NCBI GenBank assembly: GCA_963695345.1
Contig: OY968769.1
Location: 1,376,001-1,440,000, forward strand
DNA length: 64,000 bases
Direction: 5' to 3'
From: an uncultured Methanomassiliicoccales archaeon
Lineage (GTDB): Archaea; Thermoplasmatota; Thermoplasmata; Methanomassiliicoccales; UBA472
In this document: piece by piece, positions 1-64,000 of the stretch
Numbering within the stretch: position 1 is the first letter of the stretch
Layout of the letters: each line of letters opens with the position of its first letter
Notes under the pieces: generated by a model
Database searches by the model: none
The model's input: the letters and a program-made list of their open reading frames with translations, nothing else
What the model was told of the DNA's origin: nothing
Translations under genes and position numbers: made by a program

Positions 1-2
1 CG

Positions 3-233
3 GAATTTGGTGTTAAACTCACAGACCTACGAGTTTATTGCCAATTCCTGAAGGTGATCCAGCAAGAAGCAGAAAAGATGCATTCTATGTTGCATGAGCT
101 TCCGAACAGAGATCAACTACCGGTGTATGAAATATATTCAAAGTTAAACGACCTAAAAACGTGCCTGACGATTAAGGCATTACGGCAAGTTGCCCAAGAA
201 TATGAGTATGGAAATGAAGAGGTGATGGTGTGA
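3..233 (+). CDS. 5'-truncated CDS (C-terminal ~76 aa); possibly the tail of a MerR-like regulator
   Basis: Frame 3 is open from the window edge (EFGVKLTDLRVYCQFLKVIQQEAEKMHSMLHEL...EEVMV*). Its stop overlaps the next start as GTGA, suggesting translational coupling. The family call is weak. Confidence 0.5.
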   Translation, partial: EFGVKLTDLRVYCQFLKVIQQEAEKMHSMLHELPNRDQLPVYEIYSKLNDLKTCLTIKALRQVAQEYEYGNEEVMV

Positions 234-436
234 GAAAGAATATTTCCATAGCTATGGTCCTGGCGTTTGTAGTCGCTATGTTGACCGGCGTTGCAGAGGC
301 GAGTCCAAACCATAGTGGCTTGCCTGCTGCTCATATCATTATCGTGTCGTTGTTCACAGCTGTTCTTTGTATCCATCTTTTTCTGAATAGAAAGGCTCTG
401 TCGAGATATTTCATACCCCTCAAGGTCGAAAAATGA
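230..436 (+). CDS. small membrane protein, DUF4405-like
   Basis: GTG start after a GAGGTGA RBS; two hydrophobic helices; H...HLFLN.K motif. Confidence 0.6.
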   Translation: MRKNISIAMVLAFVVAMLTGVAEASPNHSGLPAAHIIIVSLFTAVLCIHLFLNRKALSRYFIPLKVEK

Positions 437-833
437 TATCAAAGAGGTGGTAATCCAGAGAATGTGTATATTGTCGTTGGCAACTGTAAGGATGGGCCCT
501 CACCATTACCCGCAATCTGGGGGCTAGGCAGCGAGTTTGTCCGGAGCTATTGGCCACCTACGTAATAATAAATCTATACGAAGAACAGTCCTGAAGGCCA
601 TGAGTCGTTATTTAATACGATTCCTACTCAGGAAGATATCGATTCGAACGTAGTGCTGCTGAGGATAATCATCTGCGAGGGAAAAAATAAATATTGTATT
701 TCTGATATTAATTGAAACGCCAAGTGAGTAATCATTTATGATTCAGTAAAAGATGAAAATAATCGAATCGTTTATTGAGTCACTTATTGTTGAATTAGAT
801 CTTGACTAAAATTGTTTAAAATTATAGAAAAGG

Positions 834-906
834 TGGGCTCAGCCGGATTCGAACCGGCGACCTACGCCGTGTAAGGGCGTCGTTATAACCGCTAAACCAT
901 GAGCCC
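834..906 (-). tRNA. tRNA-Val (TAC)
   Basis: Reverse complement reads GGGCTCATGGTTTAGCGGTTATAACGACGCCCT-TAC-ACGGCGTAGGTCGCCGGTTCGAATCCGGCTGAGCCCA; cloverleaf with TTCGAAT T-loop; TATA-like TTTTAAT ~27 nt upstream. Confidence 0.96.
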
Positions 907-960
907 AGCGTCTATGTCAATGGAGAGAACATATTAAAATCTAAGCGTAGGGTCGATAGG

Positions 961-979
961 AAAAGAAAGGAAAAGGTTT
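961..979 (-). terminator. pyrimidine/oligo-T terminator after the protease gene
   Basis: AAACCTTTTCCTTTCTTTT on the minus strand just downstream of the stop. Confidence 0.5.
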
Positions 980-1001
980 GCTGACCCAACCGGCTATCGG
1001 C

Positions 1002-3110
1002 CTACCGTACCACGCTGAAGGAATAGTCCGACGGACCATGGTCAGGCGAGATGATGATGTACATCTCGTTGTAGTTCCTGTACTGGATCAGGGTTGCCAG
1101 TCCAATGTCCTTGGCATCGTACATCGGAACGTCCACGATCTTCATCGGGGACCACTTGGTCGCCGGGAAATATAGGGTGACCTTCCAATTGACCGAGGTA
1201 TCCTTGGGGTAGCTGGCATGCATTGAATTCGTTAGCGCCGTGCTACCGATCATAATGTTGCCGACATACCATCCTTCGAGGGTCTCCGCCCAGTCCGTCA
1301 TGTACCTGAACTTGAACTGTACGCTCTGTCCCGCATAGGAGGACAGGTCTATCGAGACATGGATGAAATCTGTCTGCTCTCCGGTGATCCCAGGCAGGTT
1401 GGCGACGATCTCAGGCATGGCCGATCCGTCGGCATCGGTCGTCGTTGACCCGAAGCTCAGCGAGGTCCAGGTCTTGCCCGCGTCCTTCGAGATCTGCACG
1501 AACCCGAAGTCAAAGGCCTCCTCGATGCTCCATTTCGTGTCGAACTGAAGGGCGGTCGCTGAAGTTCCCAACTTGATCGTGTCGGTCGTCAGCCAGACAT
1601 CGCGCAGATCGCTCGCCCCCGAATACCAATAGGTGTTGGCCCCGATCTTCGTCTGCTTCCATATATCGGCCGGGATGATGGATTGGCCCGTGAACAGTGC
1701 CAGGCCGATGGTCCGTTGGTTCGACGCCCAGTTGGCCTTGGTGATGTGCAGGTAATCTGTCCCATAGGTGCCTATCAGATTCGGGCCGTCGATCGCGTTT
1801 CCTTCCAGGGTCATCGTCTGGGCGGCCTTCGATCGTTTATACTGCTTCCCCGGGACATAATTCCTGATCTCCGTTTCTCCGATCTTCCAGAGGTTTATGG
1901 ACGTATAATTGTACATTCCGTTGCCGTTATGTATCAGGTTGGCCAGGCGCCAGTATCCGAATACGCTGCCAAAGGTCACCTTCTTGTAGCCGTTCTGCTG
2001 GAGCACGGCGGTCACCGACTGCTCCCCGTGCAAAGTGCTCTGCATCAGTTTGGATACGATGGTAGCTCCTCCGTAATGGTCGTTCAGATAGATCATGAAC
2101 GCCGCCGCCGCTCCGTAATCGGCCAGGACGTTGATGCCGCCCTGGTCCTCCCACTCGGTCAATGAGTTGTCCGGGCTCGCCAGGAAGTGCGCTATGTGCG
2201 AGTCGGGGGTTCCGTAGCCCGTCAGCATCTCCGCGTAGTCGGAGAGGCCCTCGTTGATCCAGGTGGTCTCCCCTGGGTCGACATAGTTGTGCAGCAGGTG
2301 CTGGTACTCATGGGCGATGGTCGCCTCCATGAGGTAGGAATGGTCGCCGTGATCCGGGCCGGTTCGGCCTATCCAGTCGAAACAGTCTATGTGGATGATG
2401 TTCCGGTCATAGTAATATTGCATGGAAGGGGAGAAGTATCCCACGACGTAGTATGGATAGGTGGGATCGAGAAAGCTCTCATCTGCGATGTTGAAGACCA
2501 TTATCGCGACCTTACCAGCATCAGTCGTTTTCAGAAGCATGTCGGAAGGGAAATCCTCTCCGTACCATGCGCTCCATTCTTCGTTCGTACCGTCCACCTG
2601 CGGTGCATCGGAGAAGTATCTCTTCTCTATCGGATAGATGACATTGTCGAACTGGTCCGCCATATACTTGGCCTGGGCGTCGGTTATGGACAGCAGGTCC
2701 ATGTCCGCGTTCCTCGGATCCCCCGCCATGAATGTCATGTCGTTCTGGGTCCAGACCTCGCAATGCGCCCCATCGACGCGTTTCGTGAACCACATCCATC
2801 CGGACTCTGTTTCGTAGGCGGCCTTTCCATATTCTCCCGTATAATAGAAAGCCTGGTCTCCCACGACATAGGAGGCGGTGGTGCTGTAAGCGGCGGTGGC
2901 GACGGCATCGGCGCCCGCGTCCTCCCCGGCGGAACTCAGGTGAGACCCTGAAGCCCGGATCTGCGGTCCTATGTCCAATGGCTCCGGATCGGCAATGGTC
3001 GGTCCGGCAGCCGTCGCATCCCTGCTCACCGGTACCAAGGCGACGAAGGCGGTTGTGACCATCGCCAGCCCTACCAATAAACAGAACAATCTAGTCGTTC
3101 TAAAACCCAT
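1002..3110 (-). CDS. secreted zinc metalloprotease (immune inhibitor A / M6-M30-like) with C-terminal MAM-like beta-sandwich
   Basis: Signal peptide (MGFRTTRLFCLLVGLAMVTT); AHEYQHLLH plus WINEGLS zincin motifs; C-terminal W.IEEAFDFGFVQIS...FKFRYMTD...GWY. Start moved to ATG 3110. Confidence 0.85.
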   Translation of the reverse strand: MGFRTTRLFCLLVGLAMVTTAFVALVPVSRDATAAGPTIADPEPLDIGPQIRASGSHLSSAGEDAGADAVATAAYSTTASYVVGDQAFYYTGEYGKAAYETESGWMWFTKRVDGAHCEVWTQNDMTFMAGDPRNADMDLLSITDAQAKYMADQFDNVIYPIEKRYFSDAPQVDGTNEEWSAWYGEDFPSDMLLKTTDAGKVAIMVFNIADESFLDPTYPYYVVGYFSPSMQYYYDRNIIHIDCFDWIGRTGPDHGDHSYLMEATIAHEYQHLLHNYVDPGETTWINEGLSDYAEMLTGYGTPDSHIAHFLASPDNSLTEWEDQGGINVLADYGAAAAFMIYLNDHYGGATIVSKLMQSTLHGEQSVTAVLQQNGYKKVTFGSVFGYWRLANLIHNGNGMYNYTSINLWKIGETEIRNYVPGKQYKRSKAAQTMTLEGNAIDGPNLIGTYGTDYLHITKANWASNQRTIGLALFTGQSIIPADIWKQTKIGANTYWYSGASDLRDVWLTTDTIKLGTSATALQFDTKWSIEEAFDFGFVQISKDAGKTWTSLSFGSTTTDADGSAMPEIVANLPGITGEQTDFIHVSIDLSSYAGQSVQFKFRYMTDWAETLEGWYVGNIMIGSTALTNSMHASYPKDTSVNWKVTLYFPATKWSPMKIVDVPMYDAKDIGLATLIQYRNYNEMYIIISPDHGPSDYSFSVVR

Positions 3111-3351
3111 GTTGTAGTCCCCCCGATCCTCAGCCGAAAGCGGTTCCTCTTTCCGCCCCTCGGACAAGTTGAAATCACATCGCGAACTGAGATATTTATA
3201 ATTTTGATAATCATGGAAATGACACCATCCCTGACAATCTGGACCGATTCGTTTTCAGAGGCCCTGTTCCCGCTATTTTCATTTTTGATAATCATGAAGG
3301 GCAACATATTTCATAGGGCAATGTATGTTAGCAAGCACCTGACGGTTAAAC

Positions 3352-3936
3352 ATGGCCATCAAAAAGGGGATGCTAAAGAAGGCGCTGAACATGCCGGAGA
3401 CGCGGCCCGCGCTCCGCCGGTATTTCGTCAATACGATATTCGATACGACCTTCGTCATCCTCGGAGTTATCATCGGGTCCGCGCTTTCGCCCCACCCAAA
3501 CATCGATGTGGTCAAGACCACCATCATCACCAGCGCAGTCGCTTTGGCCATCTCTACCGGTTCCAGTGTTTATGAGGCCGAGAGCCTGGAACAGAGCAGA
3601 CGTTTGGATGAGATCAGCCGCGCCATGCTATCTCCCGTTGATGAGACCGATCTTGGCAGGACCTCCCGAGCTAGCACGGCTCTCATTGCGCTGATCAATT
3701 CCCTCGCGCCGCTGCTTGCCGGGGCGGTGACCTTGGCGCCATTCCTGGTCCTCTCAGGATCGGACATCGTTTATGCCGCCGAAGTGTCGATAACCCTGGC
3801 CATCTCAATCTTGTTCGTCACTGGCTACTTCATGGGACGCATGGCGAACAAGAACCCATTGGTCAAGGGTGCCCGAATGGCCGTCATCGGGCTGATAGCA
3901 TTTGGGGTCTGCTACCTGATAGGCGCTACCGTTTAA
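3352..3936 (+). CDS. VIT1/CCC1 family membrane transporter
   Basis: RRYFVNTIFD...LGVIIG, STGSSVYEAE motifs; five TM segments. Confidence 0.8.
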   Translation: MAIKKGMLKKALNMPETRPALRRYFVNTIFDTTFVILGVIIGSALSPHPNIDVVKTTIITSAVALAISTGSSVYEAESLEQSRRLDEISRAMLSPVDETDLGRTSRASTALIALINSLAPLLAGAVTLAPFLVLSGSDIVYAAEVSITLAISILFVTGYFMGRMANKNPLVKGARMAVIGLIAFGVCYLIGATV

Positions 3937-3951
3937 GAAAGGAAAAAGCGT

Positions 3952-4998
3952 TTAGCAGATCCGCGGTACCGGGTCGCCCACCGGCGGTTCCAGTATCCTC
4001 TTTCCGCCGACCTCGGTCCTCAGAACGACATGGCGGGTGCTTTTCGTGGCCTTGCCAATGATGGCCGCGTTCTTTCCCTCGGGAAGGCTCCTCATCCTGG
4101 CCAGGATCTCGTCGGCCATTTCCGGGACGCAGCCGACCACGACCTTGCCTTCGTTCCCTATCGTCAACGGGTCCAGTCCCAGCATCTCGCTGGCATTCCG
4201 CACCGGTTCGGATAACGGGATGGAGTTCTCGTCAAGCTCGATCCCTATCTTCGATTTGGATGACCACTCATTGACCGTGTTGGCCAGCCCTCCCCGGGTG
4301 GGGTCCTTCATGCACACCGCTCCCCCGATCTTCAGGATCTCCCCGATGAAATCGTTCAATGGGGCGCAATCGCTCTGCAGCTTGGATTCGAAACCATACC
4401 CTTCACGGAAGGAGAGGAGCGCAATGCCATGGTCTCCCATGAAGCCTGAGGCTATCACCACATCGCCTTCCCGCAGGTTGTTGTCGGTCAGCCAGCAGGA
4501 GTCCACCTTGCGGTACTTGGACGCTATCGAGAGATTGTGGTCCATGTGCGGCGACCTCTTGCCGATGGCGGAGGTGACGATCACCATCTTGTCGATCGCA
4601 CCTTTCTCCATGACCTTGGTGTCCCCGGTGACCACCGGTACATTGGCCAACTTCGAGTAGTGGCCAATGCTCTTCGTTACCTTCTCCAGGGTCTCCAGCT
4701 CCAATCCCTCCTCGAGGATCATGGCGGAGGAAAGGGCGAGCGGCCGGCCGCCCATGACCGAGATATCGTTCACCGTGCCGCAGACTGAGAGCGCACCGAT
4801 ATCCCCTCCCGGGAAGAACAAAGGCTTGACGGTGTGGCCATCGGTCGTGAACACAATATCGTCCACGACAGCTGAATCATCATAGGATTCCAGAGGAACT
4901 TCCGCGTTGCATTTGGGCAGGAAGGGCGCAATATGCTCTCCGATAAGCTCTTGCATCATCTCGCCACCCGCACCGTGGCCCATCGTGACCCGCTTCAT
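3952..4998 (-). CDS. hypE: [NiFe]-hydrogenase maturation protein HypE
   Basis: HGAGG N-terminus, FFPGGDIG.L...GTVND, DPTRGGL, C-terminal PRIC. Confidence 0.96.
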   Translation of the reverse strand: MKRVTMGHGAGGEMMQELIGEHIAPFLPKCNAEVPLESYDDSAVVDDIVFTTDGHTVKPLFFPGGDIGALSVCGTVNDISVMGGRPLALSSAMILEEGLELETLEKVTKSIGHYSKLANVPVVTGDTKVMEKGAIDKMVIVTSAIGKRSPHMDHNLSIASKYRKVDSCWLTDNNLREGDVVIASGFMGDHGIALLSFREGYGFESKLQSDCAPLNDFIGEILKIGGAVCMKDPTRGGLANTVNEWSSKSKIGIELDENSIPLSEPVRNASEMLGLDPLTIGNEGKVVVGCVPEMADEILARMRSLPEGKNAAIIGKATKSTRHVVLRTEVGGKRILEPPVGDPVPRIC

Positions 4999-5138
4999 GA
5001 CTGCGCATCAGGGCAGGACAGTTTAAAGGTTTGTCAGAGACCTTCCTTCAATCCTGGATTAGCTATCGTTATACCAGGAGTCGTTGGAAGATATGTCGCC
5101 GAATATATCAGCCCGATACTACTTTCATCCTTTCGATG

Positions 5139-5552
5139 TCACTTCCCTTCGGGCCGAAGGCGACCCCTAGTGCCAGCTTTCCAATGTGATGCTTCTGAAC
5201 ATCCTTCATCGCCTGGGCCCATCCCCTCCATGGCATACATCCTGTTGATCTCCACCTTGAAGTTGCCGGTCTCAATTAGCTCATTGAGATGGTCGAAGAT
5301 CTCTTGACTGGGACGGCCATCGAACGCGATCAACTTGACGCCGTCCCTTCCTTTAGGCAATGGCTCGACCCCATTCGGATAGGCGATCTTACCGCCGTTC
5401 TTGACCTGCTCCAAAACGTTGTTCAATTCGCTTCCAATTCCCGCCATCTCTCCCTGCACGAGAACTTCCCATTCCCCCACATCAGGAACGGATAGTGTCG
5501 CCGTATGCAGTTCCTATGGTCCTCCATACTTATCGATGACCACCGCTTTCAT
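5139..5552 (-). pseudogene. degraded NADP-dependent (zeta-crystallin/MDR family) oxidoreductase
   Basis: MKAVVIDKYGGP*ELHTATLSVPDVGEWEVLVQ with in-frame TAG at 5514-5516. The N-terminus is joined directly to a C-terminal segment (most of the domain is missing), and a frameshift precedes AQAMKDVQKHHIGKLAL. Confidence 0.75.
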
Positions 5553-5745
5553 CGTCCTAGGGATTCGGCTCATTACGATTCACTTCGAAGCCCATTCTCG
5601 TCTCGCTTCAACTTATTCGTTTCCCGTCGCTAACTCCTTCATGAAGCAGGTAGTCCGTTCCGACGCAAATCTGAAGGGGGATGGAACTCTTATGACGAGA
5701 TGAGAGATTATTTAACCGAAGTAGTGATAACGAGGGTTGTCCAAA

Positions 5746-5820
5746 GGGCCTGTAGGGTAGCCTGGATTATCCTTTTGGCCTTCGAAGCCAAAGACTGGGG
5801 TTCGAATCCCCACAGGTCCT
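5746..5820 (+). tRNA. tRNA-Arg (TCG)
   Basis: GGGCCTG...TTGGC-CTTCGAA-GCCAA...GGTTCGAATCC...CAGGTCC cloverleaf; TATA-like TTTAA ~30 nt upstream. Confidence 0.95.
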
Positions 5821-5844
5821 ACAGCCACTCCAGTTTTAGTTGAT

Positions 5845-6120
5845 ATGGATTCTTCTGGAATCAGTCTCAAATTCAAAATCGGGAGACCTGTAAAAATTAA
5901 ATGGGACAAAATGACTGGTTGGAGAAGGATAAAGGCCGCTGGAGTTGATTCTCGTATACATCTCTGTGTTGGCGATAGAAAAGGATATCATTTTGACAAA
6001 ATGGCCTTCAGCCAAATATCAAACCGCTATTTCGAAATTATCGGGAAACCATTGAAAGAACTTACCACCGATGATATATTGGCGATGTATCAGAGAAGTA
6101 AAGGTAAACGGGGATGTTAA
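5845..6120 (+). pseudogene. short ORF; possible remnant of an integrase N-terminal (SAM-like) domain
   Basis: YFEIIGKPLKELTTDDILAMY resembles tyrosine-recombinase core-binding helices; lies directly after the tRNA; no catalytic domain present. Confidence 0.3.
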
Positions 6121-6425
6121 TTACCTAAGTTCTTTCTTGCTCGGACAAATCACGATCGATGTTAAGGAATTCGGTTTTGTAATCATAATGATTGAATGTT
6201 GATGTTCATAGAAAAAGGAAGGTTTCTGGAGGTCCATATTCTTTCCAGGTCCTGATAAGTAAAGAATATTTTGTATTGCTATCGTCGTGATTAATTTCAA
6301 GCGAAATCGAACCGTTGTTATATCGCATTAGAAAAAAATTGAAAGGGTTCAGCTATCACCGATACGCAATATACCGCTATTAGCCCTGTTAAGCATGCAT
6401 ACTGGCTATGATCTTTGGCAGTTCA

Positions 6426-6439
6426 CCACAGGTCCGCCA
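6426..6439 (+). repeat. att-like copy of the tRNA-Arg 3' end
   Basis: CCACAGGTCC-GCCA versus tRNA CCACAGGTCC-TACA. Confidence 0.65.
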
Positions 6440-6665
6440 TTTCACCATCTGGCTTAATAACTAATGTGTAGGATAATATTGCGCATTTTCAATAAAAAAT
6501 TTCCCATTTATTTCCTACGAAATTCGCAATAGCCAGGTTATGAGAGATTCGTAATGTGAATCCCTTATTGTTCCCCTTGTTCACCAGTCTAAGATAAGGT
6601 TTCAGACTTGAATCAGGGCTTGGCTACTGCTGCATATTTTCATGCAATACTTCAGATAATCTGAG

Positions 6666-7184
6666 TCACGGTTCATATCTTATTCGAGGAGCCTCGCCGG
6701 TATTCTCCTGATATCTGTTGATCAGAGCAACAGCCGCTTCGTATGGAATAAAATAGCTCAACCAATCTTGAAATATCGTCTTGAACACGCCGTACTTAAT
6801 CCCTTTTGTTGCCTCGCCATTACCAAGTTTTACAAAATCAATGTCCCGATAGGGTATTACTATACATCTTCCGAATCTAGTTCTGACTTTGACATTATCT
6901 TGTTCCAATCTCAAGGAGTATGGATGAAATATCATCGTCGGGAGAAGGTGGCCTACAATAACAATAGGCGTCAATATGGCAAATGTCAAAAATAGTCTTT
7001 CATTTTGAAAGATAAGAAAATTCAAAGTGAAAACGACAGCGACCATTATGGAGAAGAACGTGACATAAAAAATATCATTCCATGTCAGCGGGTTCTTGAA
7101 CACTTGAACATTTCTTGAACTCACTAGAACTCCAACCGCGCCCAGACTATTCTCAGGTACTAGTTGTCCTTCCTCCCCAACCAT
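6666..7184 (-). CDS. hypothetical membrane protein (2 TM plus bacterial PH-like domain)
   Basis: AT-rich ORF; two TM helices followed by L.LEQDNVKVRTRFGR.IVIPYRDI. Confidence 0.6.
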   Translation of the reverse strand: MVGEEGQLVPENSLGAVGVLVSSRNVQVFKNPLTWNDIFYVTFFSIMVAVVFTLNFLIFQNERLFLTFAILTPIVIVGHLLPTMIFHPYSLRLEQDNVKVRTRFGRCIVIPYRDIDFVKLGNGEATKGIKYGVFKTIFQDWLSYFIPYEAAVALINRYQENTGEAPRIRYEP

Positions 7185-7442
7185 GGGCCTGAATTCGTTT
7201 CATCGATAATGCACTTTGCTTAGAAAATATGCAGATCGTGCTATGATCAATCTCCTCTCTGAAGGAATTTCACAATCGACGTCAATTGAAAAAATCCAAT
7301 TGTCATAGACAAGGTAAAAGGATTTGCGATAATCGCTGTAAATGTCATCAATTCGCAAAGCAAACTAAAATTCCATTTATATAATAAAACGATGTCAATT
7401 GATTCGAGAAATTGGGTGTATGGCAATACCTATGTGTGAACA

Positions 7443-7457
7443 CCCACAGGTCTGCCA
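7443..7457 (+). repeat. second att-like copy of the tRNA-Arg 3' end
   Basis: GAACA-CCCACAGGTCT-GCCA versus tRNA GAATC-CCCACAGGTCC. Confidence 0.6.
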
Positions 7458-7685
7458 TTAACCAAAGACAGATTATGTCATATTATGGAATATTGGTGCA
7501 TTTCCTGTCAATGCAGTCCCCTTCCGGACTCCGATCGGTATCATTCTGGACTTCAGACCGCTCAATTGATACCCCCGAGCATCTTTAGGATTTTACTGCC
7601 AGGCCTGCCTTAATGATTTGGTTAGACAGATTGGACATCGTCGAGATGGGGAATTCATCCCCTTCGCTGGAGTCATCTCTCCTGA

Positions 7686-8457
7686 CTAATCACCGATTAT
7701 CATTGCCCTAAGGATGCCAGGCCTCTCCGTGATCCTCTTTCCAGCACCAATTCCTATCTTCTGGATCGAAAATACATCGGGCAGTACATCCGATGTCTTG
7801 ATGGCAGCCACGATGGCCGCACCGGTGGGCGTGACATGTTCGCCTTCCACATCCAATATATGTAGCTTCAATCCGTGGTCTGCCGCTATGAAAGATACAG
7901 CCGGAACAGGGACGGGCAAAAGGCCGTGCTGGCAGAGCACGAATCCTTTTCCCTCATACAACTCCGGTACGATCACGTTCGTTATGCCTAGGTTATCGAT
8001 GCATACCGCAGCCGATACGATATCCACGATGGAGTCTAGAGCTCCGACCTCATGGAAATGCACCTGCTCTAATTCCACACCATGCGCTTTGGATTCCGCA
8101 TCAGCAAGAATGCGGAAAATCCGGATGGCGAGGTCTCTCGAATTGCCGGTGATGTCGGCATTATTTATGATCTCAACGATTTGAGAAAGGCTTCGATGTT
8201 CGTGGACATGCTTTTCTTTCTCATGGTATGAACTCAATCCATTTTTCTTCAGTGAATGGTCCAAGACAACATCGAAGTCACAGGAATCTAGTCCAGCTCT
8301 TAACACGCGACCGATCTTGATCTTGATAGCCGCGGACCGGTAGACTTGCCAGGCCTCTTTCCAGAACGCTCTGATCTGCTCCCAGGTCCAGGAGGGCGGC
8401 GACCGTCATATCTCCGCTTATGCCAGAATAGCATTCCAAATACAATGTCCGATCCAT
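7686..8457 (-). pseudogene. larC: nickel-pincer cofactor biosynthesis protein LarC (N-terminal half), frameshifted near 8320
   Basis: LYLECYSGISGDMTVAALLDLGA in one frame continues in another as HEHR...AESKAHG...HFHEVGALDSIVDI...TPTGAAI. Removing one base joins them. No C-terminal LarC2 half is seen. Confidence 0.85.
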
Positions 8458-8850
8458 TTCAACCCCAATCCGCATCCTGGTTTACACATTCTTGCCCATA
8501 TCGTAGGCTATTTGCATCAGGGAGGTGCCCTTGACATCATACTTCTGCCACAGACCCGACCCGTAAATGACTCCCATTTCCTTTTACCCTTCGAGACAGC
8601 AATCGGTGAAGCCTCGGAATCCCTCGAACGTCCTCTACAACGAAGCCCAATCGGCTGTACTGAAGGATGATCTGAACACTGGCCAGGTACAGGCAAAGCC
8701 GGACCTCACTCAGTGCATACTCACGTGACAAGTGCGTGAGCGGGAAGCGGATGAGATCGTCACACGAGCGAATATTTGCAGGTTCCAGCAAAATTTCAGG
8801 TTCGCCTTATTACTTACCAGAAGCGCGGACACCTTCAGATTTGCCGTGCC

Positions 8851-10711
8851 TCAGCGCTTCCCCTTCGATTTGCGCCAAACAACGATCAATCCCACCACTG
8901 CCCCGATCATCAGCAGCAACAGTATCAGGCTTAACATTGGATCCATGCCCCCGCCGGAATTCACCGTGAACGCCAGCGTCTGTACCGCGACGTTCCCGGC
9001 CTGGTCCGTGGTTCTGACCAGGAGGGTGTGCTGACCTCCGTTCAGACCGGTCATGATGATCTTACCTCCCAGGCAGGAAGTGTACTCGTTGCCGTCCACG
9101 CTGTACATCATAGAGGCTATCCCGCTGCCGTTGTCCGCCGAGCTGACCGTCACCGTCAGATGCGAGGAGTCCACCGCCATTCCGTCGATGAGGGAGATGT
9201 TCGCCGCCGGCAGGACCGAGTCCAGCTTGAACTGGAAGGTTCTCGCTCCCTCCGCATTCCCGGCCTGGTCGACGGAATAGTAGTCGAGCCGGTGGGTGCC
9301 ATCAGCGGATATCGCAAGGGTCGAAGGCGAGATCGTCCAATCTCCGCCGTCCAGACTGTAGTATGTCCCGAGGACGCCACTGATATCGTCCCTCGGATCC
9401 CAGGTGGCGATCACGGTTCCATTGTACCATCCTCCGCTCCCGACGCTTCCCGTTGTGGACAGCCCGGTGGTAGGGGCATTCAGATCGATGGAGAAGTTGA
9501 CGGTCCGCCATTGCTCCGCATTCCCGGCCCGGTCGGTGCTCCAGTATGACGAGGCTGTGGTTGCCTTCAGCGGCAACCAGTATTTTGTTCGTATAGGAGG
9601 TCCACGCGCCTGCGTCCAGCGAGTACCTGGTAATGTTGGTCCCGCTCACGATGTCCATCGATGTCAAGGCGATGCTGACCGAGCTGTTGAAATCCAGGTG
9701 TTCCACGCCCCCGGTTCCATTCAGTGTGACCAAGGTGAAAGGTGCAACCATGTCGACCTTGATCGTCTGGTTCCTTTCGGTCTCGTTGTTCCCCGCCTTG
9801 TCGATCGCCAAGTACCTAAGGGTATGGTTGCCCTGAACGGATATGCTGAAGTTCCCGAGATAGTCCGTCCACTGTCCCCCGTCAAGACATATGACAATCC
9901 TTTCTGTGCCGCTGACAGCATCCGCGGCCGTTAGGTTGACGGTTACGTTGCCCACAAACCATCCAGCCGTCCCCCTCGCTCCAAGAAGTGATGCGCTGGT
10001 CACCGGTGCGATCGTATCGATGGTGAATTGAACGGTCCTTTCAACTTCCCAGTTGCCCGCCAGATCGGTACTGTTGAACCTCAAATAATGCAAGCCCTGC
10101 GTCGAAACGATGAAGGGACCTGAGTACCAGTCGAAGGGACCTCCGTCCACCGAATAACGTACTTCAGTAACTCCCTCCATCACATCCTGGGATTCCAGGA
10201 TCACCCCGACGGAGCTGGCGAAAATACTGGTACCCTCGATATATTTGCCGGCCAGGACGTAGCTGGTGACCGGGACCGTCTTGTCGATGTTGATGTTAAC
10301 GCTCTGCTCCAGCTCCCTGTTCCCGGCCCAGTCGGTGGCGGAGAACCAAAGGATATTAGATCCTTCGGATGAGATCGAGAAATTGCCCGTATAGATCTGC
10401 CACATCCCCAATCCCAGACCATACTCGATCGTCTTGACGCCGCTCATCTGGTCTACCGCAGTGAGGTTCACGGTCACATCGCTCGAGAACCAGCCAATAC
10501 CGTAGGCACCGCTCAATGTGGGCGTCGTCACGGGCGCCTCCTCATCGGCGACCGCGACACTGGTGAGGATAGGCTCCATATTGGACCGGATGTCGGCGCC
10601 GTCCGGATTCGCCAGGAACGGTGCTCCCATGGCCGGTGTCAGGTTGAGGCCACTCAAAACGGTAACTATTATCAATGCACACACAAGAAACGCGGCGGAC
10701 CGATGTTTCAT
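8851..10711 (-). CDS. membrane-anchored surface protein with ~6 Ig-like (OmpL47/chitobiase-type) repeats; frameshift near 9550
   Basis: Signal peptide; repeated D..SGV....Y.lDgg.W..Y......G.H.l.y...D.AGN.E units; C-terminal TM plus basic tail. Split over ORFs 9302..10711 and 8851..9576. Confidence 0.85.
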
Positions 10712-10807
10712 CTGATCGGAGTTCCAACATCATTGTCGATGATAATGGTATTGTGAATCCTTCGTGAAGTGATTTTTTTAAATAATGAGAAATCCAAGAT
10801 ACATGCC

Positions 10808-11254
10808 ATGTTGGATGGGCCCCATCCAGTTGGGATGACCGTCGTCGGATTCCTGTATTTCATTGTCGGCATATTGGAATTCTTCGCCGGAATTGGATTG
10901 GTTCTCCTTGCTGGCCTAGGCCAGTCGGACATCATCAGCAACGTTGGTCAGAATGCGCAGGATTGGCTGAAGAATAATTCGATGCTCGTCCTCGTCATGG
11001 GTTTGGCGACTCTTGCGGTGGCGATAATCGATCTGGCCATAGGATATGGATGCTTCAAAGGCTGGGGTTGGGTCTGGACCGCTGGGATGGCCTTCGCTTT
11101 CATATCACTGGTCCTCTCGCTATTCGTGGCCTGGTCCAGGGGGTTCACGCTCTCCGATACGGCGTCCGGACTGGTCGGGTCTATCATAACGATTTTCATC
11201 ATTCTGTACCTCAACACCAGAAAGGTCCGGATCTGGTTCGGAAAATCTGAGTGA
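10808..11254 (+). CDS. hypothetical 4-TM membrane protein
   Basis: P.GMTVVG start, GYG.FKG.GW.W, C-terminal YL...KVR.WF pattern. Confidence 0.75.
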   Translation: MLDGPHPVGMTVVGFLYFIVGILEFFAGIGLVLLAGLGQSDIISNVGQNAQDWLKNNSMLVLVMGLATLAVAIIDLAIGYGCFKGWGWVWTAGMAFAFISLVLSLFVAWSRGFTLSDTASGLVGSIITIFIILYLNTRKVRIWFGKSE

Positions 11255-11313
11255 ACGCCGGCTATTGTGAATTAAATGGTCAGCTTGATAACCGACCACC
11301 TCGCTGCAGCGTT

Positions 11314-12039
11314 ATGCGTCATTTCTTCCTCTTCTTGGTCATCGGGGCAGCCCTTCTGATCGTAGTGCCATCGGTCATGCTGTTGTCGATACCTCCCGAA
11401 TCCAGGAGCGACGGGCTTTACCAGGTAGGATCGTACGACTCATTGCTGGGAGGCGATTATGCCGCCCGGTCAGAGGTTAGCGCCCTGATGGAGAATGGTG
11501 ATCTCGGCTTAGGAACCTACACTGGATTGGACGGTGAGATGATCGTGTTGGACGGCATTTGCTATAAGGCGACGGTGGACGGCAAGGTCACTCAAGCCAA
11601 CGACAGCGCCGCCACCCCCTTTGCCCAGGTCACGTACTTCGATCAGGAAGAATATATCAATGTCACCGGAACTCAGAACCTCACCGAGCTGGAGGCATCC
11701 TTGATGTCTGGATTCGCCAGGGAGGACGCCTTCGTTTTCATCAGGATCGATGGCACGTTCACGGAGATGAAGGTCCGAAGCGTGCCGGCACAGTCAGAGC
11801 CCTATCCGCCTCTGGTGGATGTGGTCCAGGAACAGGTGGTGTTCGACCACCGGGACATCTCCGGCACATTGATCGGTCTTTGGAGCCCAAGTTATGCTGG
11901 CACGCTCTCGTACTCCGGTTTCCATTTCCATTTCATCAGTGACGACCGGAGCAAAGGCGGGCACGTGCTCGGTTTTGAGGCGGAAGGCGTTTCCGCCGCC
12001 CTCGATTACACCGACGGCCTGCAGGCAATTCTCAGTTGA
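11314..12039 (+). CDS. budA: alpha-acetolactate decarboxylase with N-terminal membrane anchor/signal
   Basis: GDLGLGT..GLDGEMIVLDG, TPFAQVT, G.HFHFISDDR..GGHVL zinc-binding motif. Confidence 0.9.
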   Translation: MRHFFLFLVIGAALLIVVPSVMLLSIPPESRSDGLYQVGSYDSLLGGDYAARSEVSALMENGDLGLGTYTGLDGEMIVLDGICYKATVDGKVTQANDSAATPFAQVTYFDQEEYINVTGTQNLTELEASLMSGFAREDAFVFIRIDGTFTEMKVRSVPAQSEPYPPLVDVVQEQVVFDHRDISGTLIGLWSPSYAGTLSYSGFHFHFISDDRSKGGHVLGFEAEGVSAALDYTDGLQAILS

Positions 12040-12060
12040 GCTCAGAATTGGAACGGTCCA

Positions 12061-12867
12061 TCAGGAGGCGGCGCTCCAGACCTTCAGATACTCTGCGGTC
12101 GAAGATACCGAATGAACCATGACCGTTGAGTTCTTCCTGAGCACGAACTCGCTCAATCCTTCGTTTGTTGCTGGGTTTCCCCAGTCAAAGGTGTACCCGA
12201 GTCGGGTCCATGGGAACTTCTTCGGATAGTAAGAGCTGACCGTGTTCCCATCATACCACTGTTTGTATGTGGCGTTGATGTTCTTGGGTATCGTCAAGGA
12301 TGCTGTAGTATCGTTGATCTCATTGTCCGCCGAAGGTCGGAAGAGATCGGCGGGGTGAACATATATTTCAACGAAGTAGAGGTTGTAATTCGATGGCGGA
12401 AGGCCCAACAACTGGGCGGCCCGCAGGGTCAGGTTCGCGTTATGGTCGACTTTCTCTCTGAAGAAGGCCTGCAGTTGCGGCGCGACCGTGAGCCAGGTCT
12501 CCCCCCACCAGGTGGACACGTTGCTCCCCACTGGATAGCTGGAGTTGTACTTCGTCCAGGTGACCATGAGGACAGTCCAGTTGTCTTCGGTGCCTTGTAT
12601 GACCAGATCACGGTTGGAAAAAATGATCGGGGTAAGATCGTCGACGCTGCCCCGGTCAGGCAGCATCGTCCTGTTGATCGAATCGTTGTACGCCTCTTCC
12701 AGAGTGAGAGACCTTTTCGCCGGCGAGGTAACCACCATCACCGCCTGGAATACCACCAGTCCCACCAATAGGCCAGCCATGAAAATGGCCATGAACATGA
12801 CCCTGCGTTTCCCCTTGTCCGATGCGACGACGGTAACCCCTTCCGGCTTAACCAGCCCTCCGCGCAT
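12061..12867 (-). CDS. membrane-anchored conserved hypothetical protein
   Basis: N-terminal TM; QLLGLPP, LFRPSAD.EI, PWTRLGYTFDWG...GLSEFV motifs; many N-X-S/T sequons. Confidence 0.8.
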   Translation of the reverse strand: MRGGLVKPEGVTVVASDKGKRRVMFMAIFMAGLLVGLVVFQAVMVVTSPAKRSLTLEEAYNDSINRTMLPDRGSVDDLTPIIFSNRDLVIQGTEDNWTVLMVTWTKYNSSYPVGSNVSTWWGETWLTVAPQLQAFFREKVDHNANLTLRAAQLLGLPPSNYNLYFVEIYVHPADLFRPSADNEINDTTASLTIPKNINATYKQWYDGNTVSSYYPKKFPWTRLGYTFDWGNPATNEGLSEFVLRKNSTVMVHSVSSTAEYLKVWSAAS

Positions 12868-13069
12868 ATTAGCCTTACGAGGTGAGTATCATCACAGAAA
12901 CGACCTCGACTCATGATGGTGGCCGATGCTGCGATGGGATCGATCCACCTTAAGTGCGGAACATCCAGAAATCGACTTATCAGCCAATCCATCGCGTCCA
13001 CAGGCTAAGGCCCCGGCTTCCCACCCAATCACGGTCCAAGTATGGCTGTTCGTCCAGTGATCGGAGCCG

Positions 13070-14595
13070 TCATTTCGGCTCACTGTTCTTGTGCCTATAT
13101 CGTTCCACGACCCCGAGGGTCTTCAGTTTGCCCAGACTCCAGGACAGATATGGCTCCATGGCCCCCGCAAACCACGCACCGTTTCCCCAACGGTATCATC
13201 TCAGCATCGATCTGCATGGAGAGGGCCAGCAGCCCTTTCCTTTCCTGGCTGGCCTTCTCGCTGTCCACGTTCACCGAGGTCATGAGGTTCTTGGCCAGGA
13301 TGTTGAACTCTTCGCGTTCTGGGGTCAGAGTGTCGAAACCGATCAGCGAGTCCGCCGAGAAGAGGAAACCCTGTTCCGGGAACAGAAGGAATATCTGACC
13401 ATGCAGGTGTCCGCCCAGGCTCTCCAACGCCTCGAACTCCATTCCGGCGAAGCGATCCCGGGCGATGATGCGGAACGGACCCCTTTTTCCATGGTCCCCG
13501 TCCAGCATTCTGAACTTTGAAGGCGGCCGGAAATTCGAGAACATGTTTATCAGGCGGGTGTACACCTCTTCCAGGATGGAGGATTCCAGCTTGGAGCCGT
13601 AGGCCCGGTTCGACCTTTCCACGATATCCACCGTCCCCGGATGGGCGAACGATTCCGCATCGAAGAGGCCAGCACCCCCGGAGTGGTCCGCGTCCGCATG
13701 GCTGATGAAGATGCGTTTGATCATCGACAGGTCGTCCGACTCCGTGATCGGCCAGCATGTGCACCACATCGTCGTGGTAGATCCCGTAGCCGGTATCCAC
13801 CAGCATGACCTCGTCGGCCGACACCAGGGCGAACACGCTCCCTCCGCACGGCAGCTGGAAGCAATACAGTTGTGCCCTGTCGTTCATCTCCAGTTGCTGG
13901 ACATCGGCATAGAACCCCTTGCCTACGGTGGCTTTGATGGTCTTGCCGGTCAGAAGAACACTGTTGAAGACGAGCTTCGGGTCCTCGCCCAGGTTGTGCA
14001 GCTCCTGCACTATGTGATTGATGTCCGACAGTAGCTGGAGGAGGAACTGGTCCTCCGTGTCGCCGATCAACTGGCGTAGTTCCTGGGCGAAACGGATGTA
14101 GAAGACGGTATCATCCAGGTGCTTGCCGGTGGTATCGTACTCCAGGATCTCCAGCGGATATCTCGATTTCAGTTCCTCCAGAAGTCCCTGGACCAGGGAA
14201 CTGTCCTCGATGGTGAGGCTGACCGTCAAACGTTCCGGAAACTTGCCCCGATCGTCGAAATCGAGAAAAGCGATGTTGCATCCGGCGGAAGTGGTGCTGT
14301 TCAGGAATTCGAACAAGGCCCCTGGCCGGTTCGGCAGGTATACGTTGAACTTAAGGAAACTGGGAACTGCCAGGGAGTCCTGGAGGAATCCGAGAAGTTC
14401 CAGCTCCTTCTTGATGCGTTCGTACGCATTGTCATCACACCGGATCTCGAAAAAGACCGTGTATGGGTCGATCCTACGGTCATAGTGGATGCGGTCCACG
14501 TTCCCCCGGTATCGAGTGACGATCTCGGCCGCCTTATGGAGCGCCCCTGGTTCGTCTGGCATGTGCGCCACGAAGTAGAAGACCTTCTGCATCAT
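13070..14595 (-). CDS. ACT-domain-containing MBL-fold metallo-hydrolase; frameshifts near 13735 and 13132
   Basis: Two ACT repeats (MPDEPGAL, LPNRPGAL), VDTGYG, SHADADHSG, GGHL.GQ, GGHGAIS. Deleting single bases restores HGVGDLSMIKRIFISH and a SGKLKTLGVVERYRHK end. Confidence 0.85.
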
Positions 14596-14826
14596 GAAGC
14601 CTCAGGGCTGCCATGGTCATTGACGGCTTAAAATATTGGGCACGAACGCATGGGCATCAGATGCGATCGGGTCGAATCTGGCGCGAGCTTTTACTGGCAT
14701 ACGATCCGAAGACCAAGCATTCTAGAGGGTTTCTAAACATTTCTACGCCATGAAGGTTAACCGAGTTGCACCATTTGAGGATACTAGTTTTTATACGATG
14801 GTTGTTCAAGATCATCAGGGGATTTT

Positions 14827-15315
14827 ATGTTTCGAGATATTAGAAGGAAAAAACAACTCCTGCCAAAAGAATCAACAGAGGAAATATTAAGAAATGGCCG
14901 GACCGGCGTTATGGCCGTTTCAGGCGACAACGAATATCCCTATGCAGTCCCTCTCAACTATGCGTACGAAAATGGAAAAATCTATTTCCATTGTGCCAGA
15001 TCAGGCCACAAACTGGACGCCATCAGAAGGCACGACAAGGCATCGTTCTGTGTCGTTGAAAAGGAACATGTTGTGCCAGAATTGTTCGCAACGGATTTTA
15101 GAAGCGTCATCGCGTTCGGAAGGGCGAAAGAGGTCGAGGACGACGCGGAGAAATTTCGTATCATGCGGCTCTTGAACAACAAATACGCTCCTGGCCTTTC
15201 TGAAGCGGGAGAGAAAGAAATTCAAAAGGACTGGAGTATCTTGTGCGTGGTACAAATTGATGTGGAACATTTGACCGGTAAAGAGGCTTCAGAACAGGTC
15301 AAGAAGCATAGTTAG
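14827..15315 (+). CDS. pyridoxamine 5'-phosphate oxidase family / NimA-like flavin-binding protein
   Basis: MFRDIRRKKQLL, PYAVPLNY, IYFHCA..GHK, FRSVIAFG, TGKE. Confidence 0.9.
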   Translation: MFRDIRRKKQLLPKESTEEILRNGRTGVMAVSGDNEYPYAVPLNYAYENGKIYFHCARSGHKLDAIRRHDKASFCVVEKEHVVPELFATDFRSVIAFGRAKEVEDDAEKFRIMRLLNNKYAPGLSEAGEKEIQKDWSILCVVQIDVEHLTGKEASEQVKKHS

Positions 15316-15509
15316 CGCTGCTATCATGATCGGATATTAGGGATGCAGATGTAACGGCAGCATAATCCTCGCGACGATAGCCTCACCCAGGGGTTCTCTT
15401 GGCCGTCTCGAAGCATTCTACCATCCATTTCCCGAACCTTGTCATTGAATATTCTATTAATGATCCTTCAAACGATTTTGTTAAATCACTCTGCGTCATG
15501 ATGTCGTCG

Positions 15510-16271
15510 ATGTGCCGCATCTTCGCCATGGCTGCCGAGCAGGACATCCCTCCAGTGATCAGGTCGAGATTGCTCAGGGAATTCTTCCAGTCCTCAGCGG
15601 AGACCTATTCGGGAGGATGGGGCATAGGATACTTCACCGACGACGGTCCGATGGTGATCAAGGAGCCGATCAAGGCCACCGATAGCTTTGCCCTGCCCGG
15701 AGCCATCCGCAGATCGGAACCGGGATTCATCATGGCCCACGTAAGAAACCCTACCTCGGGCGAAAGGAGCCTCCTCAACACTCACCCTTTCCACAAGGAT
15801 GGTTGGTTGTTCTCCCACAACGGCACGCTGGGGGACCCTGAATCCCTCAGGATCGGTTTGCTCGAACGTTATTCCGACACTCTTCAGGGCGACACCGATT
15901 CGGAGATCATGTTCCACTTCATGCTCCAGAGGATGGAAGAGGCAGGTCAGGCCGAGTCCGGGGTCCTCTCCGCGGTCCGGGAACTGATCCGCCTCCAGGG
16001 CGAGGGAACATCCTCCCTGAACTTTGCATTGACGGACGGAACGGTGCTGTTCGCGCTCAGAAAGGCCTTCATCAATGATGAGAAATATCCGATCAACTTC
16101 GCCAGCCTGGGGACTTTGGGTCTGGTAAGGGAAAGGATGCCCGGTCATAACGACCTGTCAAGTGCCACGGTGGTTTCTTCCGAACCATTCACAACAGGAG
16201 AATGGACCGGTCTGGAAATGGGGGAGATGCTCATCGCCAAGGCTGATGGTCGTCGTGTCATCAAGGTCTGA
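15510..16271 (+). CDS. class II glutamine amidotransferase (YafJ/EgtC-like)
   Basis: MCR N-terminal nucleophile, GWGIG, AHVR.PT.G, NTHPF, F.HNG, GDTDSE, V.SEP. Confidence 0.9.
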   Translation: MCRIFAMAAEQDIPPVIRSRLLREFFQSSAETYSGGWGIGYFTDDGPMVIKEPIKATDSFALPGAIRRSEPGFIMAHVRNPTSGERSLLNTHPFHKDGWLFSHNGTLGDPESLRIGLLERYSDTLQGDTDSEIMFHFMLQRMEEAGQAESGVLSAVRELIRLQGEGTSSLNFALTDGTVLFALRKAFINDEKYPINFASLGTLGLVRERMPGHNDLSSATVVSSEPFTTGEWTGLEMGEMLIAKADGRRVIKV

Positions 16272-16580
16272 GCATCACTTGAAATACCGCTCAAGTGCGA
16301 TCATCCGGCAAATCAGTCATTATCCAGCCTGCAATCACCTCTATTGAAAGCGGCTCTTGTGCGTTGTCCCCGAATCATTTCGCTCATGATCATCCTAATC
16401 CCACTTGCCGGAACAACACCCTTCCGCATTTCAATTGTCCAGGCCAAATCGAGAGCTCCATCATCTAGAGAAGGTGGTTCTGTCGTCAAGGTAACCGGTT
16501 CAAGCAAAAAAGTCTCAATCAGTTTCGGTGACTCAAAGAAAGATATGAAAGGGACTACCTTCCACGCTGTCGATAGGACC

Positions 16581-17171
16581 TCAAGGCCTGAACCTGGACG
16601 CCCTGCGGATGACCTGCCTGATGCCGACGGCGATCTCCATGAAGTTGATCTTTCCCACCAGCATATACGCGATGGTGAAAGAGAAGTAGGGCAGGATGTA
16701 GATCCAGTCGAACATGCCGTAGGCAACCATGCCGAACAGGGCGATGTCACTGAACGGACGATAGTGACAGAACTTCTCCGCAAAGTAGCCTAGACGGTGC
16801 TTATGAGCGAAACCGTCAACTACCTCATCGACGAAGCCAGCGAATAGGAATAGCACGATCGGGACCCAAAGGAATGTGACGTTGGTGTCAAACATGAACA
16901 GCCCCATCATCACGAACGCTATGCTCGATCCAGCTGCGAAAGCTACGTTGTCGATCTTCTTCGCCAATACCAGGCTGATTATCATTGCGATGAAGAAAGC
17001 AGTGGAGAACGGGCTGTCGAAAGCCATCAGAGTGCCCATCAGAACGCCGGCGGTGATCGCCACCAGGTTGGCGGACCGTATCGAGAACTCATGCTCGTCA
17101 TATGCCTGATCGATATACTTTATGGCATAACCAAGGAAAGCGAATGTAACAATGAGTATGATCGGATCCAT
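16581..17171 (-). CDS. hypothetical multi-pass membrane protein
   Basis: Six hydrophobic segments; IKYIDQAYDE, KKIDN.AF, VDE conserved-looking acidic motifs. Confidence 0.75.
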   Translation of the reverse strand: MDPIILIVTFAFLGYAIKYIDQAYDEHEFSIRSANLVAITAGVLMGTLMAFDSPFSTAFFIAMIISLVLAKKIDNVAFAAGSSIAFVMMGLFMFDTNVTFLWVPIVLFLFAGFVDEVVDGFAHKHRLGYFAEKFCHYRPFSDIALFGMVAYGMFDWIYILPYFSFTIAYMLVGKINFMEIAVGIRQVIRRASRFRP

Positions 17172-17424
17172 CTGATGACCTTTTTGTTCTTACCGGACCA
17201 GTCTCCGACCGAACGACCATCCACCAATGATCGCGATCCGAGGTCTTGCCGATGTGTGCATCCCTTACATGTACAGCGGTCGACGCCGGGACTTGGATTA
17301 GATAGGCATGCCCTATTCCGATATTAACACATTGCGTTGTGGCTATCCTGATTATTATTTTCCACTACGTCGCTTACCTGTCCTGACTGGCCTGTGGTCG
17401 AGTGAAGCATCTGAACAGGCATCA

Positions 17425-17450
17425 TTGACCGAAGTGTCAACGGTAAACCG
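17425..17450. promoter_or_regulatory. candidate operator (inverted repeats) upstream of the beta-propeller/ArsR operon
   Basis: TTGAC-N6-GTCAA followed immediately by CGGT-AA-ACCG, just upstream of a TATA-like GATATA. Confidence 0.35.
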
Positions 17451-17483
17451 CAATTGATATACGCATAGATCATTCGAACGGTC

Positions 17484-19331
17484 ATGAGGAAGCCTTACGC
17501 CCCGATCGCCTTGTTGATCGGTTTGCTCATCGTGGCCGCCGGAATGGCCGTCATGGTGCAGCCGGAAAAAGGAACAACGATCGCCGGCCTGCAATCATTC
17601 AGCAGTTACTCTGAACTCAACTCCTATCTTGAACAGAATTCCGGGACCAAGGGGCTGGGCTATAGCTCCAATGGTGCAAAGGAGGCAACCGCGTCGGCAG
17701 ATTCCAGCCAGTCCTATTCCACAACGAACGTTCAGGTGATGAACGTGCAGGAGGAGGACCGAGTCCTCACTGATGGGGCCATCATCTACTCTGCTGGGTT
17801 GGAGACGGTGAGCGTCATCAAAGGCTACCCCGCTTCTGAGATGAGGAACATCACCTCGCTCAATATGACCCATCTTCTGAACGTCCCAACAGGTTCCAAC
17901 GTCTATGTTGTCGGACTCTATCTGATAGAGGACAAGCTCATCGTCATATGCCAGGTGACCCACTATTCCGCCGGCAATGCCGCCGGTGTCCTGTCCCAGG
18001 TGGCTATGCCTTACCAGATCTGGACGACCAGGACCACGGTGACCATATTCGAAATCGCCGATCCCAGTGCCCCGATTCTAAAGAAAACCATTGGCATAAG
18101 CGGTTCCTTCACGACGAGCAGAGCGCAGGGAAATGACCTTTACATATTCTCGACCCAGTATGCCTGGGACTATGCCGGAGGAAGCTCGGCCATACCAGCT
18201 ACCACTAGCGACGGAAATGAGACCATGTTTGCACCCGGAAAGATCCTTTTCGATCCTTCTGACACCGCGGTCGGCTGCTTCCTCAACCTGGTCCGCATGA
18301 ACGTGTCCGATCTCACCATGGATGAAAAATCATTCCTCACTGGATACAGCTCGGTGCTGTACATGTCTGAGAAGAGCATCTTCGTAGCCTACCCCCACTA
18401 TGCGTGGGCTACGTCTTCGATGGCAACGGATGATGTCGTCTCCATCTCAACCACAAACCAGGGTTCATACACCACCATATTCAGCATCGATATTACCGGC
18501 GCGGGCCTGGACCTCAAGGCCACCGGCACGGTGCGGGGGTCCGTGGTCGACCGGTACGCGATCGATGAGAGCGACGGATACATGAGGATCGCCACCACCG
18601 ACTACACGAACGGGACCGAGACGCTAGTATCCGTGCTGTCATCCGACCTCAAGCTGGTCGGTCAGATCGGAGGCATCGGGAAGGGCGAGACCATGCAGTC
18701 ATCCCGATACATAAACGACACGCTCTACCTGGTGACATTCCGTCAGGTCGATCCCCTGTTCGCCATAGATCTCTCTGACCCAGGGGCTCCCAGGATCCTC
18801 GGGGAACTTACGATACCGGGATTCTCCACCTATCTCCATCCGGTCGACGATGACCACCTGATCGGGTTGGGATTCGAGGGCTTCAGCATGAAAGTGTCAC
18901 TCTATGACGTTACCGACAGGACCAACCCCTTGGAGGAACAGAAACTGCTGCTGTCAAACTTCAGCTACTCCCCCGCCCTTTATGACCCGCACGCGGTCAC
19001 CTATGATCCGGTAAGGTCCCTGCTGATAGTGCCAGTGTCCGGTTTCGATTCGACCGCAAGGCAGTATCAATGTTCCGCCTATGTGTTCAACACCTCGGGA
19101 GGGATCTCGCTGGTGGGAACGGCCGGTTCGAACAACACTGGTGGTGTGGACCGGACCCTGTACATCGGCGACTCGCTGTACGTTTGCTCCCAGTACGCCA
19201 TATCGGTGTATGGGATAACCGACCTGTCCTACCGGGGTGGGATTATCCTTGGCAACGTGCAACCATACTGGTACATGTACTACGCGGAAGGCGGCATGGG
19301 AGCAATCCCTATGGCGCTGGAGATGAAATGA
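17484..19331 (+). CDS. secreted beta-propeller domain protein (Beta_propel family)
   Basis: Signal anchor; YSTTNVQV..V.E.D.V.TDG, DE.DGYMRIATT, YLVTFRQVDPLF.IDL, GEL.IPGFSTYLHP. Confidence 0.9.
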   Translation: MRKPYAPIALLIGLLIVAAGMAVMVQPEKGTTIAGLQSFSSYSELNSYLEQNSGTKGLGYSSNGAKEATASADSSQSYSTTNVQVMNVQEEDRVLTDGAIIYSAGLETVSVIKGYPASEMRNITSLNMTHLLNVPTGSNVYVVGLYLIEDKLIVICQVTHYSAGNAAGVLSQVAMPYQIWTTRTTVTIFEIADPSAPILKKTIGISGSFTTSRAQGNDLYIFSTQYAWDYAGGSSAIPATTSDGNETMFAPGKILFDPSDTAVGCFLNLVRMNVSDLTMDEKSFLTGYSSVLYMSEKSIFVAYPHYAWATSSMATDDVVSISTTNQGSYTTIFSIDITGAGLDLKATGTVRGSVVDRYAIDESDGYMRIATTDYTNGTETLVSVLSSDLKLVGQIGGIGKGETMQSSRYINDTLYLVTFRQVDPLFAIDLSDPGAPRILGELTIPGFSTYLHPVDDDHLIGLGFEGFSMKVSLYDVTDRTNPLEEQKLLLSNFSYSPALYDPHAVTYDPVRSLLIVPVSGFDSTARQYQCSAYVFNTSGGISLVGTAGSNNTGGVDRTLYIGDSLYVCSQYAISVYGITDLSYRGGIILGNVQPYWYMYYAEGGMGAIPMALEMK

Positions 19332-19972
19332 GAGGGATTAATCTATCAGAGGCCTATCGCGGACTAGAGGAAACCGAATTGCGCGTGGAACTCGATAGGA
19401 AGGCGCTTTTCGCGCTCGCGTCCGATACCCGCATGGACATCCTGAAGTCCCTGCAATCCAACCGCAGGACGGTATCACAGCTGGCCGAGACCATAGGGGT
19501 CGACAAGGCGGCTGTCCATCGCCATCTCAAAAAGCTCGAGGAGGGAGGTTTCGTGAAGCGCGAGGAGGACCATGGGTTCGTCTACTACGGGCTATCGTGG
19601 AAGGCGCGGGACATCCTGTCCCCCAATGAGAACACCAAGATAGTGGTCCTGATCACCGCCTCTATCGTTTTGATCGGTGCGATTGTTCTTATGATATACA
19701 TGATGAACGCAGCGAGCCCCATGTATGCCGGCGAGGCGCAACAGAGCCCGCTCCAAGGTGCCGATCAATATGGGGCTGGCCAGGATGCGTTAAAAACCGC
19801 GGAAACGACCGGAGCCGACATACTAACGATGATGTCACCGATGCTAATCGCCCTTCCCATATCAGTGGCCCTGTTGTTCCTGGCCTATCGCAGGGGCGTA
19901 AGGCCCCGGCAGGCCGATCCGCCTCGGGAGCCTGAGTCCTATGGAGAACCGCCCGCATCCATGTACGACTGA
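19328..19972 (+). CDS. membrane-anchored ArsR-type winged-helix transcription regulator
   Basis: LFALASDTRMDIL...TVSQLAE.IGVDKAAVHRHLKKLEEGG.V...YY.LS followed by two TM helices; ATGA overlap with the upstream gene. Confidence 0.85.
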   Translation: MRGINLSEAYRGLEETELRVELDRKALFALASDTRMDILKSLQSNRRTVSQLAETIGVDKAAVHRHLKKLEEGGFVKREEDHGFVYYGLSWKARDILSPNENTKIVVLITASIVLIGAIVLMIYMMNAASPMYAGEAQQSPLQGADQYGAGQDALKTAETTGADILTMMSPMLIALPISVALLFLAYRRGVRPRQADPPREPESYGEPPASMYD

Positions 19973-20154
19973 TGGGCGATCCAGCGTTCAAAAGACACTG
20001 GGGTTCGAAGACATCGAAAAATGACCGGCCTGGCCTCAACAGGCTCTGCCTTTCAGACCCTGACAGCGAAACCATTAATATGCTGGGAGAATTGGCTTTC
20101 ACGCTGCGATCTGGAGGATATGCCCGGTGCTTCAGCGTTCAATAGCTGCCCATC

Positions 20155-21054
20155 TTGGGCCGATCCATGGGGTGTTCTAAATTGAGGACGCTAGGGATAT
20201 TTGTCGACCGGCAAGCCCTGAGCTACTCGCGCATGCTGACAATGCTGATCAAATGCCGCGACACCGCAGAAGGCATGGGTCACCGCTCCTATTTCATCTT
20301 CCCAGTAGAGATAAAGAAGGTCCTCAGGACCGATGCGCTCTTCATCCGGAGCCGGACCGACCCACTGAACATATCATTCATCGCCTCCAAGATGGCTGAG
20401 ATGCACGACATACCGGTCATTGACGACCCGAGATCGATACAGATATGCTCAGACAAGGTCAACATGTACCTGCATCTGATCAAGGCGAACGTTCCAGTGC
20501 CCAGGACCGAGTTCGTCAGGAAGGGCGATTTCGGTGTAGAAAATATCACCAGGATCCTGGAGTCCATGTCCGGGTCGATGATTCTGAAGGAGCCATCCAC
20601 CACCCTTGGGAACCGGGTGAAGAAGGTGACATCACCGTCGGATGCGCACCGCATCGCCGGGAGCTATCTGAAAATGTCCGACTGGATCATTGCGCAGGAA
20701 TACATCGAGAGCGATGAGGATTGGAAGATCGGGGTGCTCGATGGGGAATTGCTGTACGCCTGCCGTTACGTCCTTCCCACCGAATCACAGAAGATCGTGG
20801 CCAGCGAAGAAGGCGAGATACCTGACTACGCATCGGAGAGCGTCCCTCGGGAAATGGTCCCGGTGGAGACCATTGACCTGGCGGTCAGGGCGGCCAAGGC
20901 CATCGGGAAAGGTCTCTACAGCGTCGACATCAAACAGCGCGGGGGCAGACAGTTCGTGATAGAGGTCAATGATAACCCGTCCCTCGAGAGCGGCGAGGAT
21001 GAATATTATCCTCAAATATTCAATCAAATCATCTCGAACCTGATGGAAAGGTAG
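20155..21054 (+). CDS. RimK-family ATP-grasp ligase
   Basis: VIDDPRSI.ICSDK, ILKEP, IAQEYI...DWKIGVLDG, GLYSVDIK, VIEVNDNPS; exact start uncertain. Confidence 0.88.
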   Translation: MGRSMGCSKLRTLGIFVDRQALSYSRMLTMLIKCRDTAEGMGHRSYFIFPVEIKKVLRTDALFIRSRTDPLNISFIASKMAEMHDIPVIDDPRSIQICSDKVNMYLHLIKANVPVPRTEFVRKGDFGVENITRILESMSGSMILKEPSTTLGNRVKKVTSPSDAHRIAGSYLKMSDWIIAQEYIESDEDWKIGVLDGELLYACRYVLPTESQKIVASEEGEIPDYASESVPREMVPVETIDLAVRAAKAIGKGLYSVDIKQRGGRQFVIEVNDNPSLESGEDEYYPQIFNQIISNLMER

Positions 21055-21252
21055 TGGCAAGGGCGTTGATCGGTACAAAAGGCCGGTGCGTCCTCAAGCG
21101 GAACAACATACTGGCAGAGATGATGTGGGCGAGGGAGGGCGAAGGGGCCGTCCTTAACTTGAAGGAAAATGCGTAGCGCCCCCTCACCGATGTTCCTTAT
21201 CACGATTGAAATGAATTCACATTCTCATCCACTCTTCAGGCCATTACATTTT

Positions 21253-22779
21253 TTACGGAATATCTATCGGAACCCCCGGTGATGGCAGTACCACCTTCCT
21301 GTTCAATTCCTTGAAGAATTCCGGCCGGAGCGTATGAACCGGGACAATGAGGTCCGGATCGATGGTCTCCACCACTGTGGCCAGGTCATCGGCCGAAGCG
21401 TGGCCTGATGCATGGTAGCCGGGCTCGAACGTCACTGTCCCATTCTTCTCAAGGAAACCGCGCACATCCATCCCGAACCTGGAGATCCACCGGTGCAGGC
21501 GTACGAAATCGAAAACCTGGTCCTCTGAATGGGCCTCGGAGGACGAATAGATATAGCGGCCACCCTTCGGTTTGATGTCCAGCAGGTTCCCCATATCGTA
21601 TGAGGAGAAACAGAGTATGTGTTCCCAGGGGTGCATCGAAATCTCCTTTGGATCTACCAGTTCTCCGATCTGTTCCTCGATGGATTCCTTGACCTTGCTC
21701 CCTCTGCTCTTCAGCTCCCCGTACACCAGGACCTGGGAGAGCCGGTCCACACCGTCGACCAAGCGCATTGCGTCCAGGAAATATGCGTCCTTGACCGTCA
21801 CCACCAGCGACCTTCCCGTTCCCTTGGCGATTTCCATGAACGCGTCCAGTCTTTCGAAGTTGCGGGCTGAGAAGTCAGCGATCATCAGACCGTCAACCTC
21901 CTCGGCGGCAGCCCTGCAATTGCTCGCCACGTCCGCCTCTGAAAGTTGGTAATGGGCATCGTCCCGGCCGGTCCTGGTCCCCTCGATGATCAGCACCGCC
22001 GGGGAGAGCGCTTTGGCGTCGGACATGAACTTTCTCGTCTTTTCACCGTTCGTCCCATGCAAGCGGATATCACCGCTGTAGACCACCCATCCGGCGGGCG
22101 TCTCGACCCCGTAGGCGGTCGCTCCATAGATGGAATGGTCAACATCCATGGCCTTGATCTCCAGGTCCAGGGAGGCCATGTCGCCCAGCTCCCCTAGCTC
22201 CAATCCCTTCGTCTTTCCTTTGCTCCTTGCCCAGAAATCGCCGAAACCGGTGGTGTGCCCATCGGTCAGGAAGAAGTCCCTGGCCACGTACGATCCCTTT
22301 CCGGCGACCACGGTGCGGCGGTCGGTCCCTGGCCCTTTGACCGTGCAATATGCACACTCGGCCCCGGGGTCCGCCCGTCCGCAGTCGTTCATCGCCTTGA
22401 TCAGGGCGGCGGTCATCGGGGTGGCCACGAAAGGTATGTCCAGATCGAGGAAGCCGGCGCATCCGAAATGGTCGATGTGGGCATGAGAGATCAGAAGGGC
22501 GTCCACGGCGAGATGGGGCGCTGAGGCAAGGTCGACATCGTCCGGGACCAGGTCCTCCCGGTACCAGTTCACCTTCGGGATCAGGCCCATGTCCAGGTAG
22601 TCATGGATCCCTCTCGAGGCGCGAGGCTGGAGGAATTCATCGTAATACTGGTTCATACGGTTGAAGTTGGTACCGAAATCGAAGATCACGCCTTTCTCTT
22701 CGAACCCCAGATGGACCTTGTTGCCCCCGATGCAGTCCGCCCCATCGAATACCGTAATCCTGACCGGCTTGTTTCCCAC
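21253..22779 (-). CDS. beta-CASP/MBL-fold ribonuclease (RNase J-like)
   Basis: IGGNK, FDFG, SHAHIDHFG, DHS, YSGDIRLHG, LIIEGT, HASGH, VPVHT motifs. Confidence 0.88.
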   Translation of the reverse strand: MGNKPVRITVFDGADCIGGNKVHLGFEEKGVIFDFGTNFNRMNQYYDEFLQPRASRGIHDYLDMGLIPKVNWYREDLVPDDVDLASAPHLAVDALLISHAHIDHFGCAGFLDLDIPFVATPMTAALIKAMNDCGRADPGAECAYCTVKGPGTDRRTVVAGKGSYVARDFFLTDGHTTGFGDFWARSKGKTKGLELGELGDMASLDLEIKAMDVDHSIYGATAYGVETPAGWVVYSGDIRLHGTNGEKTRKFMSDAKALSPAVLIIEGTRTGRDDAHYQLSEADVASNCRAAAEEVDGLMIADFSARNFERLDAFMEIAKGTGRSLVVTVKDAYFLDAMRLVDGVDRLSQVLVYGELKSRGSKVKESIEEQIGELVDPKEISMHPWEHILCFSSYDMGNLLDIKPKGGRYIYSSSEAHSEDQVFDFVRLHRWISRFGMDVRGFLEKNGTVTFEPGYHASGHASADDLATVVETIDPDLIVPVHTLRPEFFKELNRKVVLPSPGVPIDIP

Positions 22780-22931
22780 GACGCAACATACGGCCAGGGG
22801 TATGATAAAGGTGTCGAGAAACCGTCAACGGTCGAATGCATTAACACCAGGCTACCTTGGCAAACTTGAATAAGCCAACTCCCGATATGAGGTCGTTTGG
22901 TGAATACTCCGCCATGAACAGCATGGAACCA

Positions 22932-23375
22932 ATGATGGGGGAACAGGAATGTCCCGGTTGCGGCAGTGAAATGGCATCCGAGCATGCCTATTGCCGTCGG
23001 TGCGGGATGCCTCGGAAGAGCACGGCCCCTTCGGGCACTAGCGTCGAGGAATGGACCTGCATGGGATGTGGCCGGAGGATTTCCACGGAGTTCAGGTTCT
23101 GCCCCAATTGCGGGCGGCCGGCGATCATCCCATACTATCAATATCCGTTTCCAGTCCAACAGCCGGTATACGGTGAGGACTCCACGATAGTACATTACAT
23201 TCTTTTTGCACTATCGCTGCTGGTCCCGCTGCTCGGATTCCTGCTCGGATTCCTGCTCACCCGATCGGATAACCCTGTCGAAGATCAGAACGCGGGCAAA
23301 ATTTGCATTGTGATGGCTTTTTTCTGGCCTTCGATCATTCTCTTGTTCATCATCCGCTTGCTGGTCTTCGCCTGA
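22932..23375 (+). CDS. double zinc-ribbon membrane protein
   Basis: CPGC..CRRC and CMGC..CPNC, Y/Q/P-rich linker, TM hairpin with AGKIC; start uncertain. Confidence 0.8.
   Translation: MMGEQECPGCGSEMASEHAYCRRCGMPRKSTAPSGTSVEEWTCMGCGRRISTEFRFCPNCGRPAIIPYYQYPFPVQQPVYGEDSTIVHYILFALSLLVPLLGFLLGFLLTRSDNPVEDQNAGKICIVMAFFWPSIILLFIIRLLVFA
23229..23258 (+). repeat. in-frame 12-bp tandem repeat (2.5 copies)
   Basis: CTGCTCGGATTC x2 plus CTGCTC, encoding LLGF-LLGF-LL in the TM segment. Confidence 0.8.
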
Positions 23376-23476
23376 AAAGGCTCCCATGTTCTGGATAGTG
23401 ATTCCCTCATCGTAATATTGATAATGCCATAGGTCTTAGTCCCCAAATAGTCCAACGGATTCTGAGGGATTTGAAA

Positions 23477-24463
23477 ATGAGTTTGTTCAATAAAGATCAA
23501 GAAATGGTCTGCCCAGGATGCGGCAACCGGATACAATCCACTGACAGATTTTGCAAATACTGCGGCCGAGCTGTGATCCAGGCTTCCCCGGCACCACCTC
23601 CCTCCTCGAACCAGAGAACCAAGCAATGCTCCAGTTGCGGAAGGGAGGTGCCTGAGGGGTTGAACTTCTGCCCCTTCTGCGGGAAACCTACACCAGGGGC
23701 CGTACCGTCTGAGGACGCCCCTCCAGTACAACCGGCACCGATCCAGGCTCAACCAGCCCCGATGCCTCAACCGGCAGCCCCTCAGAAACCGATGCCCCGA
23801 TGCGTCGGCTGCAATCGGGAGATACCCGAAGGTCTCAAGTTCTGTCCTTACTGCGCACGCCCCAATCCGTATGCGGCGGCTGCTCCATACCCGATGCCCC
23901 AATCGGCACCATTGCCGGAGCCAGTCCCCATGCCCGCACCGGTCGCTCCGGCCCCTCCGGTTCAACCGGTGGCTCCAGCCTCTTCTGGCATGGAGAAGTG
24001 CAAGGCCTGCGGCAAGGAGATCCCTTCCGGTCTGAAGTACTGTCCTTACTGCGGCAGATTGGCGGCAGTCGAACAGCCCGTCCAGCAGCCCGCACCGGTG
24101 ATCGCGCCCATGACACCGGCCCCCGCTCCGGCCCCGATGCCCCAACCAGCACCTACGCCGGTTCCAGCCCCAGTACAGGCCCCGATGCCTGAGCCGGCGG
24201 TCCCGGCCCCAGCACCAGCTCCGATGCAGTCACCTGTCCCTGCCACGCAACCGGCGACCAAACGCTGCGTCGGCTGTGGAAGGGAGATCAGCGCCAACAT
24301 GAAGTTCTGTCCGTTCTGCGGTACTGCTGACCCGGCACCGATGCAGGCGCCGCCATCCCCGCCGGTAGGGACCAGGATCTGCCCGGGCTGCGGTAAGGAG
24401 ATATCGATAACGCATGATTTCTGTCCGTCGTGCGGCTATCCAAAGAACCCTCGTTTCTATTGA
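23477..24463 (+). CDS. soluble protein with six zinc ribbons joined by Pro/Ala/Gln-rich linkers
   Basis: Six Cx2CG.ei.....fCx2CG units; PAP(M/V)Q low-complexity linkers; no TM. Confidence 0.9.
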   Translation: MSLFNKDQEMVCPGCGNRIQSTDRFCKYCGRAVIQASPAPPPSSNQRTKQCSSCGREVPEGLNFCPFCGKPTPGAVPSEDAPPVQPAPIQAQPAPMPQPAAPQKPMPRCVGCNREIPEGLKFCPYCARPNPYAAAAPYPMPQSAPLPEPVPMPAPVAPAPPVQPVAPASSGMEKCKACGKEIPSGLKYCPYCGRLAAVEQPVQQPAPVIAPMTPAPAPAPMPQPAPTPVPAPVQAPMPEPAVPAPAPAPMQSPVPATQPATKRCVGCGREISANMKFCPFCGTADPAPMQAPPSPPVGTRICPGCGKEISITHDFCPSCGYPKNPRFY

Positions 24464-24641
24464 ATGAAGGCGGCCTTTTCAGGCCCCTCACCCTTTCATT
24501 TTTGTTTTAACAATATTTATCTGGAGGTGCCATACACTGCTCTCTGGCTCAACAACATTTAAGTATTGAATATGATAATAACAAAGCAACATTCCAAACA
24601 GGCTCATGCCTGGGTGAGGAATATTAGGAGGATGTATTAAT

Positions 24642-25022
24642 TTGACAGACCAGGAAATGAGGATGTGTCCCGGATGCGGCCGCCAGATACCGGCGGCCTA
24701 TAACGTCTGTCCGCACTGCGGCCGGCCTGCTAACGCACCGCCACAGTATGGACCGCAGCCAGCCTATGGCCCGCAGCCCTACGGTCAGCCGTACCCACAG
24801 CAGCCGCAAGAGCCGCTGGGAGCGTTGAAGTACATACTCTACATCATCTCGTTCTTCAGCATCATCATCGGGTTCATACTGTTCATCGTATGGAACAACG
24901 ATCCGAACCCGGAGAAGAGACATGTCGGGAAGAACTGTCTGCTCCTGGCCATTGCTGGAATCGTTCTCAGCGTATTATGCTGGGTCCTCGCGGCAGTATT
25001 CTGGACCGCTTCCTTCTATTAG
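24642..25022 (+). CDS. zinc-ribbon membrane protein with PQYG-rich linker
   Basis: TTG start after GGAGG; CPGC..CPHC; PPQYGPQPAYGPQPYGQPYPQQP; TM hairpin with VGKNC; paralogous to 22932..23375. Confidence 0.85.
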   Translation: MTDQEMRMCPGCGRQIPAAYNVCPHCGRPANAPPQYGPQPAYGPQPYGQPYPQQPQEPLGALKYILYIISFFSIIIGFILFIVWNNDPNPEKRHVGKNCLLLAIAGIVLSVLCWVLAAVFWTASFY

Positions 25023-25045
25023 GCAGCGCATCCGGCAAGGCACGC

Positions 25046-25069
25046 AAACCCCTTTCCTTTTATCTTTTC
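25046..25069 (+). terminator. pyrimidine-rich terminator
   Basis: AAACCCCTTTCCTTTTATCTTTTC after the stop. Confidence 0.5.
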
Positions 25070-25088
25070 AGCCCCTTATCGATACGGA

Positions 25089-25787
25089 ATGGGCCCGCCT
25101 GCAGATATTCTTGGTAGCTTTCTTTGGAACGTGGGATACTCTCTCTGCCACCAGTTACCAGAGCGGTCCTTCATCATAAGCGGATTGCAGATGCCGGTCT
25201 GTGCTCGGGACACCGGCATCTATCTCGGTTTTCTGGCCGTGCTCGGGATATTCCTACTCGGCAAACGATATCATAACAAGGTGGCGCCCGACCGCCTGGT
25301 GATGGCCTATGCCGCTCTGGGTGTCGGCCTGTACGCGTTCGATGCGTTGAGCTCCTATCTGGGTTTCCGCTCCACCAGCAACGACATACGTTTGTTCGTC
25401 GGTCTGGCCTTTGGGTCCGGGATCGCCTTCCTATTGCTGGGCGTGGTATCGATCGCCTTGTTCCGGGGCAATGGTCCGAAAAGGGTCTTCTCAATGCTGG
25501 ATATTGCCATTGTCATACCGATCCTGGCGCTGGCATCGGTACCGCTGGTGGTCGACCTGGGCGGCGCGTCCTATTACCTCATGGCCACGGCGGTCATTGC
25601 CGGATATCTGATCATGCTGTTCTTCATCACTGCCCTGCTCCTCTCGGTCCTGTGGTCCTGGAATCTGACGGACTCAGGGAACGCCGGGAGGCTGGTCGTC
25701 GTTTCCGTCGTGCTCGAAGCTCTGTTCGTGATCGGACTCTGGGCCATCAAGTCCTATGTCTGGCCTGGAATTTCCCTACCGGGCTAA
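25089..25787 (+). CDS. DUF2085 family membrane protein
   Basis: CHQLPERSF...QMPVCARDTGIYLG and S.NDIRL..G motifs. Confidence 0.9.
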   Translation: MGPPADILGSFLWNVGYSLCHQLPERSFIISGLQMPVCARDTGIYLGFLAVLGIFLLGKRYHNKVAPDRLVMAYAALGVGLYAFDALSSYLGFRSTSNDIRLFVGLAFGSGIAFLLLGVVSIALFRGNGPKRVFSMLDIAIVIPILALASVPLVVDLGGASYYLMATAVIAGYLIMLFFITALLLSVLWSWNLTDSGNAGRLVVVSVVLEALFVIGLWAIKSYVWPGISLPG

Positions 25788-25819
25788 AACCATATTAGCT
25801 CAAAACCCATGACCCATCC

Positions 25820-26458
25820 GTGGAGAGGCCTCTGGGTGAAGAGATCCGGATCGACAAGGACATCGATAGGGTGCTGGCGTTCGCCTTCGTATGTCTGGCA
25901 ACGTATTCTCTGTACAGCGCGCTGACCATCGAAGGACTCTTGTTAAAAATCGAAGTGGCCGCGTCGATCCCTTTGAACGCATTGCCCGCCATCTTTTTCT
26001 GGATCAGGGAGCCCGCGAGGGAGGGTACGAGGCGCGGCGAGTTCCTCGTTCCGGCCCTTTCTTTGATCATGCCTTTCCTGGCGATGAACGTACCCTCGCT
26101 CCTTCCGACTCCGTACTCTATCTCATATGGTTTCCTTGTCGCCATGTTCGGGGCGGCCTTGGCCATATCCTCCTTCATATACCTGCGCCGGTCCTTCGCC
26201 ATCATGCCAGCCGTTCGTAACGTGGTCACTTCCGGTCCATATCAGTTCGTCCGGCACCCTTTGTACCTGGGCGAGCTGATGTACGCCATCGGTATGGTGA
26301 TGCTCGGGTTCAACATCCTGAGCGTTGTTCTTGTGGTACTGTCGGTCGTGATCCTGGCAATGAGGGTCAAGATCGAGGAAAGGAAATTGCTGCGATATCC
26401 TGAGTACGTGAGCTATGCCCACAAGGTCCGGTACCGCATGATCCCGCCTTTGTTCTGA
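25820..26458 (+). CDS. isoprenylcysteine carboxyl methyltransferase (ICMT/PEMT) family protein
   Basis: VVTSGPY..VRHPLY.GE, R..IEE..L...PEY..Y...V.YR.IP. Confidence 0.9.
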   Translation: MERPLGEEIRIDKDIDRVLAFAFVCLATYSLYSALTIEGLLLKIEVAASIPLNALPAIFFWIREPAREGTRRGEFLVPALSLIMPFLAMNVPSLLPTPYSISYGFLVAMFGAALAISSFIYLRRSFAIMPAVRNVVTSGPYQFVRHPLYLGELMYAIGMVMLGFNILSVVLVVLSVVILAMRVKIEERKLLRYPEYVSYAHKVRYRMIPPLF

Positions 26459-26522
26459 GAGCACGGCATAGTTACCGGCTTCGACCGATACCGATATATC
26501 CAGTATCGTCATTCGAAGGGAC

Positions 26523-27782
26523 ATGGCGGCCATGACCTTCGCGGAGAAGGTGCTTACCAGGGCGAGCGGAAAAGCGGTCGTACCCGGAGACATTGTCAAT
26601 GCCAAGATCGACCTGGCCATGTCCCACGAGAACGCCGCGCTGGTCCTCCGTTCCTTTCACGAGATCGGGGCGGAACACGTCTGGGACCGGGACAAGATAG
26701 TCCTCCTTTTCGACCACCGCATTCCGGCGAATACCACGAAGGCGGCCGAAGGCCACAAGGTGGTCAGGGAATTCGTCAAGAAGGAAGGTATCCCCAACTT
26801 CTATGATCTGCGCGAGGGCATCTGCCACCAGGTACTACCAGAAAAGGGGCATGTACGGCCTGGAATGCTCATCGTCGGGTCCGACTCGCACACCACCACA
26901 TATGGGGCATTCGGTGCCTTCTCCACCGGGATAGGCGCAACCGAGATGGCATCGGTCTGGGCGACCGGTGAACTGTGGCTCAAGGTCCCGCAGACGATGC
27001 GGTTGAAGTTGAACGGGGTCCTGCACAAGGCGGTGGAGCCCAAGGATGTGATTCTCTATCTCATAGGCCAGATCAAGGCCGATGGCGCCGACTACATGTC
27101 GGTGGAGTTCACCGGTCCGGTCGTTGACGAGATGTCGGTGTCCGGCAGGATGGTCCTGACGAACATGAGCATGGAGATGGGGGCCAAGAACGGGGTCTGC
27201 TTTCCGGACAGGAAGACCATGGATTTCCTGGAAAGGCGGGTCAGGCAAGCGATGTATCCGGTCGTCTCCGACAAAGAGGCCCCCGTGTCAAGGGAGCTTG
27301 AATTCAACCTGACGGACCTGGAACCGCAAGTGGCCTGCCCGCACCAGGTGGATAATGTGAAACCGGTCTCCGAGGTGGCGGGAAAGGCCATTGACCAGGC
27401 GGTCATCGGCTCGTGCACCAACGGTCGCCTGGAGGACCTGATGGCGGCCGAGGCCATCCTGCGGGGCAAGAAGGTCAGCGATTCGGTCAGGTTGATCGTG
27501 GTTCCAGCGTCCCGCGAGGTCTATCTTGACGCGGCCGACAAAGGCATATTGTCATCGCTGGTGCGTTCCGGGGCGGTGGTGACGAACCCCGGATGCGGCC
27601 CATGCCTGGGGGCGCACCAGGGAATACTAGCACCGGGGGAGAGATGCATTTCCACCACCAACCGCAACTTCCAAGGCCGGATGGGGTCTCCCGATTCCGA
27701 GGTCTACCTTGCTTCGCCGGCGACGGTGGCCGCGAGCGCCCTGGCCGGAAAGATAGCGGATCCGAGGGAGGTGCGGAGATGA
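26523..27782 (+). CDS. leuC: 3-isopropylmalate dehydratase / homoaconitase large subunit
   Basis: DH, GICHQV, GSDSHT.TYGA, IGSCTNGR, CGPCLG, STTNRNF.GRMG; LeuC versus HacA specificity not resolved. Confidence 0.9.
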   Translation: MAAMTFAEKVLTRASGKAVVPGDIVNAKIDLAMSHENAALVLRSFHEIGAEHVWDRDKIVLLFDHRIPANTTKAAEGHKVVREFVKKEGIPNFYDLREGICHQVLPEKGHVRPGMLIVGSDSHTTTYGAFGAFSTGIGATEMASVWATGELWLKVPQTMRLKLNGVLHKAVEPKDVILYLIGQIKADGADYMSVEFTGPVVDEMSVSGRMVLTNMSMEMGAKNGVCFPDRKTMDFLERRVRQAMYPVVSDKEAPVSRELEFNLTDLEPQVACPHQVDNVKPVSEVAGKAIDQAVIGSCTNGRLEDLMAAEAILRGKKVSDSVRLIVVPASREVYLDAADKGILSSLVRSGAVVTNPGCGPCLGAHQGILAPGERCISTTNRNFQGRMGSPDSEVYLASPATVAASALAGKIADPREVRR

Positions 27783-28270
27783 GAGGCAAGGTATGGAGGT
27801 ATGGAGATCATGTCAACACCGACCTGATCATTCCCGGAAGGTATCTGGACGACTACGACCCGAAGAATCTGGCCAAGCATGCCATGGAGGACATCGATCC
27901 GGACTTCGCCAAGAAGGTGGGTTTCGGGGACATCATTGTGGCCGGCCGCAATTTCGGATGCGGTTCCAGCCGAGAACAGGCGCCGGTGGCCCTGAAGGGG
28001 GCCGGTGTTGGCGCGGTCATCGCCGGGAGCTTCGCTCGGATATTCTACCGCAACGCGATCAACATCGGATTGCCTGTGATAGAATGTCCCGAGGCGTACG
28101 ACGCGTTCAAGAACGGGGACGTGGCGCTCATCAACATCGACAAGGGCATCATCGTCAATGAGACGACGGGCAAGAGCATCCGTTTCCAACCGATGCCGGA
28201 GTTCTTGAGGGACATAATGAAGACCGGCGGTTTGGTTCGCTACACGAAGGAAAAACTGCGCCACCGATAG
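27779..28270 (+). CDS. leuD: 3-isopropylmalate dehydratase / homoaconitase small subunit
   Basis: [36 protein letters not shown]; ATGA overlap with the large subunit. Confidence 0.9.
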
Positions 28271-28439
28271 GGAACGTTCTTGTACATGTTCCGCTTTTGA
28301 TGCATTCGTTAAGGGACGCCCGGCGTCCGGCAGGAAAACGCGAAAAAACACGCTGGCCTGCTGGCTAATGATGCTTACAACGATAAATAAATTTATAAGC
28401 ATCTCGCTAATATGGGGGTACTCCCTGCATGGTGATTTC

Positions 28440-28613
28440 ATGAAATATACCAGATTCGAGAAGGCGCGCATTATCGGTGCAAGAGCACTGCAGGTCTCGC
28501 TGGGTGCGCCGGTCCTTCTGGAAATCCCTGAAAGAATGATCGATCCCATCCAGATCGCGATGTTGGAGTTCGAGAAGGGAGTTATCCCTATTACAGTCAA
28601 ACGAGACACATGA
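28440..28613 (+). CDS. rpoK: DNA-directed RNA polymerase subunit Rpo6 (K)
   Basis: [22 protein letters not shown]...IA..E...G.IPITV; GGTGA RBS; TTTATAA promoter at ~28392. Confidence 0.97.
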
Positions 28614-28623
28614 GGTTGTTGAA

Positions 28624-29235
28624 ATGAGCGACGAAGCGAAAACGGATCTTCTCGTACCAGAGGACGTATACCTTACTTCCGGCGTACACATCGGAACTCA
28701 GCAGAAAAGCGCCGACATGAAGGAGTTCATATTCAAGGTCAGATCGGACGGCCTGTATGTTCTCGATGTTAAACAGACGGACAACAGGATCAGGGCCGTG
28801 GCATCGTTCCTGGGCAGATACAAGCCCGACCGCATCCTGGTGGTCTCGGCCCGTCAGTACGGTCAGAAGCCGGTCCGGATGTTCTCCAAGACCATCGGGG
28901 CCATGTCCTTCGCGGACAGGCTTATCCCCGGATCACTCACCAACCCGAGGCTCGAGAAGTTCATCGAGCCCGAGGTCATCGTAGTTACCGACCCTGCCGC
29001 AGACCAGCAGGCAGTCGCCGAGGCGCTCAACATCGGTATCCCGATCGTTGCCCTGTGCGACGCTAACAACGAGACCAGGAACGTAGATCTGGTCATCCCG
29101 ACGAACAACAAGGGACGCCGCGCTTTGGCCTGCGTCTATTGGCTGCTCACCCGGGAAGTGCTCAAGGCCCGCGGCCAGCTGACCCGGGATGAGGACTACA
29201 AGCTGACCATCGACGACTTCGAAGCTTCCCTATAA
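28624..29235 (+). CDS. rpsB: 30S ribosomal protein uS2
   Basis: [43 protein letters not shown]. Confidence 0.98.
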
Positions 29236-29289
29236 GCCCGTTGTCGTGCACAAATCTCAATAAACCCCTTCCTTCTATTCATTTTCTAT

Positions 29290-30105
29290 ATGGTCAGATA
29301 TCCCGCCGTCGCCGGACAGTTCTATGCCGGAAAGGAAGCGTCATTGCGCCGCGAGGTCGAGGCCTGCTTCACCTCTCCGATCGGGCCGGGTCATTTGCCA
29401 AAATTGGAATCAGGGCCGCGGAATATCGTCGGGGCGGTCGTTCCTCACGCCGGCCTGGTCTATTCTGGACCGGTTGCCGCCCATGTGTACGATGCGATGG
29501 CCAGAGACGGGTTCCCCGACACTATCGTGATAATAGGGCCCAATCACAACGGGATCGGGGCGGGCGTGGCGGTCACGACCGAGGATTTTGAGACCCCTTT
29601 CGGAGTGGTAAGCATTGATCAGGATATTGCGTCCAAGATGAAAGGGGCGATATTCAATGACCCGGTCTCCCACCGGTTCGAACACTCCATCGAGGTCCAG
29701 CTTCCCTTCCTTCAATATATCAAGCGGGACATCAAGTTCGTACCCATCTCTATGGGCTTCCAGGATTTCGAGACCGCCGTGGAAACGGCAAAGGCGATCA
29801 AAAAGGCCATAGCCGGTCGGGATGTAATCATCATCGCATCGACCGACTTTTCCCACTACATCCCGCCCGAAAAGGCCCGGCAGCTGGACACCAAGGTGAT
29901 AGAGAAGATACTGGCCATGGACCCCAAGGGGATGTACGCTACGGTCACGACCAACAATGTGACGATGTGCGGCTACGGTCCGGTAATGACGATGCTGCTC
30001 GCCTGCGAGGGCAAGGAGGCCAAGCTCCTCAAGTATGCCAATTCCGGCGACGTCCATCCGATGGACAAGGTCGTCGGTTATGCGGGGATCGTCGTCACCA
30101 GGTAG
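29290..30105 (+). CDS. MEMO1 family protein (AmmeMemoRadiSam protein B)
   Basis: PAVAGQFY, PHAG..YSG, GPNH, EHSIEVQLPFLQ, STDFSHY, MCGYGP, VVGY. Confidence 0.95.
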   Translation: MVRYPAVAGQFYAGKEASLRREVEACFTSPIGPGHLPKLESGPRNIVGAVVPHAGLVYSGPVAAHVYDAMARDGFPDTIVIIGPNHNGIGAGVAVTTEDFETPFGVVSIDQDIASKMKGAIFNDPVSHRFEHSIEVQLPFLQYIKRDIKFVPISMGFQDFETAVETAKAIKKAIAGRDVIIIASTDFSHYIPPEKARQLDTKVIEKILAMDPKGMYATVTTNNVTMCGYGPVMTMLLACEGKEAKLLKYANSGDVHPMDKVVGYAGIVVTR

Positions 30106-30190
30106 TATGAATTATCAAGCGCCGCTAATCTGAGGACAGGGGACATATATCCAAAAGGGACTAGTCTCCCTTCCGGAAGGTTAAGTTTCA

Positions 30191-31081
30191 ATGGTCGCGG
30201 TAAGGGATTGCAGGTTTTGCGGAAAGGCGGTCCAGACCGATGCCATATGGTGCGCATATTGCGGACGGAACATTTCTGCTCCGGTCGATTCCGGTGCCTC
30301 CCACAAGGGGATGGTCGAGGCGGTGTCTGGCATACGTTCTCCTCAGGTCTCCGATCCCAAGCAATGGCTTGCCACTTCCATGGGTTTGAGGGAAGGCACC
30401 GACAAGATGATCGAACAGCGATGGCTGTTCATGCCGTTGGTAGGAACTTCCATGGTCGTAATCGGTTTGCTGATCATGCTCTTTGGCCTGCTGGGCAAAG
30501 GAATGGCCCTCGAAATAGGGCTAGTGGTCTATCTCTTCGGCGTCGTCGTGACCGGCGGGATATTGGCACAGCTGAACTTCCGCATGCTGGAAAGGCAGGA
30601 TGGCCATGCCCGGAGGGAAAGGGTGCTTAGAGATGGAGTGCTCGCCTACATGAGGGAAAAGGCGACCGAAAAGAATTCGATCCAGGCAATCCAACCCCAG
30701 CTGAGCGTGATCGAGATCATCAATGCCGAGTCCCGGGCCACTGAGAGGGACATACCTACTTTGAAATGGACATTGTTCTCGTACGTGCCGATACTGCAGC
30801 TCTATGTTATGCAGCGGCTGACCCGTTTCACCACCGAGCACGACCGGCGCTGGACCGTGTTCATCCAGCAGGTCCAGTCAGGCGGAGCGACGATCGGGTT
30901 CAGGCCGACTCTACCTTCATGGAAGGCCTCGGCCCCAAAACCGGCGGTGGTTTACCTCGCCATCAGCTTCATTTTCCTGCCCTTCATCACATTCTGGTAC
31001 ACGGACCTGATCAAGGACCTCGAGGAGCATTTCAAACTCCAATGGCAGTTCGAGGACCAGATCGCAGCGCATATGAAGTAG
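30191..31081 (+). CDS. zinc-ribbon membrane protein (DUF4234-like C-terminal region)
   Basis: CRFC..CAYC at the N-terminus, several TM helices, H..RE and H...QW.FED motifs. Confidence 0.75.
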   Translation: MVAVRDCRFCGKAVQTDAIWCAYCGRNISAPVDSGASHKGMVEAVSGIRSPQVSDPKQWLATSMGLREGTDKMIEQRWLFMPLVGTSMVVIGLLIMLFGLLGKGMALEIGLVVYLFGVVVTGGILAQLNFRMLERQDGHARRERVLRDGVLAYMREKATEKNSIQAIQPQLSVIEIINAESRATERDIPTLKWTLFSYVPILQLYVMQRLTRFTTEHDRRWTVFIQQVQSGGATIGFRPTLPSWKASAPKPAVVYLAISFIFLPFITFWYTDLIKDLEEHFKLQWQFEDQIAAHMK

Positions 31082-31116
31082 TAGAAATTAGGAAAAAGAT
31101 TGGAAGGCGTTTCGGC

Positions 31117-32022
31117 TCAGATGACCTTCATCTTGCCCAGGACCGGTTCATATACCAGACCTTTGTCCAGGAGCGAGTTCGATATCTCATCCAGCTCCTC
31201 CCGTTCGATGCCAGATTTCTTCGCCTCGGCCACGATATCGTCCCAGGGCGCGCCTTTGCCGCCCTTGTCCAGCTGCTCCACCAAGGCCAGGACCACCTTC
31301 TCCTTGTCCTCTTGGGTCTGTTGCGCCTCAGGGTCCGTGACCACCTCGTCATCTATCTCCTCCGGCGCCTCGCTGTCCATGTCTGGCACATCCATGCCGG
31401 TGTGGTGTTCCGGCATCAGGAACTTGAGCGCGTCGACCACCATGTTGCGGTAGTTCGTAAGGTCCACCTCTCCGTAGGTCTCGATGCTCTTGACCACTCC
31501 TTCGGCCAGCGCCTGTCCGTATCCGAGTTTGACCAGCTCATCGACGGACGGTGTGGACATCTTCTTGGCCTCCTCCATGGCCGAGATCCGGCGAAGGGTC
31601 GCCTTACAGGTCTCCATCACCCAGTAGTCCCGTAGGGCTATGTCCACCACGGTTATCTTCTCGGGACGGATCGAAACGTACATCGTCCCTTCCTCCGGCG
31701 AATATGTCCTGATCTTGCCTACCACCGCCACGAACTTGGGCGGTTGGATCTTCGAAAGGGCCATGGTTGCCTCGGGTTGATACTGTCCCGAGGACAGGTA
31801 GAACGTGCCCGTTGGATCGGATATCCTGGCCCGCCAGAAGGGTTCGTTCGAGCCGATGTTCTCTATGTCCGTCAGAACGCCCACCACGAACACCCTGTTC
31901 ATCATGGCGCCCAGCGGCGAGACGACGTACGATGGCATCTTCTCGCCCTCTCCCTTGATCTCCACGCGGGAGGAGCTGAACTCCCCGGCGAACACCCTCC
32001 AGGCCACTTCCCTGTTCTTCAT
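31117..32022 (-). CDS. RPA-associated OB-fold/winged-helix protein (RPA32-like)
   Basis: REVAWRVFA.E, NRVFVVGVL, R.SDPTGTF....GQYQPEA, C-terminal L.KG..YEP. Confidence 0.9.
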   Translation of the reverse strand: MKNREVAWRVFAGEFSSSRVEIKGEGEKMPSYVVSPLGAMMNRVFVVGVLTDIENIGSNEPFWRARISDPTGTFYLSSGQYQPEATMALSKIQPPKFVAVVGKIRTYSPEEGTMYVSIRPEKITVVDIALRDYWVMETCKATLRRISAMEEAKKMSTPSVDELVKLGYGQALAEGVVKSIETYGEVDLTNYRNMVVDALKFLMPEHHTGMDVPDMDSEAPEEIDDEVVTDPEAQQTQEDKEKVVLALVEQLDKGGKGAPWDDIVAEAKKSGIEREELDEISNSLLDKGLVYEPVLGKMKVI

Positions 32023-33356
32023 TGGAATCCCTCCATCTCAACGAGGAGGTGAGTAGCCTCTTCCTTCACATCGATAGGGGCGATCTTGGCATCAATGACG
32101 ATCATCATGAGCCCGAACTCGTCGCTCATCACATTGCCGCGGACCAACAGGGGTTTCGCGAAGAGCTTCTCATCCATGTGCTCCTTGACCACCTCCATGT
32201 TCATCGCTTCCCGTGCCTCTCTCATGCTGGCCTCAAGGGTCGTGCCGATCAGGGATTCGGTGATGCCGCGTCCCATGACCGCGGTGATCGCCGCCGTTCC
32301 GTCGTCTATGACCGCCTTGATCCTCAGGTCTGGGATGCCCTCCACCTTTCCGTGGATGCGGCATGCGCCCTTTTGGACCACCCGCTTGCACTGGGGGCAG
32401 CGGAAGATCAGCCCGCTCCCTTCCTTGATGTCCACGATGGTGCCTTCCACCAGCACGTCGGTCGCTCCGCCAACATGCTCGATGTCCTCCAGAGTCCGCT
32501 TCTTGGGGCGGGACGCCTCCACGTCCGGCAGTAGGTCCTCCTTGAGATGCATGACCCCGGAACGTTCACCGAAGTTCAATTTCGGTACGCCTCTCCATCC
32601 TTTCACGTACGCCCGGCTGATCGTGACGACCTCGTTGGGCTTAAGCCCGAAATCATGCCAAGCCGAATACTCGACCTTGCCGCTCTCGTCGGCCAGCATA
32701 CCGGAGAAGACAACTTTCTTGATCCCGTTGGCCTCGACCTCCTTATTGTCAACGGACAATATCTTACCAGTTACCGTGACGTTGTTCATGCCGTCCTGAA
32801 GTTCGGCCACCTTGACCGCATCGCCACCCGCAGAGGCAGCGGTCAGTACGACGCCGGCGTCGACCTTGACCTCGTCCTGCCGGCGGATCTCCGACGATGC
32901 CCGGTTTCCAAGATTCACCTGTATCTTGCCCCCGAACTCCTTGGTGTACGCGTTATGCAGCATGAAGACCTCTCCGACCTTCAACGAGACCCGTTCCGTG
33001 TCCCACAGCGTGTACGGGACCGCTCCCGACTCGTCAGCCAGCATGCCATAGACGATCTGCTTCTTGCCGTTGTCCGTCTCTACTTCCTTGGGATTGGCGG
33101 ACATGACCTTGACCAGGAGATCGACGCTCCCTTCCGAGGGGCCTAGCTCAGCGACCTTTTTGCGCACGCCCCCTCGAGACAATGCGTTCGGGTCCCCTCC
33201 GAAGTTCTTGACGATGCTGCGTTTCGCAGTCTCCATCGAAACCCGGTAGACCTTGAGATAGGTCTCCATCTCTTCAACGATCTTCGACTCTTCCACTTTG
33301 TTTCCAAGCACCCGGGCTACTTCTTTGACGTGGGGTGCGATGTCTTCGTTTTCCAT
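32019..33356 (-). CDS. rpa: replication protein A large subunit (multi-OB-fold with zinc finger)
   Basis: Repeated G.LADESG OB folds; GSGLIFRCPQC.R...G.C..HG; DLRIKAVIDDGT; GGAGGT RBS. Confidence 0.93.
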   Translation of the reverse strand: MENEDIAPHVKEVARVLGNKVEESKIVEEMETYLKVYRVSMETAKRSIVKNFGGDPNALSRGGVRKKVAELGPSEGSVDLLVKVMSANPKEVETDNGKKQIVYGMLADESGAVPYTLWDTERVSLKVGEVFMLHNAYTKEFGGKIQVNLGNRASSEIRRQDEVKVDAGVVLTAASAGGDAVKVAELQDGMNNVTVTGKILSVDNKEVEANGIKKVVFSGMLADESGKVEYSAWHDFGLKPNEVVTISRAYVKGWRGVPKLNFGERSGVMHLKEDLLPDVEASRPKKRTLEDIEHVGGATDVLVEGTIVDIKEGSGLIFRCPQCKRVVQKGACRIHGKVEGIPDLRIKAVIDDGTAAITAVMGRGITESLIGTTLEASMREAREAMNMEVVKEHMDEKLFAKPLLVRGNVMSDEFGLMMIVIDAKIAPIDVKEEATHLLVEMEGFQ

Positions 33357-33540
33357 TAGAATTACCTCCGTTACGGACAGTACCGGACTATTCCGGTGAC
33401 CCGACATCACGTTTTCCCTTAATTGCATTATTCATCGGCACACCGAAAGTGCCGATACAAAAATCAAAGGAAAACGGGCATCCAGTTCCTATGAACGACA
33501 GTATAAGAAGAACAAAAAGTGGTTTGTTAGAGAAGGCCGC

Positions 33541-34152
33541 TCACTCGGTGAACGTCTCGCCCTTCTCGTAAGCGTTCTTGAGGTGGTTCACCAGGGTCTC
33601 GCGGTTGTTCCGGAGGTGGGATTCGAACCATGCCATCACGACATCGCCCAATGCCGCGTGCATCTTTTCCATGTCGAACTCGGCCAGGGGGGCGTCATAG
33701 ATCACGAACTGACCGAAGATCCTCTTCCAGCCGTTGTACTTGTAGTAGTGCTCGCCCTCACAGTATACGAACACCATGCGGACATGCGGTGTGGAATCCA
33801 CGCTGTAATACCAGACCTTGATGGAATCTCCCATGCGGCCCTGGTTCTGGGTCATGTCCACGATCTGCATCGCGCCGACCGCTTCGAGGTCGAAAGCCGG
33901 GTTGAACTTCCAAACGTCTGGGAACTTGTCCTGTTCGAACTTGGCGAATTCGCTGTATGAAGGCTCCATGTTCAGCTGGACATTGATCTTGCCGAACCGG
34001 TTGACGATGTTCCAGAAATCCTGGATTAGCGCCTTGTTGATATTTGTCTTCTGATAGGTAATCTCCTCGCGGTCCTTCGAGATAGCCTCTGTCTTCCTCT
34101 GTAGTTCGGCATCCAATTGTGCGAACCATTCGTCCTTATCAGCAGGCGCCAT
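33541..34152 (-). CDS. conserved hypothetical soluble protein
   Basis: Host-like codon usage; N-terminal coiled coil; YCEGEHYYKYNGWKR; start set at MAPADK. Confidence 0.75.
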   Translation of the reverse strand: MAPADKDEWFAQLDAELQRKTEAISKDREEITYQKTNINKALIQDFWNIVNRFGKINVQLNMEPSYSEFAKFEQDKFPDVWKFNPAFDLEAVGAMQIVDMTQNQGRMGDSIKVWYYSVDSTPHVRMVFVYCEGEHYYKYNGWKRIFGQFVIYDAPLAEFDMEKMHAALGDVVMAWFESHLRNNRETLVNHLKNAYEKGETFTE

Positions 34153-34308
34153 AAGTGAATCCCTGAGACCGATAATTACCCTACCATGATAAAAAGATAT
34201 CTCCCTCATTGGGAAATCTGGATAGCATCCGAGGGAACCGCTGGGAGGATTATTATTCTGTTGTTCTGACACAAAGGTTTCTTCAGCATACTCGCATATA
34301 CGCTCTCA

Positions 34309-34821
34309 ATGGGGCTCGTTGAGGACTTCACGTCTTTTCTCATGGGTGTCGCCGGCGATCCTTTGTCATATTCGCTGCTGTTCTTTTTCTATGCCGTCGC
34401 GGCGGCGATAATTCTCCCAATTCCGATTGAGGTTGGGCTGTTGCTAAGCCCCAACACGCCGTGGTACCTTTTGGCCCTCGTCCTAGGGGCTGGAAAGGCC
34501 GTAGGTTCTGTCCTTGTTTTCAGGATAGGACTGGAGATCGAAGGTCCAATTCGCCGATGGTCACAGCGTTTTAGGATCTTTAGAAAGTTCATTGACCTTT
34601 GCGAACGTTTTGTGATTCGGTACAACTACTATGCCCTTTTTGTTCTTCTTTGCATACCTTTCAACAGCGATACAGCTGTCCTTTATGTTTTTTCGATCGT
34701 GAACAAGGACGGTGAGGCGATGAAGATGAAATGGTTCGCCCTCACCAATTTCATTGCCGGAATAACAAGGGCTTCGATCTTTGTTGGGCTGCTCTCTGTG
34801 GGCATCAACCTATTCGGCTAA
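34309..34821 (+). CDS. membrane protein (DedA/YqaA-like), paralog 1
   Basis: YAVAAAIILPIP.E, G.GKAVGS, IPF.SDT..LY.FS. Confidence 0.8.
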   Translation: MGLVEDFTSFLMGVAGDPLSYSLLFFFYAVAAAIILPIPIEVGLLLSPNTPWYLLALVLGAGKAVGSVLVFRIGLEIEGPIRRWSQRFRIFRKFIDLCERFVIRYNYYALFVLLCIPFNSDTAVLYVFSIVNKDGEAMKMKWFALTNFIAGITRASIFVGLLSVGINLFG

Positions 34822-34964
34822 CACAGAAGAAGCGGTATCGGTATTGCCATAATCCAATCCTCGGACAAGGTAGGTTGTGGTCCAATTGCCAGGCCGCTCA
34901 ATAGTTTCAGCCTCATGATTGAGGCACAAAGGTTTTTTAACGCATACCCGTGTCATCCACGCCT

Positions 34965-35480
34965 ATGGGAATCGTCGAAGACTTCATGTCAGTGCTTACT
35001 GGAGTTGCCGGCGATCCAGTCCTATATTCGGTGGTATTCTTCCTATACGCGGTCGCCGCGGCGATCATCCTGCCGATACCGGTGGAGTTCGGCCTGATAC
35101 TGAGCCCGCACACTCCCTGGTATGTGCTGGCGATCATTCTCGGAATCGGCAAAGCGGTCGGATCGCTGTTGGTGTTCAGGATAGGAATGGAGATCGAAGG
35201 TCCGGTGCGTCGTTGGTCCAAGCGCATTAAGTGGTTCGGCAAGTTCATCGATCTGTGCGAGCGGTTCGTGGCCCGCTACGGATACTACGCGCTCTACCTG
35301 TTGTTGAGCGTCCCATTCATGAGCGACACCGCCGTGCTTTACATATTTTCCATCACGAACAAGGAAGGCAAGGCATTGAAGATGAAATGGTTCGCCTTGG
35401 TGAACTTCCTGGCAGGGATAACGAGGGCGGTGTTACTGGTCACTCTCCTGTACATCTTCAACATCAATCTGTTCCAATGA
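34965..35480 (+). CDS. membrane protein (DedA/YqaA-like), paralog 2
   Basis: Colinear with and highly similar to 34309..34821. Confidence 0.85.
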   Translation: MGIVEDFMSVLTGVAGDPVLYSVVFFLYAVAAAIILPIPVEFGLILSPHTPWYVLAIILGIGKAVGSLLVFRIGMEIEGPVRRWSKRIKWFGKFIDLCERFVARYGYYALYLLLSVPFMSDTAVLYIFSITNKEGKALKMKWFALVNFLAGITRAVLLVTLLYIFNINLFQ

Positions 35481-35563
35481 GCCCAGCCGATTGGCTGGTG
35501 CGACCTACAGGCTGAGCCGTAGGTAATGGAAATGTTTATATGAATAAGACAAATTCTAAGTTA

Positions 35564-36634
35564 ATGGTTCCCAAGAGCAAGATTCACAAGATTCTCAGCG
35601 AGTACGACAAGGACAAGATTACCATCGCCACCTTGTGCTCTCACTCCTCTCTCCAGATTTTCAATGGTGCGAAGAAGGAGGGATTCAAGACCCTGGGTCT
35701 TGCCATACGGGATAACAATCGTTTTTACGACGCTTTCCCGCTGGCCAAGCCTGACGAGATCCTCAAGCTCAACAGCTACAGCGAGCTGGTGGACAACTAC
35801 GACGAGTTCCTGGCCAGGAACGTCATCGTCGTCCCTCACGGCTCCTTCGTGGAGTACATGAGCGCGAGCAAGTTCGAGGAGATGCCCATCCCCACCTTCG
35901 GAAACCGCAAGGTGCTGGCATGGGAGTCGGACCGCAGCAAGATGAGAGAGTGGCTGGAATCTGCGGGCATATCCATGCCCCGGGTGATCGAGGACCCCAA
36001 AACGATCGACCGGCCAGTGCTGGTCAAGTACAACGGCGCCAAGGGCGGCCGTGGGTTCTTCATCGCCAAGGACTATCCGGACTTCAAGCTGGGCATCGAC
36101 CTTGAGCAGCCTTACACCATCCAGGAGTATGTCCTGGGCACCAGGTACTATCTGCACTTCTTCTACTCGCCGATCAAGACGGACGGTTACCGCGTCTCCG
36201 AAGGCTCCGTCGAGCTGATGTCGATGGACCGTCGCGACGAATCGAACGTGGATGAGATGTACAAGCTGGGCGCGGCCGAGGAGCTCAAGAGGCTTGGTTA
36301 CTATCCGACCTTCGTCGTCACCGGCAACGTGTCGGTGGTGCTACGCGAGTCCCTCCTGCCGAAGGTGTTCGAGATGGGCGAAAGGGTCATCCAGCGCTCC
36401 TACGAATTGTTCGGCGGCATGATCGGGCCGTTCTGCCTGGAGTCGATCGTCACCGACAAGCTCGAGTTCAAGGTGTTCGAGATATCGTCCCGGATAGTGG
36501 CCGGTTCGAACCCGTTCGTGTCCGGTTCCCCCTACTCGGACCTGGTCGAGCCAGAGATGAGCACCGGCAGGCGCATCAGCCGGGAGATCAAGATGGCGAG
36601 GGACACCAACACCCTCGAAAAAGTGATCTCATGA
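35564..36634 (+). CDS. purP: 5-formaminoimidazole-4-carboxamide ribonucleotide synthetase
   Basis: IATLCSHSSLQI, PHGSFVEY, GAKGGRGFF, RESLLP, IGPFCLE, FEISSRIVAG, STGRRI. Confidence 0.95.
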   Translation: MVPKSKIHKILSEYDKDKITIATLCSHSSLQIFNGAKKEGFKTLGLAIRDNNRFYDAFPLAKPDEILKLNSYSELVDNYDEFLARNVIVVPHGSFVEYMSASKFEEMPIPTFGNRKVLAWESDRSKMREWLESAGISMPRVIEDPKTIDRPVLVKYNGAKGGRGFFIAKDYPDFKLGIDLEQPYTIQEYVLGTRYYLHFFYSPIKTDGYRVSEGSVELMSMDRRDESNVDEMYKLGAAEELKRLGYYPTFVVTGNVSVVLRESLLPKVFEMGERVIQRSYELFGGMIGPFCLESIVTDKLEFKVFEISSRIVAGSNPFVSGSPYSDLVEPEMSTGRRISREIKMARDTNTLEKVIS

Positions 36635-37263
36635 GGGTAACGATACTGCTGGTCGATTCGGAACTGGAAAGGATACCTGAAGGTGTCCATCCCGAACCGC
36701 GCTGCGACATCAACACGAAGGTGCTGGACTCATACCTCCATAAGGATGTGCTATCTAAGTTGCCGGAGGGAAACAGGAGAGGGCGCCCGGACATGATCCA
36801 CGGTTTCCTCAACCTGTGTCAGAGTTCCATCGCGAACAAACGCGGTTATCTCCGCGTCTTCGTACATACAAGGAACGACGAGATATTGACCATAGGGCGC
36901 AAGGCGCACGTGCCCCAGAACTACCTTGAGTACCTGGGTTTCATGGACGAGCTTCTGGAGAAGGGAAGGATCGGTTCCGGAGAGGAGGAGATATCGATGT
37001 CGAAGGGAACCTACCTGGAACTTATGGACCGGATAAACGTCGACGTCACGGTCGTGATGTCCCCGGAGGGCCGGCTTACTCCGCTCAGGGATCTGCTGCC
37101 GGCAACCGGCGCGGAAGAGGCCGCCGTGGTGATCGGCGGTTTCCCTGATGGCACCTTCAAGAGCCCGGTCTATGATCTGGCCGATTATAAGATCTCCCTG
37201 GGGCCGGAACTGCTCACCATAACCGCGGTGGGGAGCGAAGTACTGGCGAGCATTCCTCGGTGA
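36631..37263 (+). CDS. nep1: 16S rRNA pseudouridine N1-methyltransferase Nep1/EMG1
   Basis: LDS..H, RRGRPD..H, VHT, P.NY..F.G, IGGFP.G. Confidence 0.85.
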   Translation: MRVTILLVDSELERIPEGVHPEPRCDINTKVLDSYLHKDVLSKLPEGNRRGRPDMIHGFLNLCQSSIANKRGYLRVFVHTRNDEILTIGRKAHVPQNYLEYLGFMDELLEKGRIGSGEEEISMSKGTYLELMDRINVDVTVVMSPEGRLTPLRDLLPATGAEEAAVVIGGFPDGTFKSPVYDLADYKISLGPELLTITAVGSEVLASIPR

Positions 37264-37478
37264 ATTTTCCGCCGATTGCGGGAATATCATACCGATCGAA
37301 GATGACCGTTCCATCGCATCCTTGACGGCTTATTTTCCCTTCTGCTATTCATTCGTATTTCGATGGCATCGATCAAGAACGGATCCCATCAAATCGGTAC
37401 TCGGTGTCAGGTCGGACCTGGCGCATAAAATGGTGATGACCAGGCATTGGGAAATTAAAATGTTTAATGGATTGGGGC

Positions 37479-38387
37479 TTACCAGCCCCGCTCCTGCATC
37501 CTTTCTTCTGGTTTGATGGTGGAGATCTCGATGCCCTTCATCGCCTCCCCCAGTCCTTTCGAGACCTCTGCGATGACCTTAGGGTCGTCGAAGTTGGTGA
37601 CGGCGTCCACTATCGCCTTTGCCATCTCGGCCGGGTTCTTCGATTTGAATATGCCCGATCCGACGAACACGCCATCGGTCCCGAGCTGCATCATGAGCGC
37701 AGCGTCGGAAGGTGTCGCGATGCCACCAGCGGCGAAATTGATGACCGGCAGCCGCTGTATCCCGGCGACCTCTTTCACCAGGTAGATGGGGGCCTCGATC
37801 TTCCGAGCCACGGCTACCAGCTCGGTCTCGTCCTTTCCTCTCAGCTCACGGATCTGACCCATCACCATGCGCTGGTGCCTGACCGCCTCGATGACGTTGC
37901 CAGTGCCCGGCTCGCCCTTGGTGCGTATCATGGCCGCCCCTTCGTCAATGCGCCTTAGCGCTTCACCCAGGTCCCTGGCCCCGCAAACGAACGGAACGGT
38001 GAACTTCTTCTTGTCAACGTGGAAGAACGGGTCCGCCGGTGTGAGCACCTCCGACTCGTCGATCATGTCGACGTTCAGTGTCTCCAGCACCTGGGCCTCA
38101 ACGAAATGGCCGATGCGGCACTTCGCCATTACCGGGATGGTGACGGCTTCCATGATCTCCTGTATCTTGACCGGGTCCGCCATGCGGGCGACCCCGCCCT
38201 GGGCCCTGATATCGGATGGAACGCGCTCGAGCGCCATGACAGCCACGGCTCCCGCTTCCTCGGCGATTCCCGCCTGTTCGGCGTTCGTCACGTCCATGAC
38301 GACCCCGCCCTGTTGCATCTTCGCGAATCCTCTCTTGACCAGCTCCGTGCCGAAGCGGAGCTTGCTGAGGTCCAAATCGAATACCAT
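37479..38387 (-). CDS. pdxS: pyridoxal 5'-phosphate synthase lyase subunit
   Basis: [55 protein letters not shown]. Confidence 0.98.
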
Positions 38388-38534
38388 TTTATCTCACTGA
38401 GGCGGCTTAGTATTGGAACCTTATATATGCCTTATTGTCGCACTTATTCACAATAGTTACCTTTGCTCTGGGTCACCAAATGATCCGAGTTGGGCGAGAA
38501 AAGGATATAGCCCTCATGCGCGTTTGACGGTCCA

Positions 38535-39692
38535 ATGGTCGCCAAAAGGATGAGCAACGTCCCCGAGTCCGGAACGGTCAAGATGGGCAATCTGGTCAGC
38601 AGGTTGAAGGCGGAGGGTGCGGACATCATCTCATTCAACATTGGGGAGCCCGATTTCAATACGCCGGCGAACATCACCGATGCATGCGTCCGGGGTCTGG
38701 GGGAGAATTTCACCCACTACACCCCATCTGCCGGCATCCCCGAGCTGAGAAAGGCAGTGGCCGACCGTTTGAAGAAGAACAATCACATCCCTTGCAAGGA
38801 CAAGCACGTCCTGATCACACCGACCAAACAGGCCATCTTCATGACCATGCTGGCCATGGTGGAGGAGGGCGACGAGGTCATCGTGCCCGACCCGGAATGG
38901 GGAACGTTCGACGCCTGCGCCCGATTGGCTGGGGCAACGGTTAAGCACGCTACCCTCGACCCTGACGAGCAATACCGGATGACGCCGGAAAGGGTCATGG
39001 CGCACGTCACTCCCAGGACCAAGCTCATCGTCATGAACTCCCCCTCCAATCCTTGCGGCGCGGTCCTGAACGAGTCCGACGTCAAAGGGATCGCGGATAT
39101 CGCCAAGGACCACGACATCGCCGTGCTCACGGACGAGATCTACGAGAGGCTCATCTTCGAGGGAAAGAACCATTCCATTGCCGCGGTGCCGGGGATGTTC
39201 GAGAGAACGATCACCATCGGCGGGACGTCCAAGACCTACGCCATGACCGGCTGGCGCCTGGGATGGGCGGTGGCACCGGACCCGATATTCAAAGAGCTGA
39301 ACAAGCTCCAGACCCAATCGATCACCTGCGTCACCTCGTTCGTCCAATACGCTGGGGTGGAGGCCCTGAACGGACCGCAGGACTCGGTGGACGAGATGTT
39401 CATGGAGTTCAAGGCCCGCAGGGACCTCATCTATGAGCTGTTGTCAGACATCCCTTCGCTGCATTGCGAGAAACCCAAGGGGGCGTTCTATCTTTTCCCT
39501 TCCTTTGACCAGAAGATGAGCTCGGAGGACATGGCCACCTATTTGCTGGAAGAGGCACATGTGGCGGTAACTCCCGGCGTAGCCTTCGGACCGGCGGGCG
39601 AGGGCAAGATAAGGATATCCTATGCCGCCAGCAGGGACGAGATATCCGAAGGCATGGATCGGATCCGTAAGGCACTGGCCAAGCTTGGATGA
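38535..39692 (+). CDS. class I/II PLP-dependent (aspartate) aminotransferase
   Basis: GEPDF.TP, NSPSNP.G, DEIY, SKTYAMTGWRLG, GAFY.F, RISYA. Confidence 0.95.
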   Translation: MVAKRMSNVPESGTVKMGNLVSRLKAEGADIISFNIGEPDFNTPANITDACVRGLGENFTHYTPSAGIPELRKAVADRLKKNNHIPCKDKHVLITPTKQAIFMTMLAMVEEGDEVIVPDPEWGTFDACARLAGATVKHATLDPDEQYRMTPERVMAHVTPRTKLIVMNSPSNPCGAVLNESDVKGIADIAKDHDIAVLTDEIYERLIFEGKNHSIAAVPGMFERTITIGGTSKTYAMTGWRLGWAVAPDPIFKELNKLQTQSITCVTSFVQYAGVEALNGPQDSVDEMFMEFKARRDLIYELLSDIPSLHCEKPKGAFYLFPSFDQKMSSEDMATYLLEEAHVAVTPGVAFGPAGEGKIRISYAASRDEISEGMDRIRKALAKLG

Positions 39693-39693
39693 C

Positions 39694-39870
39694 TCAATCC
39701 TTGACCAGCATGTTGGGGATCGATCTCTCGATCGGATAGATTCTACCGCATTTGGGGCACTTAAGCTTGCCCTGAACGATCTCCTTGCCCTCTTCCATCT
39801 CTACCGTCAATTCCAGCGGGTGCGCCTTGCAGGCCGGGCAGGCCAATATGTCCAGCAGGTCTCGTTTCAT
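39694..39870 (-). CDS. Trm112-family methyltransferase activator
   Basis: LLDILACPACK...G.L.CPKC.R.YPI...IPNML. Confidence 0.92.
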   Translation of the reverse strand: MKRDLLDILACPACKAHPLELTVEMEEGKEIVQGKLKCPKCGRIYPIERSIPNMLVKD

Positions 39871-39960
39871 GAGGATCCGATATCTCATGCCCGATTGAGT
39901 ATATTTTACTCGTCACTGCAATCGGACAGATTTTATAAACCGACCGCTTTCCTGTCATCC

Positions 39961-40935
39961 ATGATGAAGGTGGGGGTGATCGGCGTTGGGGCCATGGGTC
40001 AGAACCACGCCAGGGTCTATTCCGAGATCGCGGAGTTGGTCGGGGTCACCGATGCAATCTCAGAACAGGCCACCAAAATTGCTGCCAGGCTCGGGACGAA
40101 GGCATATTCCAGTGTTGACGACCTCCTTGACGAGGTTGATGCGGTCAGCATATGCACGCCAACCTCATACCATTTCGACACCGCCATGAAGGCGATATCC
40201 AAAGGTAAGCATCTGCTGGTGGAAAAGCCGTTCACCGGCGATTCAGAGAAGGCCGCCGAGCTTTGCAGGGTCGCAGAGGAGAACGGCATCACCATCGCGT
40301 CCGGTTTCATCGAGCGCTGCAATCCCATCGTATCGGTGGCGAAGGAGACCCTGGGGTCGGGCAAGATCGGCAAGATCATTTCACTGGCGTCCCGTCGGGT
40401 CTCATCATTCCCGGCAAGGATAAGGGACGTGGGGGTGGTCATGGACCTCGGGATCCATGATGTCGATGTGATGAGGCACATAACATCCTCGAACGTTAGA
40501 TCGGTCTATGCCGTCGGCGGCAAGTTCGCGAACCCTTCGTTCGAGGATTACGCCAATCTGCTCATGGAGTTCGAGAACGATGCCATAGGATTCCTGGAGG
40601 TTAACTGGCTGACCCCGATGAAGGTCCGTAAGGTCTCGTTCACCTGCTCCGGTGGATTTGTCCAGATGGACTACACCGACCAGAGCCTCGAGGTCTCCAC
40701 ATCCAAGATCGGGAACATCGATCAGAGCGACATGTTCCGCATACCGCTGGAATACGACGTGAGGAAGATCAGCGTCAAGAAGGAGGAGCCGTTGAAGACG
40801 GAATTGACACAATTCCTGGAGGCGGCCGAACATGGCGGAACGCCGGCGGCGGGCGGCGCCGATGCGGTACAGAACCTGAAGGTCTGCGAAGCGGCCTTAA
40901 CATCACTGAAGACCCACAGCAAGGTAATGGTCTGA
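39961..40935 (+). CDS. Gfo/Idh/MocA oxidoreductase (putative UDP-sugar 3-dehydrogenase)
   Basis: GVIGVGAMGQNHAR, LVEKP, DVGVVMDLGIHD.D, NWLTP.K.R, EPLK.EL. Confidence 0.9.
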   Translation: MMKVGVIGVGAMGQNHARVYSEIAELVGVTDAISEQATKIAARLGTKAYSSVDDLLDEVDAVSICTPTSYHFDTAMKAISKGKHLLVEKPFTGDSEKAAELCRVAEENGITIASGFIERCNPIVSVAKETLGSGKIGKIISLASRRVSSFPARIRDVGVVMDLGIHDVDVMRHITSSNVRSVYAVGGKFANPSFEDYANLLMEFENDAIGFLEVNWLTPMKVRKVSFTCSGGFVQMDYTDQSLEVSTSKIGNIDQSDMFRIPLEYDVRKISVKKEEPLKTELTQFLEAAEHGGTPAAGGADAVQNLKVCEAALTSLKTHSKVMV

Positions 40936-41006
40936 ACTATCGTTAACGCCATTGTCGCTATTTCCGCTAGGTATAAATCAGCCATCGCAATGGTTAGCCG
41001 AGCGCT

Positions 41007-42041
41007 ATGAAGACCATTGATCTGCGAAGCGATACCGTCACCCTGCCCTCGAAGGAAATGTTAGATTCCATATCCAGGGCTGGACTGGGAGACGACGTGG
41101 AGCGCGAGGATCCGACGGTCAATGAGCTGCAGGACCTGGCGGCCAAGATGTTCGGGGCGGAGGACGCCCTGCTGGTCCCTTCCGGCACCGGCGGCAATCT
41201 CATTGCCATGCTGGCGCATTGTCAACGAGGGGACGAGATAATACTTGAGCAGGAATCTCACATGTATTATTACGAGGTCGGGGGAATGTCTGCGCTGGTA
41301 GGTGCCATACCCCGGCTCTTGCCAGGACGTCACGGGGTTTTCACCGGCGATCAGGTCCGCGATGCGGTCCGCTGTTCTGACCCCCTGCACTATCCGCCGT
41401 CAAAACTGGTGGAGATCGAGAACACCCATAACCGGGCGGGCGGGTGCGTATGGACTCCCCATCAGATCGAGGATGTGGCCAATGCCGCCCACGAACTGGG
41501 GATGAAGGTGCACGTTGACGGTGCCAGGATATTTAATGCCGCCATCGCGCTGGACACCGATCCAAAAGAGTTCATGAGGCACGTCGACAGCCTGGATTTC
41601 TGTCTCTCCAAGGGCTTGGCCGCCCCGGTAGGCTCGGTCATGCTGGGGACCAGGGAGTACATCGAAAGCTGCCGCCGCTACCGGAAAATGATAGGCGGCG
41701 GGATGAGGCAGGCGGGCATCATTGCGGCGCCCGGTATAGTCGCTTTGACCAAGATGGTGACCCGATTGAAGGAGGACCACGTCAACGCTAGGAGGCTGGC
41801 CATGGCCCTGATCGGGTTTGACGGCATCGACATCGACATGGAAACGGTGCAGACCAACCTGGTGATCGCGAACATCTCCGGCACCGGCCTGAACTCGGAC
41901 CAGTTCGTGGAGAGATGCCGGCAGAACGGCATCCTGATATTCTCGTTCGGCCCTCAAAGCGTCCGGTTCGTGACCCACTATGGCATAGAATCCAACGACA
42001 TCAACGAGACCATCTCGCGGCTGGAGTCGATGCTCAGATAG
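41007..42041 (+). CDS. ltaE: low-specificity L-threonine aldolase
   Basis: DLRSDTVT, GDDV..EDPT, IENTHN, H.DGARIFNA, CLSKGL.APVGS, GGGMRQAG. Confidence 0.96.
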   Translation: MKTIDLRSDTVTLPSKEMLDSISRAGLGDDVEREDPTVNELQDLAAKMFGAEDALLVPSGTGGNLIAMLAHCQRGDEIILEQESHMYYYEVGGMSALVGAIPRLLPGRHGVFTGDQVRDAVRCSDPLHYPPSKLVEIENTHNRAGGCVWTPHQIEDVANAAHELGMKVHVDGARIFNAAIALDTDPKEFMRHVDSLDFCLSKGLAAPVGSVMLGTREYIESCRRYRKMIGGGMRQAGIIAAPGIVALTKMVTRLKEDHVNARRLAMALIGFDGIDIDMETVQTNLVIANISGTGLNSDQFVERCRQNGILIFSFGPQSVRFVTHYGIESNDINETISRLESMLR

Positions 42042-43335
42042 TGCCTTTGCCTATCCCGAGATAGGTCATGCCATTCCGCAGTGCGTCGTTCTGATTGAAC
42101 AGGTTGCGCCCGTCGACCATGGCCGGTGTGCGCATGAGCCGTTTCACCTTCTGCAGATCGAGCGTGCGGTAGGCGGTATGGTCGGTCACGAAGATGACGC
42201 AATCCGCTCCGGCCAGCGCCACTTCCAGGTCTCGGGTCATTTCGACCTTGTAAGGGTTCTTGACGAAGGGGTCGTGCACAATGAGCTCACATTCATTCTC
42301 CAGGTCATCGATTATCTTGATGGCCGGCGATTCTCTCACGTCATCTGAATCGCGGAGGAAGGCCAATCCCATGATCGCCACTTTGGGCCGGGCGGAATCG
42401 ACATTCGCCTTGAGCATGACCGTTCTGGCGAGATCTGCCATGTGATGCGGCATCGATTCATTGATCGTCCTTGCATCGGGGATGACCTTGGCTGTATTGT
42501 CAGGAACTCCGCTCAGGAGCAGCCAGGAATCCTTGGGAAGGCAATGGCCGCCGACCCCGGAACCAGGAATATGCATGTCCCGGGAGGGGCACGTGTTCAC
42601 CAATCTGCGCACCTCGAACGCGTCCGCCCCGAGCTTCTCGCAGAGGAGGGCAACCTCGTTCGCGAACGCGATCTGAACGTCACGATAGGCATTCTCGGCG
42701 GTCTTGGATATCTCGGCGGAAAGCAGGTCGGAAGGATGGATCTCCGCCTGGACGATACGGGAATAGAAATAGGCCCCTTTCTTGATCGACTCTGAATCGA
42801 ATCCGCCCAGGACCCGCTCCACTTTCCTCATGTTGTTGAGCAGCTTCCCCGGCATGACCCTCTCGGGGCAATGGCATAGCAGGAAATCCCTACCGACCCG
42901 GAGACCGCTCTCCTTTTCCAGGATGGGGATGACGACGTTCCTCATCGTTCCTGGAGGTAACGTCGATTCTATGGAGATGAGCGACCCCTTCTTCATCGAT
43001 CGGCCTACCGTGGTGACCGCTGACCTGAGTATGTCCAGCTTGGGTTTCTTGTCCTTGTCGATGGGCGTGTCCACACAAACGAACACGGCGTCGCACCCGG
43101 CGAGGTCATCAGGTTTTGCCGATGCCCGGAGACCGCCAGCAAGTATGACCTTCTTGAGCAGTTCAGGCAAGCCTGGTTCTTCCCCCACGATGGGGCACTT
43201 GCCGGAATTGATCATGTCCACACGGGCCTTGTCAACATCTATTCCAGTCGTCTTGAACCCGCTCTCCGCCAAAACACAAGCCAGCGGAAGGCCGACGTAT
43301 CCGATCCCGACCACCGCGACCTTTTCGTTCGCCAT
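42034..43335 (-). CDS. UDP-N-acetylhexosamine 6-dehydrogenase (WecC/WbpA-like)
   Basis: G.GYVGLP, EST.PPGT, PERV.PG, ENAYRDV.IAFANE, GVGGHCLPKD, D.RESP. Confidence 0.93.
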   Translation of the reverse strand: MANEKVAVVGIGYVGLPLACVLAESGFKTTGIDVDKARVDMINSGKCPIVGEEPGLPELLKKVILAGGLRASAKPDDLAGCDAVFVCVDTPIDKDKKPKLDILRSAVTTVGRSMKKGSLISIESTLPPGTMRNVVIPILEKESGLRVGRDFLLCHCPERVMPGKLLNNMRKVERVLGGFDSESIKKGAYFYSRIVQAEIHPSDLLSAEISKTAENAYRDVQIAFANEVALLCEKLGADAFEVRRLVNTCPSRDMHIPGSGVGGHCLPKDSWLLLSGVPDNTAKVIPDARTINESMPHHMADLARTVMLKANVDSARPKVAIMGLAFLRDSDDVRESPAIKIIDDLENECELIVHDPFVKNPYKVEMTRDLEVALAGADCVIFVTDHTAYRTLDLQKVKRLMRTPAMVDGRNLFNQNDALRNGMTYLGIGKGTI

Positions 43336-43468
43336 CGGGGGAAGAAACGTGACTATTGTCTTAAGGATTCCGACAAGAACTTACGATGACGAACCGAAGT
43401 CTTCCTGGAACAATTACCACAACGTTGATAATCGAACACATGAATCCACGCAACCAAGAAGGCGAGTT

Positions 43469-44407
43469 GTGACATCGATAGGGGTTTACATTCTGTCGTA
43501 CAACCGGCCACATTTTCTCCGGGAGGCCTTGAATTCCGTATTTATGCAACAACGGAAGGCGGATAAGATATTCATCCTGGACAACGGGAGCGATCCGGGG
43601 GTCAAAGAGTCGATAGCCGCCGAGCTGGACAAAGGGGTGATCTGGGTGGGTGCGGACCGCAACCATTCTTCCACCTGGAACCATAACCGGGTATTGGAGC
43701 TCGCCCGAGAGGACCTCTTCTATCTGATGCACGACGATGACCGGCTCCTTCCTGACTTCATTTCCACCCAGGTCGACCTCATGGATAGAAACCCGGAGGT
43801 GATCGCCTCCGGCTGCAATGGCTTCAGGATCGGTCCGAACGGGAAGAGGGATGGCCGGTATGTCCGCGAAAAGGGCGGGAGCAAGGTCGAGAGGTATCCG
43901 GACTCGGCTTCGATGGCCGATCTGTATTCCCGTTCCTACATCCCATTTCCATCGATCGTGTATCGGAACGGGTTTCCTCAGAAGGTCGGATTGGAGGAAC
44001 GGTATGGACAGTTCTCGGACGCCGTTTTCCTGGTCCGATTGGCCGGATTCGGCCAGATCGTTTTCCTGGACGAGGAGCTGATGGAGTACCGGATGCATTC
44101 CGGACAGGACTCCAAAGCCCTGAACGAGGATCTGTATCGGATGAAGGAACAGATCCTGCTCGATTACTCCAAGGATGACGGCCGTTATGCCCAGAAGGTA
44201 AGGAAAAGGGTGAGGGAGAACCAGACCCGGAGGTGGTTGGAAAGGATAGTCTCGGCCGGGGTGTTCCACCGCTCACCGCGGCGGGCCTACGCTCAGCTCC
44301 TGACCACCAGACCTCCGGAGCCGGATTTCCTCGTCGCTTTGTCTGTGATGCTGTTCCCGCAGAGATATCTCCTGAGGTATCTGCACCGTGCCACGAGGGA
44401 CGACTGA
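43469..44407 (+). CDS. glycosyltransferase family 2
   Basis: YNRP.FL.EAL.S, DNGS, HDDD; start moved to GTG 43469 because the upstream part of the ORF is antisense to the dehydrogenase gene. Confidence 0.9.
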   Translation: MTSIGVYILSYNRPHFLREALNSVFMQQRKADKIFILDNGSDPGVKESIAAELDKGVIWVGADRNHSSTWNHNRVLELAREDLFYLMHDDDRLLPDFISTQVDLMDRNPEVIASGCNGFRIGPNGKRDGRYVREKGGSKVERYPDSASMADLYSRSYIPFPSIVYRNGFPQKVGLEERYGQFSDAVFLVRLAGFGQIVFLDEELMEYRMHSGQDSKALNEDLYRMKEQILLDYSKDDGRYAQKVRKRVRENQTRRWLERIVSAGVFHRSPRRAYAQLLTTRPPEPDFLVALSVMLFPQRYLLRYLHRATRDD

Positions 44408-44408
44408 T

Positions 44409-45911
44409 TCAACCCCGAAGCTCAGAAACGATGTATGTCCACATCTTCTTGATGTTGGCGATCTCTAGTAGATAGTTTAGATCGTTCCGTGAGAATTCCC
44501 TGAATATGGTGAGCAGTCCAAAGAACAGGCCGAAGCTCATGACCCCGTACAAGAGAAGGTCGGTGATATGGCTGATCGCGTAGACCGTGCTCAGCAACCA
44601 GAGGATGAGGCCGGAAGAGGCTGCCGCCGCGACATGGACCAGTATCTTGGGGTTTGACCTGGTTCCGGTCAGGTTCCTCACGATCGTTCTGGTGAGCACC
44701 ACGACCGATGCCGTGGTTACGAGGCCAGCGTATGCCGCCCCCATGTAGGAAAGTCCAAACAGCTGCACGCCCAGGATGCTTGTCGGGACCAGCAGAATGA
44801 GCAGGGTCGAGTTGAGCATCAGGCTGAATATCGTTATCTTGAGGTACAGGTCGTTCCGGTTGATGGCGCTCAATTGGGAGATGTATGCCTGGTTGAGCAG
44901 GCCCAATGACGTGGTCATGACCACGATCTGCAGCGGGCCGCCAGCAGCCCCAAAGTTACCGCCCAGCAGAATCGTCGCCGTTGCGAATGGAAAGAGAACG
45001 ATCACAGTTACCACGGGAAGAACGATCATCGAGATGAATCTCTCCGCCTCGGCCGTTTTCGCCCTGATCATGTCCACCCTTCCCTCCGAGTAGAACTTGG
45101 AGAAGAGGGGGAAGGTGATTATGCCGACCCCCGCCCCCACCGTCGACAGGATGGTCATCAGGGACAGTCCCGAGTTGTAAAGCGCCAGATCAACGGTCGT
45201 CCCGAAGAAACCGACCATGATCTTATCCACATTCGCCCACACCACCGTCAGTATGCTGGCTGCCGCCAGCGGTATGGCGAAGCGGATATACGGACGGAAG
45301 AGGGTCGGTTTTTTCCATTTGATGCCGGAACGGTAAAGGAGAAACAGCGAGGTTATGAAAACCGCCGCCGAACCGGTCAAGAAGGCCAAAGCCAGCGAGT
45401 AAACGCTCATTCTGTTGAGGGCTACGAACAGCACGATGGGGACCCGGATTATCGGGTCCATCAATTGGATCATCTGAGATTTCGCCGTTTCCATCCTGGC
45501 GTCAAAGGTGTATATGGCGATGCCCGCCAGATCATAGAGGACATAGTAACCGATGAAAATGATAAGAAGCTGGGCCGAAGTATCTGAGAGGCCTCTGCCC
45601 AGGATAGTGGTGTAAGAGAAAACGATCCCTAGAGTGATAAGCGCCATCAGTCCGGTAAGGATGATCTTTATGGTCGCATAGGTGCTGAAGCAATCATCCA
45701 GGTCTTTGCCCTCGGAGATGCGTTTTACATTGGCGGAATTGAACCCCAGGTCGGACACGCAATTGAACGTTGCCACCAACGCGAAGCTGAAGGTTATGCT
45801 TCCGTATATGTCCGTTCCAAGGTATCTAGTTATGAAGAGGAGGGCGATGAACGACAATATCTGCGAGGAGAACCTTACTATCAAGATCAGCAAAGATTTC
45901 CTGGCAAGCAT
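44409..45911 (-). CDS. Wzx-like oligosaccharide flippase (MATE/polysaccharide biosynthesis family)
   Basis: 12-14 TM helices; TRYLG...YG, DLGF, D.IMVG.F, FPLFS. Confidence 0.92.
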   Translation of the reverse strand: MLARKSLLILIVRFSSQILSFIALLFITRYLGTDIYGSITFSFALVATFNCVSDLGFNSANVKRISEGKDLDDCFSTYATIKIILTGLMALITLGIVFSYTTILGRGLSDTSAQLLIIFIGYYVLYDLAGIAIYTFDARMETAKSQMIQLMDPIIRVPIVLFVALNRMSVYSLALAFLTGSAAVFITSLFLLYRSGIKWKKPTLFRPYIRFAIPLAAASILTVVWANVDKIMVGFFGTTVDLALYNSGLSLMTILSTVGAGVGIITFPLFSKFYSEGRVDMIRAKTAEAERFISMIVLPVVTVIVLFPFATATILLGGNFGAAGGPLQIVVMTTSLGLLNQAYISQLSAINRNDLYLKITIFSLMLNSTLLILLVPTSILGVQLFGLSYMGAAYAGLVTTASVVVLTRTIVRNLTGTRSNPKILVHVAAAASSGLILWLLSTVYAISHITDLLLYGVMSFGLFFGLLTIFREFSRNDLNYLLEIANIKKMWTYIVSELRG

Positions 45912-45973
45912 TGGTGTTCCTTTCCGAAGTATCCGATTCAATCATAAGAACCTGCTGATTCCCCACATATTTA

Positions 45974-46921
45974 TCAGTTGGCTGTTCTTTTTATCTTGCG
46001 GGCTATGTCAAAAGCCAAATCATAGACCGAGTTGGGGACGAGCAACATCGGGAGATCCACCAGCCAGTAGCTCGGATACCTCCCGAACAATTGCTCCGTC
46101 TGCGAGATCAGGTCGGAGTCCACCTTCAATCCCTGATGTTTCGCCCAGGGAATATTCCTCGGATATCCTCCCTTGATGACGAAATCGCCCATCCTCTTGA
46201 CCTTCCGAGAATAGCCCAGATCCTCCATGTGGGAAAAGAGGCGTACCAATTTCAGGCCAGTGAACATGAAGTTACCTCCCTTTCCCCAGCGGCCTCCTCC
46301 GTCCTGTTTGATCAGCTCGCGGGCTATCACGTAGCCTGTCCTCCCTTCCCCAGGGACCATCGCCTGGATGGCATACGCGAAATGGATCCATAGACAGCCA
46401 TCGAACCGTTTCATGTCCATGTCCATCCAGGTTCTTCGGTTGACGACATTGCTGGAAAGAAGTCCGTTCTTAAAGCGGTTGGTGGCGAAGAATTGGTTAC
46501 CGTCCTGGCAATGGACGTCCTTGGACAAACCCAGATCGATCGGGTTGGAGAAGTTGACGAAGATCAAAGCCATCCCGGGATCCGTTCGGATCGCGTTCAG
46601 GACCGAGTCCACCGCCCCCTCCTTGAGCGGGTCGTCGTCGGCCATAAGCCAGACGAAACGTCCCGAGGCACGTCGAACGACGTTGTCCACATTGGCATCG
46701 AACCCGATGTTCTGCTCGTTCCTGACATGTCTTACCATGTCGGGATAGCGGGACTGGTACTCCTTCGCTATGGCTGCCGTTTCGTCGGTGGAGGCGTTGT
46801 CGGAGATAAGAATCTCCACTTTCTTCCCCGTTGCCTCGCTGATGATGCTGTCCAATACTTTGGCCAGGTACATTTGGCCATTGTATGTGGCGATTCCGAT
46901 CGTCAGTTCCGGTTCTTCCAT
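45974..46921 (-). CDS. glycosyltransferase family 2 (RfbV-like)
   Basis: LTIGIATYN, ISDNASTD, NIGFD.N, WLMADDD. Confidence 0.92.
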   Translation of the reverse strand: MEEPELTIGIATYNGQMYLAKVLDSIISEATGKKVEILISDNASTDETAAIAKEYQSRYPDMVRHVRNEQNIGFDANVDNVVRRASGRFVWLMADDDPLKEGAVDSVLNAIRTDPGMALIFVNFSNPIDLGLSKDVHCQDGNQFFATNRFKNGLLSSNVVNRRTWMDMDMKRFDGCLWIHFAYAIQAMVPGEGRTGYVIARELIKQDGGGRWGKGGNFMFTGLKLVRLFSHMEDLGYSRKVKRMGDFVIKGGYPRNIPWAKHQGLKVDSDLISQTEQLFGRYPSYWLVDLPMLLVPNSVYDLAFDIARKIKRTAN

Positions 46922-47284
46922 TTAGAATCTCAAACCGGAATTTTGAACGCCAAACAGCATCTTAATCGTTTGCTTTGGGCATACAAGAATCGTATGGTTC
47001 ATCCAGGACAGGTCAGGCAGCTTAATATTAATGCATTAATAATATATTAAATCGGAAAACATGTCATTCTGCACCTGTTCGCCTTTGATGATCGGCGGAC
47101 GCCCATATGACAGCATGTACGCGCAGTTCCTGGTCAAAGAATCTCATTGGCTTCCTGTATCCGTAAAGAACATAGAAGGGATGAAGTATCAAAGAATTAT
47201 TACGCCAGGTCAATGTAATCTAGGGGTGGCTCATGACCGGGCCTCCCAATGCCGCCTGGCATATTGGCGGGACGAGTGCAGAAG

Positions 47285-48274
47285 ATGATTCGCGTCAAAT
47301 TCTCAATGAACGGTTCGAACTTTCCTCTCATCTGGCAGACGCCTGGGGGTAAGGGCATCTGGGGGAACTGCGAGTTCATCTTGGACAGCGACCTGGAGGA
47401 GTGCGACTACTGGTTCGTCTATGAGAACCTGAAGCGGACGGAAACGACGTTGTGCCCGAGGTCGAACGTCATCTTCATCACGGGCGAGCCCCCCGAGGTA
47501 AGGCGTTACAATCCACTTTTCCTGAGGCAGTTCTCCCGGGTGCTTACGTCGCAGCCGATGATACTGCACAGGAACGTGCTCCAGACCCAGACCGGCCTGC
47601 CCTGGTACGTCGGGGTCAAATATCACAAGGAGGAGAGGAGTTTTGATCCGGATCACTCCCGTTCCTACGATGTTCTGAAATCGATAAAGACAGTGAAGAA
47701 GACCAAGATGATGTCGGTCATGACCAGCGACAAGGTTGCGATCAAGGGGCACAGGAAGAGATTGGAATTCGTGCAGAAGCTGGAAAAACGGTTTGGTGAC
47801 CAGATCGATGTGTTCATCACGAACAGGATCAACCTGGAGGATAAATGGGACGCCATCGCCCCATACAAGTACCACGTCTCCATCGAAAACACCGTCTGTC
47901 CAAATTACTGGACGGAAAAACTTGCGGACGCCTATCTCGGTCTGTCCTACCCGGTCTATCACGGGTGTCCCAATCTGGAGGATTATTTCCCGGCCGGTTC
48001 ATTCACCAGGATCGATATCGCCGACTTCGAAGGATCCGCCAAGACCATCGAGGCCATTCTGCAGAAAGATATCTACGCTGAAAGGGAAGGATTGCTCCAG
48101 CAGGCGAAGGACCTGGTCCTTGACAAATACAACCTCTTCGCCTTGATGGCCAGCCAATGCCGGGAGGCAGAGGGCCTGAGGAAGGAGACGGTCACCATCA
48201 AGCCGGAGCTGATAATTCCCCGAAATGGCTTGACCAAAGCCATCCTGGGCAGGATGAGGGCTACGCTTGGTTAG
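47285..48274 (+). CDS. glycosyltransferase family 10-like (alpha-1,3-fucosyltransferase motif)
   Basis: YKYHVSIEN...NYWTEKL.DAYLG...PVY.G. Confidence 0.85.
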   Translation: MIRVKFSMNGSNFPLIWQTPGGKGIWGNCEFILDSDLEECDYWFVYENLKRTETTLCPRSNVIFITGEPPEVRRYNPLFLRQFSRVLTSQPMILHRNVLQTQTGLPWYVGVKYHKEERSFDPDHSRSYDVLKSIKTVKKTKMMSVMTSDKVAIKGHRKRLEFVQKLEKRFGDQIDVFITNRINLEDKWDAIAPYKYHVSIENTVCPNYWTEKLADAYLGLSYPVYHGCPNLEDYFPAGSFTRIDIADFEGSAKTIEAILQKDIYAEREGLLQQAKDLVLDKYNLFALMASQCREAEGLRKETVTIKPELIIPRNGLTKAILGRMRATLG

Positions 48275-48417
48275 TGCAATATATCCTCATACTGGATCCG
48301 ATAGGAACGGCAAGACCTTTTTCCTGTCATCGTTCTGCGCCGCCAAATGAGAAAGTCTTTCTATCCTTACTCACCTGGCTTGTCCAATTGAGCAGGTTTC
48401 GTAGGCTGGGGTACTGC

Positions 48418-49356
48418 ATGAGGATTCTGCACTTGGAGAACATTGCGGGGGTGCCCGCCGTCCTAGCGAAGGCCCAGATAGCTTCCGGTAACCAGGCATC
48501 GGTCTTAGAGACCCGCCGTAACCCCTACAATTTCCCCCATGACCTGGAACTGTACTATGGCGGAGTGGGGGTGCTCCGCGACATCAAGAACATCAGGAAG
48601 GTCTCAAGAGCCTGCCTCGGGTACGATCTGGTCCATGTTCACGGAGGGCTCAACCGAAAAAGGCTGGATGTGCTCGCCATGCACCTCATTCACAGGAAGC
48701 CCCTGGTGGTCCACTATCATGGGAGCGAGACCCGCATGGGCTACGGAATGGCCTACCAGTCCATGGTAGATTCCAAGATAGTCTCCCGTCCTGACCTGCT
48801 CAAATGGCATCCCGATGCCGTGTTCATACCAAATCCCATGGAGCCGGTGATGCAAACCCCGTTCGATATCGACGCGATCCCACGGGTGATCCATGTTAGC
48901 AACAACCGGGCCCTCAAGGGCACCGACCTGATAGTGGAGGCGATGAACGAGCTCAGCAGTGAGGGACTGAGGTTCGAGTTCGAGCTGATCGAGAATCAGG
49001 ATAACCAGGCCGTGTTGGGGAAGATGGCCGGGTCCCACATTCTGATCGACCAGGTGATATCCGGAACGGCGGACCTGCCCAGCATCATTGGGATGGTCTC
49101 GCTGGAGGCCATGGCCAGAGGAAAGGCGGTGGTGACAACGTTCGACCCTGAGTTCAGACCTTATTATCCTGATTGCCCAGTGCTCGCCATCGACTATGGA
49201 AAAACCCAGCTCAAGGAGGCGGTGCGGGGCCTGGTAAAGGACCTGGGCCGGGCGAAAGGGCTAGGCGTCCTGGGAATGACATACGTCAATGACCACCATT
49301 CCCCGAAGGTTATCTGTGACAAGGTCCAGAGAGTCTATGAAAAAGTGCTGGAATGA
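48418..49356 (+). CDS. glycosyltransferase, GT-B/GT4-like
   Basis: DLVHVH, HYHGSE.R, KGT..I, IDQ, G...LEAMA.GK.V. Confidence 0.88.
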   Translation: MRILHLENIAGVPAVLAKAQIASGNQASVLETRRNPYNFPHDLELYYGGVGVLRDIKNIRKVSRACLGYDLVHVHGGLNRKRLDVLAMHLIHRKPLVVHYHGSETRMGYGMAYQSMVDSKIVSRPDLLKWHPDAVFIPNPMEPVMQTPFDIDAIPRVIHVSNNRALKGTDLIVEAMNELSSEGLRFEFELIENQDNQAVLGKMAGSHILIDQVISGTADLPSIIGMVSLEAMARGKAVVTTFDPEFRPYYPDCPVLAIDYGKTQLKEAVRGLVKDLGRAKGLGVLGMTYVNDHHSPKVICDKVQRVYEKVLE

Positions 49357-49551
49357 TATCCACAATGTGCGGTGAGCCCCTAAAACGTTAATATTGCACG
49401 GTTATTATGGTTGAACCGTTCAAAGTCTCGGTAGTTATGGACGTACCATCGGATCCCGCGAAACCGTTCCCGTGATGGGCATTGGCAGCGGGGTATTGAA
49501 CGCCTGACTATCGTCGCCTTGGACTCTCAGCGCATCAGGGGTTGTTTCACT

Positions 49552-50616
49552 TTGACACGAAGGTTGTTCACGGTAGGGCCGGTCGAGGTCTTCGATGATA
49601 CTTTGAAAGCGATGGACAGGCCAATGATCGTCCACCGCGGTAAGGACTACTCGAACCTGCAGAAAGGCATAGTAGAGAAGCTCCACAAGGCATTGGAAAC
49701 TGATATGGAGATATTCCTGGCACCGGCATCGGCGACAGGCTTCCTGGAGTCCTGCGTGCGCTGCGGCGTCAACAGGAAGATGTGCGGCATAACCAACGGT
49801 TCCTTCGGTGACAGATGGCAGGGCATCGGCACGGCGAACGGGAAGCTGGTCGATAAGATCGACGTGGAATGGGGCAAGGGCATCAAGCCGGAGCACATCA
49901 GGGGCAAGATCATGAAGGACATTGAGGCGGTCACCTTCATCTCCAACGAATCGTCGACCGGCGTTTACAACCAGCCGACCGCCGTCTGCGATGCCATAAG
50001 GGAAGAGGGCGACGCCCTCATATTCGTCGACGGCGTGACCTCGGTGGGAGCGGTCGACCTTAAGATCAAGAAGATGGCGCCGGACGCGCTGGTGTTCGGT
50101 TCCCAGAAGGCATTGGCGCTGCCACCAGGGCTGGCCATCATCGCCTGCAGCGAACGCCTGCTCAAGAAGGCCGAGACCGTCGAGAACCGCGGCTATTACT
50201 TCGACCTGCTGGAGTACAAGAAGTTCGCGGACAAGGACCTCCCGCTCACCACCCCACCGGTATCGCTCATGTTCGGGCTTGACCATCAGCTGGACAAATG
50301 GCTGAGGGAAGGCTCATCCCAACGATACCAACGGCACCAGGAACTGGCTGACACCACGCGCAACTGGGCCATGAAGCGCTTCGGGCTGTACGCGGAACAA
50401 GGGTACCGGTCAAACACCATATCGGTGATTGAGAGCGGCCGCTTCGATTTCGCGACCTTTGACAAGAAGCTCAAGGAGAAGGGCTTCGAGATATCGCCTG
50501 GCTACGGAAAGGTGAAGGAGTCTTCATTCCGTATCGGTCACATGGGCGATCTCACCGTCAAGGACATGAACGACCTAGTGCATGTAATGGATGAGGTCAT
50601 GGAGGGAATGCAATGA
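49552..50616 (+). CDS. class V PLP aminotransferase (archaeal phosphoserine/serine-glyoxylate type)
   Basis: LFTVGPV, HR, NESSTG, VDGVTS.G, GSQKALALPPGL, FRIGHMG; ATGA-coupled to serA. Confidence 0.92.
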   Translation: MTRRLFTVGPVEVFDDTLKAMDRPMIVHRGKDYSNLQKGIVEKLHKALETDMEIFLAPASATGFLESCVRCGVNRKMCGITNGSFGDRWQGIGTANGKLVDKIDVEWGKGIKPEHIRGKIMKDIEAVTFISNESSTGVYNQPTAVCDAIREEGDALIFVDGVTSVGAVDLKIKKMAPDALVFGSQKALALPPGLAIIACSERLLKKAETVENRGYYFDLLEYKKFADKDLPLTTPPVSLMFGLDHQLDKWLREGSSQRYQRHQELADTTRNWAMKRFGLYAEQGYRSNTISVIESGRFDFATFDKKLKEKGFEISPGYGKVKESSFRIGHMGDLTVKDMNDLVHVMDEVMEGMQ

Positions 50617-52226
50617 TGAAACTGCTCGTAACCGACGAACTATCGAAGGAAGGCATCGACATGTTGACCAAGGACGGCGGGGTCCAGGTCGATGTCAAGC
50701 CAAAGATACCGCAGGAGGACCTGTTGAAGATCATTGGCGAGTACGATGCGCTCATCGTCCGCAGCGGCACCAAGGTCACCGCGCAGGTGATCGAGGCGGG
50801 AAAGAAGCTCCGGGTCGTCGGGCGGGCCGGTGTCGGCGTCGACAATGTCGATGTCGAGGCGGCCACTAGGCGCGGCATATTGGTCATGAACACTCCAGCG
50901 GCGAACATAATCTCCGCCTGCGAGCACACCCTGGCCATGATGCTTTCCCTGGCGCGCAATATCCCCTGGGCTGACAAGTCGGTCAAGGAAGGCAAGTGGG
51001 AGAAGAGCAAGTTCATGGGCGTCGAGCTGAGCGGGAAGACGCTCGGCATCATCGGAATCGGCCGTATCGGAGGAGAGGTGGCCAAGCGCGCCAAGGCCTT
51101 CGGCATGAAGCTCATCGGATTCGACCCGTACATTTCCCCCGAGGCGGCCGTCAAGCTCGGTGTACGCCTGATGCCCCTGGACAAGGTCTGCGAAGAGGCT
51201 GATTTCATCACCGTTCATGCCGCCCTGACCCCGACCACCCACAACCTGGTCAGCACCGCCCAGTTCAACATGATGAAGCCGACCGTGATGATCGTCAACT
51301 GCGCCCGCGGCGGGATCATCGACGAGGCCGCCTGGGTCGAGGCGTTGAAGACCAAGCGCATTGCCGGTTCGGCAATAGATGTGTTCGAGCAGGAGCCGCT
51401 GCCCAAGGACTCTCCGTTCCTGGGACTGTCGAACGCCGTGCTGACCCCGCACCTCGGGGCGTCCACCAAGGAGGCCCAGGAGAAGGTATCCATCGAGATG
51501 GCCGAGCATGTCAAGATGTTCCTGGTGGACAACAAGATCACCAACGCCGTCAACGCCCCCATGAGCAAGATCGACCCGAAGGTGGCGCCGTTCATCGGCA
51601 TCGCCGAGAGGCTCGGATCATTCGCCATGCAGCTGGTTGACGGACCGGTCAAGAAGATCGAGGTGGAGGTCCACGGCGAGATCGCGAACATGGACACCCG
51701 GATGGTCACGGTGTCGGCGCTGGTGGGGGTGCTCTCCACGGTCAAGGGAGAGAACACCAACATCATCAACGCCGGTTCCATCGCCCGCGAGATGGGCATA
51801 CAGGTGGTCGAGTCCAAGGTGGACGAGATGACCCACTACGTGAACATGCTCATCGTGAGGGTGTCCTCGGACGGCATCAAGCGCGAAGTGCGCGGCACGG
51901 CATTCCCGGCCAGCGAGCCGAGGCTCATCGGTATCGACGAGTTCGACGTGGATGTCCCGCTCGAAGGAGACTTCGTCATGACCAAGCACCACGACATGCC
52001 CGGGATGATCGGAAAGGTAGGAATGATGCTGGGGAACCGCCACATCAACATCGCCAACATGAACGTCGGCCGGGAGACCAAAGGCGGTCGCGCGATCATG
52101 CTGATGTCGGTCGACGGCGCGGTCGCAAAAGAGGTCCTGGACGAGCTGAGGGCGGAGAAGAACTTCCACGAGGCCCGGTCCGTAACCCTAAGCCATATGC
52201 GGACCCGCGAGTACATGAGCCTCTAA
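50613..52226 (+). CDS. serA: D-3-phosphoglycerate dehydrogenase (with ASB and ACT domains)
   Basis: VRSGTKVT, GRAGVGVDN, G.GRIG, N.ARGG, DVFE.EP, TPHLGAST.EAQ, D.PG.IG.VG..LG...INIA. Confidence 0.97.
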   Translation: MMKLLVTDELSKEGIDMLTKDGGVQVDVKPKIPQEDLLKIIGEYDALIVRSGTKVTAQVIEAGKKLRVVGRAGVGVDNVDVEAATRRGILVMNTPAANIISACEHTLAMMLSLARNIPWADKSVKEGKWEKSKFMGVELSGKTLGIIGIGRIGGEVAKRAKAFGMKLIGFDPYISPEAAVKLGVRLMPLDKVCEEADFITVHAALTPTTHNLVSTAQFNMMKPTVMIVNCARGGIIDEAAWVEALKTKRIAGSAIDVFEQEPLPKDSPFLGLSNAVLTPHLGASTKEAQEKVSIEMAEHVKMFLVDNKITNAVNAPMSKIDPKVAPFIGIAERLGSFAMQLVDGPVKKIEVEVHGEIANMDTRMVTVSALVGVLSTVKGENTNIINAGSIAREMGIQVVESKVDEMTHYVNMLIVRVSSDGIKREVRGTAFPASEPRLIGIDEFDVDVPLEGDFVMTKHHDMPGMIGKVGMMLGNRHINIANMNVGRETKGGRAIMLMSVDGAVAKEVLDELRAEKNFHEARSVTLSHMRTREYMSL

Positions 52227-52299
52227 AACCCATTCCGCCCTCCGGGGCGTCCTAATTTTCTGGCCAAGATTAATTACCGTGCGGAGCGTTTCCACCCCA

Positions 52300-53379
52300 A
52301 TGCGTATCTTCTCGGTCGTGGGGGCCCGGCCCCAGTTCGTCAAGTTAGCTCCGCTGCACAGGGCCATCACTGTCCGCCACCAGCATATCATCGTCCATAC
52401 TGGCCAACATTACGATTACCGGATGTCCCAATCGTTCTTCGAGGAGCTCCACATTCCCGATCCAGACTATAACCTGGGGGTCGGTTCCGGCCACCAAGGG
52501 GCGCAGACCGGAAAGATGATGGAAGAGCTGGAGAGCGTCTTCGAAAAGGACAGGCCGGACGTGGTCGTCGTCTATGGGGACACCAACTCGACACTGGCGG
52601 CGGCGGTCGTGGCGGCGAAGATGGTCCTTCCTCTGGTCCATGTCGAGGCCGGGCTCAGGTCCTACCGCAGGGGCATGCCTGAGGAGATCAACAGGGTGGT
52701 CACGGACCATCTTTCGAACCTCCTGCTCTGTCCAAGCCCTCCATCGGTGCATAACCTCAGGAAGGAGGGGATCACCCAAGGCGTCGTGGTCGTGGGCGAC
52801 GTCATGACCGAATGCCTTCTGGGCATCGAGGCCACCCTCGACCCGTCCACCCCGGAGAGGTTGGGCGTGCGGAAGGGAGAATACGTCCTGGCGACCATAC
52901 ACCGGCAGGAGAATGCCGATTCCCATGAGAACATGGCCGCCATAGTCGGAGCGATGTGCGAATATCCTGGCGATGTGGTACTGCCACTCCATCCCCGGAC
53001 CGCCAAGAACATCACCGCGTGGGGTCTGATGGACAAGCTCAAGGCATCGGCGAACGTGAAAGTTCTGGAACCTCTCGACTTCCTTTCCTTCACCTCACTG
53101 GAACGATACGCGAGGAAGATAATGACGGATTCCGGCGGCGTGCAGAAGGAGGCCTATTTCTGGGGGGTGCCTTGTGTGACCGTTAGGGACGAGACGGAAT
53201 GGACCGAAACCCTGGAAGGCGGCTGGAACATCCTGACCGGTGCCAGCCGGGAGCGGATCTCGGAGGCGCTGGGTCGGCCCAGGCCAGCGATCGAACGCAC
53301 GGTCGTGTACGGGGACGCCCAGGTCTCTTCAAGGATCGTTGCCGAGATCGATGCAATGATGCGAGACCTCCTCCCCTGA
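52300..53379 (+). CDS. wecB: non-hydrolysing UDP-N-acetylglucosamine 2-epimerase
   Basis: GARPQFVK, HTGQHYD, GDTNSTLA, HVEAGLRS, PEE.NR, TDSGGVQKEA, R.ETEW.E. Confidence 0.96.
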   Translation: MRIFSVVGARPQFVKLAPLHRAITVRHQHIIVHTGQHYDYRMSQSFFEELHIPDPDYNLGVGSGHQGAQTGKMMEELESVFEKDRPDVVVVYGDTNSTLAAAVVAAKMVLPLVHVEAGLRSYRRGMPEEINRVVTDHLSNLLLCPSPPSVHNLRKEGITQGVVVVGDVMTECLLGIEATLDPSTPERLGVRKGEYVLATIHRQENADSHENMAAIVGAMCEYPGDVVLPLHPRTAKNITAWGLMDKLKASANVKVLEPLDFLSFTSLERYARKIMTDSGGVQKEAYFWGVPCVTVRDETEWTETLEGGWNILTGASRERISEALGRPRPAIERTVVYGDAQVSSRIVAEIDAMMRDLLP

Positions 53380-53472
53380 ACAATTTTCTTGCAGGTTGAT
53401 ACGGCTAAATCCAGCGGTGCGCAAATCCAGCCATGCCATCCGAGGAACGGTGGTTTTGAATGGAGATGTCGT

Positions 53473-53643
53473 TCACTTCTTTCCCCGGTTGAACTCCGCT
53501 TTGGGCTTGTCGTCGAAACATAGTTTTGTCTCCCCGCACTCGCAGCATTTCTCAAGCGATCTGCGCATCTTCGGCTCGATCCCGTTCTTCTTTCCGCACG
53601 CGGGGCAATAATACTTCGTTTTGGCTTTGACCTTCTTTTCCAT
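53473..53643 (-). CDS. small basic zinc-finger protein (56 aa)
   Basis: CPAC...CCEC...C, Lys-rich; GGAGG RBS upstream of the ATG. Confidence 0.65.
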   Translation of the reverse strand: MEKKVKAKTKYYCPACGKKNGIEPKMRRSLEKCCECGETKLCFDDKPKAEFNRGKK

Positions 53644-54122
53644 GGGCGACCCTCCGATCATTAGATACCGACCTTCCAAGAGCTATGTTGGGCACGGCCT
53701 TCTGAAATTGAAACATATCACTGCATCTGGAATGCGGTCAAGCTGTCTTTCTCGCATTTCTCCTCATTTGCATATTGCGTGGGTATTATGCGAGTTTGGA
53801 ACCTGACCCTCGAGTTCCCGGGACATTTCATCTCAGCACCTGATGTCCAAGATGTAAGCCTTCCCTCCGCTCCTGATCTTTACTGCTTGATGACAGTCGC
53901 ATATCCTATAATAGCCTGATTATATACAATAATTAAAATTAATATTATTTCATCGCTGGTTTGACAATACGATATATCGAGCATTTGGTACAACGGAGGG
54001 CGATTTCGACCGGAAAAGGCATTGATAGACGGTCATCATAAACAAAATCCTTATATAGTGTTTCTTGAATGAATAGAAACTCAATTTACTTTATTTATTA
54101 ATAAAAACGAGGGGCAATTTCA

Positions 54123-54686
54123 ATGAAAACAAATGGAAGCGCAAAGTCCCAAGCTTTACCCGCCGTGAAAGGTGGCAAGGCAAAGACAGCCGCACTCCCC
54201 GGTTTGGGTGGAGTAAGCGTAAAAACTGCCGAGCCTGTGACCCATGGGGGTAAATCTGAGGAACCTTCTTTCCAGATCTGTTTTGATGACAAATGTACGA
54301 CCTTGACCGTCGATGACCTGACTCACGCGATCAAGAACAGCATTGACCGCAGCGGTATGCCAGATGACCAGGCACGTATGATGGCGCAGCACGTTATGAA
54401 CTTCTTCGGTTATAGCGAGCGCATCATCGACAACATCCTGGAGCCGGAGGACCGCGACGCCTTCTACATGCTGGAGGACACCGGTATCCTGACCACGGAA
54501 AGGGAAGAGACGACCCTGTATGATGGAAGGGAATGGAGGATCCATTACTGGTTGTTCCGGAAGGAACGCATCTTCGAGCTCATCAGCGGCAACGGCCATT
54601 CCGGTGCGCTGTGCGAGGATGCCCTGTCCTGCTACGATGAGGTTCCAGAGGATATCTGGACCAGACAGGATGTAAAGAAAGAGTGA
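54123..54686 (+). CDS. DUF6015-like conserved protein (winged-helix-like)
   Basis: V.NFFGY..RIIDN.LEPEDRD.FYMLED.GIL.TEREETTLYDGREWRIHYW; GAGGGG RBS; AT-rich promoter region. Confidence 0.85.
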   Translation: MKTNGSAKSQALPAVKGGKAKTAALPGLGGVSVKTAEPVTHGGKSEEPSFQICFDDKCTTLTVDDLTHAIKNSIDRSGMPDDQARMMAQHVMNFFGYSERIIDNILEPEDRDAFYMLEDTGILTTEREETTLYDGREWRIHYWLFRKERIFELISGNGHSGALCEDALSCYDEVPEDIWTRQDVKKE

Positions 54687-54799
54687 ACGGAACAAAAACC
54701 CCTTCAAAAACACCCTTCCTCGCTTTTCTCTAATAATATCCCGGCAGTTTCGATGAGGTCACCGAAACCCTATTTATCTATGCCCCGCTCGCAGGAAGG

Positions 54800-56710
54800 A
54801 TGGATGTTTTCCCTTATCCTCCCCGACCGAACCAGCTCCAGTTCGTGAAATTGGTGGAGGAGGTGGCCCATAGGAAGGGGCACCTGGTCCTCGAGAGCGG
54901 GACCGGTACCGGAAAGACGGTCTGCGCTCTCTCCGGAACGATCCAGGAGGCGCTCTCCCACGGTCGGAAGGTGCTCTACCTGACTCGAACCAACTCTCAG
55001 GAGGAACAGGTGGTCAGAGAGCTCCGGCGCATCAATGAGAAGACCCCCGTGTTCGGCTTGGCCATTCAAGGGAGGCAGGTCACCTGCCCTCTCATAAGGC
55101 GGGACCAGGAGCTCAAGGGGGGTAACCCCGAGGAGCTGTCAAGGATATGCGGGGAGAAAAAGAAGAAGGTCCTCAGCAACCAGCCTGGAGGGTGCCGGTT
55201 CTACGCCGAGCTGATCAATGTCGACCATGAGGAGGTGGAGAGGTATTGCCGTGCCAATCTCCCCACGGCCGAGGAGTTCGTTCGTTATTGCGACTCGAAG
55301 AACGTCTGCCCGCATGAGCTGATGAAGGAGATGGTCTCCTCAGCGACGGTGGTCGCCGCCCCCTACGCCTACTTCTTCGTCCCTTTCATCCGCCATTCCC
55401 TGCTCGATTGGATGGGGGTGCGTCTCGACGAGCTGATCGTCATAATCGATGAGGCGCACAACATACCAGATTACACCCGGGAGATAGAGTCCTTCGAACT
55501 GTCCCGGGCCCTGCTCGACCTGGTCCAGAAAGAGGTGGACGAGTACGGCGATCCGGAGATACTCCAGGGAGTGAGCATCATGGACATGGTCATCGAGCTG
55601 CGAAAGCTGCTCCAGGGGGCGCTGGACGAGTACCTCATCGAGGAGGACGGGCTCATTCCGCCATCATTCGTGGAGGAAGGGCTGATGGGCGCCTTCACGG
55701 CGTCGTCCCGGGCCATCGAGATCGCCGCCAAAGCGCTCATGGAGCACGGCGAGATCATCAGGGAACAGAGGATCGACCAGGGCCGTCTCCCGCGTTCATA
55801 CATCTTCTCCATGGGGGCGTTCCTCAGCAGCTGGTTCTCCACCGACGAATGGACGTTCGTTAAGCTGATCGTGGGAGGGGACAATCCCTACCTCAAGGCC
55901 TACTGTCTCGATCCCATCGTCACCACCTCGGTCCTGCTCGGCTGCGGTGGCACGATCCACATGTCGGGGACGCTTTCCCCCCTGGCGGAATATCGCGACT
56001 CGATCGGCCTGCCGTCAGAGACGACGATGCGCATGTTCCCCTCCCCCTTCCCCAAGGAACACCGGGCCGTCTTCTATACCGAGAACGTCACCACGAAGTT
56101 CGAGGAGATGTCCCAGGATGACGAGATAATCCCAAGGATGGAGGAAACGGTGGTGAACCTGTGCAACGTCGTGAAGAAGAACACGGTAATCTTCTTCCCT
56201 TCGTACTCGCTCATGGAGCGCTTCCTGGCGGACAAGATCCTTACCAGGATCAGGCGGAAGGTGATGCTGGAGGAGCGGGGGATCTCCCAGGCGGAACTGA
56301 TGGACGTGGTCACCCGTTTCAAGGGAGAGGCGGAGGTCGGCGCTGTCCTGTTCTCCGTGGTCGGTGGCCGCATCAGCGAGGGCATTGACTTTCCGGACAA
56401 GGAGCTCCAGCTTGCGGTGATAATCGGCGTGCCCTACCCCAAACCGACCGCCAAGCAGCGCGCGTTGCTGCACTACTATGAGCGCAAGTTCCACAAGGGA
56501 TGGGAGATAACCGTCAAAGCCCCCACCAGCCGCAAGATGCTGCAGGCGATAGGCCGGCTTATTCGGACCGAGACGGACGTCGGGGCGGCGGTCATTCTGG
56601 ACCGGCGGGCCAAGCAGTTCACCGACCGGATCGACCTGCAGCTCACCGATGACCCTCTGTCATCGGTGCTGGAGTTCTTCGATCAGGTCGACCGGAGCAA
56701 AAGTTCTTAA
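54800..56710 (+). CDS. xpd: XPD/Rad3-family Fe-S DNA helicase
   Basis: PRPNQ, ESGTGTGKT, four Fe-S cysteines, DEAHN, SGTL.P, FFPSY, SEGIDF, QAIGRLIR. Confidence 0.95.
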   Translation: MDVFPYPPRPNQLQFVKLVEEVAHRKGHLVLESGTGTGKTVCALSGTIQEALSHGRKVLYLTRTNSQEEQVVRELRRINEKTPVFGLAIQGRQVTCPLIRRDQELKGGNPEELSRICGEKKKKVLSNQPGGCRFYAELINVDHEEVERYCRANLPTAEEFVRYCDSKNVCPHELMKEMVSSATVVAAPYAYFFVPFIRHSLLDWMGVRLDELIVIIDEAHNIPDYTREIESFELSRALLDLVQKEVDEYGDPEILQGVSIMDMVIELRKLLQGALDEYLIEEDGLIPPSFVEEGLMGAFTASSRAIEIAAKALMEHGEIIREQRIDQGRLPRSYIFSMGAFLSSWFSTDEWTFVKLIVGGDNPYLKAYCLDPIVTTSVLLGCGGTIHMSGTLSPLAEYRDSIGLPSETTMRMFPSPFPKEHRAVFYTENVTTKFEEMSQDDEIIPRMEETVVNLCNVVKKNTVIFFPSYSLMERFLADKILTRIRRKVMLEERGISQAELMDVVTRFKGEAEVGAVLFSVVGGRISEGIDFPDKELQLAVIIGVPYPKPTAKQRALLHYYERKFHKGWEITVKAPTSRKMLQAIGRLIRTETDVGAAVILDRRAKQFTDRIDLQLTDDPLSSVLEFFDQVDRSKSS

Positions 56711-56733
56711 TCGGCTGTCAGAATCTGCTGCCG

Positions 56734-57300
56734 ATGGATGCGATCATCGTCGCTCTCAGCGGTTTCTGGTTGATGCTGCCGGCGTTCCTGCCCAACTCAG
56801 CGGCGGTAGTTTTCGGCGGGGGCAGGCCGATCGATTTCGGCCGCTCCTGGCATGGCAAACGCATACTGGGCGACGGCAAGACCTGGACCGGTCTGATCGG
56901 AGGTATTTCCGCGGGCGCGGCGTTGGGTGTGATCCAAATGATGATCGCGGCGGCGCTGGGCGACAAAGCAGGGCTCTGGGGGTTCGGTTCGCTGCCGGCC
57001 GCGTTCGGCATCGTTCTGGCCCTGGCGGTGGGTTCATTGATGGGCGATCTCGCCGGTTCTTTCATCAAGAGAAGGCTGAACATCGGGCGGGGGGCCAAAG
57101 CGCCGATCCTGGACCAGTACAATTTCATCGGCGGTGCGCTGATCGCTGTGATAATATTCTTCCCTTCATGGTTCATGTCCTCATTCATCGACGGAACGAG
57201 CATCCTGGCGCTCCTCACGGTCCTGATCGTCACCCCCATCCTGCACCGTTCGGTCAACATAATCGGCTATAAGGCGGGCCTGAAAAAGGTACCCTGGTGA
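56734..57300 (+). CDS. carS: CDP-archaeol synthase
   Basis: PA..PN..A...GGG.PID.G, LGDGKTW.G, GDL.GSFIKRR, P.LDQ, N.IGY..GLK.VPW. Confidence 0.95.
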   Translation: MDAIIVALSGFWLMLPAFLPNSAAVVFGGGRPIDFGRSWHGKRILGDGKTWTGLIGGISAGAALGVIQMMIAAALGDKAGLWGFGSLPAAFGIVLALAVGSLMGDLAGSFIKRRLNIGRGAKAPILDQYNFIGGALIAVIIFFPSWFMSSFIDGTSILALLTVLIVTPILHRSVNIIGYKAGLKKVPW

Positions 57301-57305
57301 TTGAA

Positions 57306-57836
57306 ATGTCCGGCATCAAAGACTCATTGGTGCGCTGCGGCGCCATATTGTACGGGGACTTCACCCTGTCCTCGGGAAAGAAGAGCAAGTACTACATCGA
57401 TATCAAGAAGGCGAGCACCGACCCGATCATCCTGGAGGAGGTGGCCGATGAGATGGCGCACATAATCGAGCATGAGGACATCGATGTGGACCGGATCGCC
57501 GGTGTGGTCCTGGGGTCGGTCCCCTTGGCCGTCGCGCTCTCCCTGCGCACCGGAATCCAGTTCGTCATGATTAGAAAGGAGCCGAAGGACCATGGCACGG
57601 GAAAGCTGATCGAAGGATCCCTGGAACCGGGAATGAGGGTGCTGGTGGTCGAGGACGTCATCACGTCGGCCGGATCGGCCGCCTACGCCATCGATGTCCT
57701 GCGCCAGAACGGGGCGGAGGTCAAACACGTGCTGTCGGTGGTGGACCGGGAGGAAGGCGGCAGGCAGAAGCTGGAGTCGATGTCCACCAAACTGCACGCC
57801 CTCGTGACCGCCAGCGACGTGCTGGGGCAGCAGTGA
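57306..57836 (+). CDS. pyrE: orotate phosphoribosyltransferase
   Basis: GDFTLSSGKKS.YY.D, RKE.K.HG, VVEDV.TS.GS, VVDR.EG; start may be GTG 57297. Confidence 0.96.
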   Translation: MSGIKDSLVRCGAILYGDFTLSSGKKSKYYIDIKKASTDPIILEEVADEMAHIIEHEDIDVDRIAGVVLGSVPLAVALSLRTGIQFVMIRKEPKDHGTGKLIEGSLEPGMRVLVVEDVITSAGSAAYAIDVLRQNGAEVKHVLSVVDREEGGRQKLESMSTKLHALVTASDVLGQQ

Positions 57837-58390
57837 TGAGGCTGGACCTCAAGTGCGACAGATGCATCCTCTGTCAGGGAAGGGCGAACGTGGTCGGCCC
57901 GAGCGGTGACCTGAACTCCGGTTTGGTATTCGTCGGAGAGGCTCCCGGGGCCACCGAGGACCGTACCGGAAAGCCGTTCGTAGGTAAAGCCGGCAAGATG
58001 CTGGACAAGCTATTGGCTGAAAACGGCCTCCCCCGGAGGAGCGTCATGATAACCAACGCCGTCAAGTGCCGGCCGCCTGGCAACCGTCGTCCCACCCGGG
58101 AAGAGGTATCTGCTTGCCGTCCCTACCTGGAAGAAGACCTGAAGGGACGTTGCCTGGTGGTGGCGCTCGGCCTCACCGCCTCCGAGGGGCTTCTCGGCCG
58201 GAAGGTCTCACTGAAGGTCGATGCCAACCAAGTATTCAAAGTGGCAATGGGGAACGAGACGGTCAGCGTGATGCCGACATACCATCCATCCGCCTGCCTG
58301 TTCAACCTGACCGCACGGAAAGGCCTCAAGGAAGGCATCGCCGTGGCCATGGAACGTTGCGGTCTCACTCGTACCGAAAACATTTTTTGA
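57833..58390 (+). CDS. family 4 uracil-DNA glycosylase
   Basis: C..C.L, VGEAPG..ED..G.PFVG.AG, N.VKCRPPGNR.P, TYHPS. Confidence 0.95.
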   Translation: MMRLDLKCDRCILCQGRANVVGPSGDLNSGLVFVGEAPGATEDRTGKPFVGKAGKMLDKLLAENGLPRRSVMITNAVKCRPPGNRRPTREEVSACRPYLEEDLKGRCLVVALGLTASEGLLGRKVSLKVDANQVFKVAMGNETVSVMPTYHPSACLFNLTARKGLKEGIAVAMERCGLTRTENIF

Positions 58391-59042
58391 AAAGGAACAT
58401 GATGTTCTTGTAGCCGTCCTTCCAGGAGGACAATTTCACTTCTCCGACTCGTTTCCGGTAGTAGATCGGCAGCTCCTTGGACCTGAGCTTCTTGAACGCC
58501 TCGATCTTGATCTCCTCGGACATGGCCATCCCATCGTCCTTCAGGTTCATCTTGCCCATCTGGTCCCTCCTGAAGACCCACATGCCGCTCTGCGAGTCCC
58601 GGACCTTCACCCGGAACAGGACGTTCATGGTCATGGTCAGAAGCTTGTTGCCGACGTGATGTTCGAACGTCATGGCTCCTGGCTCGAGGCCGGCAAAGCG
58701 ATTGGTGGTTATGAAATCGAGTTTGTCTTGGACCAGGGTGCTGACCAGTTTCGGGATGTCCTCCGCCGGATAGGTGCAATCGGCGTCCAGAGTGACGATG
58801 ATATCTCCCCCGGCGTTCTCGAAACCGGTCTTGTAGGCCCGGCCATATCCCCTGCGCGGTTCCTCAATGACCTTGGCCCCTTTCTCCCGGGCGATCTCCC
58901 TGGTACGGTCCTTCGAATTGGTATCCACGATCAACATTTCGTGGTCCATCCCGGCCCCCTCAAGGGTGGAATGAACTGAATCGAGCACCTGGCCGATGGA
59001 CTGCTCCTCGTTCATCGTTGGTATGACCACACTGATCTTCAG
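58365..59042 (-). CDS. GT2 polyprenol-phosphate glycosyltransferase (DPM1/AglJ-like)
   Basis: SVVIPT.NEE, S.DRT, GYG.A...GF, DAD.TYP, DSQSG, R.G..KL..W.DG. No ATG near the domain start; a CTG start after GGTG is proposed. Confidence 0.88.
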   Translation of the reverse strand: MKISVVIPTMNEEQSIGQVLDSVHSTLEGAGMDHEMLIVDTNSKDRTREIAREKGAKVIEEPRRGYGRAYKTGFENAGGDIIVTLDADCTYPAEDIPKLVSTLVQDKLDFITTNRFAGLEPGAMTFEHHVGNKLLTMTMNVLFRVKVRDSQSGMWVFRRDQMGKMNLKDDGMAMSEEIKIEAFKKLRSKELPIYYRKRVGEVKLSSWKDGYKNIMFLFKKCFRYE

Positions 59043-59116
59043 TAAAACGCACCAGCCAGTTCGGTATTCCAGGTTTTCGGTAATAAGTGTTTGTAATTCT
59101 CTACGTTTATGGATAC

Positions 59117-59906
59117 TCACATTGCCGGCGACTTGTCCCCGAACAGCTTGAAGCCGACGTATCCCATCATGGCCACGAGCAGGCGGATGAATGCCCACAT
59201 GGTCATCTTCTGCTTGAACATCTTGAGCGGGTCATAGGAACCCCACAGCTTGCCATGCTTCATGGTCAGCTGTTTCCTTCCCGCCCCATTCCAGAATGCC
59301 TGCCGGAAGAAGCGGTACAGTGTCGCCTTGGTCCTGTGGTAGATGACCGCGTTGTGGTTGTAGACGATGTTGAAACCCGCGTCCACCGCTCTCATGTTGA
59401 GGTCGATGTCCTCGGCCGTGATGAACCAGTTGTCGAACCCGCCGGCCTTAGTTATCGCCTCCCGGCTGAAGGCCTCGTTGCAGCTGGGATAGGATATGTC
59501 GTTTCCCTTGTGATATAAGCTCGACCCGGTCCAGGCTCTCCCAGGGCTGGTATCCGATGTTGATGGTCCTCCCCACCACGACACTGGCACCGGCCATGAT
59601 GGATGCCCGCATCTCCTTCACCCAGAACGGGTTGGCGATGCAGGTGCCACCGGTGAACATGATCATGTCGCCCTTCGCCAGCGATACTCCGTAGTTGGTG
59701 CTCTCCCCCCTCCTTCCGGGTTTGACGTGGAGCGTGATGAAGGGATATTTTCCGGCGTACTCTTTGATTATGTCCCGGGTGCGGTCCTTCGATGCGGCAT
59801 CGACCACTATTATTTCGATGGGACCCTCTTGACCTACGAGACTATCGAGGAGGTCAGCGATGTTCTTCTCCTCGTTCATGACATTGAGAACAATGCTAGC
59901 GAGCAT
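59117..59906 (-). CDS. glycosyltransferase family 2; frameshift near 59516
   Basis: NEEKNI..LLDSL, VDA.S.D.T in one frame; GGFD....AED.DL..R in the other; joined by deleting one A. Confidence 0.85.
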
Positions 59907-59965
59907 TCAGTACCAACCACTCAAATGTGTAGATACGATAATACTCTTTCGGCTCCAGTACGGCA

Positions 59966-62900
59966 TCAGTCCCTCTTTCTGCGACCTAGGACGATCGCCG
60001 TTACACACAACAGGCCGGCCGATATTGAAATGGCTAGGACAACGGGCAGGGAGGCATCATCCCACCCAAGGCGTCCACCGGGCCTCATTTCTATCGTAAC
60101 GCTTGTGGTCATCGTGTTGCCCACGTTGTCGATGGCCTTGAGGACATAGGTCCAGTTGCCGATCTCAACATGGTCCAGCACCAGCGAGGTCTCCCCAGCC
60201 CCGACCGCATACGAGCGTCCGAAACCATCCGTCACGGACAGCGAGGCGATCCCGCTCAGGTTGTCCCAGGAGCTTAAACGAAGACGCAATTTCCCGTCGA
60301 AGAACTGCTGGTTCTCAGGATTGTTGAACCTTGCCTCGGGGGCCTTACGGTCTATGAACACCTCCTTCTGTTTGATGCCCTCCGTGTTTCCGGCGTTGTC
60401 CACCGCGTAGTAGCGGACCAAGTGCCTCCCATCGCCAACGATGGACACCGATCTGGAATACACCTTCCACGGGCCGTCATCGATCTCATAGTGGATGGCC
60501 ATCACCCCGCTCACCAGATCATAGGCCGTCAACGCAATCAGGGCCGTTCTGTTGACCCAATGCCCTACATCGCCCGATATCGCGCTCGTAGGCGGTTCCC
60601 GGTCAGGTGGCTGCCACGCGATGAGAGTATAGTTCACCGAACTCGAATGCACCGCCGAGGCGACGGTGATGCTGACCGAGAATGAGCCCGGCAGCTTTGG
60701 CGTCCCGGCCACCAGGCAGTGCGTCCGGTCGCTCCATCGGACCGACAGGAATGGGGCGTCCGTGCTCAAGGTCCAAACTACATCCCCCTTTCCTTCCGTG
60801 GCGGTGGCGTTGAACTCATAGGAGGTGCCGATCGGCAGTGCCAATTGAGGGCTGTTCAAGATCGCCGGGTCCTTGGGAACGTAGTGGATCCGAAGTTCGG
60901 AGCTGGCGTTCCAGAAGGCGGAAACGTAGAGGACCCCATCCCGGATGTCATATCCGATGTCCATGACCCGGGCGCCCGAAAGGTTACGCAGCACCGAATC
61001 GGACCACGGGAGAGAGCTTAGGGTCGCCTCATTTCCGACGACCTCCACTCTCTCAACGGTGTGGTTGTTCAATGGAATGGCGATGGTGACCGGGACCAGC
61101 CAATACCCCGCCTCCTTGGGGTCCTGACGGGTCACCTCGAACACCTGGACGTCCGATGACGTTTCTGATAGGACCGCCATTACATCGGTGGTCATGTGCC
61201 CATAATAGTAGCTGGTCGCTTCCCCGTCCGTCGCTTTCCAGTTCACAGGGGTGGCGTCGGATTTGTTGTCGCAGATCCAATGCAGCAGGTTCGGTTGGCT
61301 TATCATCCCGTGATTGTAGATCCGGGCAAGGCCGCCCTCGCGTGCTATGGCCAGTACCCGCTCGTAGGTGAGCGTGTTGTCCGTGTTCAATTGCCTGACG
61401 GCATCCATCAGGTCGATGGGATCCATCGGGTCCCACTTGGCCCAGGGGTCGACCCCCCACGCTCCGATCAGGGAATCGTTCCCCGGGGCTCCATTGGCCT
61501 GGTTGGACGATATTCCCTCGATCCTCACTCCTGCCAGATACTGAGCATATAACATCTGGAACGTCGCTGTGTTTCCTGGATTGGCCAACGAGAGATAGGT
61601 ATCGCCGTTGCCGACGTAGGACGGGTCATCCCATCGGCTGGCAAAGTCGTAGGCGTTCCTAAGCGCCTGCTGGCCTTGGTTCGCCGAGTGTACCGATTCC
61701 ACCCAGTTCTTCTTCATCCAGTTATAGTAGTCATGAGGGCCGTGTTTGCCGATCTCCGATTGGGTGGCGAGGACCATGGAGGAATTGCCCATCGGGTTAT
61801 CGGTGAAGACATAGGCGGTAAGGGGGTGGTCATAGCCTTTGAACGTGTCCAGGACCGTGGAAGGTCCGCTGCAATCGTCCCTCCCAAGTACGGTCGCCCA
61901 GCTCCAGCCGTTCCACCATTCTGTGACATAGGCGGCGCATGGATCGGGGATGGTGGTAACTTTGATCAAGCCCTCCAGCGTGACCCCGTTCGCGGTCACC
62001 GAATAGGGGGTGGGCACCGCCCAGTCAACGGATGGATAACCGGCATCCGCCTCGTACCGCCCATTGGTCAGGTTGAATAACGCCTGCCGGCCGGCAATGG
62101 TCACCGAAGCGTCCGATACCGTCCTGCCGAGCGTATCGACCACCTTCAGCCACCGGGGGTCGGATCTGTTGTTCACCTCAATGTTCGGCTGGACCTCGAC
62201 GAAACCGTCGCTCGCCGCCCTGGTCTCGAAGTTGTCGAGCATCCATCCGCCGCTTACCGGATATGGGCCATGGATATCCGTGGTATGGATGAATCCGACG
62301 GTCGCGTCGGAGTATAATTGGAGGGAAGGCCTGCTCGATAGATCATCCCGAACGGCGATGTTCTTGGTGAGGATCAGCCCGTCCCTTGAATGGACGACGG
62401 TCAGCTGGACCGAGGTGGAAGAGGTCTTTGCCAGGGACACGCAGTATCGGTCCGGGGACGATTCCTGGGCGGCACTGCGATTGGAGAGGGCGGGCAGGAT
62501 CCCGGCCGATTGCATTGTCCAGGCACCGGTCTGGGCATCGAAGGTAAGAATGCCTTCCTGGGCCTCTGGCCCGATCAACAGTTCGATGCCGGTGATGTTG
62601 TTCCCGTTCCCATCCACCAGCATTATCCTGAGGCCATAGGTGCCGCAGGTCACGTTCTGTGCCCAGTATGAAGCTCCGTTCCTCGGGGTGTAGGCATCGA
62701 ACGAGACATTCCAGGTGTCATCCGCCGCGATGGGCGAGTATTTCGCCAAGAGGGCCGAGTCGTTTCCCCGGAACATGATCCAGAGTTTTCCGTCCAGGAT
62801 CACCGTGTCGGTGAATAGGTTAGGATATAGTTTGAAATCATGGAAATCTACCGTAGTGCCGGTGGCCACGTTGTCGAAGGTCTCAGCCAATCCCCATCCG

Positions 62901-63025
62901 TTCGAATCTGACAAGGTCGACCCTGAATCGTTTTCTCCTTCGGCCGCACCGATCGAGGTTGACAGGGGCAATAGCATGAGGCAAATCAGCAGTGATATCA
63001 GGGGTGATGAGAACTGCCTCTTCAT
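59966..63025 (-). CDS. large membrane-anchored surface protein with polysaccharide-deacetylase-like and Ig-like domains
   Basis: Signal peptide; WWNG...A.V..RDD, EIG.HG..D, .YNHG NodB-like motifs; putative-Ig and OmpL47-type repeats; C-terminal TM plus RRKR. Confidence 0.75.
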   Translation of the reverse strand: MKRQFSSPLISLLICLMLLPLSTSIGAAEGENDSGSTLSDSNGWGLAETFDNVATGTTVDFHDFKLYPNLFTDTVILDGKLWIMFRGNDSALLAKYSPIAADDTWNVSFDAYTPRNGASYWAQNVTCGTYGLRIMLVDGNGNNITGIELLIGPEAQEGILTFDAQTGAWTMQSAGILPALSNRSAAQESSPDRYCVSLAKTSSTSVQLTVVHSRDGLILTKNIAVRDDLSSRPSLQLYSDATVGFIHTTDIHGPYPVSGGWMLDNFETRAASDGFVEVQPNIEVNNRSDPRWLKVVDTLGRTVSDASVTIAGRQALFNLTNGRYEADAGYPSVDWAVPTPYSVTANGVTLEGLIKVTTIPDPCAAYVTEWWNGWSWATVLGRDDCSGPSTVLDTFKGYDHPLTAYVFTDNPMGNSSMVLATQSEIGKHGPHDYYNWMKKNWVESVHSANQGQQALRNAYDFASRWDDPSYVGNGDTYLSLANPGNTATFQMLYAQYLAGVRIEGISSNQANGAPGNDSLIGAWGVDPWAKWDPMDPIDLMDAVRQLNTDNTLTYERVLAIAREGGLARIYNHGMISQPNLLHWICDNKSDATPVNWKATDGEATSYYYGHMTTDVMAVLSETSSDVQVFEVTRQDPKEAGYWLVPVTIAIPLNNHTVERVEVVGNEATLSSLPWSDSVLRNLSGARVMDIGYDIRDGVLYVSAFWNASSELRIHYVPKDPAILNSPQLALPIGTSYEFNATATEGKGDVVWTLSTDAPFLSVRWSDRTHCLVAGTPKLPGSFSVSITVASAVHSSSVNYTLIAWQPPDREPPTSAISGDVGHWVNRTALIALTAYDLVSGVMAIHYEIDDGPWKVYSRSVSIVGDGRHLVRYYAVDNAGNTEGIKQKEVFIDRKAPEARFNNPENQQFFDGKLRLRLSSWDNLSGIASLSVTDGFGRSYAVGAGETSLVLDHVEIGNWTYVLKAIDNVGNTMTTSVTIEMRPGGRLGWDDASLPVVLAISISAGLLCVTAIVLGRRKRD

Positions 63026-63096
63026 ATGACGATTGCTCCAGACGTTCCTTCAACCACAGGTTGAGTATATAATCGTTCAGAGATTTTTTCCACACT

Positions 63097-64000
63097 TCAG
63101 CGAACGGTTGGGAGGGAATGATAGACCTCCACCAGCCTTTCCTTCATCGCGGCCCAGTTGTAGGTCCTCTCAGCGGCTGCCCTTCCATTCCTTCCCATCC
63201 TCTTCCTCGTCTCCGCATCCTGGAGCAAGGATATCGCGGACGACATGCCTTTGGAGCTGTATTCTATGGCAACGCCACAATCCAGGCCTTTGACCAGATC
63301 GCCGCTGTGGGTTCCTTCGGTGACGATCGCCGGCACTCCATAGGCCATCGCCTCAAAGAGCTTGTTCGGGGTGCCGATGACATTGTTGCCGTTGCTCGGC
63401 TCCATCATGCAGACGACAGCATCGCTGCGCGACACGTTCAAAAGCACCTGTTCCTGAGGTATATAGTCGAGGAACTGGACCCGGTCCGACTCCGCCGCCG
63501 CCCTTCTCACATTATCGGCGAGACGGCCGTTTCCGGCGATCCTGAGGACGCAATCCCCGTTGGCCATCGCGGATTCCAGCATCTCGTCGACGAACCGTCC
63601 CGGTTCCAGGCTTCCGCCATAGAACAGGCAGATCCGATCCTTTTTCCGGTATGCTTCCCGGACCGCATCCGGCGGCAGGTCAATGCAGTTCATGACCACC
63701 GTCACTGGTCCCGCCCCAGAATCCTTCAGATGGTCCGCGATCGCCTCATTGGCGGCGATCACCGCGCCGCAATTCGCCAGCAGCAACGATTCGGTACGCT
63801 CGATGGCCTGGAGCACGAAAGCGGGCAGGTCATCCTCGACCATCTTCGAATACCACTCGTGCGAATCATACACCAGCGGGACCCCGCGGAGCCTGGCGAT
63901 GAACACGCCAAGCGCAAGCGTGTCGAAATCATGGCAGTGGACCGCGTCGAACTCGAGGCGGCGCGAACGAAGATAGGCGCGAACGAAGAAAAATGGCATG
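63097..64000 (-). CDS. glycosyltransferase family 4 (5'-truncated by the window edge)
   Basis: VHCHD, VYDSHE.Y, PNKLFEAMA.G.P, YNW. Confidence 0.92.
   Translation of the reverse strand, partial: MPFFFVRAYLRSRRLEFDAVHCHDFDTLALGVFIARLRGVPLVYDSHEWYSKMVEDDLPAFVLQAIERTESLLLANCGAVIAANEAIADHLKDSGAGPVTVVMNCIDLPPDAVREAYRKKDRICLFYGGSLEPGRFVDEMLESAMANGDCVLRIAGNGRLADNVRRAAAESDRVQFLDYIPQEQVLLNVSRSDAVVCMMEPSNGNNVIGTPNKLFEAMAYGVPAIVTEGTHSGDLVKGLDCGVAIEYSSKGMSSAISLLQDAETRKRMGRNGRAAAERTYNWAAMKERLVEVYHSLPTVR

Follow-up and report, generated by a model that had tools for sequence, protein, structure and literature searches.

A tRNA-Arg(TCG) gene and two further copies of its 3' end

The window, as we call the whole 64,000-nt stretch analyzed here, belongs to the genome (G000) of a methanogenic archaeon with mcrA present. 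It contains a tRNA-Arg(TCG) gene followed by two copies of the gene's own 3' end, r1 and r2, which close two short stretches of low-GC DNA (modules 1 and 2), and then by larC (Table 1). The tRNA gene was placed at 5745–5822 by ARAGORN and at 5746–5820 by Rfam. Its terminus reads CCCACAGGTCC-TACA. The 3' strand of the acceptor stem stops at 5819, T now occupies position 73, and CCA is not encoded. According to ARAGORN, this is the sole tRNA-Arg(UCG) gene in the genome, and its encoded discriminator G and CCA are gone. The same gene ends in CCACAGGTCC-GCC(A/T) in 7/7 congeners (GCCA in six, GCCT in one), and in the rest of the family G directly follows the acceptor stem in 13/13 genomes, 12 of which have sequence covering the full end, with GCCA in 10. 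From this comparison, GCCA is the native gene end.

Table 1. Features of the tRNA-Arg(TCG) locus in window coordinates
Feature	Positions	Strand	Basis
tRNA-Arg(TCG) gene, putative integration target (attB/attL)	5745..5820	+	ARAGORN; Rfam RF00005, 56.3 bits
Module 1 cargo remnant: C-terminal 99 codons and stop of a small membrane-protein gene	5821..6120	+	P0002 identity, homologues
Candidate trace of integrase-gene last codons, CTGGCTAT, coding 'GY'	6402..6409	+	24 nt before first tRNA-end copy r1
r1, displaced tRNA 3' end (attR-type junction) closing module 1	6419..6439	+	17/21 vs CGAATCCCCACAGGTCCGCCA, last 14 exact
Flank ATTTCACCATCTGGCT, of the type found after the intact tRNA in relatives	6439..6454	+	16/16 identical to the tRNA flank of G004
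Module 2 cargo: 172-aa membrane-protein ORF (orf172)	6666..7184	-	self match only
r2, second displaced tRNA 3' end, more diverged, closing low-GC DNA	7437..7457	+	17/21 positions; C72 -> T
larC (N-terminal nickel-insertion domain form), native flank	7686..8475	-	PF01969 on two overlapping frames

Downstream of the tRNA, CCACAGGTCCGCCA lies at 6426–6439 and CCACAGGTCTGCCA at 7444–7457, both on the plus strand; the tRNA end at 5810–5819 recurs at 6426–6435 and 7444–7452, leaving an exact core of only 9–10 nt. A preliminary description of this DNA had noted a tRNA end without GCCA and two downstream copies that carry it, and this was confirmed: the exact 14-mer occurs twice in the genome of 2,561,992 bases, at r1 and r2 only. 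With up to one mismatch, it has five matches genome-wide, and the reversed control pattern has 2 + 2. The shorter CCACAGGTC is found three times in the window versus 0.71 expected, a count reached by 4/100 shuffles. We regard the copies as non-random and local. Because GCC(A/T) ends the gene in all seven congeners, r1 and r2 are displaced original 3' ends of the tRNA gene (attR-type junctions). Together with the tRNA end they provide the direct repeats of a remnant left by a tRNA-targeting tyrosine-integrase element. No tRNA other than that at 5746–5820 was matched by Rfam at E ≤ 1, which ruled out r2 as a decayed second tRNA gene.

Beyond the repeats, r1 is followed by a flank (Table 1) to which similar sequence occurs in G001 and, next to attR, in G003, the closest relative. 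The preliminary description had additionally proposed AATATTG(C/GT)GCATTT as a motif common to both right flanks. It lacked significance, as 168/2000 shuffles and 35/1411 other tiles of the window reached the score at which these 90-nt flanks align locally, ruling out extended homology between them. This failure, the shortness of the exact core and the near equality of the counts at up to one mismatch with the reversed control (5 vs 4) would all suit chance matches, or terminator or promoter parts of minus-strand genes, unrelated to integration. We consider such an origin exceedingly improbable, since two exact 14-mers, native G73-CCA included, share one strand and stand no more than 1.7 kb past the tRNA, when simple arithmetic gives ∼0.04 expected genome-wide, and since both copies coincide with GC boundaries and with the attR architecture of G003.

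Foreign composition and content of the modules

GC content was 0.379 in module 1 and 0.382 in module 2, compared with 0.56 in the genome and 0.50 in larC, and it climbed from 0.38 to 0.46–0.50 immediately past r2. The DNA that follows the tRNA here was absent from that position in 7/7 congeners, and in G004 normal-GC chromosomal-type ORFs stand directly after the tRNA. The modules therefore combine foreign composition with absence from the same site in relatives. Neither their DNA nor their proteins were found in relatives, except for the module 1 frame orf91, which had a match in 2/261 genomes of the order, G000 itself counted. Searches with 5821–7460 against phage and plasmid DNA returned no match. 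Public reads from three runs of one freshwater-sediment study gave four 151-nt contigs on 5400–7900, none spanning a junction.

What is left of module 1 amounts to 0.6 kb. Its reading frame at 5845–6120 had been taken for an integrase-like remnant; it matched neither Pfam nor the local integrase family, and encodes instead the C-terminus of a small membrane protein. P0002 is a 192-aa protein encoded on a single Logan contig of 2,182 nt; its residues 94–192 match window 5821–6117 at 100% identity, and residues 1–93 were not found in the genome. The gene is thus cut at 5821, exactly at the tRNA junction. Across the break point P0002 reads ...IIIQEI-TATP..., and none of the three translated frames of the core CCACAGGTCC is present there. 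By reading of its sequence, the protein has two hydrophobic segments followed by a soluble domain. Six more homologues (116–158 aa) match it through their C-terminal part, and it had no Pfam or PHROG match. P0002 had no match among metagenome and viral contigs at the protein level, nor did a 30-nt string of the window among metagenome and genome contigs.

The junction between tRNA and module 1 does not restore an intact tRNA gene, as T73-ACA replaces the G73-CCA of the congeners. It lies inside the truncated cargo gene and is therefore attributed to a secondary deletion.

Module 2, of which 1.0 kb is left, carries orf172, which matched itself alone among 5.8 billion clusters and is an ORF limited to G000. 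Compared with the module 1 protein family, it gave an hhalign probability of 11% (E 0.0027) and an HMM score of 11.3 bits, and it had a blastp score of 31.6 bits to a shared paralogue at G000:C1:212330-212779. On these similarities, orf172 may be distantly related to the module 1 family.

An intact counterpart and integrase traces

G003 shares 83% identity with G000 in the AIR-synthase-like gene upstream, and at the same tRNA it carries an 11-kb insert with an exact 21-nt repeat, CGAATCCCCACAGGTCCGCCA, at both ends (L018 334–354 and 11418–11438). This insert encodes a 437-aa integrase (PF00589/phrog_1), the stop codon of which lies 3 nt before the second att copy (attR); PHROGs names only this integrase and one family of unknown function on the element. 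About 110 nt beyond attR follows larC, a single intact 264-aa ORF that is frameshifted in G000. Window positions 7696–8647 are 82% identical to G003, with one extra base near 8327. This synteny past attR indicates that larC, counted as module content in the preliminary description, is native flank and outside any module. The third module boundary that had been suggested at 8548 falls with it: the sequence there is ∼80% identical to G003, which reads CCATAAGCCCG at this point, and belongs to the native flank.

The integrase family of this insert was detected in 95/261 genomes of the order at E ≤ 1e-20, G000 not among them, and in this family the stop codon comes before att. No integrase gene like that at the homologous site in G003 was found within the element here. 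In 5700–7700, no integrase coding sequence was recovered by six-frame translation (fragments all E > 4 against a 24-member family HMM), by tblastn with the G003 integrase or by Pfam. The preliminary description had advised looking for an intact integrase elsewhere in the genome, and the search found only fragments of the family in G000.

A trace of the integrase gene may nevertheless persist before r1, where 8–9 nt (6401–6409) resemble its 3' end. At equal distance from att, G003 reads ACTGGCTAT, the last codons of its integrase, and CTGGNTAY occurs no more than 20 nt from the end of the integrase frame in 25/30 family loci. The motif has a single occurrence on the plus strand of 5701–7700, against a genome background of 0.117 per kb per strand. 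Before r2, TATGTGTGA (7431–7439) resembles locus L067 by eye and fails the CTGGNTAY test; it is possibly a decayed integrase stop region.

Integration history and comparison with known systems

The preliminary description had offered two readings of the locus, a tandem accretion of decayed islands and an integron-like array of cassettes mobilized in trans. Tandem accretion followed by deletion at tRNA-Arg(TCG), rather than an integron-like system, is very probably the correct account, backed by the arrangement in G003, by both modules being low in GC and by the trace of an integrase 3' end ahead of r1. The tRNA gene would serve as the att site for archaeal elements of one tyrosine-integrase family, in which the integrase gene ends right at att, and would have been used at least twice in this lineage. 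Each integration would move the tRNA 3' end of the time (…CCACAGGTCC-GCCA, with its flank) beyond the newly arriving DNA, with r1 (6426) and r2 (7444) remaining as tandem attR-type junctions. Both elements would then have lost nearly everything by deletion, integrase genes included, down to 0.6 kb and 1.0 kb of 38%-GC DNA that holds a truncated small-membrane-protein gene and an orphan one. One of these deletions would have extended from position 73 of the tRNA to a point midway in a cargo gene, which would explain why the tRNA now ends in T-ACA where relatives have G-CCA. From ∼7500 onward, larC included, the DNA is native chromosome. The analysis shows the copies and their uniqueness, the native GCCA, the intact counterpart in G003, the foreign composition, the truncated gene and the lack of an intact cognate integrase. 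That integration took place twice, in which order, and that deletion brought the elements down to their current lengths is inferred from there. Re-use of one att site in tandem with subsequent decay is described in earlier reports (bioRxiv 10.1101/2020.12.28.424599, PMC6563490, PMC5704250).

Some observations sit less easily with accretion. The host-type flank (G004, 16/16; G001; G003 attR) is found at the middle copy r1 and not at the outermost r2. Strict accretion predicts the native flank at r2; therefore, it must be supposed that attP extended ∼16 nt beyond CCA or that module 2 came by a different route. Integrase sequence in 5700–7700 comes down to the short trace at r1, and the motif failed at r2. 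In addition, the left junction of module 1 cuts a gene and shows no clean att crossover, so at least one illegitimate deletion has to be assumed.

A single integration is an alternative. The DNA at 5821–7457 would then be what remains of one element with r2 as its attR, and r1 with its host-like flank would have come inside it, for example as DNA of a G004-like host that an imprecise excision had carried off, or arisen by later rearrangement. The host-type flank at a middle copy, the nearly equal GC of the modules and the chance that both encode related small membrane proteins point this way. However, the integrase 3'-end motif stands before r1 at the distance typical of the family, which marks r1 as an element end (attR), and an intact internal att copy is not normally kept by an element. 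We therefore regard one integration as improbable, and accretion followed by deletion remains the preferred history.

Accretion also aligns the locus with tandem tRNA islands such as the tycheposon islands of Prochlorococcus and archaeal iMGE arrays. These target the 3' part of a tRNA gene, leave partial tRNA copies between neighbors as newer elements push older ones outward, and include degenerated remnants with fragmentary integrases (bioRxiv 10.1101/2020.12.28.424599, PMC6563490). In contrast to them, decay is extreme here (0.6 and 1.0 kb, no integrase coding sequence), the tRNA gene lacks an encoded G73-CCA, and the host is a methanogenic archaeon.

Integron cassette arrays have a superficial likeness to the locus, namely short single-gene units with a recurring short sequence between them. 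Unlike such arrays, the region has no intI, attI or Pc and no integrase, and its genes lie in opposite orientations (orf91 on the plus strand; orf172 and larC on the minus strand). Folding of the r1 region was no better than that of shuffles (z 0.72 and 1.02), giving no attC-type site, and r2 lies within a modest palindrome (z −2.0, minus strand, reached by 3/200 shuffles). There are two units only, and none elsewhere in the genome; one of them starts inside a truncated gene, each copy is degenerate (17/21), the integrase family is present in the genome as fragments alone, and the supposed third module (larC) is native DNA. The integron-like reading was thus not supported, nor was the estimate of the locus as the best candidate for an undescribed system. 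The locus conforms to an ordinary, well-known pattern.

A closer parallel is offered by CIMEs and the accretion and deletion of ICESt1-type islands, which are integrase-less, keep flanking att copies and stand in tandem at one att site (PMC5704250). By that analogy, both integrase-less units could still be mobile, as mini-cassettes with usable att sites moved by an integrase that an incoming element of the same family provides in cis or in trans. Both units have directly oriented tRNA-end copies at their ends, integrases of this kind are common across the order (95/261), and att-flanked, cis-mobilizable remnants are known from bacteria (PMC5704250). Unlike this locus, CIMEs are defined in conjugative bacterial systems. 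Against mobility, the att copies are degenerate (9–10 exact nt with the tRNA, 17/21 against the full core), module 1 starts within a truncated gene, r1 lacks attC-like hairpins, and the genome holds only integrase fragments. Neither unit was found elsewhere in searches of the genome, the order, clusters, contigs, phages and plasmids, and no evidence of mobility was found. Persisting mobility is accordingly very unlikely, and it would be just as surprising if this tRNA-Arg site were a small gene-capture array in methanogenic archaea, with integrase-less units of up to 1 kb excised, shuffled or carried along.

Integration of SSV-type archaeal elements splits the integrase gene, as attP lies inside it, so that the provirus lies between int(N) and int(C). 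With these the locus shares an archaeal element at tRNA-Arg and an open frame continuing from the tRNA end. Unlike in the SSV type, the ORF adjoining the tRNA encodes a member of a small membrane-protein family and no integrase, and the integrase stop precedes att.

The locus can thus be read as a worked negative, in which what looks like a series of tiny cassettes is accounted for by integrations recurring at a single tRNA gene and by later deletion. It documents a tRNA-targeting integrase family of this methanogen order in which the stop codon abuts the att site, and it illustrates how far elements may decay while att scars still persist. It would also provide a case of a tRNA-Arg(UCG) gene from which such decay removed the encoded discriminator G and CCA.

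Displaced 3' ends of the tRNA-Arg gene

The source genome, a single contig of 2.56 Mb, carries mcrA, indicating that the host is a methanogen-type archaeon. The preliminary description had claimed two copies of the tRNA-Arg 3' end, both with GCCA, downstream of the tRNA gene, and we found both (r1 and r2). The 9-mer CCACAGGTC occurs three times in the window vs. 0.71 expected, a count reached in 4/100 shuffles. The genome-wide search proposed earlier, run with the degenerate 14-mer of r1 and r2, returned five matches at ≤1 mismatch, of which only r1 and r2 were exact (the reversed pattern, as a control, gave four at ≤1 mismatch). Compared to the full 21-nt core of relatives, r1 and r2 each agreed at 17/21 positions. 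Their resemblance to the tRNA end is not due to chance.

The acceptor 3' strand of the tRNA gene in the window ends at 5819, followed by T-ACA. In all seven congeneric genomes, the gene ends in ...CCACAGGTCC-GCC (GCCA in six, GCCT in one). In 13/13 further genomes of the family, G follows the acceptor stem; 12 of these have sequence reaching far enough, and 10 of them show the complete GCCA. Given this conservation, G73-CCA is the native gene end. By this comparison, r1 and r2 are displaced native-type 3' ends, and the tRNA gene in the window is the altered one. The discriminator G is encoded by all relatives examined and CCA by most; at window position 5820, the discriminator position is now T, and CCA is not encoded, in the only tRNA-Arg(TCG) that ARAGORN found in this genome. 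No second one was present among the 34 tRNA genes called, a list that is incomplete for an archaeon. Given that CCA was absent near the ends of 14 of these 34 genes in a crude script check, an encoded CCA is dispensable in this organism.

Coordinates of features in the window, elsewhere in the source genome (G000), and in the corresponding locus (L018) of its closest relative (G003)
Feature	Position	Strand	Remarks
tRNA-Arg(TCG) gene	5745-5822 (ARAGORN) / 5746-5820 (Rfam)		
r1, copy of tRNA-Arg 3' end	6426-6439	+	CCACAGGTCCGCCA
r2, copy of tRNA-Arg 3' end	7444-7457	+	CCACAGGTCTGCCA
Module 2 membrane-protein ORF, 172 aa	6666-7184	-	sole database match is itself
larC, short N-terminal nickel-insertion form	7686-8475	-	split frames
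Big_13 Ig-like domain surface-protein genes	8851-9576, 9302-10711	-	contain ~264-nt repeats
G003 integrase, 437-aa ORF	L018 10102-11415		PF00589 E 6.7e-10; phrog_1 E 1.3e-20
Integrase fragments, two adjoining	G000:C1:2,430,903-2,431,738	-	profile positions 95-206 and 205-344
Integrase fragments, two small	G000:C1:1,885,451-1,885,963	+	family HMM

The same site in the closest relative

The AIR-synthase-like gene upstream of the tRNA shares 83% identity between the window and G003, in which ~11 kb separate the corresponding tRNA and larC genes. Two identical 21-nt direct repeats, CGAATCCCCACAGGTCCGCCA (L018 334-354 and 11418-11438), delimit this insert, which encodes a tyrosine recombinase whose stop is 3 nt before the second core copy; larC, intact and 264 aa long, follows ~110 nt beyond that copy on the opposite strand. 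The G003 site thus shows the textbook order of attL, element, int and attR.

The window becomes homologous to G003 again at 7696, in the larC stop region, and stays so to ~8647, with 82% identity. Therefore, larC and its upstream sequence are native flank, which refutes the earlier placement of larC as a module gene. A third repeat proposed at 8548 (CCACAGACCCG) belongs to this conserved segment, CCATAAGCCCG being its counterpart in G003, and by reading of the sequence its minus strand codes for a conserved GLWQ. In the window, larC falls into two overlapping frames (65 and 206 aa), and comparison with G003 shows a single additional base near 8327; the gene could be a pseudogene or have a programmed frameshift, or the sequence could contain an error. 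At 8476-8650, upstream of larC, the window is ~80% identical to G003, where the corresponding stretch is the 3' part of an 81-aa ORF (L018 12347-12592, minus strand); by reading of the sequence, the matching frame in the window carries an in-frame TAA. Further along, direct repeats with a period of ~264 nt (8990-9840) within surface-protein genes look like ordinary domain repeats.

Module contents and integrase traces

Module 1 (tRNA end to r1; 5821-6425) and module 2 (r1 to r2; 6440-7442) had GC contents of 0.379 and 0.382, compared to 0.56 for the genome, 0.50 for larC and 0.46 for the r2-larC spacer. The module 1 ORF (5845-6120), previously described as an integrase-like remnant, had no Pfam match and was not detected by tblastn with the G003 integrase. 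When 5700-7700 was translated in all six frames, every fragment had E>4 against a 24-member integrase-family HMM; the ORF instead matched small membrane proteins. An exhaustive HMMER search with it retrieved seven proteins at E≤1e-3 (P0002, with 192 aa, and six of 116-158 aa), which by reading have two hydrophobic segments and a C-terminal domain, the only part with which the window ORF aligns. Residues 94-192 of P0002, from one 2,182-nt Logan contig, are 100% identical to window 5821-6117, and residues 1-93 were not found in the source genome; given these missing N-terminal residues, the module 1 gene was cut exactly at the tRNA end. Across the break, P0002 reads ...IIIQEI-TATP..., and by translation none of the three core frames is in the protein. 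The att site therefore lay outside this gene, and we rejected the SSV-type split-gene model.

Compared to the module 1 family, the module 2 protein had an hhalign probability of 11% (E 0.0027) and an HMM score of 11.3 bits, as well as a blastp score of 31.6 bits to a shared paralogue (G000:C1:212330-212779); it may be a distant relative of that family, which is suggestive only. This third, chromosomal paralogue weakly links both module proteins. The small membrane-protein family (~150 aa) is sparse and has no Pfam or PHROG family, and its profile occurred in 5/401 genomes sampled from the class, including the source genome.

Relatives of the G003 integrase were present in 95/261 genomes of the order at E≤1e-20, the source genome not being among them. 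CTGGNTAY (codons ...GY..) was found in the last 20 nt of the reading frame in 25 of 30 integrase-family loci fetched, and tRNA-end sequence followed the frame, in either orientation, in most of the 30 (on informal inspection; a crude T-loop pattern matched 13). Within 5701-7700, the + strand has a single CTGGCTAT (6402-6409), which lies 24 nt ahead of the r1 core, and the G003 integrase end reads ACTGGCTAT at an equal distance from its core copy; the genomic background of CTGGNTAY is 0.117 per kb per strand. Thus, the sequence ahead of r1 holds the final codons of an integrase gene that has since disappeared. The same test failed before r2, where TATGTGTGA (7431-7439), by eye, may weakly resemble the stop region of locus L067.

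An intact integrase elsewhere, a check named in the preliminary description, was sought with the family HMM across the entire genome in six frames, and only fragments were recovered: two sets that adjoin tRNA genes (a tRNA-like call at 2430787-2430884 and tRNA-Pro at 1886214-1886291) and two more weak matches near E 3e-4. Intact members of the integrase family have seemingly all disappeared from this genome. In locus L050, an integrase of 65% identity (G007:C1, ~2129866-2131155), interrupted by one in-frame TAG, ends next to a tRNA-Glu-type 3' end, and the flank beyond, by eye, resembles the element arm after tRNA-Arg in G003, G002 and G007. This would be an attP-like junction and a hint that tandem arrays also exist at other tRNA genes.

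Probable repeated integration and decay at the tRNA gene

Tandem accretion of decayed islands, one of two readings offered previously, is supported by the G003 site, the low module GC and the integrase 3'-end trace, and the locus is in all probability a scar of a common kind, left by integrative elements that lay in tandem and decayed. The tRNA-Arg site would have been used at least twice by elements of the G003-type integrase family, each integration pushing the tRNA 3' end outward, and later deletions would have removed nearly all of both elements. Through one such deletion, a cargo gene would have been cut midway and joined to the tRNA at position 72/73. Given that no second tRNA-Arg(TCG) was called, only deletions sparing the acceptor stem would be likely to survive.

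The flank right of r1, ATTTCACCATCTGGCT, agrees at 16/16 positions with what follows the intact tRNA in the congeneric genome G004, in which this flank is followed by normal-GC chromosomal-type ORFs, and it also resembles flanks in another congener (G001) and at the G003 attR. Such an apparently native flank at r1 fits poorly with strict accretion, which would predict it at the outermost copy, r2. The attP of the older element could have reached ~16 nt past CCA, or module 2 could have come by a different route. Across the genus, tRNA-Arg flanks, native or element-borne, by eye have in common a tract rich in pyrimidines that ends in ATC(C/T)(A/G)G(C/T)T. Public contigs matching the locus amounted to four 151-nt pieces, none across a junction.

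The other reading, an integron-like array of mobile single-gene cassettes, is very improbable: there are two units only, with no further copies in the genome, one begins inside a truncated gene, their genes lie in opposite orientations, and an attC-like fold is absent at r1. The AATATTG..GCATTT motif said to be shared by the units was not significant, its score being reached by 168/2000 shuffles and 35/1411 tiles. Relatives of the units were absent from phage, plasmid, viral, metagenome and genome collections, as far as searchable, which may omit records very close to the source genome. Separately, r2 lies within a modest imperfect palindrome (7415-7463; ATGGCA..ACCT.TGTG / CACAGGT.TGCCAT), with a minus-strand DNA fold z of -2.0 reached by 3/200 shuffles and nothing similar at r1; the palindrome may be what is left of core-type binding sites in inverted orientation.

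Repeated integration and decay at a tRNA gene is a pattern already in the literature. Published work describes integrations in series, with partial tRNAs between them and some remnants degenerated (bioRxiv 10.1101/2020.12.28.424599), arrays formed in archaea and bacteria as tyrosine-recombinase elements re-use one site (PMC6563490), and accretion after deletions that leave att-flanked CIMEs (PMC5704250). The TIGER/Islander software resolves tandem arrays and drops islands <2 kb or without an integrase (PMC12424338); by these rules, remnants such as modules 1 and 2 would go uncatalogued.
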